From NCBI GenBank assembly GCA_049688015.1, contig JBAVJZ010000068.1, positions 1 through 55,644 on the forward strand: DNA of 55,644 nucleotides, written 5' to 3'. The notes under the pieces are model-generated. The model did no database searches and had not been told where the DNA came from. It was given only the letters and a program-made list of their open reading frames with translations. The stretch comes from Candidatus Deferrimicrobiaceae bacterium. GTDB lineage: Bacteria > Desulfobacterota > Deferrimicrobia > Deferrimicrobiales > Deferrimicrobiaceae. Positions within the stretch are counted from its first letter, which is position 1; each line of letters starts with the position of its first letter. Made by a program: the position numbers and the translations under genes. Positions 1-55,644 of this stretch are shown here, piece by piece.

Positions 1-1
1 G

Positions 2-1729
2 TCCGATATCTTCGATGCCCCGGAAAAGAGCTCCCGGTGCGAAACCGTTCTGCGCACCGGAAAGCCGGTGGAGGCGGAAGTGCTGCAGAAACGGAGGGAC
101 GGAACGCATTTCTGGGGAATGCTTCACGTTTTTCCGGTCTCGGGGGACCTGGTCCTTGGGCAGGTCACCGACATCACCCAGCGAAAGGACGCCGAAGAGG
201 CCCTTCAGAGGGAGAAGGACTTCTCCTCCCGGATCCTGGCGGTAGCGAACGTCCTGATCGTCGTACTGGACCGGGAGGGCAGGATCCTGCTCTTCAACCG
301 GAAGTGCGAGGAAGTGACCGGCTGGCAGGAACACGAGGTCCGGGGGAAACATATATGGGACTTTCTTCTGCCCGAACGGGGAGCCGAGGAGATCCGGGAG
401 GCATTTTCGCGACTGGACGAGAAGGACCTCTTCCCATTTCACGAAAACCCCTGGTATACGCGGAATGGTGACGAGCGGAACATCCGGTGGAACAACTCGG
501 TCACGAGGGACGAGCGGGGCGAGGTGGCCTGGGTGATCGGAACCGGCATCGACGTCACCGAGCAGAGAAAGCTCGAGGCACAGCTGCGGCACATCCAGAA
601 AATGGACGCGGTGGGGACCCTGGCGGGCGGGATCGCCCACGACTTCAACAACATCATCCAGGCGATCATGGGTTACACCTCGGTGCTCAAGGCCCGGATC
701 GGGGATGCCGGGTCCGGAATGGAGGAAATCGAATCGATCGAGAGGGCCGGTATTCGCGCATCCGAGCTCACCACCCAGCTTCTCGGGTTCGCGCGGGGCG
801 GCAAGTACGAGGTTCGGCCGATCGACATAAACCAGGTCGTGCAAAAGGTCGTTTCCATGATCCGGCACACCTTCGACCGATCGATCGAGATCCGGACGGA
901 CCTGAACGATGGGCTTCCGTCTATCGAGGGGGACGCCGGCCAACTGGAGCAGACGGTCCTCAACCTGTGCATCAACGCACGCGACGCCATGCCTACGGGC
1001 GGGACTCTTACGCTCGGGACGGGCCTCGAGGAATTTTCGGGAGAAGAAGAGGGAGTCCCCGAGAACCTGACGTGGGGGAAGTACATTTCCCTCTCCCTCT
1101 CCGACACCGGCGTGGGGATCCCCTTTGAAAACATCCCGCGCATTTTCGAACCGTTCTTTTCCACGAAGGAACCCGGAAAAGGTAGCGGGATGGGACTTGC
1201 GATGGCGTACGGCATCGTGAAGAACCACGGGGGGTATCTGGATGTCCGCAGCGCTCCCGGGGAAGGATCTACCTTCCGGGTGCTGCTGCCCGCCTCGTCG
1301 AAGGAGATATTGCCCCCCCCTGCCGTCGTCCCCGAGGAACCACCGCCCGGAGGAACGGAGACGGTCCTCTTCGTCGATGACGAGGAGTCGCTTCGTCTGC
1401 TGGCGGTAGAGATGCTCGGCAGGCTCGGCTACCGGGTCCTCACGGCCCGGAACGGTCTCGAGGCCATGAAGACTTACGAGGAAAGGAGGGGGGAGATCGC
1501 AATCGTCATCCTCGACATGATCATGCCGGGGATGGGCGGAGAGGAGACGTTCCACCGGCTGAAGGAAATCGATCCGTCCGCCCGAATCCTGATTTCCTCG
1601 GGTTACACCGTGGAAGGCAGACCCCAGAGTCTTCTCTCGGCCGGAGCCGCAGGGTTCCTCCAGAAGCCGTACCGGGTCGGAACTCTCGCGGCAGCGTTGC
1701 GCAGAATCATCGGGGGTGGGGAACCGTAA
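2..1729 (+). CDS. hybrid sensor histidine kinase (PAS-PAS-HisKA-HATPase_c-REC), 5' end cut by window edge
   Basis: The frame stays open upstream of the GTG at 68 back to base 2 ([26 protein letters not shown]...). H-box '[12 protein letters not shown]'; ATPase boxes '[11 protein letters not shown]', 'DTGVGIP', '[13 protein letters not shown]'. C-terminal receiver 'VLFVDDEE...[11 protein letters not shown]...SSGY'. Confidence 0.9.
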
Positions 1730-1759
1730 CGAACTCCGAACGGGGGGACGTCCTCTTCT

Positions 1760-2233
1760 TCACTCCGTCCAATGGGCTTTCTCGAAGCGCCGGATTTTCT
1801 CCACCCGCCGCCGATGGCGCCCTCCCTCGAAGGGGGTCGCAAGCCACACCCTCACGATGCTTCGCGCCCTGCGGGAAGGAACCTCGTTCGCCCCCAGCAC
1901 GAGTACGTTGGCATCGTTGTGGCGCCTGGCCAACTCGGCGTCCGGTACGGTCGATACCAGCGCCGCCCGCACTCCCCTTGCCTTGTTCGCTGCAATCGCC
2001 ATCCCGATACCGGACTTGCATATGAGGATGGCCCGGTCGGCTTCCCTCCTCCGAATCGCCGCGGCAGCGGCAAACCCGTAATCGGGGTAATCCACCGGAT
2101 CGGGGGTATTGGTTCCCAGATCCCGTACCGCATAGCCCTCCCCCGACAGGAACCGGACAAGATCCGCCTTCAGGGCCACTCCGCCGTGGTCGGCGGCCAG
2201 GATGATCCTCGGATGTCTGCTGCCCGCCTTCAA
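1760..2233 (-). CDS. rpiB: ribose-5-phosphate isomerase B
   Basis: 'RIILAADHGG', 'ILICKSGIGMAIAANK', 'NDANVLVLG' are typical RpiB/LacAB motifs. The TTG start overlaps the glk stop (TTGA). Confidence 0.85.
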   Translation of the reverse strand: MKAGSRHPRIILAADHGGVALKADLVRFLSGEGYAVRDLGTNTPDPVDYPDYGFAAAAAIRRREADRAILICKSGIGMAIAANKARGVRAALVSTVPDAELARRHNDANVLVLGANEVPSRRARSIVRVWLATPFEGGRHRRRVEKIRRFEKAHWTE

Positions 2234-3219
2234 CTGGCTCTCTCCTCGCCCGCAAGGGCATAATGCGCCGCGCCGAGCAACGCGGCCTTGTCGTCCCGGA
2301 TCACCTTGACCGGTACCTGCGAGAGGAACTCCCGGAAGCGGCCCTTGGAGAGAAACGACCCGAGAAAGGTCCCGTCCGAGAGAATCGGCAGGATCGAGGG
2401 GGCGATTCCCCCTCCCAGGATCACGCCTCCCGTTGCCATCACCTGGAGGGCAAGGTTCCCCGCCTGAGCCCCGTAAAGAGACGCAAAGATCCGCAGGGCC
2501 TCTCCGCAGGTCTCCGAGTTCCCGGATAGCCCCTCCCGCGAAATGACGCGAGGAGGGTCTTCCCCGAGCAGGCGGGCTTCGACTCCTTCGGATTCCGGCA
2601 TCCCTTCGGACTCGCGCAGGAACCGGTAGATCGCATGCAGTCCCGGCCCCGATACCACCCGCTCCACGCTGACGTGGGCAAGGTTCTTTTGCAGGAAAAC
2701 GAACAACCGGACCTCCCTCTCATCCCGGGGTGCGAAATCGGCATGTCCCCCTTCCGAAGCGACGGGCACATACCCCGCGCCGCTCCACACGAGGAACGAG
2801 GCCCCGAGACCGGTTCCCGCGGCGAGGACCGCGATATTTCCCCGCGGCTCGGCTTCTCCCTGCTGGAGAACGGCCAGGCTCTCTTCCGGAAGAAACGGGA
2901 CGGCAAAGGCGGTCGCCTGCAGGTCGTTGACAAGGAAGACGCGATCCGTCCCGAGAACGCTCCGGATCGCCTGCCCGTCAACGATCCACGGAAGGTTGGT
3001 CACCCGGCTTCGCCCGGACACCACGGGTCCCGCAACCCCGAGGCATGCTGCTGTAACGCCGGATTTGCCGACGAGATACTCCGCGAGAATCGATTTCAGA
3101 TCGGGGTACCGGCCGCTCGGAAACGAACGAAGCTCCGACCGCCGCAATGCGGTCCCTTCCCGGAAAAAGAGCGCGAGGTTTGTCTTCGTTCCGCCCACGT
3201 CTCCCGCCAGAATTCTCAC
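2230..3219 (-). CDS. glk: glucokinase
   Basis: N-terminal 'ILAGDVGGTKTNLALF' ATP-binding motif, ~330 aa. The GTG start overlaps the pgl stop (GTGA). Confidence 0.85.
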   Translation of the reverse strand: MRILAGDVGGTKTNLALFFREGTALRRSELRSFPSGRYPDLKSILAEYLVGKSGVTAACLGVAGPVVSGRSRVTNLPWIVDGQAIRSVLGTDRVFLVNDLQATAFAVPFLPEESLAVLQQGEAEPRGNIAVLAAGTGLGASFLVWSGAGYVPVASEGGHADFAPRDEREVRLFVFLQKNLAHVSVERVVSGPGLHAIYRFLRESEGMPESEGVEARLLGEDPPRVISREGLSGNSETCGEALRIFASLYGAQAGNLALQVMATGGVILGGGIAPSILPILSDGTFLGSFLSKGRFREFLSQVPVKVIRDDKAALLGAAHYALAGEERAS

Positions 3220-4064
3220 GCGGCACCACCATTCCCGTCCCGCACGTGCCCCCCCCGGGGGACCGGGGCGGATTTCCCCCCGAGCCTTGAGGCCGCGTCC
3301 GCATCCGCGAGGAAGGTGACCTTTCCCCTCCGGGGGGCAACCCGGGACGCAGGCAACCCCGCTCCCTTTCCCGTCAGCATCTTCTCCAGAACGAGGGCCT
3401 TCTCCTTTCCGCTCACCAGGAAGATGACGTGGGAGGAAGCATTCAGCAAGGGAAGCGTCAGTGTGATGCGGGGGACGGGCGGGTTCCCTCCCTCGGTCTT
3501 CGCCACCCAGTCGGTCCCCTCATCAAGGACAGGCGACCCGGGGAAAAGGGACGCGGTGTGTCCATCGGCTCCCAGCCCCAGCAGGACAGCGTCGAAACGG
3601 GGGAAGCCCCCTTTGGTCTCCGGGAAGGCGCGCCGAAGCATCTCCTCGTACCTGCGTACTCCCTCCCGGGGGTCGGACAGGGAAGTGTCGACCGGATGAA
3701 AGTGGTCCGGGGGGACGGGGGCCTGGGAAACGAGCGTTTCCCGCAGCATACGCTGGTTGCTCGACGCATCGTCCGAGGAAACCCAGCGCTCGTCTACCTG
3801 ATAGAAGTGGACAAGATCCCACGGGAAACGGCTCCGGTAAGGCTCGGAGGAGAGGGCCGATAGCGTGAGACGGGGTGTGTTGCCGCCGGAGAGAGCCACG
3901 GTGATTCGCCGCGCCCCCTTTCCGGACCGGCCCAGGACCATCGCGCGCTCCCGTGTGATTCCCCACAGACGTCCTGCCGCCGCCCTCGCCAGTTCCTCCG
4001 GGGTGGAAAGTACGAAGAGCCTGCCGGACAGGAGATCCCTCCCTTTCGTCACGCCACCCTCCAT
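3216..4064 (-). CDS. pgl: 6-phosphogluconolactonase
   Basis: 'VALSGGNTP' and 'LLGLGADGHTASLFPG' motifs of the NagB/Pgl fold. Overlaps the zwf 3' end by 16 nt. Confidence 0.85.
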   Translation of the reverse strand: MEGGVTKGRDLLSGRLFVLSTPEELARAAAGRLWGITRERAMVLGRSGKGARRITVALSGGNTPRLTLSALSSEPYRSRFPWDLVHFYQVDERWVSSDDASSNQRMLRETLVSQAPVPPDHFHPVDTSLSDPREGVRRYEEMLRRAFPETKGGFPRFDAVLLGLGADGHTASLFPGSPVLDEGTDWVAKTEGGNPPVPRITLTLPLLNASSHVIFLVSGKEKALVLEKMLTGKGAGLPASRVAPRRGKVTFLADADAASRLGGKSAPVPRGGHVRDGNGGAA

Positions 4065-5602
4065 TTTCTCCCTTCCCGGGCCAGGAGCTTGTCGGCCTCA
4101 CGAGGACCCCACGACCCCGCCGGGTAGAAGAACAGGTCACGTCCCGGGTTTTCCTTCCAGCGGGAAAGGAACGGCGCAAGCAGCGACCACGAGATGTCGA
4201 CGGTGTCATCCCGGGGGAAAAGGGACGCATCCCCCAGCATCGCATCCAGCAGGAGCCGTCCATACGCCGGCCGGGATTTCGCCCCGAACGCCTGCTCGTA
4301 GGTGAACTTGAACTCCACCGGCTCCACGCAGATCGACGGCCCGGGAGTTTTCGCACCGAACTTCAGGAAGATCCCCTCCTCGGGCTGGATGTTCAAGACG
4401 ATGTAATTCGACACCAGCTGCCCGCACACGGAGTTGTCGAACAGAAGAAACGGCGCCGGCCGGAACTTGATCGCAATCTCGGAAACTCTCCCGCCCAGCC
4501 GTTTACCCGTGCGCAGATAGAACGGGATCCCTCCCCATCTCCAGTTGTCGATGGTTAGGCGCATGGCGGCGTACGTCTCGACAAGGGACTGCGGCGAGAC
4601 GTTTTTCTCCGCCCGGTAACCCGGGACTTTCTTTCCCCGGACCTCCCCGGGGGCATACTGACCCCTGACGCATACCTCGCCGACATCCTCTTCCTTCACC
4701 GGCTCGATGGAACGCAACAGCTTGACCTTTTCGTCGCGCACGTCGTTGGCGGCAAGGGAGATGGGAGGCTCCATCGCAACGTTCGTGAGAAGCTGGAACA
4801 GGTGGTTCTGGATCATGTCCCGGACGACCCCCGCCTCCTCGAAATAGTCCCCCCGGCCCTCTACCCCGATCTCCTCGGCAACCGTGATCTGGACGTGGTC
4901 GATGTAATTCCGGTTCCACAACGGCTCGAAGACGCCGTTGGCGAAGCGAAAGACGAGGATGTTCTGGACGGTCTCCTTGCCCAGATAGTGGTCGATCCGG
5001 TAGACCTGGTCCTCGTGAAACACTTCCTTGACCTTGCGGGAAAGCTCGCGGGCGCTTTCCCGGTCGTGCCCGAAAGGCTTCTCGATCACGATGCGCCGGA
5101 AGCCGGAAAGATCCTCCGAAGGGACGGCAAGTCCCGCCTCTCCGATCCGGGAAACAAGGGGAGCGTAGAACCTCGGGGCGACGGAGGCATAGAAAATGAG
5201 GTTTCCCGGAATCCGGCGGTCTATCGTCAAAACACGGATCCGGTCACCGAGGGAGTTCGTGCCCTGCGGGTCGCCGATATCCCCGGGGTGGTAGAAAAGT
5301 CTTCCCGCGAAATCGTCCCAGCTTCGCTGGTCGAACGTCCCCGGCGAGCCGTCCCGGATTTCGTCCCGCAGGTGGTCGCGGAACACATCGTCCGAGTAGG
5401 GAGTGCGCGATACTCCCAGGACGGCGAACCCCTCGGGCAAAAGTTTCTCCCGGTAGAGCCCGAACAGGGCCGGGACGAGTTTGCGCTTCGTCAGGTCTCC
5501 CGAGGCCCCGAAGATGATCAGAAGACACGGGGGAGGGACCACGGTCGCCGGCATCTCGCCGGAAAGGGAGGTCATTCCCTCGCTGATCCCTTCCTCACCC
5601 AT
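4049..5602 (-). CDS. zwf: glucose-6-phosphate 1-dehydrogenase
   Basis: 'IFGASGDLTKRKL' NADP motif and 'RIDHYLGKE' active-site motif, 517 aa. ATG verified at 5600..5602, with an AAGGGA RBS upstream. Confidence 0.95.
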   Translation of the reverse strand: MGEEGISEGMTSLSGEMPATVVPPPCLLIIFGASGDLTKRKLVPALFGLYREKLLPEGFAVLGVSRTPYSDDVFRDHLRDEIRDGSPGTFDQRSWDDFAGRLFYHPGDIGDPQGTNSLGDRIRVLTIDRRIPGNLIFYASVAPRFYAPLVSRIGEAGLAVPSEDLSGFRRIVIEKPFGHDRESARELSRKVKEVFHEDQVYRIDHYLGKETVQNILVFRFANGVFEPLWNRNYIDHVQITVAEEIGVEGRGDYFEEAGVVRDMIQNHLFQLLTNVAMEPPISLAANDVRDEKVKLLRSIEPVKEEDVGEVCVRGQYAPGEVRGKKVPGYRAEKNVSPQSLVETYAAMRLTIDNWRWGGIPFYLRTGKRLGGRVSEIAIKFRPAPFLLFDNSVCGQLVSNYIVLNIQPEEGIFLKFGAKTPGPSICVEPVEFKFTYEQAFGAKSRPAYGRLLLDAMLGDASLFPRDDTVDISWSLLAPFLSRWKENPGRDLFFYPAGSWGPREADKLLAREGRKWRVA

Positions 5603-5672
5603 CCGGTTTCCCTTTCTTCGGGGAGGAGGAAGCGGCTTTCCCCGCGTGGCCCCCGATCTCGTTGCGCAGCAC

Positions 5673-6809
5673 TCAGGTCACCTTCGCCTCGGAGAGCTTT
5701 CTCTCGATCGCCGCAAGGAGCTTGCGGTAGGAGTCGGCGAAGCTCTGCACACCGTCCCGGACCAGCTGTTCGCACACCTCCTCGATACCAACGTCCAGGA
5801 GACCGAGGTCGTCCAGAATCGCCCTCGCCTCCTTCTCTCTCCCCGTCAGCGTGTCTTCGACTTTCCCGTGGTCGCGGAAGAAATCGATCGTGGCCAGGGG
5901 CATCGTGTTCACGGTATGCGGTCCTATCAGTTCCTCGACGTAGAGCACATCCGAGTACTTCGGGTTCTTCGTCCCCGTACTCGCCCACAGGGGGCGCTGC
6001 ACGCGGGCTCCCTGCGACGCGAGTTCCTTCCATCGCGGCGTGGAGAATATCTCCCCGAACCTTGCGTACGCCAGTCGCGCATTGGCTACTGCCACCTTCC
6101 CCTTCAGGGAGATCGCCGTCTCCGCCTTGGGCGACCCCGGCCACCGGGGGATCACCTCGTCAAGCAGCCGGTCCACCGCCGTGTCCACCCGCGAGACGAA
6201 GAAGGAGGCCACCGACGCGACGCGGTGCGGGCCCTTGCCCGGGGCGACCAGTCTCTCCACCCCGCGAATGTACGCCTCCGCCACCTCTTCATACCGCTTG
6301 ACGGAAAAGATGAGCGTCACGTTCACCGGGATGCCACGCGCGATCGTTTCCTCGATCGCGGGCAATCCTTCCCGGGTACCGGGGATCTTGATGAGTACGT
6401 TCGGCCGGTGGACCGCCTGGAACAGTTCCTCCGCCCTCTCGACCGTCCGCGCGGCATCGTACGCCAGGTCCGGGTCGACCTCGAGGGATACGTACCCGTC
6501 GGCACCGGACGAAGTGTCGTAGACGGGCCGCAGCACGTCGGCCGCGTTCCGGATGTCCTCCGTCACGATCTCCTTGTACGCCTCCATCACGCCGGCGCCG
6601 CGGGCCGCCATATCCTGAAACTGCTCATCGTATTCCCGGCCCCCGGAGATAGCCTTCTCGAAAATCGTCGGGTTGGAGGTGACCCCCTTGATCCCGTCTT
6701 CGGAGACCAGGCGCAGTAGCCCTCCCGACGAGATCAGCCCGCGTTCGATGAAATCCAGCCAGGGGCTCTGGCCGAGCTTTCCCAGTTTCACGAGTGGATT
6801 CCCCGCCAT
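5673..6809 (-). CDS. tal: transaldolase (long form)
   Basis: 'GVTSNPTIFEKAI' and 'VLIKIPGT' motifs. AAGGAG RBS 6 nt before the ATG at 6807..6809. Confidence 0.9.
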   Translation of the reverse strand: MAGNPLVKLGKLGQSPWLDFIERGLISSGGLLRLVSEDGIKGVTSNPTIFEKAISGGREYDEQFQDMAARGAGVMEAYKEIVTEDIRNAADVLRPVYDTSSGADGYVSLEVDPDLAYDAARTVERAEELFQAVHRPNVLIKIPGTREGLPAIEETIARGIPVNVTLIFSVKRYEEVAEAYIRGVERLVAPGKGPHRVASVASFFVSRVDTAVDRLLDEVIPRWPGSPKAETAISLKGKVAVANARLAYARFGEIFSTPRWKELASQGARVQRPLWASTGTKNPKYSDVLYVEELIGPHTVNTMPLATIDFFRDHGKVEDTLTGREKEARAILDDLGLLDVGIEEVCEQLVRDGVQSFADSYRKLLAAIERKLSEAKVT

Positions 6810-6855
6810 GCAATCTCCTTTCCCCGTAACGAAACGGACCGGTTCGGTGTCCGGT

Positions 6856-8880
6856 TTACGTTTTCCCGAGCAGGGCCTTCGCGCAAACCGCTACATTTTC
6901 CGGTGTGATACCCAACTCCTGGAGAATGCGCCCGCCGGGCGCGGAGGCGCCGAAGCGATCGATACCCACGGATGCCCCGCCGTCCCCCACGTATCGTTCC
7001 CACCCGAAAGTAGCAGCCGCCTCCACCGAAACCCTCGCACGCACGGATGGGGGCAGTACGAAACGCCGGTATTCTCCGGGCTGCTCCTCGAACCGTTCCC
7101 AGGACAGGAAACTGACCACCCGCGCGGGAATCCCTTCCGCCTCCAGGAGGTTTGCGGCCTCGAGAGCCACGTGCACCTCCGAACCGGAGGCGAGAAGGAT
7201 CACGGCAGGACGGCCGTTCCCCCCTTCTTTGAGGATGTATGCGCCGCGGAAGACGTTTCCTTCCCGGTACACGTCCTCCGGGGGGAGGACCGGGACATTC
7301 TGCCGGGTGAGCGCCATCATGGAGGGCCCCTCGGTACGCTCCATCGCCATCTTCCACGCCGCGGCCGTTTCGTTGGCGTCGGCGGGCCGGAAGACATGCA
7401 GGTTCGGGATCGCCCGAAGCGCCGCCAGATGCTCGATCGGCTGGTGGGTGGGTCCGTCCTCGCCAAGTCCTACGGAATCGTGGGTGAAGACGTAGATCAC
7501 CCGTATGCGCATGAGCGCCGCCAACCGGATGGCCGGCCTCATGTAGTCGGAAAAGATAAGAAATGTGGCCCCGTAGGGGATCAGACCTCCGTGTCGCGCC
7601 ATTCCGTTGAGGATTGCTCCCATCCCGTGCTCGCGCACGCCGAAGTGGAAGTTCCTCCCCCCGGGAGGCGCATCCGGGAGAAATGCCCCGCCCTCTTCCA
7701 TCAGCGTATCGGTGGAGGGGGCGAGATCGGCCGACCCTCCCGCCAGTTCGGGGATCTTCGGGGCAATCGCGTTGATCACCTTCCCCGACACCTTCCTTGT
7801 CGCCATCGCTGCGGTCCCGGGGGGAAAGGAAGGGAGGGCGCTTTCCCACCCGTCCGGGAGGTCCCCCCACATTACCCTCTCCCATTCCATGGCCAAATCG
7901 GGATAGGCTCCCATGTACGCCGCCATTTTCAGGCGCCATTCCCGCTCTCCCGCTTCCCCGCGGGGAACCGCCTCCCGGAAGTGCGCCAGCACGTCTTCGG
8001 GCACGAAGAAAGCGGGTTCCTTCGGCCAGCCGAGCGCCTCCTTGGTGAGGGCCACCTCCTTCTCCCCGAGGGGAGATCCGTGGGCTTCCGCCGTGCCCTG
8101 CTTGTTCGGACTGCCGAAGGCTATGATCGTCCGGACGATCACGAGCGTCGGGCGATCCCGTTCCGAACAGGCCGCCTCGATCGCCCCGGACATCCCCTCG
8201 AGGTCGTTGTTCCCGTCGGCGACCGTCAGCACGTTCCAGCCGTAGGCGCGGAACCGGCCGGCGACATCCTCGCGAAATGCCAGGTCGGTCGACCCCTCGA
8301 TCGTGATCCGGTTATCGTCGTAGAAAGCGACGAGGTTGCCGAGGCGGTGGAAGCCGGCCAGCGAGGCGGCCTCCGAGGCAACCCCCTCCATGAGGTCCCC
8401 GTCGGAGCACAAGACGAAGATCCTGTGGGATACGATTTCGTGTCCCGGCCTGTTGAAGCGCTGCGCCAGCATGCGGGCTGCCATCGCCATCCCCACGGCG
8501 TTTCCGAATCCCTGTCCCAGCGGCCCGGTGGTCACCTCGACCCCAGGCGTGTGGCCGGTCTCCGGGTGCCCCGGCGTATTGCTTCCCCACTGCCGGAACG
8601 CCTTGATCTCCTCCAGCGGGAGGTCGAACCCGGTGAGGTACAGCAGGGAGTAAAGAAGCATCGACGCGTGTCCGCAGGAGAGAATGAACCGGTCCCTGTC
8701 GGGCCAATCGGGATTCCTCGGATTGAACCGCAGGTGTCTGGTCCAGAGAAGGTACGACAACGGGGCAAGCGCCATGGGTGTGCCGGGATGGCCGGATTTC
8801 GCCTTCTGCACCCCGTCCACGGAGAGAAACCGTATGGCGTTGATCGCACGCCAGGAGAGAGAACCGTAGTCCACGAGCAT
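6856..8880 (-). CDS. tkt: transketolase
   Basis: '[13 protein letters not shown]', 'SDGDLMEGV', '[16 protein letters not shown]'. The ORF-track start at 9027 overlaps the upstream OmpA gene. The internal ATG at 8878..8880 ([20 protein letters not shown]...) gives a canonical N-terminus. Confidence 0.9.
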
Positions 8881-8965
8881 CGACCCCCAAGTGTTTTTTT
8901 TAAACGGAATTCGGGTCGCTCCCCGGAACGACTCTGACAGGGAGCCCGTATTATGCCTGGAGGGG

Positions 8966-9658
8966 TTACCCCCCCCCGGTCTGCTGTGCCTGCAACTTCT
9001 CGTTCGGCCGGATCTCCAGCTGGACACGCCGGTTGAGCTGCCGTCCCTCCGGCGTCGCGTTGTCCGCGATCGGGTCCGTCTCCCCGTACCCGCGGACGCT
9101 CAGCCTCACCATTTGCACACCGTCTTGTTCCAGAATGTCGCGCACCCGCAGCGCGCGGCGCTCGGAAAGCGACTGGTTGTACTCGTAGGATCCGGTGGAG
9201 TCGGTGTGCCCCTCGACGGTCACGTAGGTGTCCGGATACTTGATCAGTACGTCGGCCGCGGCCTTGAGGGACGAATAGGCCTCCGGCCGGACCTGGTCCT
9301 TGTCGACGTCGAACAGGATACCCGACGGGAGGGCGACGTACAGCTTGTCCCCCTGCCGCGCCACGGCCGCCTCCGGCAAACGCCGCTTCATTTCCACCGC
9401 CTGCCGGTCCAGGTAGTTGCCGATCGCTCCCCCCACCACGGCGCCGGTGGCCCCGCCGATCAGCGCGCCACGGCCGGCCCGTTTCTTGCCCCCGATGAGC
9501 GCCCCGGTACCCGCCCCCACCGCGGCGCCCGCCATCGCTCCGATCGCGGTCCTCTTGTACTCGGTGGTCCCGTCGGGGTTGGTGGCACAGCCGGCCGGCA
9601 TCATAAGCATAACGGCCAAGGCAATGCCAAGGACCCTGTATTTATGGTTTTTCCTCAA
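8966..9658 (-). CDS. OmpA-family lipoprotein with glycine-zipper segment
   Basis: C-terminal OmpA_C motif '[22 protein letters not shown]...V...GYGE'; Gly-zipper '[18 protein letters not shown]'; lipobox 'MPAGC'. TTG at 9656..9658 lies 5 nt after a perfect AAGGAGG (9664..9670). The alternative ATG at 9706 has no SD. Confidence 0.8.
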
Positions 9659-9928
9659 CTCTGCCTCCTTTGCACCATGGTAATAAACTGCCCGTTCCCC
9701 CGTCACGCGACGACATCATACCACCTGCCTTCCCGGGCAGGCGCCGCCATGCGACAGGCTGATAACCCCGAGATTATTCTCCACCACTTTGTCGATGATA
9801 CCCCCCGCCGGCGGTTTCCGGAAGCGGCAACGGGCAAGTCCCGCCGGATTATTCACATCCGGCGCAGAGGCGCGGCCAGGCAAACCGTGAGACAATAGTG
9901 TTCAGGGTCCGGAAAATCGGGGAGGAGC

Positions 9929-10168
9929 ATGATGAAGGTCCGGGTCTTCTGCTACGAGGGATATCGAGCGGTAGAGACGCCGCGCGCTTTCACCATCGGA
10001 GAGCGTCGCCTCGAAGTCACCTCCGTGCACGACCGTTGGCGGGGAAAGGACCACGAGTACGTGAAACTCGACGCCTCGGATGGAAATCGGTACATCCTCC
10101 GGTACGACAGTGTACGGGACGAGTGGGAGATCCACCTGATGGAAGCAGGACGGACGGGAGGACGTTAA
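9929..10168 (+). CDS. small hypothetical protein (79 aa)
   Basis: Balanced, non-repetitive composition (MMKVRVFCYEGYRAVETPRAF...). GGGGAGGAG RBS just upstream. Sits in an otherwise empty intergenic slot. No family recognised. Confidence 0.5.
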   Translation: MMKVRVFCYEGYRAVETPRAFTIGERRLEVTSVHDRWRGKDHEYVKLDASDGNRYILRYDSVRDEWEIHLMEAGRTGGR

Positions 10169-10208
10169 CGCCGGGGGGTAAAGCATCCGTCCCCGGAAGT
10201 CGGTCCTC

Positions 10209-10856
10209 CTATTTCCCTTCACGGATCGATTCCAGCGCGGCCAGGATCTCCTCGATATCCATCCGTACGGTGTGATCGGGGTCCGCCACGCCCGCCCGGA
10301 CCACCCCCTGCCCGTCGAGAACGTAGGTGGCGGGAACGGGAAGCTCCCACCGGCCGTCCCCGTTGTGTTTATCGAGGTTGATCCCGAACTTGTCCCGGTA
10401 GAGCTCCTTGATCTCCTGCGGAACCGCAAACCAGAGGCGGTACTTCTTGAGCACTTCGCTCCTGGCGTCGCTCACCACGTCGATCGGAATGTTGTGCTTT
10501 TCCGCCATTGTCAGGGTGAAGTCGGGAAGTTCCGGACTTACGGCGATCAGGTCCGCCCCGAAGGACCGGATTTGCGGTAGTGCCTTGGCCAGAGCTGCCA
10601 GCTCCAGGTTGCAGTACGGTCACCACTCTCCGCGATAGAACGAGAGAACGATCGGCCCCGAGGCAAGGCGGTCGGCAAGATGCACGGTCTTCCCCACCTG
10701 GTTCGGGAGAGTGAAATCCGGCGCCCTCTCCCCGACAAGTAATCCCGCCGCCCCGGAAGCCCGGATGCTCTCGACCCCCCGCTTCATCGTCGCCGCGATC
10801 TCCGGGGGAATCTGCCTTCCCGCCTTGAACTGCGTGATCTGTTCCGAAAGTTTCAT
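10209..10856 (-). CDS. peroxiredoxin-like (AhpC/TSA, PRX_like2-type) selenoprotein, UGA at 10620..10622 read as Sec
   Basis: ORFs 10620..10856 and 10209..10508 are in the same frame. The first ends '...IVLSFYRGEW' + TGA. Read-through gives 'PYCNLELAALAKALPQIRSFGADLIAVSPELPDFTLT' and joins 'MAEKHNIPIDVV...' with no further stop. The TGA occupies the first Cys of the family's W-C-P-x-C motif. GGGAGGG RBS precedes the ATG at 10856. Confidence 0.8.
10589..10607 (-). promoter_or_regulatory. candidate bacterial SECIS hairpin for the Prx-like selenoprotein
   Basis: RNA CUGGAGCU-GGC-AGCUCUGG forms an 8-bp stem (2 G-U pairs) with a G-containing apical loop. It starts 13 nt 3' of the UGA. Confidence 0.5.
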
Positions 10857-11033
10857 GAGACCTGCCCTCCCTGTGTAGTCTCTACCGAACAGGTAGGATG
10901 CCGGGAAGTTCCCTTCGATTCCACCGCGTCACGGATGATTCTCCCGTTCCCCCGGCGAAAATGCCCCCGCCGGAAAGCAGGGGATGCACCGTCCGTGGTA
11001 CCATTTTTCTACCACTGACGCGGGGAGGGGGCC

Positions 11034-13820
<2,787 letters not shown>

Positions 13821-13832
13821 TGCGCTAATGAA

Positions 13833-14477
13833 CTAGAGTATATCGGATGCCGGATCGAGGACGTCGAACTTCTTCGCCCGTAGCGCGCCCCGGACCATCG
13901 GTCCGTTAACCGTGTCGAGACGCAGGAGGACGACCATCCGGTCGGATCCCTTTATCTCCGGTGTGACGAGACAGCTTCTAAGACCCACACCGAGCTCCCG
14001 GACGGCATCGACAAGCTCTTCGAACCGGTTCAGGGACCGGGGAAGAATCACCTCGATCCGCAGGCCCACGCCGTCGATGTCCAGGACATCGATGAAGGCG
14101 TTGAGCATGTCGAGCTTGGTGATGATCCCCACCAGCCGGTCGCCGGAGAGCACGGGAAGCGCCCCGAACTTCTTCCGCTGGATGATGAGGAGCGCGTCCT
14201 CCACGGCATCCTCGGGGGTGAGGGACCAGACCTCGGTCTTCATCACCTCACGCACTTTCCGGTCCTGGGGCTTCGGTTCTCCCGGACCGGCGGGACGGTC
14301 GCTCGTCAGGGATACGTTTCTGAGGTCGGTGTCCGACAGGATGCCGACGAGCTTCCCCCCCTCCACCACGGGAAGGTGATTGATCCGGGACGTGCGCATG
14401 ATGTCCGCGGCGCTCGTCAGGGGGTCGTCGGGTCCTACCGTTTTCGGGTTTTTCGTCATCCTCCGCCCTACCAGCAT
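13833..14477 (-). CDS. CBS-pair plus ACT-like domain protein (AcuB-like)
   Basis: 'MLVGRRMTKNPKTVGPDD...INHLPVVEGGKLVGILSDTDL' and a second CBS 'VMKTEVWSL...GALPVLSGDRLVGIITKLDM', followed by an ACT-like tail. The longer ORF-track N-terminus (to 14969) is Gly/Arg/Pro junk and crosses a terminator. Confidence 0.8.
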   Translation of the reverse strand: MLVGRRMTKNPKTVGPDDPLTSAADIMRTSRINHLPVVEGGKLVGILSDTDLRNVSLTSDRPAGPGEPKPQDRKVREVMKTEVWSLTPEDAVEDALLIIQRKKFGALPVLSGDRLVGIITKLDMLNAFIDVLDIDGVGLRIEVILPRSLNRFEELVDAVRELGVGLRSCLVTPEIKGSDRMVVLLRLDTVNGPMVRGALRAKKFDVLDPASDIL

Positions 14478-14540
14478 GACCCACCCCCAGGCGAATTCCC
14501 TGTTCCCCGAGGCGCACGAAAGCGCCGGGGTATCGCCCCC

Positions 14541-14546
14541 ATTATA
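14541..14546 (-). promoter_or_regulatory. possible -10 box (TATAAT) for the CBS/ACT gene
   Basis: Palindromic ATTATAAT at 14541..14548 gives TATAAT on the minus strand, ~60 nt upstream of the start at 14477. The -35 is weak. Confidence 0.3.
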
Positions 14547-14696
14547 ATCCCTGCCTCCCCCGATGCATCCTTTAAGAAAGGGGCCCTTCCCTCCGTGGGA
14601 GAAACAGGGGGTTCTGCCGCCCGGGAACCCGGGAAAGAAGGTCCGCGCACGGGAGGCGGATGACGCCCCAGTTCCATCCGTCCCAAGCCTCGGGAC

Positions 14697-14735
14697 AAAA
14701 AAAAACAGGGGGCGACCCGGAACCGGCCGCCCCCT
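14697..14735 (-). terminator. rho-independent terminator of the secreted-protein gene
   Basis: On the minus strand AGGGGGCG...CGCCCCCU forms an 8-bp GC stem with a small inner CCGG/CCGG helix, followed immediately by G + U9. It lies 38 nt after the stop at 14773. Confidence 0.75.
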
Positions 14736-14772
14736 ATCCATACGTGCTTCCTTACGTTGATGAAACCGGGAA

Positions 14773-16377
14773 TTACCTCCCGTTTTCGGGTTTCCTCCTC
14801 CGGAGAGCCAGCCCGAGCAATACAAGGGTGAGGAGACCGTACGACCCGGCCGCCTCCTTCCACCCTCCACCGGAGCCGACCACGGAGCATCCTCCGCCAG
14901 CCGCGTCGGGGGTCGCACCGGCCGACCCGTCTCCGGTGGCAGTCGGGACCGCCACGCCGACCGGATCAACGATCACGCCATCCGCCTGGCCGTCGGAATC
15001 CCCGATCCCACCGTCGGTCACCGTCATCGTGAAGCGGTTTCCGTTTATCACCGCAGGGATCTCGTGGAAGCCATCCCGGTCGGACCGGAAGACCTTGCTA
15101 TCCGAAGGAATCTCCTCCGGGTATTCAATGTCCACCTCCACCGTTTCCCCCGGAGAAATGCCGTGAACCTCGAAATCTACGAGACCGTCGCGGAACTCGT
15201 ACCCATGCGGTTTATGGTCCTGGTTGATGGAAAAATGCGTGTCCGAGATCCCGCGGACCTTGCGCAGATGCCGATGCCCGTCCTTTCCGACGGATACCCA
15301 GAACTTACCTTCCCTCTTGGACTTGGGAGGCGTCGCTTCCGTGTCGTCGTTCGGATGGTCGTCTTCGCCGTCCTCGACCCCGTCCTCGTCCGTATCCGCA
15401 GTCTGGACGATCGTGGTAAACGTCGAGGTCATCGGCTCCGTGTCCCCCTTCGGGGTTATCGTCACCGTGTAGTTCATTCCGTTGACCAGCGAGCAGTCCG
15501 GGGTGAACGTCGCATTCATGAGGAAATCATCGTATGCGATCGTTCCGCTTACGACCCCTCCATTGACGCACATGATGCCCCCCGGGTCCGAAGCAGCAAC
15601 AAAGGAGGGGGTGCTTTCCGCCAGTGTGATCGTCGCACCATCCAATGCCCCGGCAACGTCGGCCGAAATAACGACCGCCGTCGTGACCGGTACGTTCGTT
15701 GCGCCGTCTGGCGGCATAACGGAAAGATCACCGGTGGTGGACGGCGGAGGCGGAGTCTCCGGATTGATCGTGATGCTGAGGCCCTTTGTAGCGGTGCCGC
15801 CGCCCGACACCTGGACCGTGAAGTTGGACGTAACGGCGGACGTGCTACTCCCCGTCGGCGTCCCGCTGATCGTCCCGCCGGAACTCAAGCTAAGGCCCGC
15901 GGGCAGACTCCCTGCAGTCACCGACCAGCTGCGCGGGGTCGTCCCCCCCGTGGCCGCCAGTGTCTGACTGTACGCCGTACCCACCGTCCCGGAAGGAAGC
16001 GACGACGTCGTGATCGAGGGAGGTGTGGCCGTCGGGGGTGTGTCCGATGCATTCCCGGGGAAGGTCAATGCCCCGATTTCAACAATGTTGGTGGCACCAT
16101 CTCCGTCCGAATCCATCCCCTCTATATTCGTAAAGGAATGCCCATTGCCACTGTATGCGCTGCCGAAAGAGTTCCTGGACCCGCCTGAACTGCTGTTATG
16201 GCACAAGATGCAGACATCCAGTCTCGTTCCATTTGTAGCCGGGTATTGATTTGTAAAAGAAGTTAAATAACTTGAAACCGCGCCGGCCTCGGTGCCCCCC
16301 CAAAAAAGCAATCCCAAGGCAAGTGTCCCGATCAGAATCCAATTTTTGTGATAACGACTACTGTTTCCGTAATCCAT
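14773..16377 (-). CDS. secreted multidomain protein: CxxCH motif, Ig-like repeats, TSP3-like Asp repeats, Gly-Cys/TM/Arg-cluster C-terminal sorting tail
   Basis: Signal peptide '[24 protein letters not shown]'. 'CILCH' at 16198..16212. 'DSDGDG' and '[17 protein letters not shown]' Ca-binding-type repeats. '[19 protein letters not shown]...GTISGTPT' putative-Ig motif. '[21 protein letters not shown]'. Tail '[12 protein letters not shown]...[15 protein letters not shown]'. ATG at 16375..16377 with an AAGGA RBS. Confidence 0.8.
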
Positions 16378-16523
16378 CTTTTCCTTACCCCCTGTATAAA
16401 TATTGAACAATTCTTTCGGCTAACAGTTCGAATAAGGTAAAAAAATTCCCTCCTTTCCCCTGTTTTTTCCCCCAATGAAATCCGGTCGAGTGACAATTTT
16501 CGAGATGTGTTAACTGATGATTA

Positions 16524-16540
16524 TTGCAACAGGTGTACCC
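16524..16540 (-). promoter_or_regulatory. sigma-54-type -24/-12 promoter candidate
   Basis: The minus strand reads GGGTACA-CCTG-TTGCAA. GG and GC have the canonical spacing of TGGCAC-N5-TTGCW. It lies ~150 nt upstream of the start at 16377. Confidence 0.45.
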
Positions 16541-16599
16541 GACAGTATAGGGAGTCGGAGGAAGGGATTTTCCAAGACGCAAAACAATTCGGGAGCAGG

Positions 16600-16611
16600 T
16601 GCAACATGTTA
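16600..16611. repeat. copy 1 of 12-mer TGCAACATGTTA (palindromic core AACATGTT)
   Basis: Exact 12/12 match with 16770..16781, 170 bp apart. Lies ~70 bp upstream of the sigma-54-like promoter. Confidence 0.6.
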
Positions 16612-16769
16612 CTTTTACAAGGATAATTATGTATTACCCGTGGCCCGCCGCCGACATGGGGGAACGGGGATCGTCCATGACGCCGTTGCCCGTGAGGACC
16701 CGGTTCTCCCCCGGCGAAAGAAATCTGTAACGGAATGGGATCGGGGCAGACGACTAATCTGCGGTAAAT

Positions 16770-16781
16770 TGCAACATGTTA
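16770..16781. repeat. copy 2 of 12-mer TGCAACATGTTA
   Basis: Exact repeat of 16600..16611. Lies ~85 nt upstream of the plus-strand gene starting at 16866. Confidence 0.6.
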
Positions 16782-16853
16782 TATTTAATCTCCAATAGAA
16801 AGGGAACATGCTCCTGTTCACGCTGCCTGGCGGGGAATGCCGGCAACGCAAGG

Positions 16854-16859
16854 TATAAT
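16854..16859 (+). promoter_or_regulatory. possible -10 box (TATAAT), implying a leaderless or near-leaderless mRNA
   Basis: A perfect TATAAT ends 6 nt before the ATG at 16866, so the predicted +1 falls on the A of the ATG. The -35 is poor. Confidence 0.3.
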
Positions 16860-16865
16860 GGTTCC

Positions 16866-17186
16866 ATGGATCGGCATGCGCGTGGGCGGCAGGAGATGGA
16901 GCAAAAGTACGGCGAGGTAGAGTCCGGGGCGGCTACCCTCGTCATCCGCGGGGTGACGTACCGCCTGCGGGAAATACTCGCCCGCTGGATGTTGGACGTT
17001 CCGGAGATCATGACGCTGGACGGGGGGACGGTGGGGGAAGACCGCTACTGGATCCGCTTCATCGACAAGGACGACCGATGCTACGTCGTGTTCGAGTTCA
17101 ACGCGGAGTTCGACATTCTCTCGGAGATGCGGGCGGACAGCCTTGCCTGGGAAGGGGAGGACTTTTTCGCCTCCCGCTGGAGATAG
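16866..17186 (+). CDS. hypothetical protein (~106 aa)
   Basis: '...EVESGAATLVIRGVTYRLREILARWMLDVPEIMTLDGGTVGEDRYWIRFIDKDDRCYVVFEFNAEFDILSEM' looks globular. The start is uncertain (16776, 16866 or 16896). No family recognised. Confidence 0.45.
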   Translation: MDRHARGRQEMEQKYGEVESGAATLVIRGVTYRLREILARWMLDVPEIMTLDGGTVGEDRYWIRFIDKDDRCYVVFEFNAEFDILSEMRADSLAWEGEDFFASRWR

Positions 17187-17221
17187 GAAGCATCCGGGGA
17201 CACCCCGGTCGGAATCTGCCG

Positions 17222-17587
17222 ATGACGAGGCCCGTCCTCATCTACGACGGAGATTGCCCGGTTTGCCGCAGCGCGGTCGACCGGATCCGGGGAAATTCCG
17301 CGCCGGATGCGTTCGAATTTTTCTCCTGTCATTCGGAGGATCTCTCCCGGCGATTTCCTCAGGTTGCAAAAAGCGCCTGCCTGGAGGCGATGCACCTGAT
17401 TCTGCCCGGCGGAACGGTGCTCGCGGGGGAACAGGCCGCGCCCGAAATCCTTTCCCGGCTGAGGCGGTGGCGGTGGGCCGCCGTCCTGTTCCGCCTTCCG
17501 GGCGCGCAAATCCTCTCCCGCGTCTTCTACCGATGGTTCGCCGGGAGGAGGCACCGGGTCTCCCGCCTGCTCTTCCCTCCCCCGTAA
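17222..17587 (+). CDS. DCC-family thiol-disulfide oxidoreductase (DUF393)
   Basis: 'MTRPVLIYDGDCPVCRSAV' is the signature DxxCxxC N-terminus, ~120 aa. ATG verified at 17222. Confidence 0.8.
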   Translation: MTRPVLIYDGDCPVCRSAVDRIRGNSAPDAFEFFSCHSEDLSRRFPQVAKSACLEAMHLILPGGTVLAGEQAAPEILSRLRRWRWAAVLFRLPGAQILSRVFYRWFAGRRHRVSRLLFPPP

Positions 17588-17608
17588 CGGCGGGTATGCC
17601 CCCTTTAC

Positions 17609-17625
17609 CCCCGTTCAGAACGGGG
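17609..17625. terminator. possible bidirectional terminator hairpin between convergent genes
   Basis: CCCCGTT-CAG-AACGGGG, a 7-bp stem. No U-tract on either strand. Confidence 0.3.
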
Positions 17626-17659
17626 AGACGACCCTCTCCTGCATTTCGGTAATCAGGGA

Positions 17660-19075
17660 TCACACGCCCAAATCCCGCCCCAGGAGCATCATGAGGTCTT
17701 TCACTGCGATGCCGTCCAAGTGTTTCACGGCGTCGGCGATCTCGCGCCGGAGCGACGACTCGATCACACCGTCCGCGAGGGATTCGAACTTTTCCTCCAC
17801 TCTTGCCCACGACATCGGCCGGGTGTGGAACCCCTCGTAGTCCGCCTTCTCCTTCGTGAAAAATCTGCCGTCCTTCAGGGTGACCGTGAGCCGGCAGCCG
17901 TGCTCATCCGGGAACCGGTTCGAATACTCGGGGTTCGATACCACCATCACCCTGTGGAGAAGCGACTGGACGTCGCTGCGGACGATTCTTTCCGGTTCGT
18001 ACTGCGCAGGCATCACCTGCCCGTCCAGCGCGGCGACCGCGACCATGTAGTGCAGGCTGTGGTCGGCATCCTCCTTCGTGCGTACGATCGTCTTGTCCCC
18101 CTCCACGCCGCCGCCGATGATGAGGTGGGCAACTTCGAAGATGTCGATGCGGATCCGGTCGATGTCCGCTCCGGAGAACCCCCGCTCCCGCATCAGCTCG
18201 ATCATCCCTTCCAGAGCCGACTGGGAGTGAATCTCGGCGTTGAACTTCTTGATGATGGTGCGCAGGACCCTCTCCAGGTTTTCCTTCGACCAGTCCAACG
18301 CGAAATCCCCCGCGATCGTCTGGCACCATCCCTTGTTCCCTTCGAACACCTCCCTCGGACCCGTCACCCCCCGCTTCGCGAGGAACGCGGCCCGCAGGCC
18401 GTTGAACGCGGTGTTCGGATAGGCAAGACCCTTCCAGTGGGACAGCTCCCCGGTGCGGGTTACGCGAAGCGCGTTGTTCGCGGTCCCCGAGATCCCCAGG
18501 GCGCTGGCGGTTTCCCAGGTGGAGAGACCAAGCGCCTTGGCCACGCCCGCCGCACTGGCAAATGCGCCCTGCGTGGTGTGGTCGAACCCCCGTACCCGGA
18601 CCGGAGCCTCGTCGCACAGGCGGCACTGCACCTGGTACGCGACAGCAAGCGCCGTCAGGAACTGCCTCCCCGAAGCAAGAGCGTACTCCGACGCCGCGAG
18701 TACGGCCCCGATGTTGTCGCTCGGGTGACACGTCTCGCCCGGGGCCAGATAGGAGTCGTTGAAATCCAGGTACCGTACCAGCGCTCCGTTCAGGAACGCT
18801 GCCCGGTCGGGGGAGGTACGCCCTCCCCCGATCAGTGTACACAGAGGGTTTCCCCCGAACTCGTTCACGTCCCGGCGGATCATCCGGATGGGCTCTCCCC
18901 GGATGGCACCAAAGGCGCACGCGAGAGAATCGAGCACCCGGACTTTCAGGGACTCGCGCGCATCGGGCGATATGTGCTCCCATCCCGCCCGCTCCACGAA
19001 CGCCGCCATCTCCTCCGAGCGAGACAGCACGCGCTCGTTCCCCATTGCCTCCGCGAGGTGGTCGAATCGCGCCAT
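17660..19075 (-). CDS. MmgE/PrpD-family protein (2-methylcitrate dehydratase-like)
   Basis: 'NGALVRYLDFNDSY', 'HPSDNIGAVLAASE', ~470 aa. The ATG at 19073..19075 (MARFDHLAEAMG...) lies 5 nt after the stop of the upstream gene, with an AAGAGG RBS. Confidence 0.85.
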   Translation of the reverse strand: MARFDHLAEAMGNERVLSRSEEMAAFVERAGWEHISPDARESLKVRVLDSLACAFGAIRGEPIRMIRRDVNEFGGNPLCTLIGGGRTSPDRAAFLNGALVRYLDFNDSYLAPGETCHPSDNIGAVLAASEYALASGRQFLTALAVAYQVQCRLCDEAPVRVRGFDHTTQGAFASAAGVAKALGLSTWETASALGISGTANNALRVTRTGELSHWKGLAYPNTAFNGLRAAFLAKRGVTGPREVFEGNKGWCQTIAGDFALDWSKENLERVLRTIIKKFNAEIHSQSALEGMIELMRERGFSGADIDRIRIDIFEVAHLIIGGGVEGDKTIVRTKEDADHSLHYMVAVAALDGQVMPAQYEPERIVRSDVQSLLHRVMVVSNPEYSNRFPDEHGCRLTVTLKDGRFFTKEKADYEGFHTRPMSWARVEEKFESLADGVIESSLRREIADAVKHLDGIAVKDLMMLLGRDLGV

Positions 19076-19080
19076 GGCGG

Positions 19081-19977
19081 TTACCTCTTGCCGCCCTTGG
19101 CCGCCGACCCGATAAGCTTCGGCCGGGCGGCTGCGGCTTTCCCCGTTGGTTTCCGGTAGGTCACGATGCGGCCCCAGGTGCTTTTCGTTCCCCAGATGCC
19201 GGATCGCAGACATTCCAGCTGGACTACCTGGGAATGGTCGACGAACAGGTTGACGTCCGGGCCGAAGTTCTTTATGTACCAGCTGAATACCTCGGGGTCG
19301 GCCGCCTCGAACATCACCTTGTCCAGCCCGAGCTCGTTGACGATCTTCGCGACCACGTCCGTACGCCAGCTCCGGACGTTTTCGGTGATCCCTTCCGATT
19401 CCACCATGATGAGGTGTGCGCCCGCATCCAGGTACCGCCTGGCGGCCCGGATCGCCTGGGACGGATCGATGGTCCCTTCCGCCTCCAGCTCCTCTACGGA
19501 GCTTGCGCCCCCGGCGCCGAACTGGATGCCGATCTCGGGCTTCGCCTTCATGCCGAGTTCGTGCACTCTATCGACGATTCCCACCAGGTCGTCCAGGGGT
19601 ACGCTGATGAAGCCGCTGGACACCTCCACGACGTCGAACCCCATCTCCCGGCACTCCTCGAGGTAGCGATCCACCATCCCGGGGCCGTGTGTCAGCACCC
19701 GCTCGATGAATCCCCCGGTGGACACCATCACGTCGTGCTCGTGGCAAACGCCGATCAGGTCCTTCACCGCCTGCGTGGGCATCAGGGAAAAGGACCCCCC
19801 GCTGAACTTGAAGATGTCGACAAACGCGCCCATGGTCTCGAAGATGTCTTCCAGGTACCGTTTCCCGACGGGCGCGTAGTACGGTCCGCGCATCTCCGTG
19901 ATCCCGGTGGTGCGCGGTTTCCGCCCTCTCTCATTTATAGGAAGAAACCCGAAGCTGCGATCGAATGAATGTTCCAT
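19081..19977 (-). CDS. phosphosulfolactate synthase (ComA) family protein
   Basis: 'GFLPINERGRKPRTTGITEMRGP', 'VDIFKFSGGSF', 'GFDVVEVSSG', 'IMVESEG' match the ComA TIM-barrel family. The ATG at 19975..19977 has an AAGGAGG 8 nt upstream. The ORF-track ATG at 20001 has no SD. Confidence 0.8.
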   Translation of the reverse strand: MEHSFDRSFGFLPINERGRKPRTTGITEMRGPYYAPVGKRYLEDIFETMGAFVDIFKFSGGSFSLMPTQAVKDLIGVCHEHDVMVSTGGFIERVLTHGPGMVDRYLEECREMGFDVVEVSSGFISVPLDDLVGIVDRVHELGMKAKPEIGIQFGAGGASSVEELEAEGTIDPSQAIRAARRYLDAGAHLIMVESEGITENVRSWRTDVVAKIVNELGLDKVMFEAADPEVFSWYIKNFGPDVNLFVDHSQVVQLECLRSGIWGTKSTWGRIVTYRKPTGKAAAARPKLIGSAAKGGKR

Positions 19978-20064
19978 TCCCCCACCCTCCTTCCGTTCCA
20001 TCTTTGCCGGTCATGGTTCCCCGTTGTCATACAAGCTTCCTTCTCCTATTAAGATGATTTCCTG

Positions 20065-20098
20065 AAAAGGATCGTTCCACATCTCCATGAAACGATCC
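20065..20098 (-). terminator. candidate intrinsic terminator after the SRAP gene
   Basis: GGATCGTT-(14 nt loop)-AACGATCC, an 8-bp perfect stem. It is followed on the minus strand by UUUU. Confidence 0.45.
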
Positions 20099-20161
20099 TC
20101 CCCCGGTTTTCTCATTGGATTCCAGTACGATAGGAACGTTCAGGGGCAGGGGAAGACGTGG

Positions 20162-20833
20162 TTATCGAAGGGGTTCGATCAGGGCCGGCGTATCCTTTTT
20201 CGGGTTGTTCACTGCGGTCCCGACGGGAAAGACGGTCATCTCCTCCGGGGGATAGGGATGAAAGAGGGTCGCAAGCGCCTCGAGGTCCTGCACGGCAGGC
20301 GAAAGCCAGAGGGCGTAATCCCGCGGAGAAAGGATCACGGGCATCCGGTCGTGGATCGGCCGGAGGAGATCGTTCGGAACGGTAGTGAGAATCGTGCACG
20401 ATTCGACCGCTGCGTGTTCCGGCCCCGCCCAGGATTCCCACAACCCCGCGAACGCGAAGATCGCGCCGTCTTCCAGGCGGATGTAGTACGGCTGTTTCCT
20501 GCCGTTTACGCGTTTCCATTCGTAGAAGCCGTCCGCCGGGACCAGGCATCTCCTTCGCCGGATCGCCGATCGGAAGGCGGGCTTATCCGCTACCGTCTCC
20601 GCACGCGCGTTGATCATCCGGTTGCCTATGGCGGGATCTTTCGCCCAGGAGGGAACGAGCCCCCAGCGAAGCGGAACGAGCTCCCGCTCTCCCCCTCCCG
20701 GCGGAATCCGCACCGCGGACACCATCTGGGAAGGAGCGATGTTGTACCGCGGGGAGAAGGACGGCGTATCCGGCAGACCGAACCTCTCGGCCACGGAATC
20801 GGCAGAGTCGAAAAGCGTGAAGCGCCCGCACAT
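20162..20833 (-). CDS. SOS-response-associated peptidase (SRAP/YedK family, abasic-site crosslinking)
   Basis: N-terminal 'MCGRF' with catalytic Cys2; 'RYNIAPSQ', 'LRWGLVPSWAKD', 'MINARAETV', 'PADGFYEW'. Confidence 0.9.
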   Translation of the reverse strand: MCGRFTLFDSADSVAERFGLPDTPSFSPRYNIAPSQMVSAVRIPPGGGERELVPLRWGLVPSWAKDPAIGNRMINARAETVADKPAFRSAIRRRRCLVPADGFYEWKRVNGRKQPYYIRLEDGAIFAFAGLWESWAGPEHAAVESCTILTTVPNDLLRPIHDRMPVILSPRDYALWLSPAVQDLEALATLFHPYPPEEMTVFPVGTAVNNPKKDTPALIEPLR

Positions 20834-20869
20834 GACCCGGTTATCCCCGCACGCCCCGGTCGCCTTCGC

Positions 20870-21280
20870 TTACCTTGTCTTTTCCGTCGGATACCCGGCG
20901 GAGACCCATCCGTACCAGCCTCCCTTCAGGGCATACACCTTCCCGAAGCCGAGACTTTTCAGCCTGAGCGCCACCCGGGCGCTCGTTGCCTCGTCGACTC
21001 AGGAGCAGTAGAGGACGATCTTCTTGTCCTTCGGGTATTTCGGGGCCCAGTTCGAAACGTTTTCGGGGTCTTCGTACACCGACCCCGTGATCCTTATCGG
21101 AGCGTTTCCCCCGCCTAAACGGACGTCGAGGATGACGACTTCCGGGCTGCCCAGAAGCGTTTTCAGCTCCTCCTTCGTCATTCTGGGAACATCGTCCCCA
21201 CCCGCCGCGACCACCGGTGCCTGCCAGGCGAAAATCCCTGCAAGCACGGCGACGATCAGCGCACCCAGTATCCGCTTCAT
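20870..21280 (-). CDS. secreted single-domain rhodanese selenoprotein, UGA at 20999..21001 read as Sec
   Basis: ORF 20999..21334 ends '...KKIVLYCS' + TGA in the rhodanese active-site loop. Read-through gives 42 more codons, 'VDEATSARVALRLKSLGFGKVYALKGGWYGWVSAGYPTEKTR', then TAA at 20870..20872. This completes the C-terminal half of a rhodanese domain. Signal peptide 'MKRILGALIVAVLAGIFAWQAPVVAA'. ATG at 21278..21280 with a GGGAGG RBS. Confidence 0.8.
20966..20984 (-). promoter_or_regulatory. candidate bacterial SECIS hairpin for the rhodanese selenoprotein
   Basis: RNA GAGCGCC-CGGGU-GGCGCUC forms a 7-bp perfect stem with a GGU-containing apical loop. It starts 15 nt 3' of the UGA. Confidence 0.6.
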
Positions 21281-21373
21281 GAACCGACCTCCCGTATTCG
21301 TCCGATACTTTTTTTGGAGCGGAAAACCGGCCACCGGGTTTCCTCCGCAGGATTCGGACGTCCTGCTGCGTTC

Positions 21374-22012
21374 CTATATCTTGCGGATGAGATATACCCC
21401 GTCCCGTACGGGGAGCATCACCTTCTCGACCCGGTCGTCGCTCATCACTCTGCGGTTGAAGGATACGATAGCCCGGGAATCGCCGTCTTCCGGGGAGAGA
21501 ACCCGTCCGTACCAAAGCACGTTGTCGGCGGCGATCAGCCCCCCGCCCCGGAGGATCCGGACGCTTTCCTCGTAATAATGGGAATAGCCCCCCTTGTCGG
21601 CGTCGATGAAGACAAAATCGACGCTCCCGTCGGGGACCCCGCGCAGCGTCTCGGCGGCGGGACCCAGGACAAGGCGGATCTTTCGTCCGTGCGGGCTTCT
21701 GTCAAAGTACTTCCGGGCGATGGTGGCGTACTCCTCCGAGACCTCGCACGTAACAAGCTCCCCGTCCGCAGGGAGACCTTCCGCCATCATGAGTGCGGAG
21801 TACCCGGTGAAGGTCCCGATCTCCATCACTTTCCTCGCCCCCGAGAGCTTGACCAGCATGCGGAGGAAGGCACCTTCGACACGGCCGGTCAGCATCCCGG
21901 GGTGGCCCGTCCGCTCCCGCGTCTCCCGATCGAGTTCCTCGAGAAGGGGCGACACGGGACCGACATGCTTCTCGACATAGCGCCTCAGGTCTTCGGGAAG
22001 AAACATTTCCAT
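21374..22012 (-). CDS. class I SAM-dependent O-methyltransferase (caffeoyl-CoA OMT-like)
   Basis: 'VMEIGTFTGYSAL', 'DFVFIDADKGGY', 'GGLIAADNVLW'. ATG at 22010..22012 with an AAGGAG 7 nt upstream. Confidence 0.85.
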   Translation of the reverse strand: MEMFLPEDLRRYVEKHVGPVSPLLEELDRETRERTGHPGMLTGRVEGAFLRMLVKLSGARKVMEIGTFTGYSALMMAEGLPADGELVTCEVSEEYATIARKYFDRSPHGRKIRLVLGPAAETLRGVPDGSVDFVFIDADKGGYSHYYEESVRILRGGGLIAADNVLWYGRVLSPEDGDSRAIVSFNRRVMSDDRVEKVMLPVRDGVYLIRKI

Positions 22013-22172
22013 GCGGATCTCCTTTCCCCTCCCCACCGGGGACACTCCTATATCGGATTGTACGTCGAGGGGTGTCCCCGCAAACACGATACAATGAAAC
22101 CGGCCCACATCGACTCGGGTGGGAACCTTTTTTCTCCCCGGGGACCGCTGTCAAGGAGGAAGAAGCGGTTCC

Positions 22173-22499
22173 ATGACCGGATCGGAAAAACCTGTCGTCC
22201 CTGCCGACAGGAAGGAAACGGTGCGCAGGAGGATCCTCTCCCTCCTCTCGGACCACTCCCTCACCGCACGGCAGATCTCCGCGGAGGTCGGCATTCCCGA
22301 AAGGGAGGCGTACGCACACATGCCCCACGTCAAACGAACCGTCGCCCGGCTCGGGGGCCGCCTGGTCGTCACTCCCGCGGAGTGCAGGCAATGCGGTTAC
22401 GTGTTCCGGAAGAGGGAGAGGCCGAACAGGCCGGGACGGTGCCCCGTCTGCCGGGGCGAATCGATCTCGGAGCCGCTCTTCGCCGTCTTGCCCAGGTGA
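22173..22499 (+). CDS. HTH domain fused to a Zn-ribbon, predicted transcriptional regulator
   Basis: 'RRRILSLLSDHSLTARQISAEVGIPEREAYAHMPHV' (wHTH) followed by 'CRQCGY...CPVCRG' (4-Cys ribbon). AAGGAGGA upstream. Confidence 0.65.
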   Translation: MTGSEKPVVPADRKETVRRRILSLLSDHSLTARQISAEVGIPEREAYAHMPHVKRTVARLGGRLVVTPAECRQCGYVFRKRERPNRPGRCPVCRGESISEPLFAVLPR

Positions 22500-22755
22500 T
22501 CCGCACCTTCCCCCGTTCCGGGAGGCGCGGCGGCCGGCCCCCCTTTTGCGGGAAGGATCTCCGCGTGAATCTTCCCCCCCCACCCCTTTGTCGTGACGGC
22601 GATCTCCCCTCAGGCGGAAAGGAGGACCGGCGGGAAGAGCAAAAAATGCAGGAAAGAGAAGAAGAAGGAAGGAATTCTGAAAACTCGTGAATTCTGGTAT
22701 ACGTATAGTACATCCAATATGCGAAACAGGGAAATCCGGACGCCGGGAGACGGAG

Positions 22756-23490
22756 ATGATCCGATTCGAAGGAGTCCACAAGTGGTTCGGGAAGCTCCAC
22801 GTGCTGAACGATGTCAACCTGCACGTCGAGAAGGGAGAGGTCGTGGTCGTCTGCGGCCCGTCCGGCTCCGGCAAGTCCACCCTCATCCGCACGATCAACC
22901 AGCTCGAGCCGATCGACAAGGGAAAGCTCATCGTTGACGGGATGGACCTTGCCGACCCGAAGGTGAACATCAACAAGCTCCGGGCTGAGGTGGGGTTCGT
23001 CTTCCAGCAGTTCAACCTGTATCCCCACCTCACGGCGCTCAGGAACATCACCCTCGCCCCCATCAAGATCCGCGGGACCCCCAAAAAGGAGGCGGAGGAG
23101 CAGGCGGTCGCGCTGCTCGAGCGGGTCGGCCTGGCGGAGAAGAAAGACGCCCACCCGTCCCAGCTCTCGGGAGGCCAGCAGCAGCGGGTTGCGATCGCGC
23201 GGGCGCTGGCGATGAAGCCGAAGATCATGCTCTTCGACGAGCCGACCTCGGCGCTCGATCCCGAGATGATCGGGGAGGTCCTCATGGTCATGACGGACCT
23301 GGCGGAATCCGGCATGACGATGATGGTGGTGACCCACGAGATGGGGTTCGCCCGCGAGGTGTCGCACCGGGTCTGCTTCATCGACTTCGGCACCATCCTC
23401 GAGGAGGCCCAGCCCGCCGAGTTCTTCAAGAACCCGAAACACGAACGGCTCAAGCAGTTCCTGAAGCAGGTGCTGTCGCCGATGCACTAA
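22756..23490 (+). CDS. polar amino-acid ABC transporter, ATP-binding protein
   Basis: Walker A 'GPSGSGKST', signature '[14 protein letters not shown]', Walker B '[12 protein letters not shown]'. ATG verified at 22756. Confidence 0.95.
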
Positions 23491-23515
23491 ATCCCACGAG
23501 GGGAGGAGTACGACA

Positions 23516-24343
23516 ATGAGGAAAACGCTGACCATCGTACTGTCGCTTCTGTTGGTAGGAACCTTTTTCGTCGGTGCATCGCTGGCCGCCGACACACTGG
23601 ACGAAATCAAGGCAAGAGGGGTCCTGGTGGCGGGGGTGAAGGATTCCCTTCCCCCGTTCGGCTACATCGACCAGAAAACCCGCACGATCGTCGGGTACGA
23701 CATCGACTTCGTCAACGAGATCGCGAAACAGCTCGGGGTGAAGGTCGAGCTCAAGCCGGTGACCTCGGCGACCCGGATGCCCCAGCTCCAGGAGGGCAAC
23801 ATCGACATCATCGCCGCGACGATGACGAAGAACGTCGAGCGGGCCAAGGTGATCGACTTCAGCTACACCTACTTCCTGACGGGGCAGTCGTTCCTGGTCA
23901 AGAAGGGCACGGCCAATTCCCTGAAGGGCCTAGACGGGAAGAAGATCGGAACGGCCAAGGGCTCCACGTCGGAGCAAAACGCGAAAAAGGCGCTCCCGAA
24001 CTCGACGATCCTGTCGTTCGACGACTACCCGCAGGCCGTGCTGGCGCTGACGCAGGGGAAGGTCGCGGCGGTGACCACCGACGAGTCGATCCTGGCGGGG
24101 CAGCTGGCGAAGCTCCCGAAGGGGGAGTACGAGATCCCGAAATTCCGGATTTCCGAAGAGCCGTACGGGCTCGGCGTCCGGAAGGGGGACACGGTGTTCC
24201 TCGCATTCGTGAACAAAACGCTCCTGGAGATGGAAAAGAGCGGCCAGGCGAAGGCCATTTTCGAGAAGTGGTTCGGGCCGGACTCCGGTACGCCGCTCGA
24301 ACGGGACTTCACGATCTATGCGGACAAGCGGGGACTGGAATAG
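23516..24343 (+). CDS. amino-acid ABC transporter substrate-binding protein
   Basis: Signal peptide, then 'LVAGVKDSLPPFGY...GYDIDF...IDIIAATMT' (SBP_bac_3 pattern). GGGAGGAG RBS. Confidence 0.9.
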   Translation: MRKTLTIVLSLLLVGTFFVGASLAADTLDEIKARGVLVAGVKDSLPPFGYIDQKTRTIVGYDIDFVNEIAKQLGVKVELKPVTSATRMPQLQEGNIDIIAATMTKNVERAKVIDFSYTYFLTGQSFLVKKGTANSLKGLDGKKIGTAKGSTSEQNAKKALPNSTILSFDDYPQAVLALTQGKVAAVTTDESILAGQLAKLPKGEYEIPKFRISEEPYGLGVRKGDTVFLAFVNKTLLEMEKSGQAKAIFEKWFGPDSGTPLERDFTIYADKRGLE

Positions 24344-24362
24344 GCCGGGGAAGTAGCCCCGC

Positions 24363-25070
24363 ATGCTGAAATACAAGTTCGACTGGGCGGTCGTACTCTC
24401 GGGGAAGTATTTCGACTGGCTGGTATCGGGCGTCAAGGTCACGATCCAGCTCTCCGTGATTTCGATCGCCCTCGCTTTCCTCCTCGGGCTGATCATCGCG
24501 GTCATGCGGATGAGCAAGGTCCGCCCCGTCCGGTGGTTCGCCCTCGGATACCTCGAGTTTTTCCGTAACACGCCGCTGCTGGTCCAGATCTTCTTCTGGT
24601 ACTTCGGGTCGTACAAGGTGCTCCCGCAGGCGGTCAACGACTGGCTGGTCTCGACCGATTTCGAGTTCGCCTCCGCCGTGATCGCCCTGACGATCTACAC
24701 CTCGGCCTTCATCGCAGAGGACATCCGATCCGGAGTCCTCTCCATCCCGAAGGAGCAGATGGAGGCCGCCCGAAGCTCCGGCTTCTCCTTCCTCCGGTCC
24801 ATGCGGTACATCATTCTTCCCCAGGCGGTCCGGATCACCATCCCGCCGCTGATCAACCAGTTCCTGAATGTGGTGAAGAACTCTTCGCTGGCGATGACGA
24901 TCGGGGTGGCGGAGCTCACCTACCAGGCGAGGCAGGTGGAGAGCTACACGTTCAAGGGATTCGAGGCGTTCACGGCGGCCACCGTCGTGTATCTTGCCAT
25001 GTCGATCATCGTCACGATCACCGTCACCTGGTACAGCAAGACGATACTTTCCCCGCTGAAGGCGAGATGA
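24363..25070 (+). CDS. amino-acid ABC transporter permease
   Basis: His/Glu/Gln/Arg/opine permease pattern: 'FFRNTPLLVQIFFWYF', EAA-loop 'EAARSSGFSFLRSMRYIILPQA'. Confidence 0.9.
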   Translation: MLKYKFDWAVVLSGKYFDWLVSGVKVTIQLSVISIALAFLLGLIIAVMRMSKVRPVRWFALGYLEFFRNTPLLVQIFFWYFGSYKVLPQAVNDWLVSTDFEFASAVIALTIYTSAFIAEDIRSGVLSIPKEQMEAARSSGFSFLRSMRYIILPQAVRITIPPLINQFLNVVKNSSLAMTIGVAELTYQARQVESYTFKGFEAFTAATVVYLAMSIIVTITVTWYSKTILSPLKAR

Positions 25071-25071
25071 G

Positions 25072-25767
25072 ATGGGGCTCGATTTCCACGTCATCTGGGA
25101 CAACCTGACGTACTTTTTCATCGGGCGCTACCCGCACGGCCCGCTGGGAGGGGTGGCGCTCACCTTCTACCTCGCGGTCGTCTCCTGCATCCTCTCGTTC
25201 TTCGGGGGGCTGATCCTGGGGCTTCTGGCCATCTCCCGCAACCGTCTGATCCGGTACCCCTCGGAGGCGGTGATCCAGTGCGTGCGGGGGATGCCGCTCA
25301 TCATGGTCATCTTCTGGATGTATTTCCTCTACCCGGCCCTCATGGGGCGGGTGATGCCGGAGAGCCAGACCGTCATCCTGGCGCTCACCATCTTCACTTC
25401 CGCCTACATGTCGCAGATCGTCAAGGCGGGGATCGAAGGGATTCCGAAGGGGCAGACCGAGGCGGCGATCTCCACGGGCCTCACCCACCGGCACACCATG
25501 CTCTATATCATCCTCCCGCAGGCCCTGCGCAACATGATCCCGTCGTTCGTCAACCAGTTCGTGTCCCTCATCAAGGACACTTCGCTGGCTTTCATCGTCG
25601 GCGTCTCCGAGCTTACCCATGTCGCGACGCAGATCAACAACCGCACACTCATCTATCCCACCGAGATCTTCCTTTTCATCGCCGTCATCTACTTCATCTT
25701 CTGCTACGCGTTCACCACCCTCTCCCGGTGGCTCGAGAAACGCCTGGCCTGGGCAAAGGCGATCTGA
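25072..25767 (+). CDS. amino-acid ABC transporter permease
   Basis: 'RGMPLIMVIFWMYF', EAA-loop 'EAAISTGLTHRHTMLYIILPQALR'. Starts 1 nt after the preceding stop. Confidence 0.9.
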   Translation: MGLDFHVIWDNLTYFFIGRYPHGPLGGVALTFYLAVVSCILSFFGGLILGLLAISRNRLIRYPSEAVIQCVRGMPLIMVIFWMYFLYPALMGRVMPESQTVILALTIFTSAYMSQIVKAGIEGIPKGQTEAAISTGLTHRHTMLYIILPQALRNMIPSFVNQFVSLIKDTSLAFIVGVSELTHVATQINNRTLIYPTEIFLFIAVIYFIFCYAFTTLSRWLEKRLAWAKAI

Positions 25768-25775
25768 CGGGTCTT
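25764..25775. repeat. left arm of a 12-nt perfect inverted repeat (CTGACGGGTCTT)
   Basis: Its reverse complement, AAGACCCGTCAG, occurs at 25941..25952. This arm contains the permease stop codon. Confidence 0.7.
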
Positions 25776-25940
25776 TTTATAACTTATGAAACCCCCCTTG
25801 GCGGTCACGAAACGCGAGCCATAAAAGATCCTTTCCGAGTCACCTTTTCTGCAGGAGTACGGGTTCCGGCTCCACGCCGTGGTGGACGGGATGTGCCGGC
25901 TCCGCGTGCCGTTCCACGCGACCTTCGAGCGTCCCGGGGG

Positions 25941-25952
25941 AAGACCCGTCAG
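25941..25952. repeat. right arm of the 12-nt perfect inverted repeat (AAGACCCGTCAG)
   Basis: Pairs with 25764..25775. This arm contains the yeiH stop codon (minus strand). Confidence 0.7.
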
Positions 25953-26887
25953 TGGATGACGCCCTGCAGGACCGCGGTCAGGGAGAGGACGCCGACCAGC
26001 ACCCAGAGCAGGACGCCCTGGATCATGGGACGGAAACCCACTTTCTTCAGAACATCGGGCCCCAGCCCCGCCCCGATGAGAAACAGCGTGACCACGAGGC
26101 TCTGACGGGCCACGGCGGCGATGCCGTTCCACTCTGCCTTCAGACCGGGGAGCAGAGAACGGATCGCCGCGGCGGCGATGAACCCCAGGATGAAGAGCGG
26201 GAAGACCGCCTTCCCTTCCGACTTCCGGAACCATCCGTAGGCCAGTACGCACGGAGCGATCCACACGGCCCGGGAGAGCTTCACCGTGGTCCCGGTGGCA
26301 AGGGCGCCCAGGCCGTACGCGGATGCGGCGCCGACGACGCTGCTGGTGTCGTGGATGGCGATCCCGGCCCAGATCCCGAACGCATCCTGGCTCAACCGGA
26401 GGAGATGGCCGATGACGGGAAACAGGAAAAGCGCCACGGAATTGAGCGTGAAGATCGTGGCCATGGAAACGGCGACGTCCTCGTTCTCCGCCTGAATGAC
26501 GGGCGCCATTGCCGCGATGGCGCTGCCGCCGCAGATCGCAGTCCCGAAGGAAACCAGCGCGGAGGTCGATCCCCGCATCTTGAGAGCACGGCCCAGGAGC
26601 GTGCCGGCAGCCAGGGTGCAGGTGATTCCCACGAAGGTGTAGACGATGGAGTGTTTCCCGACGCGCAAGACCTCCGCGAGCTGCATGCCGAACCCCAGCC
26701 CCACGACGGAGATCTTGAGCAGCTGCTTGCTTGCGCGCGACGTCTTTTCGGGCCAGGGGTTCCCTACGAGAAGACTCAACGCCAGCCCCATGGCCAATCC
26801 CAGACCGGTGCTGACGAACGGGAGCGTGCACGCCGCCAGCAGGAGAAGAAACAGCGCTTTCCGAAAGTTCATCTTCCTGCCCTGCAT
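25949..26887 (-). CDS. yeiH: YeiH/UPF0324-family inner-membrane protein (putative sulfate exporter family)
   Basis: Polytopic membrane protein with 'GTAICGGSAIAA', 'IAIHDTSSVVGAA' and 'TVKLSRAVWI'. Start is at 26887 (AGGGGA RBS) or 26872. The ORF-track N-terminus to 27133 is not credible. Confidence 0.8.
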   Translation of the reverse strand: MQGRKMNFRKALFLLLLAACTLPFVSTGLGLAMGLALSLLVGNPWPEKTSRASKQLLKISVVGLGFGMQLAEVLRVGKHSIVYTFVGITCTLAAGTLLGRALKMRGSTSALVSFGTAICGGSAIAAMAPVIQAENEDVAVSMATIFTLNSVALFLFPVIGHLLRLSQDAFGIWAGIAIHDTSSVVGAASAYGLGALATGTTVKLSRAVWIAPCVLAYGWFRKSEGKAVFPLFILGFIAAAAIRSLLPGLKAEWNGIAAVARQSLVVTLFLIGAGLGPDVLKKVGFRPMIQGVLLWVLVGVLSLTAVLQGVIH

Positions 26888-27079
26888 GCGTATCCCCTGG
26901 CGTCCGCAACACGCCCGGAGGACACGCCGGATGCGTGGAATTTCTGATGCCGAAGGCGCATTATATCCCGAAACGCGCGGCAGATGCATCCGCCGCCGCG
27001 GAACGGTTTCACGGCGTTGCGGCCGCCCCGGCCCGTTGCCCGGGCATCGGTCCGCGTTGTTCGTGCGCCACCTGATACT

Positions 27080-27095
27080 ATGTCCTATAGGACAT
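27080..27095. promoter_or_regulatory. perfect 16-bp palindrome ATGTCCTATAGGACAT, probable operator
   Basis: Self-complementary over all 16 positions. Lies 15 nt upstream of the ATG at 27110, in the yeiH / thioesterase divergent region. Confidence 0.5.
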
Positions 27096-27109
27096 TGGGA
27101 GAGCCCATT

Positions 27110-27565
27110 ATGGTGAAAGCAGAAGACTTGCAAAAATATTTACATGAGTACATCCCGATCTCGAAAGCGATGGGAGTAGAGGTTTTAGAGGCGACAGTGA
27201 ACGGTGTTACATTGTGCGCTCCTCTTTACCCGAACATCAACCATCGAGAAACCGTTTTTGGCGGCAGTTCGACGGCGGTGGCAATTCTTTCCGCCTGGTC
27301 GTTACTCTATCTCCGACTGAAATGTGAAAACATAAACCGTCACATCGTGATTCAAAAAAGCACGATGACCTACGAATGCCCGATTACCGACATGTTTACC
27401 GCTTCCTCTGTCGTTCGCGACCCGGCGGCCTGGTTCCGATTTATCACCATGCTCAGGCGAAAGAATCGCGCAAGAATGAGGGTACACTCCATTCTGCACT
27501 GTAACGGCAGAAAAGTAGGGGAACTCGAGGGGGACTTCGTCGCATTCGATTCACCAACCGCCTGA
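27110..27565 (+). CDS. hotdog-fold thioesterase domain protein (YiiD C-terminal-like)
   Basis: 'IPISKAMGVEV...LCAPLYPNINHRETVFGGSSTAVAILSAWSLLYL' matches the PaaI/YiiD_C-type pattern. GGGAGAG RBS. A/T-rich codon usage, unlike the flanks. Confidence 0.65.
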   Translation: MVKAEDLQKYLHEYIPISKAMGVEVLEATVNGVTLCAPLYPNINHRETVFGGSSTAVAILSAWSLLYLRLKCENINRHIVIQKSTMTYECPITDMFTASSVVRDPAAWFRFITMLRRKNRARMRVHSILHCNGRKVGELEGDFVAFDSPTA

Positions 27566-27784
27566 CAACAGGTGGAAACGGACGGCTCGCACGGGACAGT
27601 AAGGGAGAACGGAAAGACATTGCGGATGTATCGGATCATCGACCGGATTCCCCCGACGACAGAACTTTCCCAAATTTCCCGAAAATCGTAATATGTCTTC
27701 TGGACGAGGGCAAAATCGCACATACGAGCGTTTGGTCCGGACCCGATCGAAACACAACACTTGGCCATACAGGGAGAAACCTTC

Positions 27785-28258
27785 ATGTGTAAACACCGAC
27801 TGTTTTCCGCCAAGGAGTGGCAGGCGCTCCAGTTCGCCGTTATTGATGTGTTCATGATGGTTTCCGAAATAGAAGGTTCAACGGGAATGGATGAGGAGGA
27901 GCAGAATGCGTTCATCGATCTTCTGGAGAACCCGGCATCGATCGAAAACACGCTCCTGCGTGAACTGCTTGCGTCGATAGCCCCTACGTGGAAACACATC
28001 CTCGATGCATATTATTCGCAATATCAGCTTAACGAGGCCTATTTCGCAGGATCCTTTGCCCGCGCCAGGGCGCTTGTCGACGGCAGGCTGGGCAAGGACG
28101 AGGCCCAGGCTTTCAAGGTGGCCCTCACTGCGCATTTTGGCGGCATCATCGCAAACGCTTCCGGGAATGCGGAACCCGGGATGGGCCGATTGAGCGATGA
28201 CGAAATCCAGGCGATAACCGCCATCGCGATTTGGCTCGGTTCGGATCCTTCGCGCTGA
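27785..28258 (+). CDS. hypothetical helical protein, tentatively TerB-like (two repeats)
   Basis: Two segments of the type hydrophobic-helix + 'G...(D/E)EE(I/Q)..' ('VFMMVSEIEGSTGMDEEEQNAFIDLL' and 'IIANASGNAEPGMGRLSDDEIQAITAIAIWLG'). AGGGAGAA RBS before the ATG at 27785. The family call is from memory only. Confidence 0.45.
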   Translation: MCKHRLFSAKEWQALQFAVIDVFMMVSEIEGSTGMDEEEQNAFIDLLENPASIENTLLRELLASIAPTWKHILDAYYSQYQLNEAYFAGSFARARALVDGRLGKDEAQAFKVALTAHFGGIIANASGNAEPGMGRLSDDEIQAITAIAIWLGSDPSR

Positions 28259-28276
28259 GAACATTGGCGGGAAAAG

Positions 28277-29248
28277 ATGAAAATATTCCTTAGCTGGTCC
28301 GATGAGACAAGTCGTGCGATTGCGTCGGCTCTGGGGGATTGGATTCCCTTCGTGATTCAAGCCGTGGAGACATACGTACCACCGGAAGATATCCGAAAGG
28401 GAACGAGATGGGCAAATGATGTCTCGAAAGAGCTGAACCAGTCATCTTTTGGAATATTATGCGTCGTCCCCGGCAACGCGGGAGCACCGTGGTTGAACTT
28501 CGAGGCGGGCGTTCTTTCAAAATCCCTGGATGTGTCAAACGTGATCCCCTTGCTCATAGATGTAGATAAGTCGGAACTGGACAATGGACCGCTTGCCCAA
28601 TTTCCATCTGCTATTTTCGAAAAAAATGGCATGTATCAGATCCTGGAGACGATCAACGAAAAAACAGAGAAGGGGAGATTAAGCGAGGATCGCTTGCGGG
28701 ATACCTTTGATATATGGTGGCCAAAACTCAAGCTGGATGTTGGATCTATCAGAAAAAAAGAGAAACCGGATGCAGAGGAGACGGAAAAGACGCCCGACAC
28801 CGATGAACCGAAAAAAACAGCCGACACCGATAAACCGAAAAAAACAACCGACACCGATGAACCGAAAAAAACAGCCGACACCGACGAACCGAAAAGGACC
28901 CCAAAACGGACTGTCGAAGCGGCAAGAAAAAGCGAGGAAATAAAACCACAAGATACCGGCAAGCCCGCAAAAAAGGTTGCCGCCAGGCCTGCACCAGAAG
29001 AAATAGAGATCGAAATGCTAAACGTGTTGTACGACCCTCCTGGATATACACCCCGAACAGCGGATGCCGTCGGCTACAAGGTGGATATCTCCGCTCAAAA
29101 AGCGAGAGAGCACCTGGACAAACTGGAGAGAAACAATTACGTCAGTGAACATTTGTACGTCGGGAGACCAAAGGAATATTCCCTTGCTCCGAAAGGAAGG
29201 GAATATTTGACCAAGCACAACCTGTTGAAGAAACGGCGGGACAGCTAG
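28277..29248 (+). CDS. TIR-domain protein with tandem-repeat linker and C-terminal winged-helix domain
   Basis: N-terminus 'MKIFLSWSDETSRAIASAL...DIRKGTRW...SSFGILCVVPGNAGAPWLNFEAGVL' follows the bacterial TIR/TIR_2 pattern, including the conserved Glu. Residues ~174-209 are four DTDEPKKTA repeats. The C-terminus 'EMLNVLYDPPGYTPRTADAVGYKVDISAQKAREHLDKLERNNYVSEHLYVGRPKEYSLAPKGREYL' has wHTH topology. Confidence 0.75.
   Translation: MKIFLSWSDETSRAIASALGDWIPFVIQAVETYVPPEDIRKGTRWANDVSKELNQSSFGILCVVPGNAGAPWLNFEAGVLSKSLDVSNVIPLLIDVDKSELDNGPLAQFPSAIFEKNGMYQILETINEKTEKGRLSEDRLRDTFDIWWPKLKLDVGSIRKKEKPDAEETEKTPDTDEPKKTADTDKPKKTTDTDEPKKTADTDEPKRTPKRTVEAARKSEEIKPQDTGKPAKKVAARPAPEEIEIEMLNVLYDPPGYTPRTADAVGYKVDISAQKAREHLDKLERNNYVSEHLYVGRPKEYSLAPKGREYLTKHNLLKKRRDS
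28796..28903 (+). repeat. in-frame 27-bp tandem repeat x4 (DTDEPKKTA units)
   Basis: GACACCGAT(G/A)AACCGAAAAAAACA(G/A)CC is repeated head to tail. It lies inside the TIR gene and generates spurious antisense ORFs. Confidence 0.9.
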
Positions 29249-29262
29249 GCAATCCGTATGTC

Positions 29263-30165
29263 TTACCTCCCCAACAGGTAACGAATAGCCCCTTCCGCTT
29301 CCGGGAGACGGAACCTGTACCCCGAGGCGAGAAGCTTCGCGGGCTCGACGCGGGCGCTGGCCAGCAACAGCTCGTCCGCCATCTCCCCGAAAAGAAGCCG
29401 CGCGGCGAACGCGGGAAGGAAGGCGACTGTCGGTCGCCCGAGTACGTGTCCCAGGGTTTTCGTAAACTCCCGGTTCGTCACCGGGTGGGGCGACACCGCG
29501 TTCACCGGACCCAGCAGCGAATCCGTGGTGACCGCGTGGCGGATCGCACCGACGAGATCGGGCAGGGCGATCCAGCTCATGTACTGCCGCCCGCTTCCGA
29601 TCCGGCCGCCCGCGCCCGCCCGGAACGTCGGAAGCATCTTCGCCAGCGCCCCGCCCTCCGCGCTCAACACCATTCCGATGCGCAAATTGACCACCCGCAT
29701 CCCTTTCCGGGCGGCCTCCCCGGTTGCCTCCTCCCAGTCCCGGCACACCCCGGCAAGAAACCCTTCCCCCGGCCCGCTTTCCTCCATAAGCACCTCTTCT
29801 CCCCGGTCCCCGTAATACCCGGTGGCCGACGCGCACACCAACGTGTCGGGAGGACGTTCAAGGCGCAGGAGGGACTCGCAGAGAAAGCGGGTTCCCACGA
29901 TCCGGCTGTCCCGGATCTTCTTCTTCCTCTCCGGGCTCCACGGGGCCCCCGCTATGTTCTCCCCGGCCAGGTGGACGACGGCATCCTGCCCCTCGAGCCC
30001 TGCGATATCCACGGTTCCGGTCCCGGGGTCCCAATGAACCGCCCTCCCCTTCTTCTCTTTCGGAAAGGACCGCTGCAGCCGGGTGACGATGTCCCCTCCG
30101 GCGGAAAGTTCCCCGACGAGGGCCGATCCGATCAGACCGCTCGATCCGCTGACAATCAGCTTCAT
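29263..30165 (-). CDS. TIGR01777-family NAD-binding epimerase-like protein (SDR39U1/YfcH-like)
   Basis: 'MKLIVSGSSGLIGSALV' Rossmann motif, 300 aa, with the characteristic DUF1731-type C-terminus 'RVEPAKLLASGYRFRLPE'. Confidence 0.85.
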   Translation of the reverse strand: MKLIVSGSSGLIGSALVGELSAGGDIVTRLQRSFPKEKKGRAVHWDPGTGTVDIAGLEGQDAVVHLAGENIAGAPWSPERKKKIRDSRIVGTRFLCESLLRLERPPDTLVCASATGYYGDRGEEVLMEESGPGEGFLAGVCRDWEEATGEAARKGMRVVNLRIGMVLSAEGGALAKMLPTFRAGAGGRIGSGRQYMSWIALPDLVGAIRHAVTTDSLLGPVNAVSPHPVTNREFTKTLGHVLGRPTVAFLPAFAARLLFGEMADELLLASARVEPAKLLASGYRFRLPEAEGAIRYLLGR

Positions 30166-30207
30166 CCCATCTCCCCATGCATGTCGGCGGGACCGGGGAT
30201 GTCCCGT

Positions 30208-31695
30208 TTATTTACGACGACCGGAGATTTTCCCCTTTTTTAACGATTTCCAGGCCTTGATCGATCGCTCGCGTGCCGCCGCATGATCGACGATGGGTTG
30301 CGGGTATGTCTTCCCCAGCATAACGCCCGCGCCGGATAAAACCTCCCCCGGGGCCTGCCACGGACAATGGATCCATCTCGCCGGAAGGTCGGCAAGTTCC
30401 GGCACCCATCGGCTCACGTAATCCCCCTTCGGATCATACTTTTTCCCCTGTCCCACGGGGTTATAGACCCGAAAGAACGGGGCCGCGTCCGCGCCGCACC
30501 CGGCAACCCACTGCCACCCCAGGGTATTGTTCGCCAGGTCCGCGTCAAGGAGCGTATCCAGGAACCATCTCGCCCCCTCCTGCCAGGGGAGAAGAAGGTC
30601 CTTTACGAGAAACGAGGCCACGATCATACGTACCCGGTTGTGCATCCATCCCGTTCCCCGAAGTTCGCGCATCCCGGCGTCCACGAGCGGGTACCCCGTC
30701 TCCCCTCGCTGCCACGCGGCAAGCGCTCTTTCGTCGTACCTCCAGGGAAACACCGCAAACTCCTCGCGCAGGGGCTGCTCGGGAGTCTCGGGGAAATGGA
30801 GGAGCAGGTGGTGCGCGAACTCTCGCCACCCGAGCTGGCGCAGGAACGCCTCCGCTCCGCGCGCTACTCCCCGCGAGGGATCGGAAACGGTTCTGGTACC
30901 TACCGCGTGCCAGACCTGTCGCGGGGAGATTTCCCCGAAGTGGATATGGGGGGAGAGGCGGGACGTGCCCGGGAGATCCGGCCTGTCACGATTCTCCGGG
31001 TATCCGGGAAGGGCCTCGTCCAGGAATCGCGCAAGCATGGCCACGGCCCCCTTTTCCCCGGGGCTCCCCGTCATGCGGATTTCCCCGGCCCCGGCCCGGC
31101 CGGCGTCCCGTCCCACATCGCCAGGGGCAAGGGAATCCGGCCAGGAAGACGGTCCGGTCACGGTCTTCGGCGCACGAAACGGCGAAGAAGGCCCGGAAAG
31201 GGACCCACACTTGTTCCAGAAGGGAGTGAACACGCGGTACGGACCACCTCCGGAGGTACAAACATCGCCGGGCTCGAAGAGGAGGGAGCCGTTGAAGATC
31301 TCCGTCTTCCACCCGTCGTTCTCAAGGCCCTGCGCCACTTCCATGTCGCGCTTCCCGTAACCGGGCTCGAAGACCCGGTTCCAGTAAAACCGGGAAGCGC
31401 CGGTTTGTCCGGCAAGCTCCCGGAGCACTTGCAGGGACGGTCCCCGGCGGATGACAAGCCGGGAGCCCGACCTCCGCAGGGTACGGTCCAGTTCGATGAG
31501 CGAACCATGGAGCCACCGTTGCGAACCCCTGCCGGCCGGATACCCTCCCTCTCCCTCCGGGTCGAAAATATAGACCGGAACCACCGGGACACCCCCGGCA
31601 ACGGCTGCCGAGAGCGCCGGATTATCGGAGATCCTTAAATCCCTCCGGAACCAGACGATTGCGGAAATCCGTTGTCCCGAGGCGGTCGGCGCCAT
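30208..31695 (-). CDS. phr: deoxyribodipyrimidine photolyase / cryptochrome family
   Basis: 'IVWFRRDLRISDNPAL', 'GTSRLSPHIHFGEIS', 'TGYPLVDAGMREL..TGWMHNRVRM', 'LGWQWVAG'. ATG at 31693..31695. The upstream ORF-track extension overlaps the SRPBCC gene. Confidence 0.9.
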   Translation of the reverse strand: MAPTASGQRISAIVWFRRDLRISDNPALSAAVAGGVPVVPVYIFDPEGEGGYPAGRGSQRWLHGSLIELDRTLRRSGSRLVIRRGPSLQVLRELAGQTGASRFYWNRVFEPGYGKRDMEVAQGLENDGWKTEIFNGSLLFEPGDVCTSGGGPYRVFTPFWNKCGSLSGPSSPFRAPKTVTGPSSWPDSLAPGDVGRDAGRAGAGEIRMTGSPGEKGAVAMLARFLDEALPGYPENRDRPDLPGTSRLSPHIHFGEISPRQVWHAVGTRTVSDPSRGVARGAEAFLRQLGWREFAHHLLLHFPETPEQPLREEFAVFPWRYDERALAAWQRGETGYPLVDAGMRELRGTGWMHNRVRMIVASFLVKDLLLPWQEGARWFLDTLLDADLANNTLGWQWVAGCGADAAPFFRVYNPVGQGKKYDPKGDYVSRWVPELADLPARWIHCPWQAPGEVLSGAGVMLGKTYPQPIVDHAAARERSIKAWKSLKKGKISGRRK

Positions 31696-31700
31696 CCCGT

Positions 31701-32180
31701 TCACCCGCTCCCGGTTTCGGGCATCGTCCCGAACGTTTCTTCGAGGAACGTTTTCCGGAACGAGAAAATTCCTGCGAGTTGCCGCCGGACGTGGCTTCCC
31801 CCCAGAAGTCTTCCGATACCCCCGAACGGAAGGCCGTAATGCACAAGATCCTCTATCTCGACCCCCCCGTCTACCTCGCGGAAGTGGTGCTGGTGATGCC
31901 AGAAACGGTAAGGACCGAAACGCTGCTCGTCCACGAACAGGTTCGGCTCCCGGACATGGGTAATCTCGGTCACCCAGCGGACCGGGATCCCAAGCAGCGG
32001 CCGGATCGAGTATGTGACGATCATCCCCGGAACCATCCTGGACGGTGCCTCGGAGGTAATTTCGATCCCCAGGGAAGGAGGAGTCAACCGCTTGAGGTTC
32101 CGCGGGTCGGAAAAGAAATCCCAGGCAACGGAAAGATTGATCGGGAGCCGTAAGACGGAATGAAGTCGGTCCAGCCTCAA
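31701..32180 (-). CDS. SRPBCC (START/polyketide-cyclase-like) family protein
   Basis: 'LPINLSVAWDFFSDPRNLKRLTP...FVDEQRFGPYRFWHHQHHF' is typical of the SRPBCC family commonly found beside TIGR01777 genes. Confidence 0.8.
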   Translation of the reverse strand: MRLDRLHSVLRLPINLSVAWDFFSDPRNLKRLTPPSLGIEITSEAPSRMVPGMIVTYSIRPLLGIPVRWVTEITHVREPNLFVDEQRFGPYRFWHHQHHFREVDGGVEIEDLVHYGLPFGGIGRLLGGSHVRRQLAGIFSFRKTFLEETFGTMPETGSG

Positions 32181-32450
32181 CCCACCCTCCTTCCGGGAGC
32201 GTCTCCAACGGGGGAACCCGCTCGTGCGTGCGCCCGCAAGCCGAAAAGGTCGATGTTCCCGGTCGTTATCTCGTCATGGTCGGGAAACACAAGGGGGAAC
32301 TCGCCGTTCAGGAAGCATCGTCCTTCGCCTACTTAAGACTCTGATTTCACCTCGATGATTCAAACGAGATCCCCCGCAAACAGACGATCAGGTCCCCCAA
32401 TCCTGGAGAAACGGTTGGGAAGGAATCTCATATAATAGGGATATTCAACT

Positions 32451-34649
32451 ATGGGACGAGGCAAAACAAAGACCGGGATTTGCTCCCACGTCCTGATGTC
32501 CCTCCTGCGCTGGTTCGATTCGTATGCCGGGATGGCTGGCCCATCCCGAAGGTGCCGGGCATTCGCTGCCGCGCTCGCGGCGTGCTTCGTCTCCCTTGCG
32601 GGATGCGTCCCGGGCCGGCCTCTTGTTACCCGCCACGATCTGTCGGTGCGACTCGATCCGACAAACCACTCCCTGGCAGCGGTCGACACCATGGATCTCC
32701 ATACCGGCGGCCAATCCTCGATTGCGTTCGCACTATCCGAAAACGCCACGGTGAAAAATGTTTCCGCGCAGAGGAGGGACCTGTTCTTCACGTGGGGGGG
32801 AGGGACCCTGCAGGTCGCTCTTCCTTCGGACATCTCCCCGGAAGGTACGATTTCCCTGACCATCGAATACCAGGCCTCGTTCCGGGATCACGTCCCCGAA
32901 AATCCCGTGAACACCGACGACCCAAGCTACGGGGTCCGGGCAGCGATCGGGGAGAACGGGACATTCCTTGGCGACTTTTCCCGGTGGTACCCCGAGATCC
33001 CCGGGAGCAGGCCCACGTTCCGGGTGCGGGTTGAAGGACCGGCGGGCTATGAGGCCGTGACGGCGGGAAGGCTCGTCCGGCGGGAGACGTCGGGCGACGT
33101 CACGCGGTCGGAATGGGAGACCCGTATGCCGCTCGAGGGCCTGTCCCTCTCGGCGGGGCCTTACCGGGTCAGGGAGGGAAGCGCCGGGGGAACGAAGATC
33201 TTTACCTACTTCTACCCGGGAACCAACTCCCTTTCGGGGAATTATCTCGAAGCGGTCGCCCGGTATCTCGCCCTGTACCGGAAGCTTTTCGGCCCCTACC
33301 CGTTCGACAAGTTCGCGGTAGTGGAGAACTTTTTCCCCACGGGATACGGATTTCCCTCCTACACGCTGCTCGGAAGCACGGTCGTCCGACTCCCCTTCAT
33401 CGTCGACACCAGCCTGGGGCACGAAGTGGCACATTCCTGGTGGGGAAACGGGGTCCTCGTCGACTACCGCCGGGGAAACTGGTCCGAGGGGCTTACCACC
33501 TATGTCGCCGACTACCTGTACAAGGAAAGGGCCTCCCCGGAGGAAGGGAAGGAGTACCGTCTTAAAATTCTTCGGGACTACAGCACCCTTGTTTCCTCCG
33601 GGAACGATTTCCCCCTTGCCTCGTTCACGGGACGCGACAGCCCGGCGTCGAGGGCGATCGGGTACGGCAAGGGGGCGATGGTCTTCCACATGGCAAGACG
33701 CATGGCCGGGGAAGAGGCGTTCTGGGAAGGGTTGCGGGACCTGGTACGGGAAAAAATGTTTCGGGAGGCGACCTGGGGCGACTTTGCCGACGCATTCGGG
33801 AGAAAATCGGGGATCGATTTCGCCCCTTTTTTCCGGCAGTGGGTGGAACGTCGGGGCGCCCCGGTCGTCGCTTTGAAAGAGGTCAAGGCGGTCCCCGCGG
33901 GAAAAGGATGGCACATTTATGGACGGGTCGTGCAGGAACCGCCGTATTTCGATCTCCGCATACTTTTGCGGCTGATGACGGATGAGGGAAAAACCGAATC
34001 CGTTCTTGACGTTTTCTCCGGAGACACTCCATTCTCCCTTTCTGCTGACGCACCCCCCCGGGAACTCGTCATCGATCCCGACGTGGACCTGTTCCGACGA
34101 CTTTCCCCCTCCGAAATCCCCCCCACCGTCAACGCCATCCGCGGGTCGACGAACCTTCTGGTCGTCGCCGCCCGGGAGCTCCCCGAGGTTTTTAAGAGAT
34201 CCGTGAAACTCCTCCTTGCCGGCATGGGGAAAGAAAACTTGACGATCCTTCGGGAAGAGGACGTACCCGCGTCGCAACTCGCGGGGCACGATATCCTCTT
34301 CATAGGACTGCCGACAGGGAGCGGGTACCTCCCTCCCCTGCCGGGAGAACTCTCCCTCTCCCCGGAGGCATTTTCGGTCGGTGGGAAAACCTTCGATTCC
34401 CGCGGGGACTCTCTTTTCATCGTGCTGCCCCATCCGGCGGGCGGGGACCGCGTCGCGGCGGTTTTCCTGTCCCATTCTCCCGAAGCCGCTGCGCAGGCCG
34501 CCCGCAAAATTCCCCATTACGGAAACTACAGTTACCTGGCCTTTTCGGAGGGGATGAACCTGGCAAAAGGAACCTGGGCTACCGATTCCTCCCCCACCGT
34601 GTATCAATTTCCCCGAGGCGAGATCTCCGGCAACCCCCTGCCGAAATAA
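32451..34649 (+). CDS. M1-family (aminopeptidase N-like) zinc metallopeptidase, probable lipoprotein
   Basis: Gluzincin motif 'GHEVAHSWWGN...(18)...WSEGLTTY'. Lipobox 'FVSLAGC'. The true start may be the ATG at 32532 (MAGPSRRCRAFAAALAACFVSLAGC). Confidence 0.8.
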   Translation: MGRGKTKTGICSHVLMSLLRWFDSYAGMAGPSRRCRAFAAALAACFVSLAGCVPGRPLVTRHDLSVRLDPTNHSLAAVDTMDLHTGGQSSIAFALSENATVKNVSAQRRDLFFTWGGGTLQVALPSDISPEGTISLTIEYQASFRDHVPENPVNTDDPSYGVRAAIGENGTFLGDFSRWYPEIPGSRPTFRVRVEGPAGYEAVTAGRLVRRETSGDVTRSEWETRMPLEGLSLSAGPYRVREGSAGGTKIFTYFYPGTNSLSGNYLEAVARYLALYRKLFGPYPFDKFAVVENFFPTGYGFPSYTLLGSTVVRLPFIVDTSLGHEVAHSWWGNGVLVDYRRGNWSEGLTTYVADYLYKERASPEEGKEYRLKILRDYSTLVSSGNDFPLASFTGRDSPASRAIGYGKGAMVFHMARRMAGEEAFWEGLRDLVREKMFREATWGDFADAFGRKSGIDFAPFFRQWVERRGAPVVALKEVKAVPAGKGWHIYGRVVQEPPYFDLRILLRLMTDEGKTESVLDVFSGDTPFSLSADAPPRELVIDPDVDLFRRLSPSEIPPTVNAIRGSTNLLVVAARELPEVFKRSVKLLLAGMGKENLTILREEDVPASQLAGHDILFIGLPTGSGYLPPLPGELSLSPEAFSVGGKTFDSRGDSLFIVLPHPAGGDRVAAVFLSHSPEAAAQAARKIPHYGNYSYLAFSEGMNLAKGTWATDSSPTVYQFPRGEISGNPLPK

Positions 34650-34709
34650 CAACAAGAGACGGCATTCCTGTTGCGACGGCGATGGAGGCCGCAGGCCGGT
34701 TTCCCCCTT

Positions 34710-35285
34710 TCACGGGGAGAATTCTTCCTTCACGGCGGCGTGGCGGAAGCAGGTAACCAGGTGATCGTTCACCATCCCCACCGCCTGCATGAAGGCGTAG
34801 CAGATCGTGGGACCCACGAACCGGAACCCCCGCTTTATCAGATCCCGGCTCATCGCATCGGATTCCCGGGACCAGGACGGCAACTCGGACATTGTCCTGA
34901 ACCGGTTTACGATCGGCCTGTTACCGACAAACCTCCAGAGGTAGGCAGCGAAGGAGCCGAATTCGTCGCGAACCGCAATTACGAGGCGGGCGTTTCCCAC
35001 GGCGGATGCTACTTTGGCGCGGTTCCGGATAATCCCGGAATCGGACGAGAGGCGGACCACGTCTGTATCGCCGTACCGCGCTACTCGTTCCGGGTCAAAA
35101 CCCTGAAAGGCCCTGCGGTAACCTTCTCGCTTCCCGAGAACCGTGCGCCAGGAAAGTCCCGCCTGCGCACCCTCCAGGACGAGAAATTCGAACAATTTCC
35201 GGTCGTCGCGGACCGGCACGCCCCACTCCTCGTCATGGTACGAAATCATCAATGGGTCATCACCGGCCCAGCCACACCGCATCAT
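34710..35285 (-). CDS. tag: DNA-3-methyladenine glycosylase I
   Basis: 'YHDEEWGVP', 'LEGAQAGLSW', 'FVGPTICYAFMQAVGMVNDH'. Confidence 0.9.
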   Translation of the reverse strand: MMRCGWAGDDPLMISYHDEEWGVPVRDDRKLFEFLVLEGAQAGLSWRTVLGKREGYRRAFQGFDPERVARYGDTDVVRLSSDSGIIRNRAKVASAVGNARLVIAVRDEFGSFAAYLWRFVGNRPIVNRFRTMSELPSWSRESDAMSRDLIKRGFRFVGPTICYAFMQAVGMVNDHLVTCFRHAAVKEEFSP

Positions 35286-35369
35286 TTATAACCCCCAGGG
35301 GTGGATATTTTCGTCGGGAACGATTAAAATCCTAGGTTCCCCGGCCAACGCCGGTCCCGGCCCAAACCG

Positions 35370-35378
35370 TGGCATAAT
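35370..35378 (+). promoter_or_regulatory. possible extended -10 promoter (TGgCATAAT) for gltBD
   Basis: TGGCATAAT lies ~36 nt upstream of the gltB ATG. No good -35, which is consistent with an extended -10. Confidence 0.35.
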
Positions 35379-35413
35379 AGTAGATCTGATTCTCGGCAAT
35401 AAGGCGGCAACTT

Positions 35414-39989
<4,576 letters not shown>

Positions 39990-39997
<8 letters not shown>

Positions 39998-41420
39998 GCC
40001 CACCGGGTTCATGGAATACCCGCAGGAGAAACCGCCGTACCGGCAGGTGGAGGAGCGGGTCCGCGACTTCCGGGAGGTGGAGACGTTCCTCCCGCAGGAC
40101 CGCCTGGAGATCCAGGCGGCGCGGTGCATGGACTGCGGCATCCCCTACTGCCACGCCATCGGCTGCCCGGTAAAGAACCGGATCCCCGAATGGAACGACA
40201 TGGTGCACCGGAAGCAGTGGCGCAAGGCGCTTGCCCTCCTGCATTCCACGTGCAACCTCCCCGAGATCACCGGGAGGGTCTGCCCGGCGCCGTGCGAACC
40301 TGCCTGCACCCTGTCGATCAACCTGCCCCCCGTCACCATACGGCACATCGAGCTGCAGATCGTCGAGATGGGATGGGCGAACGGGTGGATCCGGCCGGAA
40401 CCGGCGCCGCGGAAAACCGGCCGGCGGGTCGCGGTCGTCGGGTCCGGTCCCGCGGGTCTTGCCGCGGCGCAGCAGCTCGCGCGCAAAGGCCACGAGGTCG
40501 TCGTCTTCGAGAAGGCGGGCCGGATCGGCGGGCTCCTCCGGTACGGCATCCCGGACTTCAAGCTGGAGAAGTGGGTGATCGACCGGCGTCTCGACCAGAT
40601 GCGGGCGGAGGGGGTGGTCTTCGAGACGGGCGTGAACGTCGGAACGGACGTCACCGTCCGGTATCTGCGGAACGCCTTCGACGCGATCGTGATCGCCGCC
40701 GGGGCCACGGTTCCCCGGGACCTTCCCGTCCCGGGACGGGCACGGGCCGGGATCCACTTCGCGATGGACTTCCTGACGCAGCAGAACATGGCCAACGGCG
40801 GAGAGGTCATACCGGAGGACGGGAGGATATCGGCCGCGGGCAAGCGGGTGGTGGTGATCGGGGGCGGGGACACCGGCTCGGACTGCGTCGGCACGAGCCG
40901 ACGCCAGGGAGCCTGCGAGATCCACCAGCTCGAGATTTTGCCCAAACCTCCCGAGGAGCGGCACCTCTACAACCCCTGGCCGACCTGGCCGATCATCATG
41001 CGCGCCTCCTCTTCCCATGAGGAAGGGTGCAATCGTCAGTGGAGTGTGTCGACAAAGGAGTTTCTCGGGAGAAAGAACGGCGTGGAGAAGCTTGCGTGCG
41101 TCAGGATCGAATGGTCGGAGCCGGATGAAAACGGGCGGAGCACCTTCCGGGAGATCCCGGGCTCGGAGTTCGAGCTGGGTGCCGATCTTGTGCTCCTCGC
41201 CATGGGGTTTGTCCACCTGGAACACGGGCCCCTGGTTCGCGATCTGGACCTCGCGCTGGATTCCCGGGGAAACCTTTCCGTGGACATCGAACAGATGACA
41301 TCCTCTCCCGGCGTGTTCACCGCGGGGGACAGCATGGTGGGCGCGTCGCTCATCGTCCGCGCCATCGACCAGGGACGAACGGCCGCGGATAGCGTGCACC
41401 GGTACCTGGCGAAGAAGTAG
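39990..41420 (+). CDS. gltD: glutamate synthase small subunit (NADPH)
   Basis: 'RPTGFMEYPQE', 'RCMDCGIPYC', 'VAVVGSGPAGLAAA', 'VVVIGGGDTGSDC'. The GTG start overlaps gltB by 8 nt. Confidence 0.95.
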
Positions 41421-41450
41421 CGCCCGGTATCCCCCGGCGATATCCGGGGA

Positions 41451-43706
41451 TCAGCCGTCGAGGACCTCCCGTACTTTCCGAGCGAGCGCCTCGGGACGAA
41501 AAGGTTTCTGGATGAAGAACGCTTCGGGAGGCAACTCTTTATTCCCGTTTCCGGAATCCTCCATGTACCCCGACATGTAGAGAGTCTTCATTCCCGGGCG
41601 AATCTCCGCCAGTCGCTGGGCGAGCTCCCGTCCGTTAATGTTCGGCATCGACATGTCGGTCACCAAAAGGTGGATCGTCCCCTCGTGCCTGCTTCCGATC
41701 TCCAGGGATTCCTTCCCGTCTCTTGCCTCCAGCACCTTGTATCCCCGGGCCGTCAGGATGGACCGGACCAGATCCCTCACCAGGTCTTCGTCATCGGTCA
41801 GCAGCAACGTTTCCGTTCCTCCCGCGAGCTCTTTGTGCGACCCGTCGGAAATCTCCGCTTCCATTTCCGTGTCCTCCAACCGGGGCAGGTACACCTCGAA
41901 CGTGGTCCCCTTCCCGACCTCGCTGTCGAGAAGAATGTGCCCCTGGCTTTGCTTTACGATCCCGTAGACAGTCGACAGGCCAAGCCCGGTTCCCTTTCCG
42001 GGGGGCTTGGTCGTATAAAACGGTTCGAAGATCCGAGAGCGTGTTTTCTCATCCATCCCGCACCCGGTATCGCTCACCTTTATCGTCACATACTTTCCGG
42101 GTGGAAGGGAGGAAGCCGGGGAGCCGTCCGTGCCGTCGATGTCCCGGTTCGCCGTTTCGATCGTAAGTTCCCCGCCGTCCGGCATCGCGTCCCGGGCGTT
42201 GACAGTGAGGTTCATCACGATTTGCTCGATCTGCCCGGGGTCGACCCGCACGCATCCCAGATCCTCCGCCCGGATCACAACCAGGTTGATTCGGTCTCCG
42301 GTCAACCGGCGGAGTAACATATCGATGCCCGAGAAGGTATTGTTCAGATCGACTACTTGCGGATCGAGTACCTTTTTACGGCTGAACGTAAGAAGTTGGT
42401 TGATTACCGATGCGGCCCGCTCCCCGGCGCTGCTGATCCCCTCGATCTCCTTCCGGTTGGGGTCATCTTTTCCCAGGCGTTGCAGCGCGATCCCGCTGTA
42501 CCCGTTGATTACCGTCAGGAGATTGTTGAAGTCGTGGGCGATCCCCCCCGTAAGTTGCCCCACCGCTTCCATCTTCTGCGCCTGGAGGAGCTGTTCCTCT
42601 GCCTTCTTTCGCTCGGCGATCTCCTGCTCCATCCGCCGGTTCGCTTCCGATAATGCGCGGAACTGGTTTCCCAGCTGCCCCGACATCGTGTTGAACGAGA
42701 GGGCCAGCTCCTCGAACTCGTCGCCGCTTCGGATATCAACCCGGCTATCGAACTCTCCCTGGCTGATTTTTTTTGTCCCTTCGCGCAACTTTTCCAGGGG
42801 TGAAAGATTCTTCCGGATCTGCCCGATGCTGAGCAGCGAGACCACCAGGAGAGTGAGCACGACGATCAGGACAAACGTCCGGGTGAAGTTGGTAACCGCC
42901 GCGAACGCATCCGCCTTGGGCTGGCTGACGACAACCGCCCAGTCCCCGGAAAGATAAGGGCCCTGCATAAAGATCGACCGGTAGTTGATAAGAACCGTGT
43001 CCCCCCCGGTCCACTCGAACTGGCCGGAATACGTGCGTCGCAACTCGTCAACGACACGCCGGGTGACATCCACCGACAACGGCTTTTGACCGTAGAGGAG
43101 GGCCCCGGTCGAATCCAGGATCACAAGATCGGTCTCCGCCGGCATGACACTCTCGATGATATCCTCCAGGTACATCGGATGGATCTGCCCCACCAATATC
43201 CTTTTTCCCGGCGTTCGCCGATCGGAGGAAACCGCCATGTAAATTCGGGGAGGCGCCCCGGGAACCTTCCGGACAAAGAGATGGGCGTTTCCGTCCGCCA
43301 GATGCTTTCGCGTGCCGGCGGTCGGGGGAGGGAACGGGCACGGCGCCCCGAACAAGGTCTCCGCTATAGATCCTTCCCGGAACAGGGTCAGGCCGAGGAA
43401 ATGCTGGTTCAGGCTCGACCGTATGGTCACCTCCGGCGCCCTGGAGGAATTCCGCAAAAGACCCTCGGGGGATAACGAAAGCACCTCCAGTTCGCCCTTG
43501 AGGGCGTGCAAACCCTGAAGGATCCCCATGTTGACGTTCTTGCTCGCTTGGTGCAGCCGGCTGTCGGTCTGCTCCTTAAGGCGGCCGGACATCTCCCAAA
43601 GGGAGAGGACCGCGAGGCTGCCGATCGGGAGGAGGGCGCAAACGAGGAAAAGGCCCAGGATCCGCTTGGCGACGGTCCCGCGCAGGATGGAAAGGGACGG
43701 CCTCAT
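41451..43706 (-). CDS. hybrid sensor histidine kinase (TM-periplasmic sensor-TM-HAMP-HisKA-HATPase_c-REC)
   Basis: Two TM segments flank a ~250-aa extracytoplasmic region. HAMP 'LSPLEKLREGTKKISQGEFDSRV'; H-box '[12 protein letters not shown]'; 'DTGCGMD', 'GTGLGLSTVYGIV'; receiver 'LLLTDDED...LVTDMSMP'. Confidence 0.9.
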   Translation of the reverse strand: MRPSLSILRGTVAKRILGLFLVCALLPIGSLAVLSLWEMSGRLKEQTDSRLHQASKNVNMGILQGLHALKGELEVLSLSPEGLLRNSSRAPEVTIRSSLNQHFLGLTLFREGSIAETLFGAPCPFPPPTAGTRKHLADGNAHLFVRKVPGAPPRIYMAVSSDRRTPGKRILVGQIHPMYLEDIIESVMPAETDLVILDSTGALLYGQKPLSVDVTRRVVDELRRTYSGQFEWTGGDTVLINYRSIFMQGPYLSGDWAVVVSQPKADAFAAVTNFTRTFVLIVVLTLLVVSLLSIGQIRKNLSPLEKLREGTKKISQGEFDSRVDIRSGDEFEELALSFNTMSGQLGNQFRALSEANRRMEQEIAERKKAEEQLLQAQKMEAVGQLTGGIAHDFNNLLTVINGYSGIALQRLGKDDPNRKEIEGISSAGERAASVINQLLTFSRKKVLDPQVVDLNNTFSGIDMLLRRLTGDRINLVVIRAEDLGCVRVDPGQIEQIVMNLTVNARDAMPDGGELTIETANRDIDGTDGSPASSLPPGKYVTIKVSDTGCGMDEKTRSRIFEPFYTTKPPGKGTGLGLSTVYGIVKQSQGHILLDSEVGKGTTFEVYLPRLEDTEMEAEISDGSHKELAGGTETLLLTDDEDLVRDLVRSILTARGYKVLEARDGKESLEIGSRHEGTIHLLVTDMSMPNINGRELAQRLAEIRPGMKTLYMSGYMEDSGNGNKELPPEAFFIQKPFRPEALARKVREVLDG

Positions 43707-43718
43707 AGCGATTCCCGG

Positions 43719-44225
43719 TCAGTATTTTGAGGCAAGGTCCACGAATTTGCCGGAACGTGCACGGACGATATCGTCGAGGCTTTGGCTGTGATTCAATTTT
43801 TTCTGAGTCACCCCGTCGGCGCCCATGCTGTAGAGGTCGTAGTCCAGGGAAAGAGGCTTGTCGACCTGGTCTGTGCGGCAGTTGGGCCAGCCGGGAGGTT
43901 CGTTGGCGAAGTTCAGGTATCGATACGCGTTACCGTAGGGGTCGAGGAAGGGGGGGGACTGCGTGACCGAATTTCCATTGGCCCCCAGTATTTCGACGGG
44001 GCCCAACTCGTTCAGGTTGTTCGGCAGACGCATGTTCTCGAACTCGAACGCCTTGATGCCCTGTTCCAGGATCCGGATATTCTTTATCGTCAGTTTTACA
44101 TTCGATCGATCGACATACTTTGTGTAGGCGGGAATCGCAATGGCCGCCAGGATACCGACGATCATCAGGGATATGACGATTTCTACGACGGTGAATCCCC
44201 TCTTGTCGGGCGACCCCTTCCTCAT
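43719..44225 (-). CDS. GspG-like pseudopilin (prepilin-type N-terminal methylation domain)
   Basis: 'KRGFTVVEIVISLMIVGILAAIAIPAY' is a class III signal. 'DPYGNAYRY' and 'YDLYSMGADG' resemble T2SS major pseudopilin motifs. Confidence 0.8.
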   Translation of the reverse strand: MRKGSPDKRGFTVVEIVISLMIVGILAAIAIPAYTKYVDRSNVKLTIKNIRILEQGIKAFEFENMRLPNNLNELGPVEILGANGNSVTQSPPFLDPYGNAYRYLNFANEPPGWPNCRTDQVDKPLSLDYDLYSMGADGVTQKKLNHSQSLDDIVRARSGKFVDLASKY

Positions 44226-44514
44226 GGAAACGAAACCATTACGATCCCAACGTTGTCGAACAACGGACCTCTCCTCGATATTAGTAGACTCCCGGGTGGG
44301 GGGGGAACAGAAGCGGAGGAATGAAAAGCAGCAGGAGTACGATAAGGATATGGCTGATCATAACTTTCCCCCTTTGATCCGGCGGATCTTCCGGGCACCC
44401 GGTCTCCCGTTTTGCCCTGCTTGTTCCTTATCGGAGGAACCTACAGAAAAAATTACTGTTTTCCCCCGGCGCAAATATCTTCCCGGGGGAGAGGGGGGGG
44501 GTACTCTCGTATCG

Positions 44515-44979
44515 TCAGTTCCCGGTCAGGGACTTCGCAGGCCGCTCAAGCAGGATCGTCACGGGCCCGTCGTTTATGATTTCCACCTCCATCCGTGTCC
44601 CGAACGACCCGGACTCCACCGCCAGGGATGTCCGCCCCTTGAGAAGCGAGATAATTTCCCGGTACAGGGGTTCCGCCACCTCAGGGTCTGCAGCCGCCCC
44701 GAACCCCGGGCGGTTCCCCTTCCGCGCGTCCCCGTACAGGGTGAATTGCGGCACGAGGAGTACCCCTCCGCCGATATCGGCGACCGACCGGTTCATCTTG
44801 CCCCGGTCGTCCTCGAAGATCCGCAAGTTTACGATCTTCTCCGCAATCCAGGAAACGGCAGCGCCGTCGTCTCCATGGGAAAATCCGACGAGCACCATCA
44901 GCCCCCGCCCTATACTGCCGAGGAGTTCCCCTCCCGAGGTCACGGACGCACGGCTCACCCTCTGGACCACAGCCCTCAT
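44515..44979 (-). CDS. dtd: D-aminoacyl-tRNA deacylase
   Basis: 'MRAVVQRVSRASV', 'GLMVLVGF', 'LLVPQFTLYGDARKGNRPGF'. The rest of the 414-aa ORF-track frame is antisense to the ALDH gene. Confidence 0.9.
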   Translation of the reverse strand: MRAVVQRVSRASVTSGGELLGSIGRGLMVLVGFSHGDDGAAVSWIAEKIVNLRIFEDDRGKMNRSVADIGGGVLLVPQFTLYGDARKGNRPGFGAAADPEVAEPLYREIISLLKGRTSLAVESGSFGTRMEVEIINDGPVTILLERPAKSLTGN

Positions 44980-45099
44980 GGTGTTCCCTCCCCGAAACGT
45001 TTCGCAGGAACCAATGTACCCCTCTCCTCCTTTACCCACAATCCGTTGTGGTGGCATCATATCAGGGAGAAGGAACACCCCCCGAAAGGAACGGGCCGG

Positions 45100-46377
45100 A
45101 TGCAAAGATCCTACGAGGAGAGATACGGAAAGGTACTCGATCTCGCGGGAGCGATTGGGAGACGGCGAGGCGAGATCATCGGGCAGGCGGTCAAGGACAT
45201 CCGGTTTACCGTCCGGGACACCGCGAAAGAGGTGGACATCGCGGTCGACCGGCTCGGGATGTTCGCCGATGCCCGCTCTTTCCTCGAAGGGAAGCGTCCC
45301 CTGGGGGGCGAGGGATCGAGCGTCTCTCTCATGCTCTCCTACAACGGCAGCGCCTGGCTCAACACGGCCATCACTTCGATCTACATGGTGGGGAACCGGG
45401 TGACCGTGAAGTTCTCCTCGAAAGGAACCGGAATCTGCGATCTCACGGAATCCCTCTACCGCCCGATCTTCGGGGACGATATCCGCTTCTACCGCGATAG
45501 CGGGAAAAGCTTCGTGGAAAACTCCCTTCATGACCCCGAAACCTCCACGGTGGTCATCTTCGGCTTCGACGAAAACGTCCTTCCGTACGAGGATGCGTTT
45601 CGCCGGACGGGGAAGAAACTTGTCTTCGAGGGGCCGGGGCAGGATCCCTTCATCGTTTTCCCCGACGCCGACCTTTCCCTCGCCCTGTCGGACCTCATGA
45701 CCGCGAAGTTCATGTACTCGGGGCAGACGTGCACCGCTCCGAAACGGATCTTCGTCCACCGGTCGATCTATCCCGAGTTTCTCGACAGATTCGAGGAAAA
45801 GGCCGCAAGACTTATCGTGGGGAACCCGGGGGACGAGAGGACAGACGTTTCCCCCGTGGCGAGCGGTTTAGCCGTCACGCGGACCCAGGCACAGCTCGCA
45901 GACGCCGTGTCCAAGGGGGCCAGGATCGTCCTGGGGGGAAGGATCGAAGGGGATACGGTCTATCCCACGATCGTGCGGGACGCGACCGACGACATGCTCG
46001 GAATGCGCGAAGAAGTCTTCGCCCCCGTGGCATTTACCTCCCCGTTCGATACGAAGGAGGAGGTGCTTCGGCGCGCCAGGGACCATAAATACGGACTGCG
46101 CGCCGCCGTCTTCGGGGGACAGGAAGCAAAAGAGACGGCTGAGAATCTCTCGGGAAAAGCGTACTGCCACCCGGTCCCGGGCTATACCTTCGGGAAGTTC
46201 GGGACGGTCGCCCTCAACCAGACGAGGGCCGAATCCTGGAAGGGCGCGTTCGTCGTAAAAGCCGTCGGAGGATACGGGTACTCCGGATGGATCTGGGAAA
46301 CGGTAAACGGCGCCTTTCGGATCAAGCAGGGGCCGAAGCTCCTGAGCCTCGAGACGGCGGCGGAGAACGGGGAGTGA
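45100..46377 (+). CDS. aldehyde dehydrogenase superfamily protein (short form, 425 aa)
   Basis: 'KLVFEGPGQDPFIVFPDAD' (catalytic Glu region) and 'MYSGQTCTAPKRIFV' (catalytic Cys). ATG verified at 45100. Confidence 0.8.
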   Translation: MQRSYEERYGKVLDLAGAIGRRRGEIIGQAVKDIRFTVRDTAKEVDIAVDRLGMFADARSFLEGKRPLGGEGSSVSLMLSYNGSAWLNTAITSIYMVGNRVTVKFSSKGTGICDLTESLYRPIFGDDIRFYRDSGKSFVENSLHDPETSTVVIFGFDENVLPYEDAFRRTGKKLVFEGPGQDPFIVFPDADLSLALSDLMTAKFMYSGQTCTAPKRIFVHRSIYPEFLDRFEEKAARLIVGNPGDERTDVSPVASGLAVTRTQAQLADAVSKGARIVLGGRIEGDTVYPTIVRDATDDMLGMREEVFAPVAFTSPFDTKEEVLRRARDHKYGLRAAVFGGQEAKETAENLSGKAYCHPVPGYTFGKFGTVALNQTRAESWKGAFVVKAVGGYGYSGWIWETVNGAFRIKQGPKLLSLETAAENGE

Positions 46378-46380
46378 CGG

Positions 46381-46403
46381 CAGAGGGGAGTTTCTCCCCT
46401 CTG
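46381..46403. terminator. strong hairpin between convergent genes (candidate bidirectional terminator)
   Basis: CAGAGGGGAG-UUU-CUCCCCUCUG, a 10-bp perfect stem starting 4 nt after the ALDH stop. No U-tract. Confidence 0.45.
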
Positions 46404-46450
46404 GGGACCACCCGATGGCCCGTGCCGCGCGTGCGGCGTATCCGTCCCCT

Positions 46451-48901
46451 TCAGCGTGCCGGCGCGATCCCTCCCTTGCTGTCCCGCCAATAGGGAAACC
46501 ACACCAGCGAAACCAGGGAGACGGAGATGTCGGTCTTCCTCGGCCGGACCTCGCACGTCTCCAAGTCCTCCGCGAGGGGGTCGGTGCCGGCTTTGAGCTC
46601 TTCGGCCTCCTGGTCCAAAAGCGCCTGAAGGTCGGCAAGCTGCCTCGAAAGCGCCTTCAGGTTCTCCTCGGCCCGTGCAATATCCTGCGACTCCTTGAGG
46701 GTGCGGCCTGCTCCCCGTGCCGTGGTAGCGGCCCTCCCGAGCGTGGACTGCGTGATGGTCTTCCGGCCGGTCAACGCTCCGAGGAGGGTCGCCCCGAAGG
46801 AGATGGCGGTCGAAAGCTTCTGCTGCGTGGCCTGTGCCTTTTCCCGTTCCACCGCCTGCTCGGCGCGACGGATTCTATCTGTAAGGGTCGCGATCTTTGG
46901 TGCATACTTCTGCCGCAACCGCTCGACCTGCTGGTCCCGCTTCTCCCGGGCGGCCTGCGTAATCCGGATGCGAAAATCCCGCTCCGACTCCCCCGGCTCG
47001 GAGACGACCTTTAAAGACGGACTTTTAAACAGTTCCAGCTTCTTGTTCCGGTAGACCCACTCCTTGAACGCAGCCCCCCACTCCGGGTACCTCTTCACAT
47101 TGGACGCTTCACGGGGCAACTCCCCAAAGGAGGAGTCCTGGTCGTGGGGGAACTTCTCGAGATCGCTCTCCGGTATCTCCGTTTCCTGCGCCTCGTCCCA
47201 GTCGACCGGAGAGGGGCCTTCGGAAAACTCGCCCAGCAGGCAGACCTCCTTTTGGGCGGCGACCCCGATTTTCGCGTTGGCGTAATAGATTTTGGCGCCT
47301 CCCAGCAGCATCGGCTCGTAGTGAAGGCTTCCCCCCTCCGACTCCGCGACACGGACCGGGAGGAAGAACTGGGGGACGCCGGAGGGCAGCACGGGGCGGG
47401 CGGACGCCGGTGCCGTGGGACGCGCTTTCGGCGCGGGCGCTTCTGCCGCGGCGGGCTTCGCTGCGGGAACCGGCTCGGGCTGTGACGATTTGACCGGGTC
47501 CATCAGCCGTTTGATCTGCGTGCGGGTCAAGGGCCCCCGAAGGTACGACATCGCCCACCGGGTCTGGAAAACGACCGGCGCATCCTCATGGACGTTGTTC
47601 ATCAGGAACACCCGCTGGCCCAGGCCGGCGAGGATCTGCTCCATCCGCTTTCTGTCGAATCTGCCCGCACCGCCGGCCGCCGCCCCCTCGAGGCCGTCCA
47701 GTACCCGCTCCTTGTCCCGCTCGGTCTGCAGCCTGCCGAGGAACCACGTCCCCGCGTTGGACAATCCCTTGTAATCCAGGTCCACGGGATTCTGCGTGGC
47801 GAGAACGATCCCCAGCCCGAACGCCCTGGCCTGCTTCAAAAGCGTCAGCAGCGGGGCCTTCGACGGGGGGTTGGCAACGGGGGGAAAGTACCCGAAGATC
47901 TCGTCCATGTAGAAAAGCGTCCGCAGGCTGGTCGTACCCGATTGGGAGCGCATCCACCCCAAAAGCTGGGTGAGAAGGAGTGAGACGAAGAACATCCGCT
48001 CCGTGTCGTTCAAGTGGGCGACGGAGAAGATCGATACCCGGGGCTTTCCTCCCTCTGTGTAGAACATACGATCGATATCCAGCGGGGCTCCTTCGAGCCA
48101 AGCGGAAAAGCCGGGCGCCGCCAGGAGGTTGTTGAGCTTCATGGCGAGGGCGAACCGGTCCCTGGAAGGGAAGAAGGACTCGAGGTCGAAGACACCGATG
48201 CGGGCCACCGGCGGCGACTGGATCGCCTGGATGAACCCGGCGAGGTCCAGATCCTGCCCCTGCTTCCAGGAGGTGGTAAGGATCGTGGAGAGGAGAATGT
48301 GCTCCCTGCTCTGGATCGGATCGGCCTCTACCCCCAGGAGGTTGAGCAGGCTGGTCACCGTGGTGGCAATCCGCTCCCCCAGCAGTTCGCTGTCTTCTGT
48401 TACGGCCTTCCCCGGGAAGGAGAACGACTTGAGGATGGAGACGGGCAGCCCCGCCGTGCTGCCCGGCGTGTAGATGGTAAACTCTGCGGAGTCTTTAAGT
48501 TTGCGGATCCGCGTACCGTCCTGCCCCCACTCGGCCAGCCCCTTCTTCCAGAGGTCCGCCTGTTTGGCGGCGTACTCCTGCGGGGAGATCCCTTTCCTGC
48601 GTGCATCCTCTTCGTTGATCCAGGGAAGAAAATCGGCGTCCTTCAAGTCGGGGAAGGTCAGGAGAAGGTTGGCAAGATCCCCCTTGGGATCCACCACGAT
48701 GGCGGGGACGCCGTCGATCACCGCTTCTTCCAGGAGCCCGATGCAAAGCCCCGTCTTTCCGCTCCCCGTCATCCCCACGCAGACCGCGTGGGTGACCAGG
48801 TCCCGGGAATCGTAGAGGACCAGGTCGTCCTTGAGGGCGTTTTTCGCAAGGTCGAATTCGCGTCCGAGGTAAAACACCCCAAGTTTTTCGAAATCCTGCA
48901 T
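46451..48901 (-). CDS. HerA/FtsK-clade P-loop ATPase (DUF87-like) with long C-terminal coiled-coil extension
   Basis: Walker A 'GMTGSGKTG' (48752..48775), Walker B 'LFYMDEIFGYF', 'IVLATQNPVDLDYK'. C-terminal ~250 aa is heptad-rich ('ERLRQKYAPKIATLTDRIRRAEQAVEREKAQATQQ...LKALSRQLADLQALLDQEAEEL'). GGGAGGA RBS. Confidence 0.75.
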   Translation of the reverse strand: MQDFEKLGVFYLGREFDLAKNALKDDLVLYDSRDLVTHAVCVGMTGSGKTGLCIGLLEEAVIDGVPAIVVDPKGDLANLLLTFPDLKDADFLPWINEEDARRKGISPQEYAAKQADLWKKGLAEWGQDGTRIRKLKDSAEFTIYTPGSTAGLPVSILKSFSFPGKAVTEDSELLGERIATTVTSLLNLLGVEADPIQSREHILLSTILTTSWKQGQDLDLAGFIQAIQSPPVARIGVFDLESFFPSRDRFALAMKLNNLLAAPGFSAWLEGAPLDIDRMFYTEGGKPRVSIFSVAHLNDTERMFFVSLLLTQLLGWMRSQSGTTSLRTLFYMDEIFGYFPPVANPPSKAPLLTLLKQARAFGLGIVLATQNPVDLDYKGLSNAGTWFLGRLQTERDKERVLDGLEGAAAGGAGRFDRKRMEQILAGLGQRVFLMNNVHEDAPVVFQTRWAMSYLRGPLTRTQIKRLMDPVKSSQPEPVPAAKPAAAEAPAPKARPTAPASARPVLPSGVPQFFLPVRVAESEGGSLHYEPMLLGGAKIYYANAKIGVAAQKEVCLLGEFSEGPSPVDWDEAQETEIPESDLEKFPHDQDSSFGELPREASNVKRYPEWGAAFKEWVYRNKKLELFKSPSLKVVSEPGESERDFRIRITQAAREKRDQQVERLRQKYAPKIATLTDRIRRAEQAVEREKAQATQQKLSTAISFGATLLGALTGRKTITQSTLGRAATTARGAGRTLKESQDIARAEENLKALSRQLADLQALLDQEAEELKAGTDPLAEDLETCEVRPRKTDISVSLVSLVWFPYWRDSKGGIAPAR

Positions 48902-49098
48902 GGTGGTCCTCCCGGGAGATGGTTACGGACGAATATACACCAATGTGAACCGGGACGGCGGAGCCGATCTTCGGGAAGCGGTGAACAACTGGTGCGGTTT
49001 CGATTTCTGCGGATCCGGGATGGATTCCCCGGTGGAATGGGTGATGGAACCGGCATGCGCAGTCGCCGGGGGAACAGGCGGTGCCGCAGGGGAAGCGG

Positions 49099-49977
49099 TC
49101 AATAGTCCGAACGGGCGAACCGTATCCCGTTATCCTCCATGAAGCGGACGATCACCTCCGGATGAATGCCGATCCCCAGATTGATGCACTGGTCTTCTTC
49201 GATCTCTCTTCCATCCTTTTCCACCTGGGAGACGCTGCCGTAGGCGTAATGGTCGGTCCGGCTCTGGACACCCCAGATGGTGCCGTTGACGTCGAGGATG
49301 GGACCTCCGCTTTGACCCTTCAGGCCCGGCGACGACGTCTCCAGGAATTTGACGTCGTACCTCCCGTCGCCGGATTTTCCCGCGGACAACGTCCTGGTAT
49401 AGAGCCCCTCCATCGGAAAGCAGGCCAGCGTTCGTACCTCGGGGCCAAGGTCGAAGGAATTGTTCGCCTCGCGAAAGGATGACTGTATCCTCTGGAACGG
49501 ATACCCGATTTTACAAAGAGCCGTCCCGACACCCAGATCACCGGGGGACTTGAATACCGGGTAGCCAGCCCACGCATTCGGGGCGAACGGCGTGAGACGG
49601 CCGAGTGCGAGGTCCCCTTCCGGGAGGGGACGGATGTCGGTAAGCTGCACTCCGTCCATGCCCCACCAGTACGAGAGGTTGGTGATCCACTTCGGATTGT
49701 CCTTGAGGCGCCGGATCCTTTCGAATCTCTCCTCCCGGGGGACCCCCTCCTCCTGCTCGATCGTGTGGATCGTGTGATAATAGTCGACGATCGCCTCCGC
49801 GTCCTGCTGGATCTTTCCGAACGGGGACAAAAGGTGGGCCGCCGTCACGATCCAGCCCTCGTCGTTGATCACGACGAAGGCACCGCACCCGCAGTCGGTG
49901 CTCCGGTCGAAATACCGGCGGGAGATCACCACCGGCCTGGTAAAACAGGTCGCCCTCTTGAAAGCATGCACGAACAT
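49099..49977 (-). CDS. cytoplasmic trypsin-like (S1/chymotrypsin-fold) serine peptidase
   Basis: Triad candidates: 'IVTAAHLL' (His), 'EGDLALGRL' (Asp), 'GLKGQSGGPILD' (Ser). No signal peptide or TM segment. AGGAGA RBS. Confidence 0.75.
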   Translation of the reverse strand: MFVHAFKRATCFTRPVVISRRYFDRSTDCGCGAFVVINDEGWIVTAAHLLSPFGKIQQDAEAIVDYYHTIHTIEQEEGVPREERFERIRRLKDNPKWITNLSYWWGMDGVQLTDIRPLPEGDLALGRLTPFAPNAWAGYPVFKSPGDLGVGTALCKIGYPFQRIQSSFREANNSFDLGPEVRTLACFPMEGLYTRTLSAGKSGDGRYDVKFLETSSPGLKGQSGGPILDVNGTIWGVQSRTDHYAYGSVSQVEKDGREIEEDQCINLGIGIHPEVIVRFMEDNGIRFARSDY

Positions 49978-50287
49978 GAAGGCCCTTTCTCCTGCCGGGA
50001 ACCCCCTGTCTCCCGCCTTCGATGCAAGCCTCGGGGGGAAGGGAATCCCTACCGTCGAAGGGAAGACACGGCCGCCGGGCCGCCTTTCGCGCCGGTGTAC
50101 TGCCCTGATCTATTGTGGATTGACAAGCGGTTGCCTGCTGGTTGACCGGACCCTTTCCGCTTTTTCCATCCTACCGGGAAACGGGAAGGGAGACAAGAGA
50201 ATATCCATTCCCGTAACTATATTGGGGAAGACCAAGAAGCCGGGGCGCGTTCCCATTGGAAACAGAAAGACGGACGGCTGCGCCCCG

Positions 50288-50324
50288 GCAGACAAGCGGC
50301 GGACGACCCTTCGCCGTGTCTTGC
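50288..50324 (-). terminator. possible terminator hairpin after rubrerythrin
   Basis: Imperfect long stem GCAAGACACGGCG...CGCCGCUUGUCUGC on the minus strand, right after the stop. A U-rich tract (GUCUUUCUGUUU) follows further downstream. Confidence 0.35.
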
Positions 50325-50331
50325 GGGTTTT

Positions 50332-50832
50332 CTACGGGATCCGCGTGAACTTCGCCTTCTCCGCGCCGCAGACCGGACACTTGTCCGGTGCGTGGCCGTA
50401 CACCGTATTTCCGCAGACCTCACAGACAAAAATGTCCTGCCCGGCGAGATCCTTTCCCTTCCTTATACTTTCCAGCGCCTGCGAATAGAGGTCGTGGTGG
50501 ATCTTTTCTACGGCCAGGGCGTTCCGGAAAGAGACCGCGGCGGGAACGTTTTTTTCCGCTTCCGCCTCTTTGAGAAAGTCCGGGTACATATTCTGAAATT
50601 CGTACCCTTCCCCGCTGATGGCAGACTGAAGGTTGGCCGCCGTGTCCTTCACTCCCCCCATCACGCGGAAATGGGCGTGGGCGTGCACCGTCTCCGCCGC
50701 GGCGGCCGCGCGGAAAAGTTTCGCAACCTGCGGGTATCCGTCCGCCTCCGCCTTCTTGGCGAAGGCCAGGTACATCCGGTTGGCCTGGCTCTCGCCCGCA
50801 AACGCCTCTTTCAGGTTCTTCGCCGTCGACAT
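50332..50832 (-). CDS. rbr: rubrerythrin
   Basis: Diiron 'ESQANRMY...E..H' and 'E..H' helices plus the C-terminal rubredoxin-like 'CEVCG...CPVCG'. Confidence 0.95.
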   Translation of the reverse strand: MSTAKNLKEAFAGESQANRMYLAFAKKAEADGYPQVAKLFRAAAAAETVHAHAHFRVMGGVKDTAANLQSAISGEGYEFQNMYPDFLKEAEAEKNVPAAVSFRNALAVEKIHHDLYSQALESIRKGKDLAGQDIFVCEVCGNTVYGHAPDKCPVCGAEKAKFTRIP

Positions 50833-50910
50833 GCCTTCCTCCTTTTCGCTCGGTTATTTTTCTCCCCGGTCAGATCCGGGTTGCGCGCCAGGCGCACTTG
50901 CCAAAGACTG

Positions 50911-51762
50911 CTATCCCGCTTCCTGAAACGTGTTGCACAGGTTTACTTCTCCGGATTGGAGACCGCGCCGGAACCAACGGACCCGCTGCTCGGAGGTGCC
51001 GTGGGTGAACGCGTCGGGAACGACGAACCCCTGGCTCTGCCTCTGCAGGCGGTCATCCCCGATGGCGCTGGCCGCGCCAAGCGCCTCCTCCACATCGCCC
51101 TCCTCGATGATGTCCCGCATCCGGTTGGCGTGGTATGCCCAGACGCCTGCCAGGCAGTCCGCCTGCAGCTCCAGCCGGACCGAGATTCGGTTCCCTTCCA
51201 CCTGGCCTGCGCGGGCGCGGGCGTTCTGCACCTTCTCCGAGATCCCCAGCAGGTTCTGCACGTGGTGGCCGATCTCGTGGGCGATCACGTAGGCCTGTGC
51301 GAAATCCCCCGGCGCGTGGAAACGGTCCTGCATTTCCCGAAAGAATCCCAGGTCGATGTAGACCTTCTCATCCCTGGCGCAGTAAAAGGGACCGACGGCC
51401 GATTCCGCGTATCCGCAGGCGGACTCGACCGCATCCGTGAACAGGATCAGCCTCGGCTCCCGGTAAGTCTTCCCGCCCCGACGGAACAAGTCGTTCCAGG
51501 TGTCCTCCGTGTCGGCGAGCACGACGGAGACAAAATCCGCCAGACGGTTTTCCTCGGTAGGCCGGGCCTCGCGGCTCGCACCGGCCGGGGGCCCGGTGAC
51601 CGGCGGTGCCTGCTGCAGGATGATCGTCGGATCGACGCCGAAATACAGGGCGACAAGAACCATGATGAGCGTGCCGACCCCGCCGCCCACCATGCCACGG
51701 GAGACACGCATCCCACGTCGGTCTTCGATATTGTCGCTTCGTCGACCCTTCGACCAGCGCAT
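50911..51762 (-). CDS. ypfJ: YpfJ-family neutral zinc metallopeptidase
   Basis: 'MRWSKGRRSDNIEDRRG' N-terminus, one TM segment, 'GPFYC..D..VYIDL.F' and 'AYVIAHEIGHHVQ' (HExxH). Confidence 0.9.
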   Translation of the reverse strand: MRWSKGRRSDNIEDRRGMRVSRGMVGGGVGTLIMVLVALYFGVDPTIILQQAPPVTGPPAGASREARPTEENRLADFVSVVLADTEDTWNDLFRRGGKTYREPRLILFTDAVESACGYAESAVGPFYCARDEKVYIDLGFFREMQDRFHAPGDFAQAYVIAHEIGHHVQNLLGISEKVQNARARAGQVEGNRISVRLELQADCLAGVWAYHANRMRDIIEEGDVEEALGAASAIGDDRLQRQSQGFVVPDAFTHGTSEQRVRWFRRGLQSGEVNLCNTFQEAG

Positions 51763-51841
51763 GGCGTCCTTCCGTTACCGGTGTATCCCTCATCCTACCA
51801 TTGGGGAAATCGGAGCCGAATGGATGAATCACAGGAGCCGA

Positions 51842-53104
51842 TCATTGACGCAACGGGCGCGAGAAAACGGAACGCCAGGAGGAGAGGGAGGGACGGGGAG
51901 CGCCGTCACCGTCGTACAGCCCGGTGTCCCGCCACAGGCGAACCAGGGAAGCGTTCGGGTCGCCGATCAGGATCTTGTCCCACAAGGCGTCGTAGTCCCG
52001 GATGACGAAGTAGTTCACGAACCGCGCCGAGAGCACCTCGGCGGAGGACAGGAGAAATTCCACATACCGTTTCTGATAGTCGGTATTCGATCGGATCGTG
52101 ATCGGGTAAGGAGCCGTCACTTCCTCCGCGGGCCAGGCGGTCTCCGCGATCGCGAAGGGCTTCCCTGGAGCAAGATCCGCCAGGGCGGAGAAATAATCGA
52201 TCGGAAGCGGCACCGGATCGGCCTGGCTCCCATCCGGGTATCGGACCGGATTGCTGAAGGGATAGGAACTGACGGCGATATAGTCCGTGTACGGAAGGAC
52301 CTGCCCGATGGCAGCCGCCTGTGCGGCCGGATCGGCGTGAAACGATTCCGCCTGAACCGTCTGGAACATCGGCAGGGAGGGGTAAGACGTCTTGAGGGCC
52401 CCGTAGACCGCCGCAGAAAGCGCCACATACCCGTTCCAGACATTGTCGTCCGCCACCAGCGCACGGAGCAGGTTGACCTCGATCCCGAAGGCAAAAAAGT
52501 CGGGGCGGTACCGGTCGATCAGGATCCGGCAGTGGTTGGTGAACGCAGTGATGACATCCGGATGATCGAATGGGTAGACGTCCCAAGGCGGTTGGAAGGT
52601 CTGTGTGCCGCCGGATCCGCGCGTGGGGGCCAGGCGATTCCGGAGGAACGCGATCGGCGTGACGGCCAGGTAGAGCTGGTGCCCGGGGGGCTTCCAGGCG
52701 GCGATCCCGGCAACCTCGTCCCGGAAATCCTCCGGGTACCGGCTGAAATCGTTCGCCAGCGCGGCGTCCCACGGGATCCCGGAATCGTGATGGGCCACCA
52801 GGAGATCCCCCTCGGTGGCGATCACGTTCAGGACGAAAGTGAGCGCCTCGGACGTGTTGTCGTAGGGAACGTAGGTAAATCCCATCGCGGCGCTTCGGGT
52901 CGGGCCCGAAGGCGTCCCGCTCCCTCCTCCGCATCCGGGTGGCATCGCGGCGAAGAACAGCAGCAGGAGGTACGGAACGACCGAAAGCCGTATTCCGGTG
53001 ACCCCGGATGAAAACCGTCCCGGAATCGTGGACCTCCCTTCCCATACAAAAATGGCCCGGCGGAAAAGACCCCGGAGCCGAAATCGCGCTCCTCGCCAGT
53101 CCAA
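51842..53104 (-). CDS. hypothetical lipoprotein, possibly a TIM-barrel glycoside-hydrolase-like fold
   Basis: Hydrophobic leader ending 'AAMPPGC'. 'FAFGIEVNLL' and 'FAIAETAWPAEE' resemble the acid/base and nucleophile Glu strands of clan GH-A. The start (TTG at 53104) is uncertain. Confidence 0.5.
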   Translation of the reverse strand: MDWRGARFRLRGLFRRAIFVWEGRSTIPGRFSSGVTGIRLSVVPYLLLLFFAAMPPGCGGGSGTPSGPTRSAAMGFTYVPYDNTSEALTFVLNVIATEGDLLVAHHDSGIPWDAALANDFSRYPEDFRDEVAGIAAWKPPGHQLYLAVTPIAFLRNRLAPTRGSGGTQTFQPPWDVYPFDHPDVITAFTNHCRILIDRYRPDFFAFGIEVNLLRALVADDNVWNGYVALSAAVYGALKTSYPSLPMFQTVQAESFHADPAAQAAAIGQVLPYTDYIAVSSYPFSNPVRYPDGSQADPVPLPIDYFSALADLAPGKPFAIAETAWPAEEVTAPYPITIRSNTDYQKRYVEFLLSSAEVLSARFVNYFVIRDYDALWDKILIGDPNASLVRLWRDTGLYDGDGAPRPSLSSWRSVFSRPLRQ

Positions 53105-53168
53105 TCGCCTCCCACATCACCGATCAGGTGGTCAAACGTCGATGGCGGCCTGAACCCGTGACCACCGT

Positions 53169-53627
53169 TTACCGGGCCAGAGCCCGGGCATCGAAGGCAA
53201 GCGGATTGTCCGGGGGCTTCTCCCCTTTGAAGATGTGGAACAGGACGGACCCGAAGTACCTTTGTGAGAGGCGGGCGGTCCCCTCTGCCAGCGACCCGCT
53301 GGGCGATTCCGGGAACGATCCGCCAAAGGGTGTCGACTGCATTTCGTTCTCCCCGCGCACCTCTCCGCCGCTCACGATGAAGTAGTCGCAGCCTGCCTTC
53401 AAGGTGACCGACGCGGCCCGCTCAAGCAGGTGCGAGGTCACCCCGTTGCGGCTCGTGCTCGCAAGCCCCTGGACATCGATCCGGTAAGTGGCATCCCCGA
53501 CCTGGGTCACGTCATAAGAGGGCAGCGGGGCGGCCTCCTTACGAAATGCGGGGATAAGAGAGCACGCTGAAAGGTATAATCCCAAGGAGAGGGTGGCGAC
53601 GGCAGTCAGGGTCCGGTTCCTCTTCAT
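53169..53627 (-). CDS. small lipoprotein, unknown function
   Basis: 'MKRNRTLTAVATLSLGLYLSAC' is a signal peptide with a lipobox. 152 aa. No family recognised with confidence. Confidence 0.6.
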   Translation of the reverse strand: MKRNRTLTAVATLSLGLYLSACSLIPAFRKEAAPLPSYDVTQVGDATYRIDVQGLASTSRNGVTSHLLERAASVTLKAGCDYFIVSGGEVRGENEMQSTPFGGSFPESPSGSLAEGTARLSQRYFGSVLFHIFKGEKPPDNPLAFDARALAR

Positions 53628-53754
53628 TTCTTCCTGATTATACAGAATCTTCCTGTAATTTCCGAACCGCGTGTCCGGGAGAACGAAGCGAACGAATCCG
53701 GATGCGCGCCCGCGTTTCCGGGGGCCCTGATCATCGGCTCCCCCGGGAATCGGA

Positions 53755-53775
53755 GGCCTGACCGTCCGTCAGGCC
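53755..53775 (-). terminator. possible terminator hairpin downstream of katG
   Basis: GGCCTGAC-(5 nt)-GTCAGGCC, an 8-bp perfect stem ~110 nt after the katG stop. No U-tract. Confidence 0.3.
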
Positions 53776-53884
53776 CCCTTCCCCGGAAAATACGGATTTT
53801 GACAAATCATGACCTGCTTGGCCACTGCCGTCCGGGGCTTGCTTCTTGCCCAGGGACAAGACCTTTAAGGCCTATCCTCCGAGA

Positions 53885-55644
<1,760 letters not shown>

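Follow-up and report, generated by a model that had tools for sequence, protein, structure and literature searches.

The window analysed in this work, a stretch of DNA of 55,644 nucleotides, is contig C68 of a 2.5-Mb assembly that consists of 212 contigs and is rated 100% complete. On its minus strand the window carries a rhodanese gene with a product predicted to be exported, and the in-frame TGA by which this gene is interrupted is almost certainly read as selenocysteine (Sec). We are highly confident that this is a genuine selenoprotein gene, i.e., that it encodes an exported single-domain rhodanese of the LYCAU/CxU family (NF041203) with UGA decoded as Sec. The initial annotation had already taken the product for a rhodanese selenoprotein that is exported, contains a Cys-x-Sec loop and depends on a SECIS hairpin, and homologues, sel genes and profile searches now support it. 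The family has been known since 2005 and is described by a curated model, and the case presented here is thus an annotation correction and not new biology.

Gene structure and completion of the rhodanese domain

The complete coding sequence (20870..21280, minus strand, stop codon included) starts with an ATG at position 21280, 7 nt downstream of a Shine-Dalgarno-like GGAGG (21288..21292), and ends with the true stop TAA (20870..20872); all three elements can be read directly from the sequence. When TGA is translated as U, a protein of 136 amino acids with Sec at residue 94 is obtained. The frame opens with MKRILGALIVAVLAGIFAWQAPVVAAGGDD, continues to KKIVLYCS and there encounters the TGA (21001..20999). 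The initial annotation had let the open reading frame stop at this TGA and had extended it by 42 codons to the TAA; its coordinates proved to be correct throughout, and the 42 codons gained by read-through, VDEATSARVALRLKSLGFGKVYALKGGWYGWVSAGYPTEKTR (VDEATS...PTEKTR), which run up to the TAA at 20872..20870, agree exactly with our translation. An example of a C-terminal peptide from the read-through part of the rhodanese is GGWYGWVSAGYPTEK.

The N-terminus looks like a Sec-type signal peptide, and export of the protein is predicted on the basis of its sequence. The putative signal peptide spans residues 1-26 (21203..21280, minus strand) and comprises MKR, a hydrophobic core and VAA followed by GG. 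Its presence had already been suggested in the initial annotation, and a hydrophobic N-terminal stretch is indeed kept in 58 of the 58 evaluable homologues, while a lipobox-like motif is found in about 10. In the AF2 model, the N-terminus appears as a low-confidence helix (residues 3-17) followed by disorder.

The rhodanese domain itself occupies residues 35-127 (20900..21178, minus strand), as defined by Pfam PF00581 and by a pLDDT of at least 93 in the AF2 model. The read-through protein matches positions 1-101 of the 102 positions of the Pfam Rhodanese profile (48.3 bits, E 1.5e-12). The truncated 93-aa form matches positions 1-69 only and, with 21.4 bits, falls under the threshold of 22.2. 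The extension had been described as exactly the absent half of the rhodanese domain, and the profile search, in which read-through completes the Pfam model, shows the same.

A search of protein databases returned 238 relatives, nearly all of them about 93 aa long, gene callers having truncated them at one and the same point. In a collection with one genome per species, 559 loci with a relative were found, and codons were compared in the best 80 of these 559 loci. TGA is present at the same codon in 81 of 81 related gene copies that could be registered in these 80 loci from genomes of other species, plus the window's own copy, and in all 81 the frame downstream of the TGA is open, conserved and ends at a homologous stop. 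The homologues therefore do not truly terminate at the TGA. The closest relatives are labelled uncultured delta proteobacterium, Candidatus Deferrimicrobiaceae and 'Deltaproteobacteria CSP1-8'. The part of the protein past the TGA is under clear purifying selection: E97, S100, G111, A117, L118, G120, G121, W122, W125 and P131 are invariant in an alignment of 46 sequences with 45-95% identity to the window protein.

The SECIS hairpin, the selenocysteine machinery and the meaning of the TGA

The initial annotation had pointed to a 7-bp perfect GC-rich stem with the loop CGGGU at 20966..20984, and both the sequence and its predicted fold agree with this description. The bacterial SECIS hairpin, GAGCGCC-CGGGU-GGCGCUC (20984..20966, minus strand), begins with the 15th nucleotide past the UGA, i.e., after a gap of 14 nt, and sits in the codons for T-S-A-R-V-A-L; on its own it folds with -12.1 kcal/mol. 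The published bSECIS model, as quoted in PMC13188914, asks for a loop of 3-9 nt with a G at its first or second position, an upper stem of 4-16 bp, a UGA-to-loop distance of 16-37 nt and an MFE of at most -7.5 kcal/mol. The window hairpin conforms to all four constraints of the model, having a 5-nt loop with a G at position 2 followed by another G, a 7-bp stem, 21 nt between the UGA and the loop and a folding energy that is likewise within the limits. A scan of the region against Rfam gave no bacterial SECIS family and a sole match, to wcaG, that is due to chance (E 1.2), and a promoter and terminator scan of the region yielded nothing useful.

Taken by itself, the hairpin is weak evidence because the window has a GC content of 62% and such hairpins are common after TGA: 7.8% of all its TGA triplets have a comparable structure behind them at SECIS spacing, and the z-score of the local 71-nt fold is only -1.67, so that the single-sequence signal is not significant. 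The significance of the hairpin consequently rests on comparative data. We used 81 ungapped 63-nt segments beginning at the TGA, all of which have the hairpin in one register. The 5-bp core joins columns 20-24 to columns 30-34 and is intact in 404 of 405 cells, and in two sequences the core has been swapped entirely and is still paired (GUCUC/GAGAC and GUCUU/GAGGC). The observed covariation score was reached by none of 500 shuffles, and sliding the 3' partner by 1-3 columns lowered pairing from 84.5% to 21-48%. The hairpin overlaps the conserved codons T-S-A-R-V-A, and its conservation is partly protein-driven; for this reason, only covariation at synonymous sites can separate an RNA cause from a protein cause. 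Columns 21 and 33 provide such a case, since they fall on the third, synonymous position of a Ser (AGY) and of an Ala (GCR) codon: the pair is U-A in 49, C-G in 24 and U-G in 7 of the 81 segments and is broken in 1, and this covariation cannot stem from protein constraint.

The genes required for Sec insertion, the presence of which had been named as a check on the proposal, were found in the same genome, and all the matches are above curated cut-offs. They comprise tRNA-Sec on contig C171 (74.2 bits; reported by ARAGORN as tRNA-SeC with the anticodon tca), selA on C145 (550 bits), selB on C104 (315 bits) and selD on C153 (2214-3017; 323 bits). Since the selD match contains one in-frame TGA, its product is probably a selenoprotein as well, which is a known arrangement. 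TGA also remains an ordinary stop codon, indeed the commonest one, terminating 14 of the 29 long high-GC3 ORFs of the window, which implies that TGA has not been reassigned genome-wide.

Two other interpretations of the TGA have to be weighed against Sec insertion. If it were an ordinary stop, the gene would yield a 93-aa truncated rhodanese or be a pseudogene with an untranslated downstream part. Such an interpretation draws on the products of about 93 aa that public gene callers annotate for nearly all homologues and on TGA being the commonest true stop in the genome, but it leaves a product in which half of the fold is missing and which scores under the Pfam threshold, it does not explain why the downstream frame is under purifying selection in 81 of 81 copies up to a homologous end, and it is at odds with conservation of the TGA even between species whose proteins are only 45-50% identical, a pattern that a nonsense mutation would not give. 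Moreover, full-length members with Cys exist. In a phylum sample of 201 genomes, 41 matches above the NF041203 cut-off were found in 32 genomes; TGA is present in 39 of the 41, and the two TGA-free members have Cys instead, in the motifs YCDCPNEATSA (CDC; G081:C38) and YCSCDNEGTS (CSC; G150:C320). We therefore see next to no chance that the TGA is a plain stop. An assembly error was also rejected as the source of the TGA, which is conserved across many independent assemblies.

It is likewise very improbable that a standard amino acid, Trp or Gly, is inserted at the UGA in place of Sec, be it by read-through or by reassignment of the codon. A Trp does appear at the Sec position in the database homologues P0027, P0031, P0032, P0035 and P0037; however, P0032 and P0037, for which the DNA was looked up, translate in this way only if TGA is taken as W, the gene caller having switched to code 4 on these short contigs. 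Since these two 'W' records are artefactual (the DNA of the metagenome contigs L022, 199-630, and L024, 128-664, carries TGA), a Trp-type family or UGA-to-Trp decoding was discarded. For Gly there is a real GGA codon, but on a single 634-bp contig, one base off TGA and with the hairpin kept; this sequence (P0030; L023, 35-460) is taken as a rare mutant, i.e., a recent loss of Sec, or as a sequencing error, and Gly was not accepted as the ancestral state. Both amino acids are opposed by the use of TGA as a stop in the genome and by the second TGA at which many homologous genes terminate at the normal C-terminus, so that the codon means both Sec and stop within one gene. The complete Sec machinery and a covarying hairpin at SECIS spacing also argue against them, as does the natural replacement by Cys, a hallmark of Sec sites. 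The assignment of UGA 20999..21001 (minus strand) as Sec94 thus relies on the conserved TGA, on Cys replacement and on the Sec machinery.

Family membership and a possible role of the Cys-x-Sec loop

Within the NCBIfam equivalog NF041203, 'rhodanese_LYCAU', a rhodanese-related (seleno)protein, the window gene is nothing out of the ordinary. The read-through protein matches positions 10-125 of the 126 positions of the model with 141 bits (cut-off 115; E 1.5e-41), and the gene scored 133.5 bits in a six-frame search of the genome. The initial annotation had suggested comparison with a reported rhodanese-related selenoprotein family, and it is to this family that the gene belongs. In PMC13188914, CxU rhodaneses are catalogued as 'form 3' of the rhodanese selenoproteins, with credit to Zhang & Gladyshev 2005 (Bioinformatics 21:2580) for the first report. 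Elsewhere the family is listed among predicted selenoproteins the functions of which are not clear (PMC9312934), and a literature search on the CxU family found no experimental work, neither mass spectrometry nor 75Se labelling. The window protein shares with other members the L-Y-C-x-U motif, a signal peptide followed by one rhodanese domain, a SECIS hairpin at the same place and the kinds of organisms, which are mostly former Deltaproteobacteria, Nitrospirota and Methylomirabilota. It differs from them only in details, having CSU in place of the commoner CAU, lacking two residues of the 'DW' loop (GGG--NAP) and scoring 141 bits, compared with 160-184 bits for typical members. Such deviations fit a divergent lineage of the Deferrimicrobia-like kind.

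The AF2 model, for which 46 sequences were used, averages a pLDDT of 87, with values of at least 93 from residue 31 onwards, and its best matches in the PDB are rhodanese domains. It contains a strand at residues 87-91 (KIVLY), followed by C92-S93-U94 and a helix at 95-109. Cys92 (TGC, 21005..21007, minus strand) aligns with the catalytic Cys of solved rhodaneses, for instance with that of the ..FYC.. segment of 6mxv, and therefore takes the canonical catalytic position. The classical cradle C-x-x-G-x-[RST] is absent: the loop C-S-U-V-D-E-A-T-S is two residues longer than its counterparts such as C-G-G-G-F-R-S of 6mxv. The initial annotation had noticed that the loop does not fit the C-x-x-G-x-R pattern and had left the catalytic residue open; the alignment puts Cys92 at the catalytic position and Sec94 within the longer loop. 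Among the 81 copies the motif is C[ASTDKQN]U, with UxU in three; in the window protein it reads V-L-Y-C-S-U. Cys92 is invariant in alignment A3, being replaced by Sec in the UxU variants. Both positions are thus invariant chalcogens, with C or U at 92 and U, rarely C, at 94.

Comparison with other rhodaneses helps to place this loop. The other forms of rhodanese selenoproteins, namely UxxS (form 1), UxxG (forms 2 and 4) and TsoB (form 5, NF045694), have in common with the window protein the rhodanese fold and a Sec that belongs to the active-site loop or adjoins it. In UxxS and UxxG proteins, however, Sec stands in for the catalytic Cys itself, whereas the window protein keeps the Cys and has the Sec two residues later, and TsoB, a rhodanese/DsbD fusion with a UxxxxU motif, is matched only weakly (21 bits). 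GlpE of E. coli (1gmx) and Sud of Wolinella (1qxn), which represent the catalytic single-domain sulfurtransferases and carriers, share the fold, and their catalytic Cys aligns with Cys92. Sud is also periplasmic, the location to which export is predicted to bring the window protein. Unlike these two proteins, with which it is 18-23% identical, the window protein has no C-x-x-G-x-R/S cradle, a loop longer by two residues and a second chalcogen. The best structural match is the rhodanese-like domain of Alr3790 from Anabaena (3ilm, which leads the list, and 3k9r, 3hix and 2kl3), with ~30% identity, a TM-score of ~0.67-0.7 and the same D-E-x-T-S helix start. Alr3790 has G-A-G where the window protein has C-S-U, and hence no catalytic chalcogen; unlike the window rhodanese, its domain is cytoplasmic and part of a larger protein. 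ExtH of Geobacter was considered as a counterpart and rejected, being a different rhodanese of 49 kDa.

The following course of events may be proposed for the window gene, of which the decoding step is well supported. SelB and Sec-tRNA(Sec) decode the UGA at 21001..20999 as selenocysteine, being recruited by the hairpin that lies 14 nt downstream, inside the coding sequence, and the full 136-aa product is predicted to be exported after Sec insertion. Sec94, placed two residues after Cys92 at the N-terminus of the helix behind the central beta-strand, would then act as the nucleophile, and its candidate targets are sulfane sulfur, polysulfide, another chalcogen substrate or an oxidised partner. 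Cys92 would resolve the resulting adduct with formation of an intramolecular selenenylsulfide, and a periplasmic thiol-reducing system would recycle the Cys92/Sec94 pair.

Because positions 92 and 94 are both invariant chalcogens, a Cys/Sec pair is the most economical reading, and from these sequence features we estimate the chances that Cys92 and Sec94 act as a redox or sulfane-carrier pair outside the cytoplasm to be about even. Extended to the CxU family as a whole, the idea of an extracytoplasmic enzyme that forms a selenenylsulfide in redox chemistry or in carrying chalcogen, and that does not perform classical persulfide transfer, is tentative and somewhat doubtful; possible roles under such a reading would be the reduction of polysulfides and persulfides or the periplasmic handling of selenium or metalloids. 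The main alternative is a Sud-like sulfurtransferase or carrier of the classical kind, in which Sec is inserted and a single chalcogen, Cys92 or Sec94, carries the persulfide or selenopersulfide and the other plays no redox part. The fold and the positions of the DVR motif and of the catalytic Cys do match those of sulfurtransferases, and the sequence weakly resembles that of Sud (1qxn), a polysulfide carrier of the periplasm, but a single working chalcogen does not account for the invariance of both, the cradle of the classical enzymes is missing from the longer loop, and the nearest solved structure, that of Alr3790, has the same helix start and no Cys at all. On balance we consider this alternative rather unlikely. 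Should the extracytoplasmic redox or carrier role of the Cys/Sec pair be true, it would represent new biochemistry for a protein that is very widespread in anaerobes (559 loci), and biochemical study of any CxU member would be worthwhile.

The main value of the present analysis lies in annotation. Nearly all public gene calls for the CxU family either end after about 93 aa or have Trp for the Sec codon, and because of these truncated and code-4 gene calls the full-length CxU selenoprotein is invisible in most metagenome protein sets.

Genomic context and other selenoproteins

Nothing at the window locus, for instance a conserved operon, gives functional work a particular starting point. The neighbours of the rhodanese gene are genes for a SRAP peptidase (20162..20833), for an O-methyltransferase (21374..22108) and for ComA (19081..20001). 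Clustering of the ORFs of 80 loci with 3-kb flanks revealed no partner beyond close relatives (16 loci at maximum); with no neighbour conserved across the CxU family, the gene context gives no functional hint.

The window gene adds one more member to the selenoproteome of a small genome, which includes at least three rhodanese-type selenoproteins, one Prx-like protein and a predicted Sec-type SelD. The Prx-like gene is located in the window as well (10209..10856, minus strand) and encodes a thiol oxidoreductase selenoprotein with the motif W-U-P-Y-C (U79). The initial annotation had counted the rhodanese as the second UGA-recoded redox gene within ~10 kb, and this is borne out by the Pfam AhpC-TSA match, which extends across the TGA (positions 1-123 of 124, 97.5 bits). 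The Prx-like gene belongs to the known 'Prx-like thiol:disulfide oxidoreductase' (UxxC) family.

Two further rhodaneses with Sec were observed in the same genome outside the window. A paralogue on contig C130 (6662-7000, minus strand) combines a DedA/VTT membrane domain with a C-terminal rhodanese (Pfam VTT_dom and Rhodanese) and has the motif ..VFYCTU PGEATSA.. and a similar hairpin past the TGA; its NF041203 score, 99.5 bits, is below the cut-off. A rhodanese on contig C46 (11500-11790, minus strand) is of the UxxG form, with Sec at the position of the catalytic Cys (..TITYU-RSGVRS..), and continues at its C-terminus into a fused domain that is rubrerythrin-like (Pfam Rhodanese 80.5 bits, Rubrerythrin 39.6 bits).

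Some variation was also seen among the homologous loci. In the UxU variants (L044, L090 and L111, the last being G053:C16), the Cys at the catalytic position is encoded by TGA too (..LYUAU.., ..LYUTU..). Three such copies are present among the best 80 loci and one more in a genome of the phylum sample (G053), and they match the UxU rhodanese form described in metagenomes of Olavius symbionts (PMC1976440). At other loci, two CxU rhodanese genes, each with its own TGA and hairpin, lie 0.5-1.8 kb apart, as in L055 (3286 and 3734), L087 (2774 and 3250) and L101 (1446 and 3274).

Follow-up and report, generated by a model that had tools for sequence, protein, structure and literature searches.

The DNA analysed here raises the question whether a short stretch of deviating base composition, in which three genes run in the same direction and the last one joins a TIR domain to a winged helix (wHTH), encodes one defence system or several genes brought together by chance. 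TIR domains are the enzymatic core common to bacterial, plant and animal innate immunity, and how they are switched on is a central question in the field. The stretch comprises positions 27080–29248 of the window, by which we mean the complete 55.6-kb piece of DNA under analysis. Its roughly 2.2 kb contain a YiiD_C thioesterase gene, a gene for a 157-aa helical orphan protein and a gene for a 323-aa TIR/linker/wHTH protein (Table 1). An earlier note made from the sequence had pointed out the compositional shift and the common direction of the genes, and both were borne out. At 0.508, the GC content of the stretch is lower than that of any other 2169-bp segment of the 55.6 kb and lies at z = -6.1 relative to the DNA outside (mean 0.627, sd 0.019), while GC3 amounts to 0.58, 0.65 and 0.53 for the thioesterase, 157-aa and TIR-wHTH genes compared to 0.81–0.91 for flanking genes. 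All three ORFs are encoded on the plus strand, the third at 28277–29248, with 18 nt between the last two. Moreover, the observation that neither tRNA nor integrase marks the stretch was confirmed, as there is no tRNA in the window and no integrase within ±8 kb at the syntenic locus L003; no mobility gene was found in the variants of the insertion slot examined. A classical genomic island was rejected on its criteria of flanking tRNA, integrase or direct repeats. The explanation which we favour, with moderate confidence in all its parts taken jointly, is a low-GC mosaic in a variable slot, composed of three single-gene cassettes each with its own distribution, rather than a three-gene system, the last gene encoding a stand-alone accessory TIR of the AC1 type with a swapped-in wHTH that would act as a DNA-tethered NADase. 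Of the three genes, probably only this one is of the conflict type.

Table 1. Features of the low-GC stretch and their positions in the window.
Feature	Position	Strand	Evidence or remark
Perfect 16-bp palindrome ATGTCCTATAGGACAT	27080..27095	.	14 nt upstream of thioesterase ATG
YiiD_C hotdog thioesterase, stand-alone	27110..27565	+	PF09500, TIGR02447
157-aa orphan cassette	27643..28258	+	142 nt conserved upstream DNA plus ORF 27785-28258
Residual 3' end of TIR-wHTH leader and ribosome-binding region (ATTGGCGGGAAAAG)	28263..28276	+	homology start
TIR domain and helical extension (aa 1-162)	28277..28762	+	PADLOC TIR-TM, phrog_13899, AF2, Foldseek
Disordered P/D/T/E/K-rich linker (aa 163-241)	28763..28999	+	TRF, AF2
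C-terminal wHTH (aa 242-313), MarR/PadR/TubR-like	29000..29215	+	AF2, Foldseek, profile-versus-PDB

The N-terminal part of the 323-aa protein is a TIR domain with the conserved Glu, as had been proposed. Pfam TIR_2 matches the protein with just 9.9e-5, under its gathering score, PADLOC TIR-TM with 2.8e-68 over model positions 1–176 of 293, and phrog_13899 with 7.7e-55. The AF2 model of residues 1–162 (pLDDT about 90) adopts a TIR fold, for which the top Foldseek matches in the PDB are the TIRs of SPARTA, of the plant NLRs RPV1, RUN1, L7 and Roq1, and of SpbK with a probability of 1.00. A TIR profile also reaches the solved structures 7uxr and 3jrn when built from the TIR domain only, the full-length profile having retrieved wHTH matches only. 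The domain carries the W-x-x-x-E motif with the catalytic Glu in the alpha-C helix; Glu76 (codon 28502–28504) occupies the catalytic position inside PWLNFEAG, and both W72 and E76 are invariant in alignments of 22 and 11 sequences. Its counterparts in solved TIRs are the Glu residues of the plant motifs SSWCLDEL (3jrn) and STWCLEEL (Roq1) and of NWTEYE in the bacterial 7uxr, to which E76 aligns with weak E-values of 0.0014–0.06. From sequence and model, the domain is predicted to be an NAD-cleaving enzyme of the immune type.

The linker that follows contains a tandem repeat of a 27-nt unit in 3.8 copies (28794–28895; TRF) encoding PDTDEPKKT, and its pLDDT is below 50 for residues 163–236. Homologues have lengths of 296, 305, 314, 323 and 332 aa, i.e., steps of 9 aa, and the repeat, which is prone to slippage, varies in copy number among close relatives. 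The C-terminus is modelled with a pLDDT of about 90 as three helices (242–251, 262–268 and 273–285) followed by two strands (289–292 and 300–303) forming the beta-hairpin wing of a wHTH. Foldseek superimposes it on the MarR protein 4rgu with an rmsd of 3.1 and on TubR with an rmsd of 2.0, a profile-versus-PDB search matches it to PadR (0.003), and the Pfam matches to HTH_20, HTH_45 and TrmB are all sub-threshold. MarR, PadR and TubR proteins have the fold of the C-terminal 75 aa in common; in contrast to MarR or PadR, the wHTH of the 323-aa protein is single, lacks their dimerisation helices and is fused to an enzyme domain. Profiles, TRF repeat, AF2 and Foldseek all agree on the architecture of TIR, repeat linker and wHTH described in the earlier note, and the modelled fold suggests that the protein binds DNA. 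Between the end of the ORF at 29248 and the convergent epimerase gene lie 14 nt.

The architecture had been regarded as unassignable to a described system, and for the TIR this does not hold: the domain belongs to the PADLOC TIR-TM family and is 48% identical over 159 aa to gp02 of AC1. The three-gene 2TM-1TM-TIR locus of AC1, a P2-like phage, protects against lambda, LF82_P8 and P2 (Rousset et al., 2022; PMC9122126), and its products gp02, gp04 and gp03 are recognised by PADLOC TIR-TM, 2TM-TIR and 1TM-TIR, respectively, gp02 covering TIR-TM model positions 1–286. Sequence comparison thus indicates that the TIR of the 323-aa protein is related to a validated phage-borne anti-phage TIR protein. 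The two have a homologous N-terminal TIR with helical extension and the motifs MKIF(L/I)SWS, VIQ, KGTRW and PWLNFEAG in common; gp02, however, continues with a helical C-terminal domain (ILEEIL.L.R motif), and in the 323-aa protein this usual C-terminus of the family is swapped for the repeat linker and a MarR/PadR-like wHTH. Among 87 family loci, 57 have the AC1-type helical C-terminus and 24 a wHTH, and TIR-wHTH relatives with a short linker and a length of about 255 aa are present in other lineages. The family, which forms about 1,700 clusters (50% identity) at E <= 1e-30, therefore has interchangeable C-terminal modules. In BFVD, TIR and wHTH matches were found on separate proteins and never on one protein.

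AC1 gp02 has two membrane partners whereas the window locus has neither, and the Deferrimicrobiaceae-type host chromosome is unlike the phage hotspot of AC1. Membership in the 2TM-1TM-TIR system was rejected, as the TIR-TM match is partial and the TM partners are absent: no 2TM-TIR or 1TM-TIR gene occurs beside the window gene or in other TIR-wHTH contexts, and neither of the two proteins encoded upstream has a PADLOC match or a predicted TM helix. Of the expectation that the trio would match no named system, the part concerning a complete system stands, as PADLOC found none; the part concerning the single proteins does not, as TIR-TM matches the TIR, the only match in the trio. Most AC1-type family members appear to stand alone, and they are missed as systems by current tools because these require both membrane partners. 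One such lone homologue is gp47 of mEp390 (34% identity; TIR-TM 1.6e-57), located in the lambdoid moron slot between Q and holins, which resembles the window gene in being a single-gene TIR with no linked effector and differs in its helical C-terminus without a wHTH. SpbK of the Bacillus ICEBs1 is likewise a single-gene TIR without linked effector, and the structural matches include its TIR filament (9phb). SpbK senses a phage protein. Unlike the 323-aa protein, both gp47 and SpbK are without a nucleic-acid-binding domain or repeat linker.

The best structural match to the TIR domain is the TIR-APAZ protein of SPARTA (8i87_A, E 1.2e-5), at an identity of about 16–18%. By analogy, nucleic-acid recognition by the 323-aa protein might lead to TIR oligomerisation and NADase activity as in SPARTA, with the difference that recognition there is guide-directed and would here be exerted by a simple wHTH, no Argonaute/APAZ being encoded in the window. 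Thoeris ThsB is similar as a small bacterial TIR with catalytic Glu; however, the window lacks a ThsA (SIR2/Macro-SLOG), and the best PADLOC match is TIR-TM and not ThsB. ThsA was found neither beside the TIR gene nor among the matches for 42 window ORFs, and pAgo/APAZ, CD-NTase/cyclase, SAVED/STING/cNMP-binding and STAND domains are absent from the 323-aa protein (Pfam, PADLOC, NCBIfam) and from its neighbours, in agreement with the initial statement that no ThsA, STAND, CD-NTase or Argonaute accompanies this TIR. The literature searched, which covers the field incompletely, yielded no described TIR-wHTH fusion; as evidence of novelty this is weak.

The TIR-wHTH gene is accessory and mobile, as shown by its presence/absence polymorphism, its multiple contexts and a leader that travels with it. 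In the window it occupies a polymorphic slot with a conserved amino-acid ABC transporter (permease) gene on one side and the TIGR01777 epimerase gene on the other; variants of this slot exist without TIR-wHTH, with PaaI and TIR-wHTH, with PaaI, a RelE toxin-antitoxin and TIR-wHTH, and in the version of the window; at this same slot the gene is absent in L105–L108 and present in L109–L110, L011 and the window. Altogether it occurs in at least five different genomic contexts, with a GC content below that of the flanks in eight of nine loci and an identity of 50–93% across one family, and mobile-type neighbours comprise the RelE toxin-antitoxin pair (L011), a NikA-like gene (L094) and an integrase element (L096/L097). 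The full leader of 45–85 nt accompanies the gene in other contexts and is truncated in the window by the 157-aa gene; conservation across contexts also extends about 15 nt beyond the stop codon. At the ends of the TIR-wHTH cassette no integrase, repeats or attC-like site was found. An integron cassette was rejected: with homology ceasing about 15 nt beyond the stop codon and the stop of the epimerase gene at a distance of 14 nt, there is no room for attC, and no integron integrase was seen. The region has no Rfam match at E <= 1, and a structured RNA in the conserved leader was discarded (RNAalifold -1.66 kcal/mol, no covariation), as was a T-loop-like GGTTCGAATCC upstream of the gene in context B, which was not called as tRNA or tRNA fragment. 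A scan of viral_contigs yielded TIR-only relatives and no TIR-wHTH copy.

How such a protein could work can be outlined from its domains. The wHTH would tether the 323-aa protein to DNA, either foreign DNA or specific sites, and several molecules gathered on the DNA would allow their TIR domains to self-associate, which to our knowledge is required by all characterised NADase TIRs. The assembled TIRs would cleave NAD+, resulting in its depletion or in an ADP-ribose-derived signal, and this cleavage may arrest the infected cell (abortive infection) or the invading element. The mechanism of AC1 gp02 may not apply, as gp02 acts together with two membrane proteins that the window locus lacks; furthermore, the fair conservation within one family would also be compatible with a lineage-specific regulatory role. 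A more far-reaching version, which we put forward as speculative, is that TIR-wHTH constitutes a one-polypeptide innate sensor, in which the wHTH would recognise invading phage or plasmid DNA, crowding would nucleate an NAD+-burning TIR assembly, the linker length would tune reach or threshold, and the gene would spread integrase-independently as promoter plus ORF. If this DNA-sensing reading were true, no simpler nucleic-acid-triggered TIR system would be known, as TIR-wHTH would do without Argonaute, STAND or cyclase, and if TIR-wHTH is immune, it would offer a minimal model of nucleic-acid-driven TIR activation that is readily purified and mutated.

A one-component transcription factor is an alternative that we regard as unlikely yet worth weighing in full. 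Here, the TIR would be a ligand sensor for NAD+/ADP-ribose derivatives or an oligomerisation module that controls the wHTH, and the protein would regulate host genes instead of being an immune effector. According to the literature, domains of the TIR/SLOG class that are inactive can function in nucleotide sensing, and SLOG-HTH or Nudix/WYL-HTH fusions are regulators (PMC9503650). A flavodoxin-like N-terminus followed by a linker and a C-terminal wHTH resembles the layout of receiver-wHTH regulators, homologues carry a JGI annotation as regulators of the MarR family, and the leader, conserved across contexts without RNA structure, could be an autoregulatory operator. Moreover, no known defence genes flank TIR-wHTH in any context examined: its neighbours in the window are the thioesterase, orphan and epimerase genes and the ORFs of the window otherwise serve central metabolism and transport; guilt by association thus gives no sign of a defence island. 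However, the catalytic-position Glu and W72 are invariant family-wide, non-HTH members included, which favours an enzyme over a degenerate sensor, and the characterised gene most closely related to TIR-wHTH acts against phages. A regulator of host genes also fits poorly with an accessory, low-GC gene that moves between sites and has no conserved adjoining target gene in five contexts.

We consider it improbable that the protein is a signal-generating TIR similar to ThsB or to the role proposed for the AC1 TIR, whose ADP-ribose-derived product would be the messenger to an effector with a gene at another genomic site, the wHTH being autoregulatory only. Signalling from the AC1-family TIR to its TM partners was put forward in the AC1 study (PMC9122126), and a small TM ORF just upstream in about 12 of 67 AC1-type loci is in line with this. 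No SLOG, Macro, SIR2, SLATT or TM effector adjoins TIR-wHTH in any context, though, unlinked pairs of sensor and effector are unusual for mobile defence genes, and the apparently stand-alone nature of most family members points in the same direction.

The NADase reading favoured here treats the two upstream genes as separate cassettes, and their properties and distribution support this. The first gene was correctly described as a stand-alone hotdog thioesterase, its product belonging to YiiD_C with scores above the curated cutoffs (Pfam PF09500 1.4e-41, 142 bits versus 27; TIGR02447 130.7 bits versus 97.1). The gene is missing from the slot in L011, L109 and L105–L108, which have a PaaI thioesterase or a membrane protein instead, and we treat it as an independent gene and no part of a TIR system. 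The 157-aa protein is soluble and consists of six helices with three D-E-x-Q-A-F/I repeats (AF2 pLDDT 77), has no predicted TM helix and no Pfam, NCBIfam or PADLOC match at E <= 1, and is clade-restricted, only 41 homologues having been found, all with at least 59% identity. Its best fold match in the PDB is 2h5n (PG1108; E 0.17, probability 0.99, TM 0.47–0.58), which we take to be placed in the TerB-like superfamily (SCOP), and the model thus weakly suggests a TerB-like protein. Positions 27643–28246 are 87% identical at the nucleotide level to 7868–8462 of L007, where the context is unrelated, and homology to TIR-wHTH loci elsewhere begins at 28263 with the leader remnant, which marks a cassette junction; the two cassettes abut at 28246–28263.

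The two genes also occur apart across genomes. L001, L011, L086–L097 and L109–L110 have TIR-wHTH and neither of the other two genes, and L006–L009 have the 157-aa gene and no TIR-wHTH; L006 and L001 lie on one contig, 390 kb from each other. It is therefore very improbable that all three genes, or at least that of the TerB-like protein and TIR-wHTH, make up a co-transcribed defence unit with cooperating products, in the manner of the module suggested in the earlier note: in spite of the common orientation, the short spacing and an arrangement kept in at least seven related loci (L003, L080–L085), the trio is confined to one syntenic block of close relatives, which points to a single event, the upstream proteins offer no defence-related match, TIR-wHTH homologues lack conserved neighbours, and nucleotide homology breaks between the last two genes, so that the gene distribution largely refutes this reading. 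As TIR-wHTH is without its own leader in this lineage, it is probably transcribed together with the 157-aa gene, a point in favour of the unit. The locus is a cautionary case, as a compositional islet of co-directional genes may be a pile-up of unrelated cassettes.

The palindrome preceding the thioesterase gene is present as had been reported; it does not exceed chance, as the window contains four perfect 16-bp palindromes versus 1.5 (maximum 5) in shuffles, and among the close syntenic relatives it is identical only in L083 and imperfect (…GGATAT) in L003, L080–L082 and L084. An operator common to TIR-wHTH promoters was rejected, as the palindrome recurs only in L083, at the position it has in the window. 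With its statistically unremarkable frequency, ATGTCCTATAGGACAT is possibly part of a promoter or operator. Elsewhere in the window, PADLOC matches to mad2/3/8, ZorB, HerA and AriA were considered as traces of a defence island and set aside, as they appear to be generic matches to ATPase, MotB or kinase domains. One generic match was traced to an 816-aa ATPase-like ORF at 46454–48901.

The window carries three co-directional + strand ORFs, namely a YiiD_C thioesterase gene (27110-27565), a gene for a 157-aa orphan (27785-28258) and, 18 nt further on, the gene for a 323-aa protein (28277-29248, TIR-wHTH), and these lie, as the earlier note had described, in an A/T-rich islet between genes for a Cons_hypoth698/YeiH protein and a TIGR01777-type epimerase (Pfam). 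A sliding profile gives a GC content of 0.47-0.56 over about 27000-29200 and of 0.62-0.69 on either side. The 2169-bp interval 27080-29248 has a GC content of 0.508, the lowest among all same-size windows of the 55.6 kb and 6.1 sd under the rest, and GC3 is 0.58, 0.65 and 0.53 in the thioesterase, 157-aa and TIR-wHTH genes versus 0.81-0.91 in the ABC permeases, yeiH and the epimerase. The assignment of the first gene as a hotdog thioesterase was likewise confirmed, with YiiD_C as its family (Pfam 1.4e-41; TIGR02447 score above the cutoff). The palindrome ATGTCCTATAGGACAT noticed ahead of the genes is perfect (27080-27095), but the window has four such 16-mers where shuffled sequences have 1.5 (maximum 5), and close syntenic relatives have an imperfect version of it; it is given no weight. 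A search for tRNA genes across the window found none.

The three genes do not form the module that had been proposed, as the parts occur apart and nucleotide homology breaks between the last two genes. Full-length TIR-wHTH homologues with 50-93% identity are found in Candidatus Deferrimicrobiaceae/Deferrimicrobia MAGs and in metagenomes. The order seen in the window (ABC transporter, yeiH, YiiD_C, 157-aa gene, TIR-wHTH, epimerase, photolyase) is also found in the collected loci L003/L010 and L080-L085, and in the inspected contexts of other type (table) no thioesterase, 157-aa gene or recognisable defence gene adjoins TIR-wHTH. For the 157-aa gene only 41 homologues were found, each of at least 59% identity. 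It is on its own in L007-L009 and also in L006, which lies 390 kb from the TIR-wHTH locus L001 on one 664-kb contig. Window 27643-28246, which comprises this gene and 142 nt upstream, is 87% identical at the nucleotide level to L007 in an unrelated neighbourhood, and from 28263 onward the sequence is homologous to TIR-wHTH loci found in other contexts, so that two cassettes abut within about 15 nt. Judged by its homologues, the 157-aa gene is independent of the TIR gene. A DUF1326-PpoB2 pair adjoins TIR-wHTH in L094 (9026-10417), and in L007 (3556-4950) such a pair is about 3 kb away from the 157-aa gene, which may be a coincidence or a relic of shared regional synteny.

The 157-aa protein is modelled by AlphaFold2 as a six-helix bundle (pLDDT 77), and its sole notable PDB match is 2h5n (PG1108; E 0.17, probability 0.99, TM 0.47-0.58), an entry classed as TerB-like. 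Because of this fold match and three D-E-x-Q-A-F/I repeats, a TerB-like nature is plausible but unproven; the profile libraries (Pfam, NCBIfam, PADLOC) gave no TerB support.

With the epimerase gene as anchor, the stretch between it and the ABC permease was found to be a variable slot (table), which gathers small accessory genes. The protein found there without TIR-wHTH (L105:3127-3528, L107:7948-8424) is a conserved multi-pass membrane protein with no Pfam match, and in another Deferrimicrobiaceae MAG an RHH antitoxin/RelE-ParE-like toxin pair lies directly upstream of TIR-wHTH (L011:754-1243). The GC content of the TIR-wHTH gene is below that of its surroundings in eight of nine loci, e.g., 0.43-0.50 versus 0.55-0.62. 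Conserved with the gene across contexts are a 45-85-nt leader (…CCGGAGCGTCAGAACGCTTATCTGAATTGGTGGGGAAAGATG), which includes …CCGGAGCGTCAGAACGCTTATCTGAATTGG… and holds an imperfect inverted repeat CCGGA…TC(C/T)G(G/A), and about 15 nt past the stop codon. In the window the 157-aa cassette has truncated the leader to its last ~14 nt. Rfam gives no match for the leader, and neither a supported nor a covarying RNA structure was found; it may serve TIR-wHTH as promoter, operator or RBS. Taken together, these comparisons show a gene that is accessory and mobile in behaviour. In the context behind a GGDEF gene, TIR-wHTH is closely followed by tRNA-Glu and tRNA-Gln, and upstream of it a T-loop-like GGTTCGAATCC, not called as a tRNA, precedes a terminator hairpin. 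Two metagenome contigs (L096:10551-13220, L097:10551-12759) carry an inserted element with an integrase and an excisionase-like HTH_17 gene downstream of TIR-wHTH.

TIR-wHTH regions and homologues, genomic contexts, states of the slot and copies of the leader
Feature	Locus or position	Description
TIR-wHTH region	aa 1-162	confident domain, pLDDT about 90 (AlphaFold2)
TIR-wHTH region	aa 163-236	disordered (AlphaFold2)
TIR-wHTH region	aa 242-313	confident wHTH (AlphaFold2)
Short-linker clade, about 255 aa	P0163, P0197, P0209, P0210, P0229, P0236, P0243	
TIR-wHTH context	L001, L002, L087-L089, L092, L096, L097	after GGDEF gene, before tRNA-Glu/tRNA-Gln and GlnRS
TIR-wHTH context	L094	among small ORFs with NikA-like gene, before DUF1326/PpoB2
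TIR-wHTH context	L095	between YkuD and response regulator
TIR-wHTH context	L091, L093, L014	further contexts
Slot state 1	L105-L108	133-158-aa membrane protein only, without TIR-wHTH; epimerase 76-80% identical
Slot state 2	L109/L110	PaaI thioesterase, TIR-wHTH
Slot state 3	L011	PaaI, RHH/RelE-like pair, TIR-wHTH
Slot state 4	window	yeiH, YiiD_C, 157-aa gene, TIR-wHTH
Leader copies	L001:7920-8003, L011:1257-1339, L086:195-277, L094:7799-7881, L095:7921-8003	
Leader remnant	window 28263-28276	
GGDEF context, side observation	L001:9836-9989, L087:2572-2725	further coordinates

In the 323-aa protein, TIR_2 (9.9e-5) and several HTH families match below the Pfam thresholds. Residues 1-177 match the PADLOC model PDLC03016 'TIR-TM' at 2.8e-68 (model positions 1-176 of 293) and phrog_13899 at 7.7e-55, and both profiles unambiguously predict a TIR domain. 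With an AlphaFold2 model built from 22 homologues, the top Foldseek matches in the PDB are TIR domains, led by SPARTA TIR-APAZ (8i87_A, E 1.2e-5) and followed by plant RPV1/RUN1/L7/Roq1 and the SpbK filament, while the C-terminus matches MarR regulators in the PDB and TubR in BFVD (rmsd 2.0 Å). At the sequence level, solved TIRs are reached with a profile built from the TIR domains alone of 11 diverse family members, and the invariant W72 and E76 (PWLNFEAG) align with the W and catalytic Glu of SSWCLDEL (AtTIR, 3jrn), STWCLEEL (Roq1) and NWTEYE (7uxr), by which the earlier reading of the motifs, a TIR with a catalytic-position Glu joined to a wHTH, proved correct. The Glu at this putative catalytic position is kept in hundreds of divergent relatives. 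The protein combines a predicted enzyme-type TIR domain, a DNA-binding-type fold at the other end and a flexible tether between them.

The tether is encoded by a 27-nt tandem repeat (window 28794-28895; homologues P0001-P0026). Close relatives, which are otherwise 85-93% identical, measure 296, 305, 314, 323 or 332 aa, and these differences by multiples of 9 aa point to replication slippage as the probable source; the variation is a VNTR-like length change in a cytoplasmic tether. More distant relatives reach 389-409 aa. In a separate group of about 255 aa in other clusters (table), TIR and wHTH follow in the same order across a short linker, and these proteins likewise end in KGREYLV.N.L. In some TIR-wHTH or TIR relatives (P0079, P0083, P0091 and P0165, about 460-556 aa; P0267) about 200 conserved residues, or a second wHTH, are added at the N-terminus, which indicates that the family has diversified further in its architecture.

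The architecture had been described as not assignable to a known system, and for its TIR domain a named and validated relative was found here. By tblastn over phage genomes, two homologues of the TIR were detected, in AC1 and mEp390. The homologue in the P2-like phage AC1 shows 48% identity over 159 aa. Two genes for proteins with TM helices precede it in a small cluster, and the three AC1 proteins match the PADLOC models 2TM-TIR (7e-58), 1TM-TIR (3e-75) and TIR-TM (3e-118). The cloned AC1 locus protects against lambda, LF82_P8 and P2, and its TIR was proposed to signal to the membrane proteins (Rousset et al., 2022; PMC9122126). The nearest characterised relative of TIR-wHTH is anti-phage. 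The named 2TM-1TM-TIR system itself is ruled out in the window, because no TM helix is predicted in its three proteins and the two upstream proteins match no PADLOC model; only the TIR domain family is shared. In the lambdoid phage mEp390 the homologue (gp47, L079:4001-4819) is a lone gene that lies in opposite orientation between the Q antiterminator and the holins and has annotated rho-independent terminators on both sides; this is the position of a textbook moron and suggests that stand-alone members of the AC1-family TIRs act without TM partners. A search of 1.84 billion cluster representatives gave 10,611 family matches at E <= 1e-3 and 1,691 at E <= 1e-30. Among 87 collected loci the C-terminus is AC1-type helical, opening with an ILEEIL.L.R helix, in 57, a wHTH in 24 (some redundant) and of other kinds in 6. 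Since a small TM ORF lies just upstream in only about 12 of 67 AC1-type genes (crude hydropathy scan), many members probably stand alone.

For the AC1-type family, the variable C-terminal module would presumably receive the input, with the TIR as output. In the simplest model for TIR-wHTH, binding of the wHTH to DNA would concentrate TIR domains, which could then assemble, as is established for TIR in SPARTA, TIR-SAVED, TIR-STING and SpbK filaments, and the assembly would cleave NAD+ and lead to abortive infection or growth arrest. No partner gene was found in the contexts examined. The main rival is a one-component regulator with the TIR as nucleotide sensor. That no defence genes neighbour TIR-wHTH fits such a regulator, whereas the invariant Glu at the catalytic position and the lack of a conserved target gene speak against it. 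As a minor alternative, the TIR would signal to an unlinked effector.

The TIR family is well known, as is the idea that sensor modules are swapped on immune effectors, and TIR-wHTH would not be called as a system by PADLOC. The single-gene TIR-linker-wHTH form was not found described in the literature within reach of the search. The locus is less striking than the earlier note held, because the trio dissolves, the TIR has a named, validated relative and the suspected placement in a defence island gave no signal, with no recognisable defence genes beside TIR-wHTH. DNA-tethered TIR activity nevertheless has here a clean, testable candidate for a minimal enzyme. Elsewhere in the window, an 816-aa ORF (46454-48901, - strand) weakly matches the PADLOC models mad8 (4e-12) and HerA, and other ORFs match mad3 (1.4e-35), mad2 (2.4e-19), ZorB/MotB and AriA; such matches probably reflect generic domains (ATPase, kinase or MotB) in housekeeping genes.
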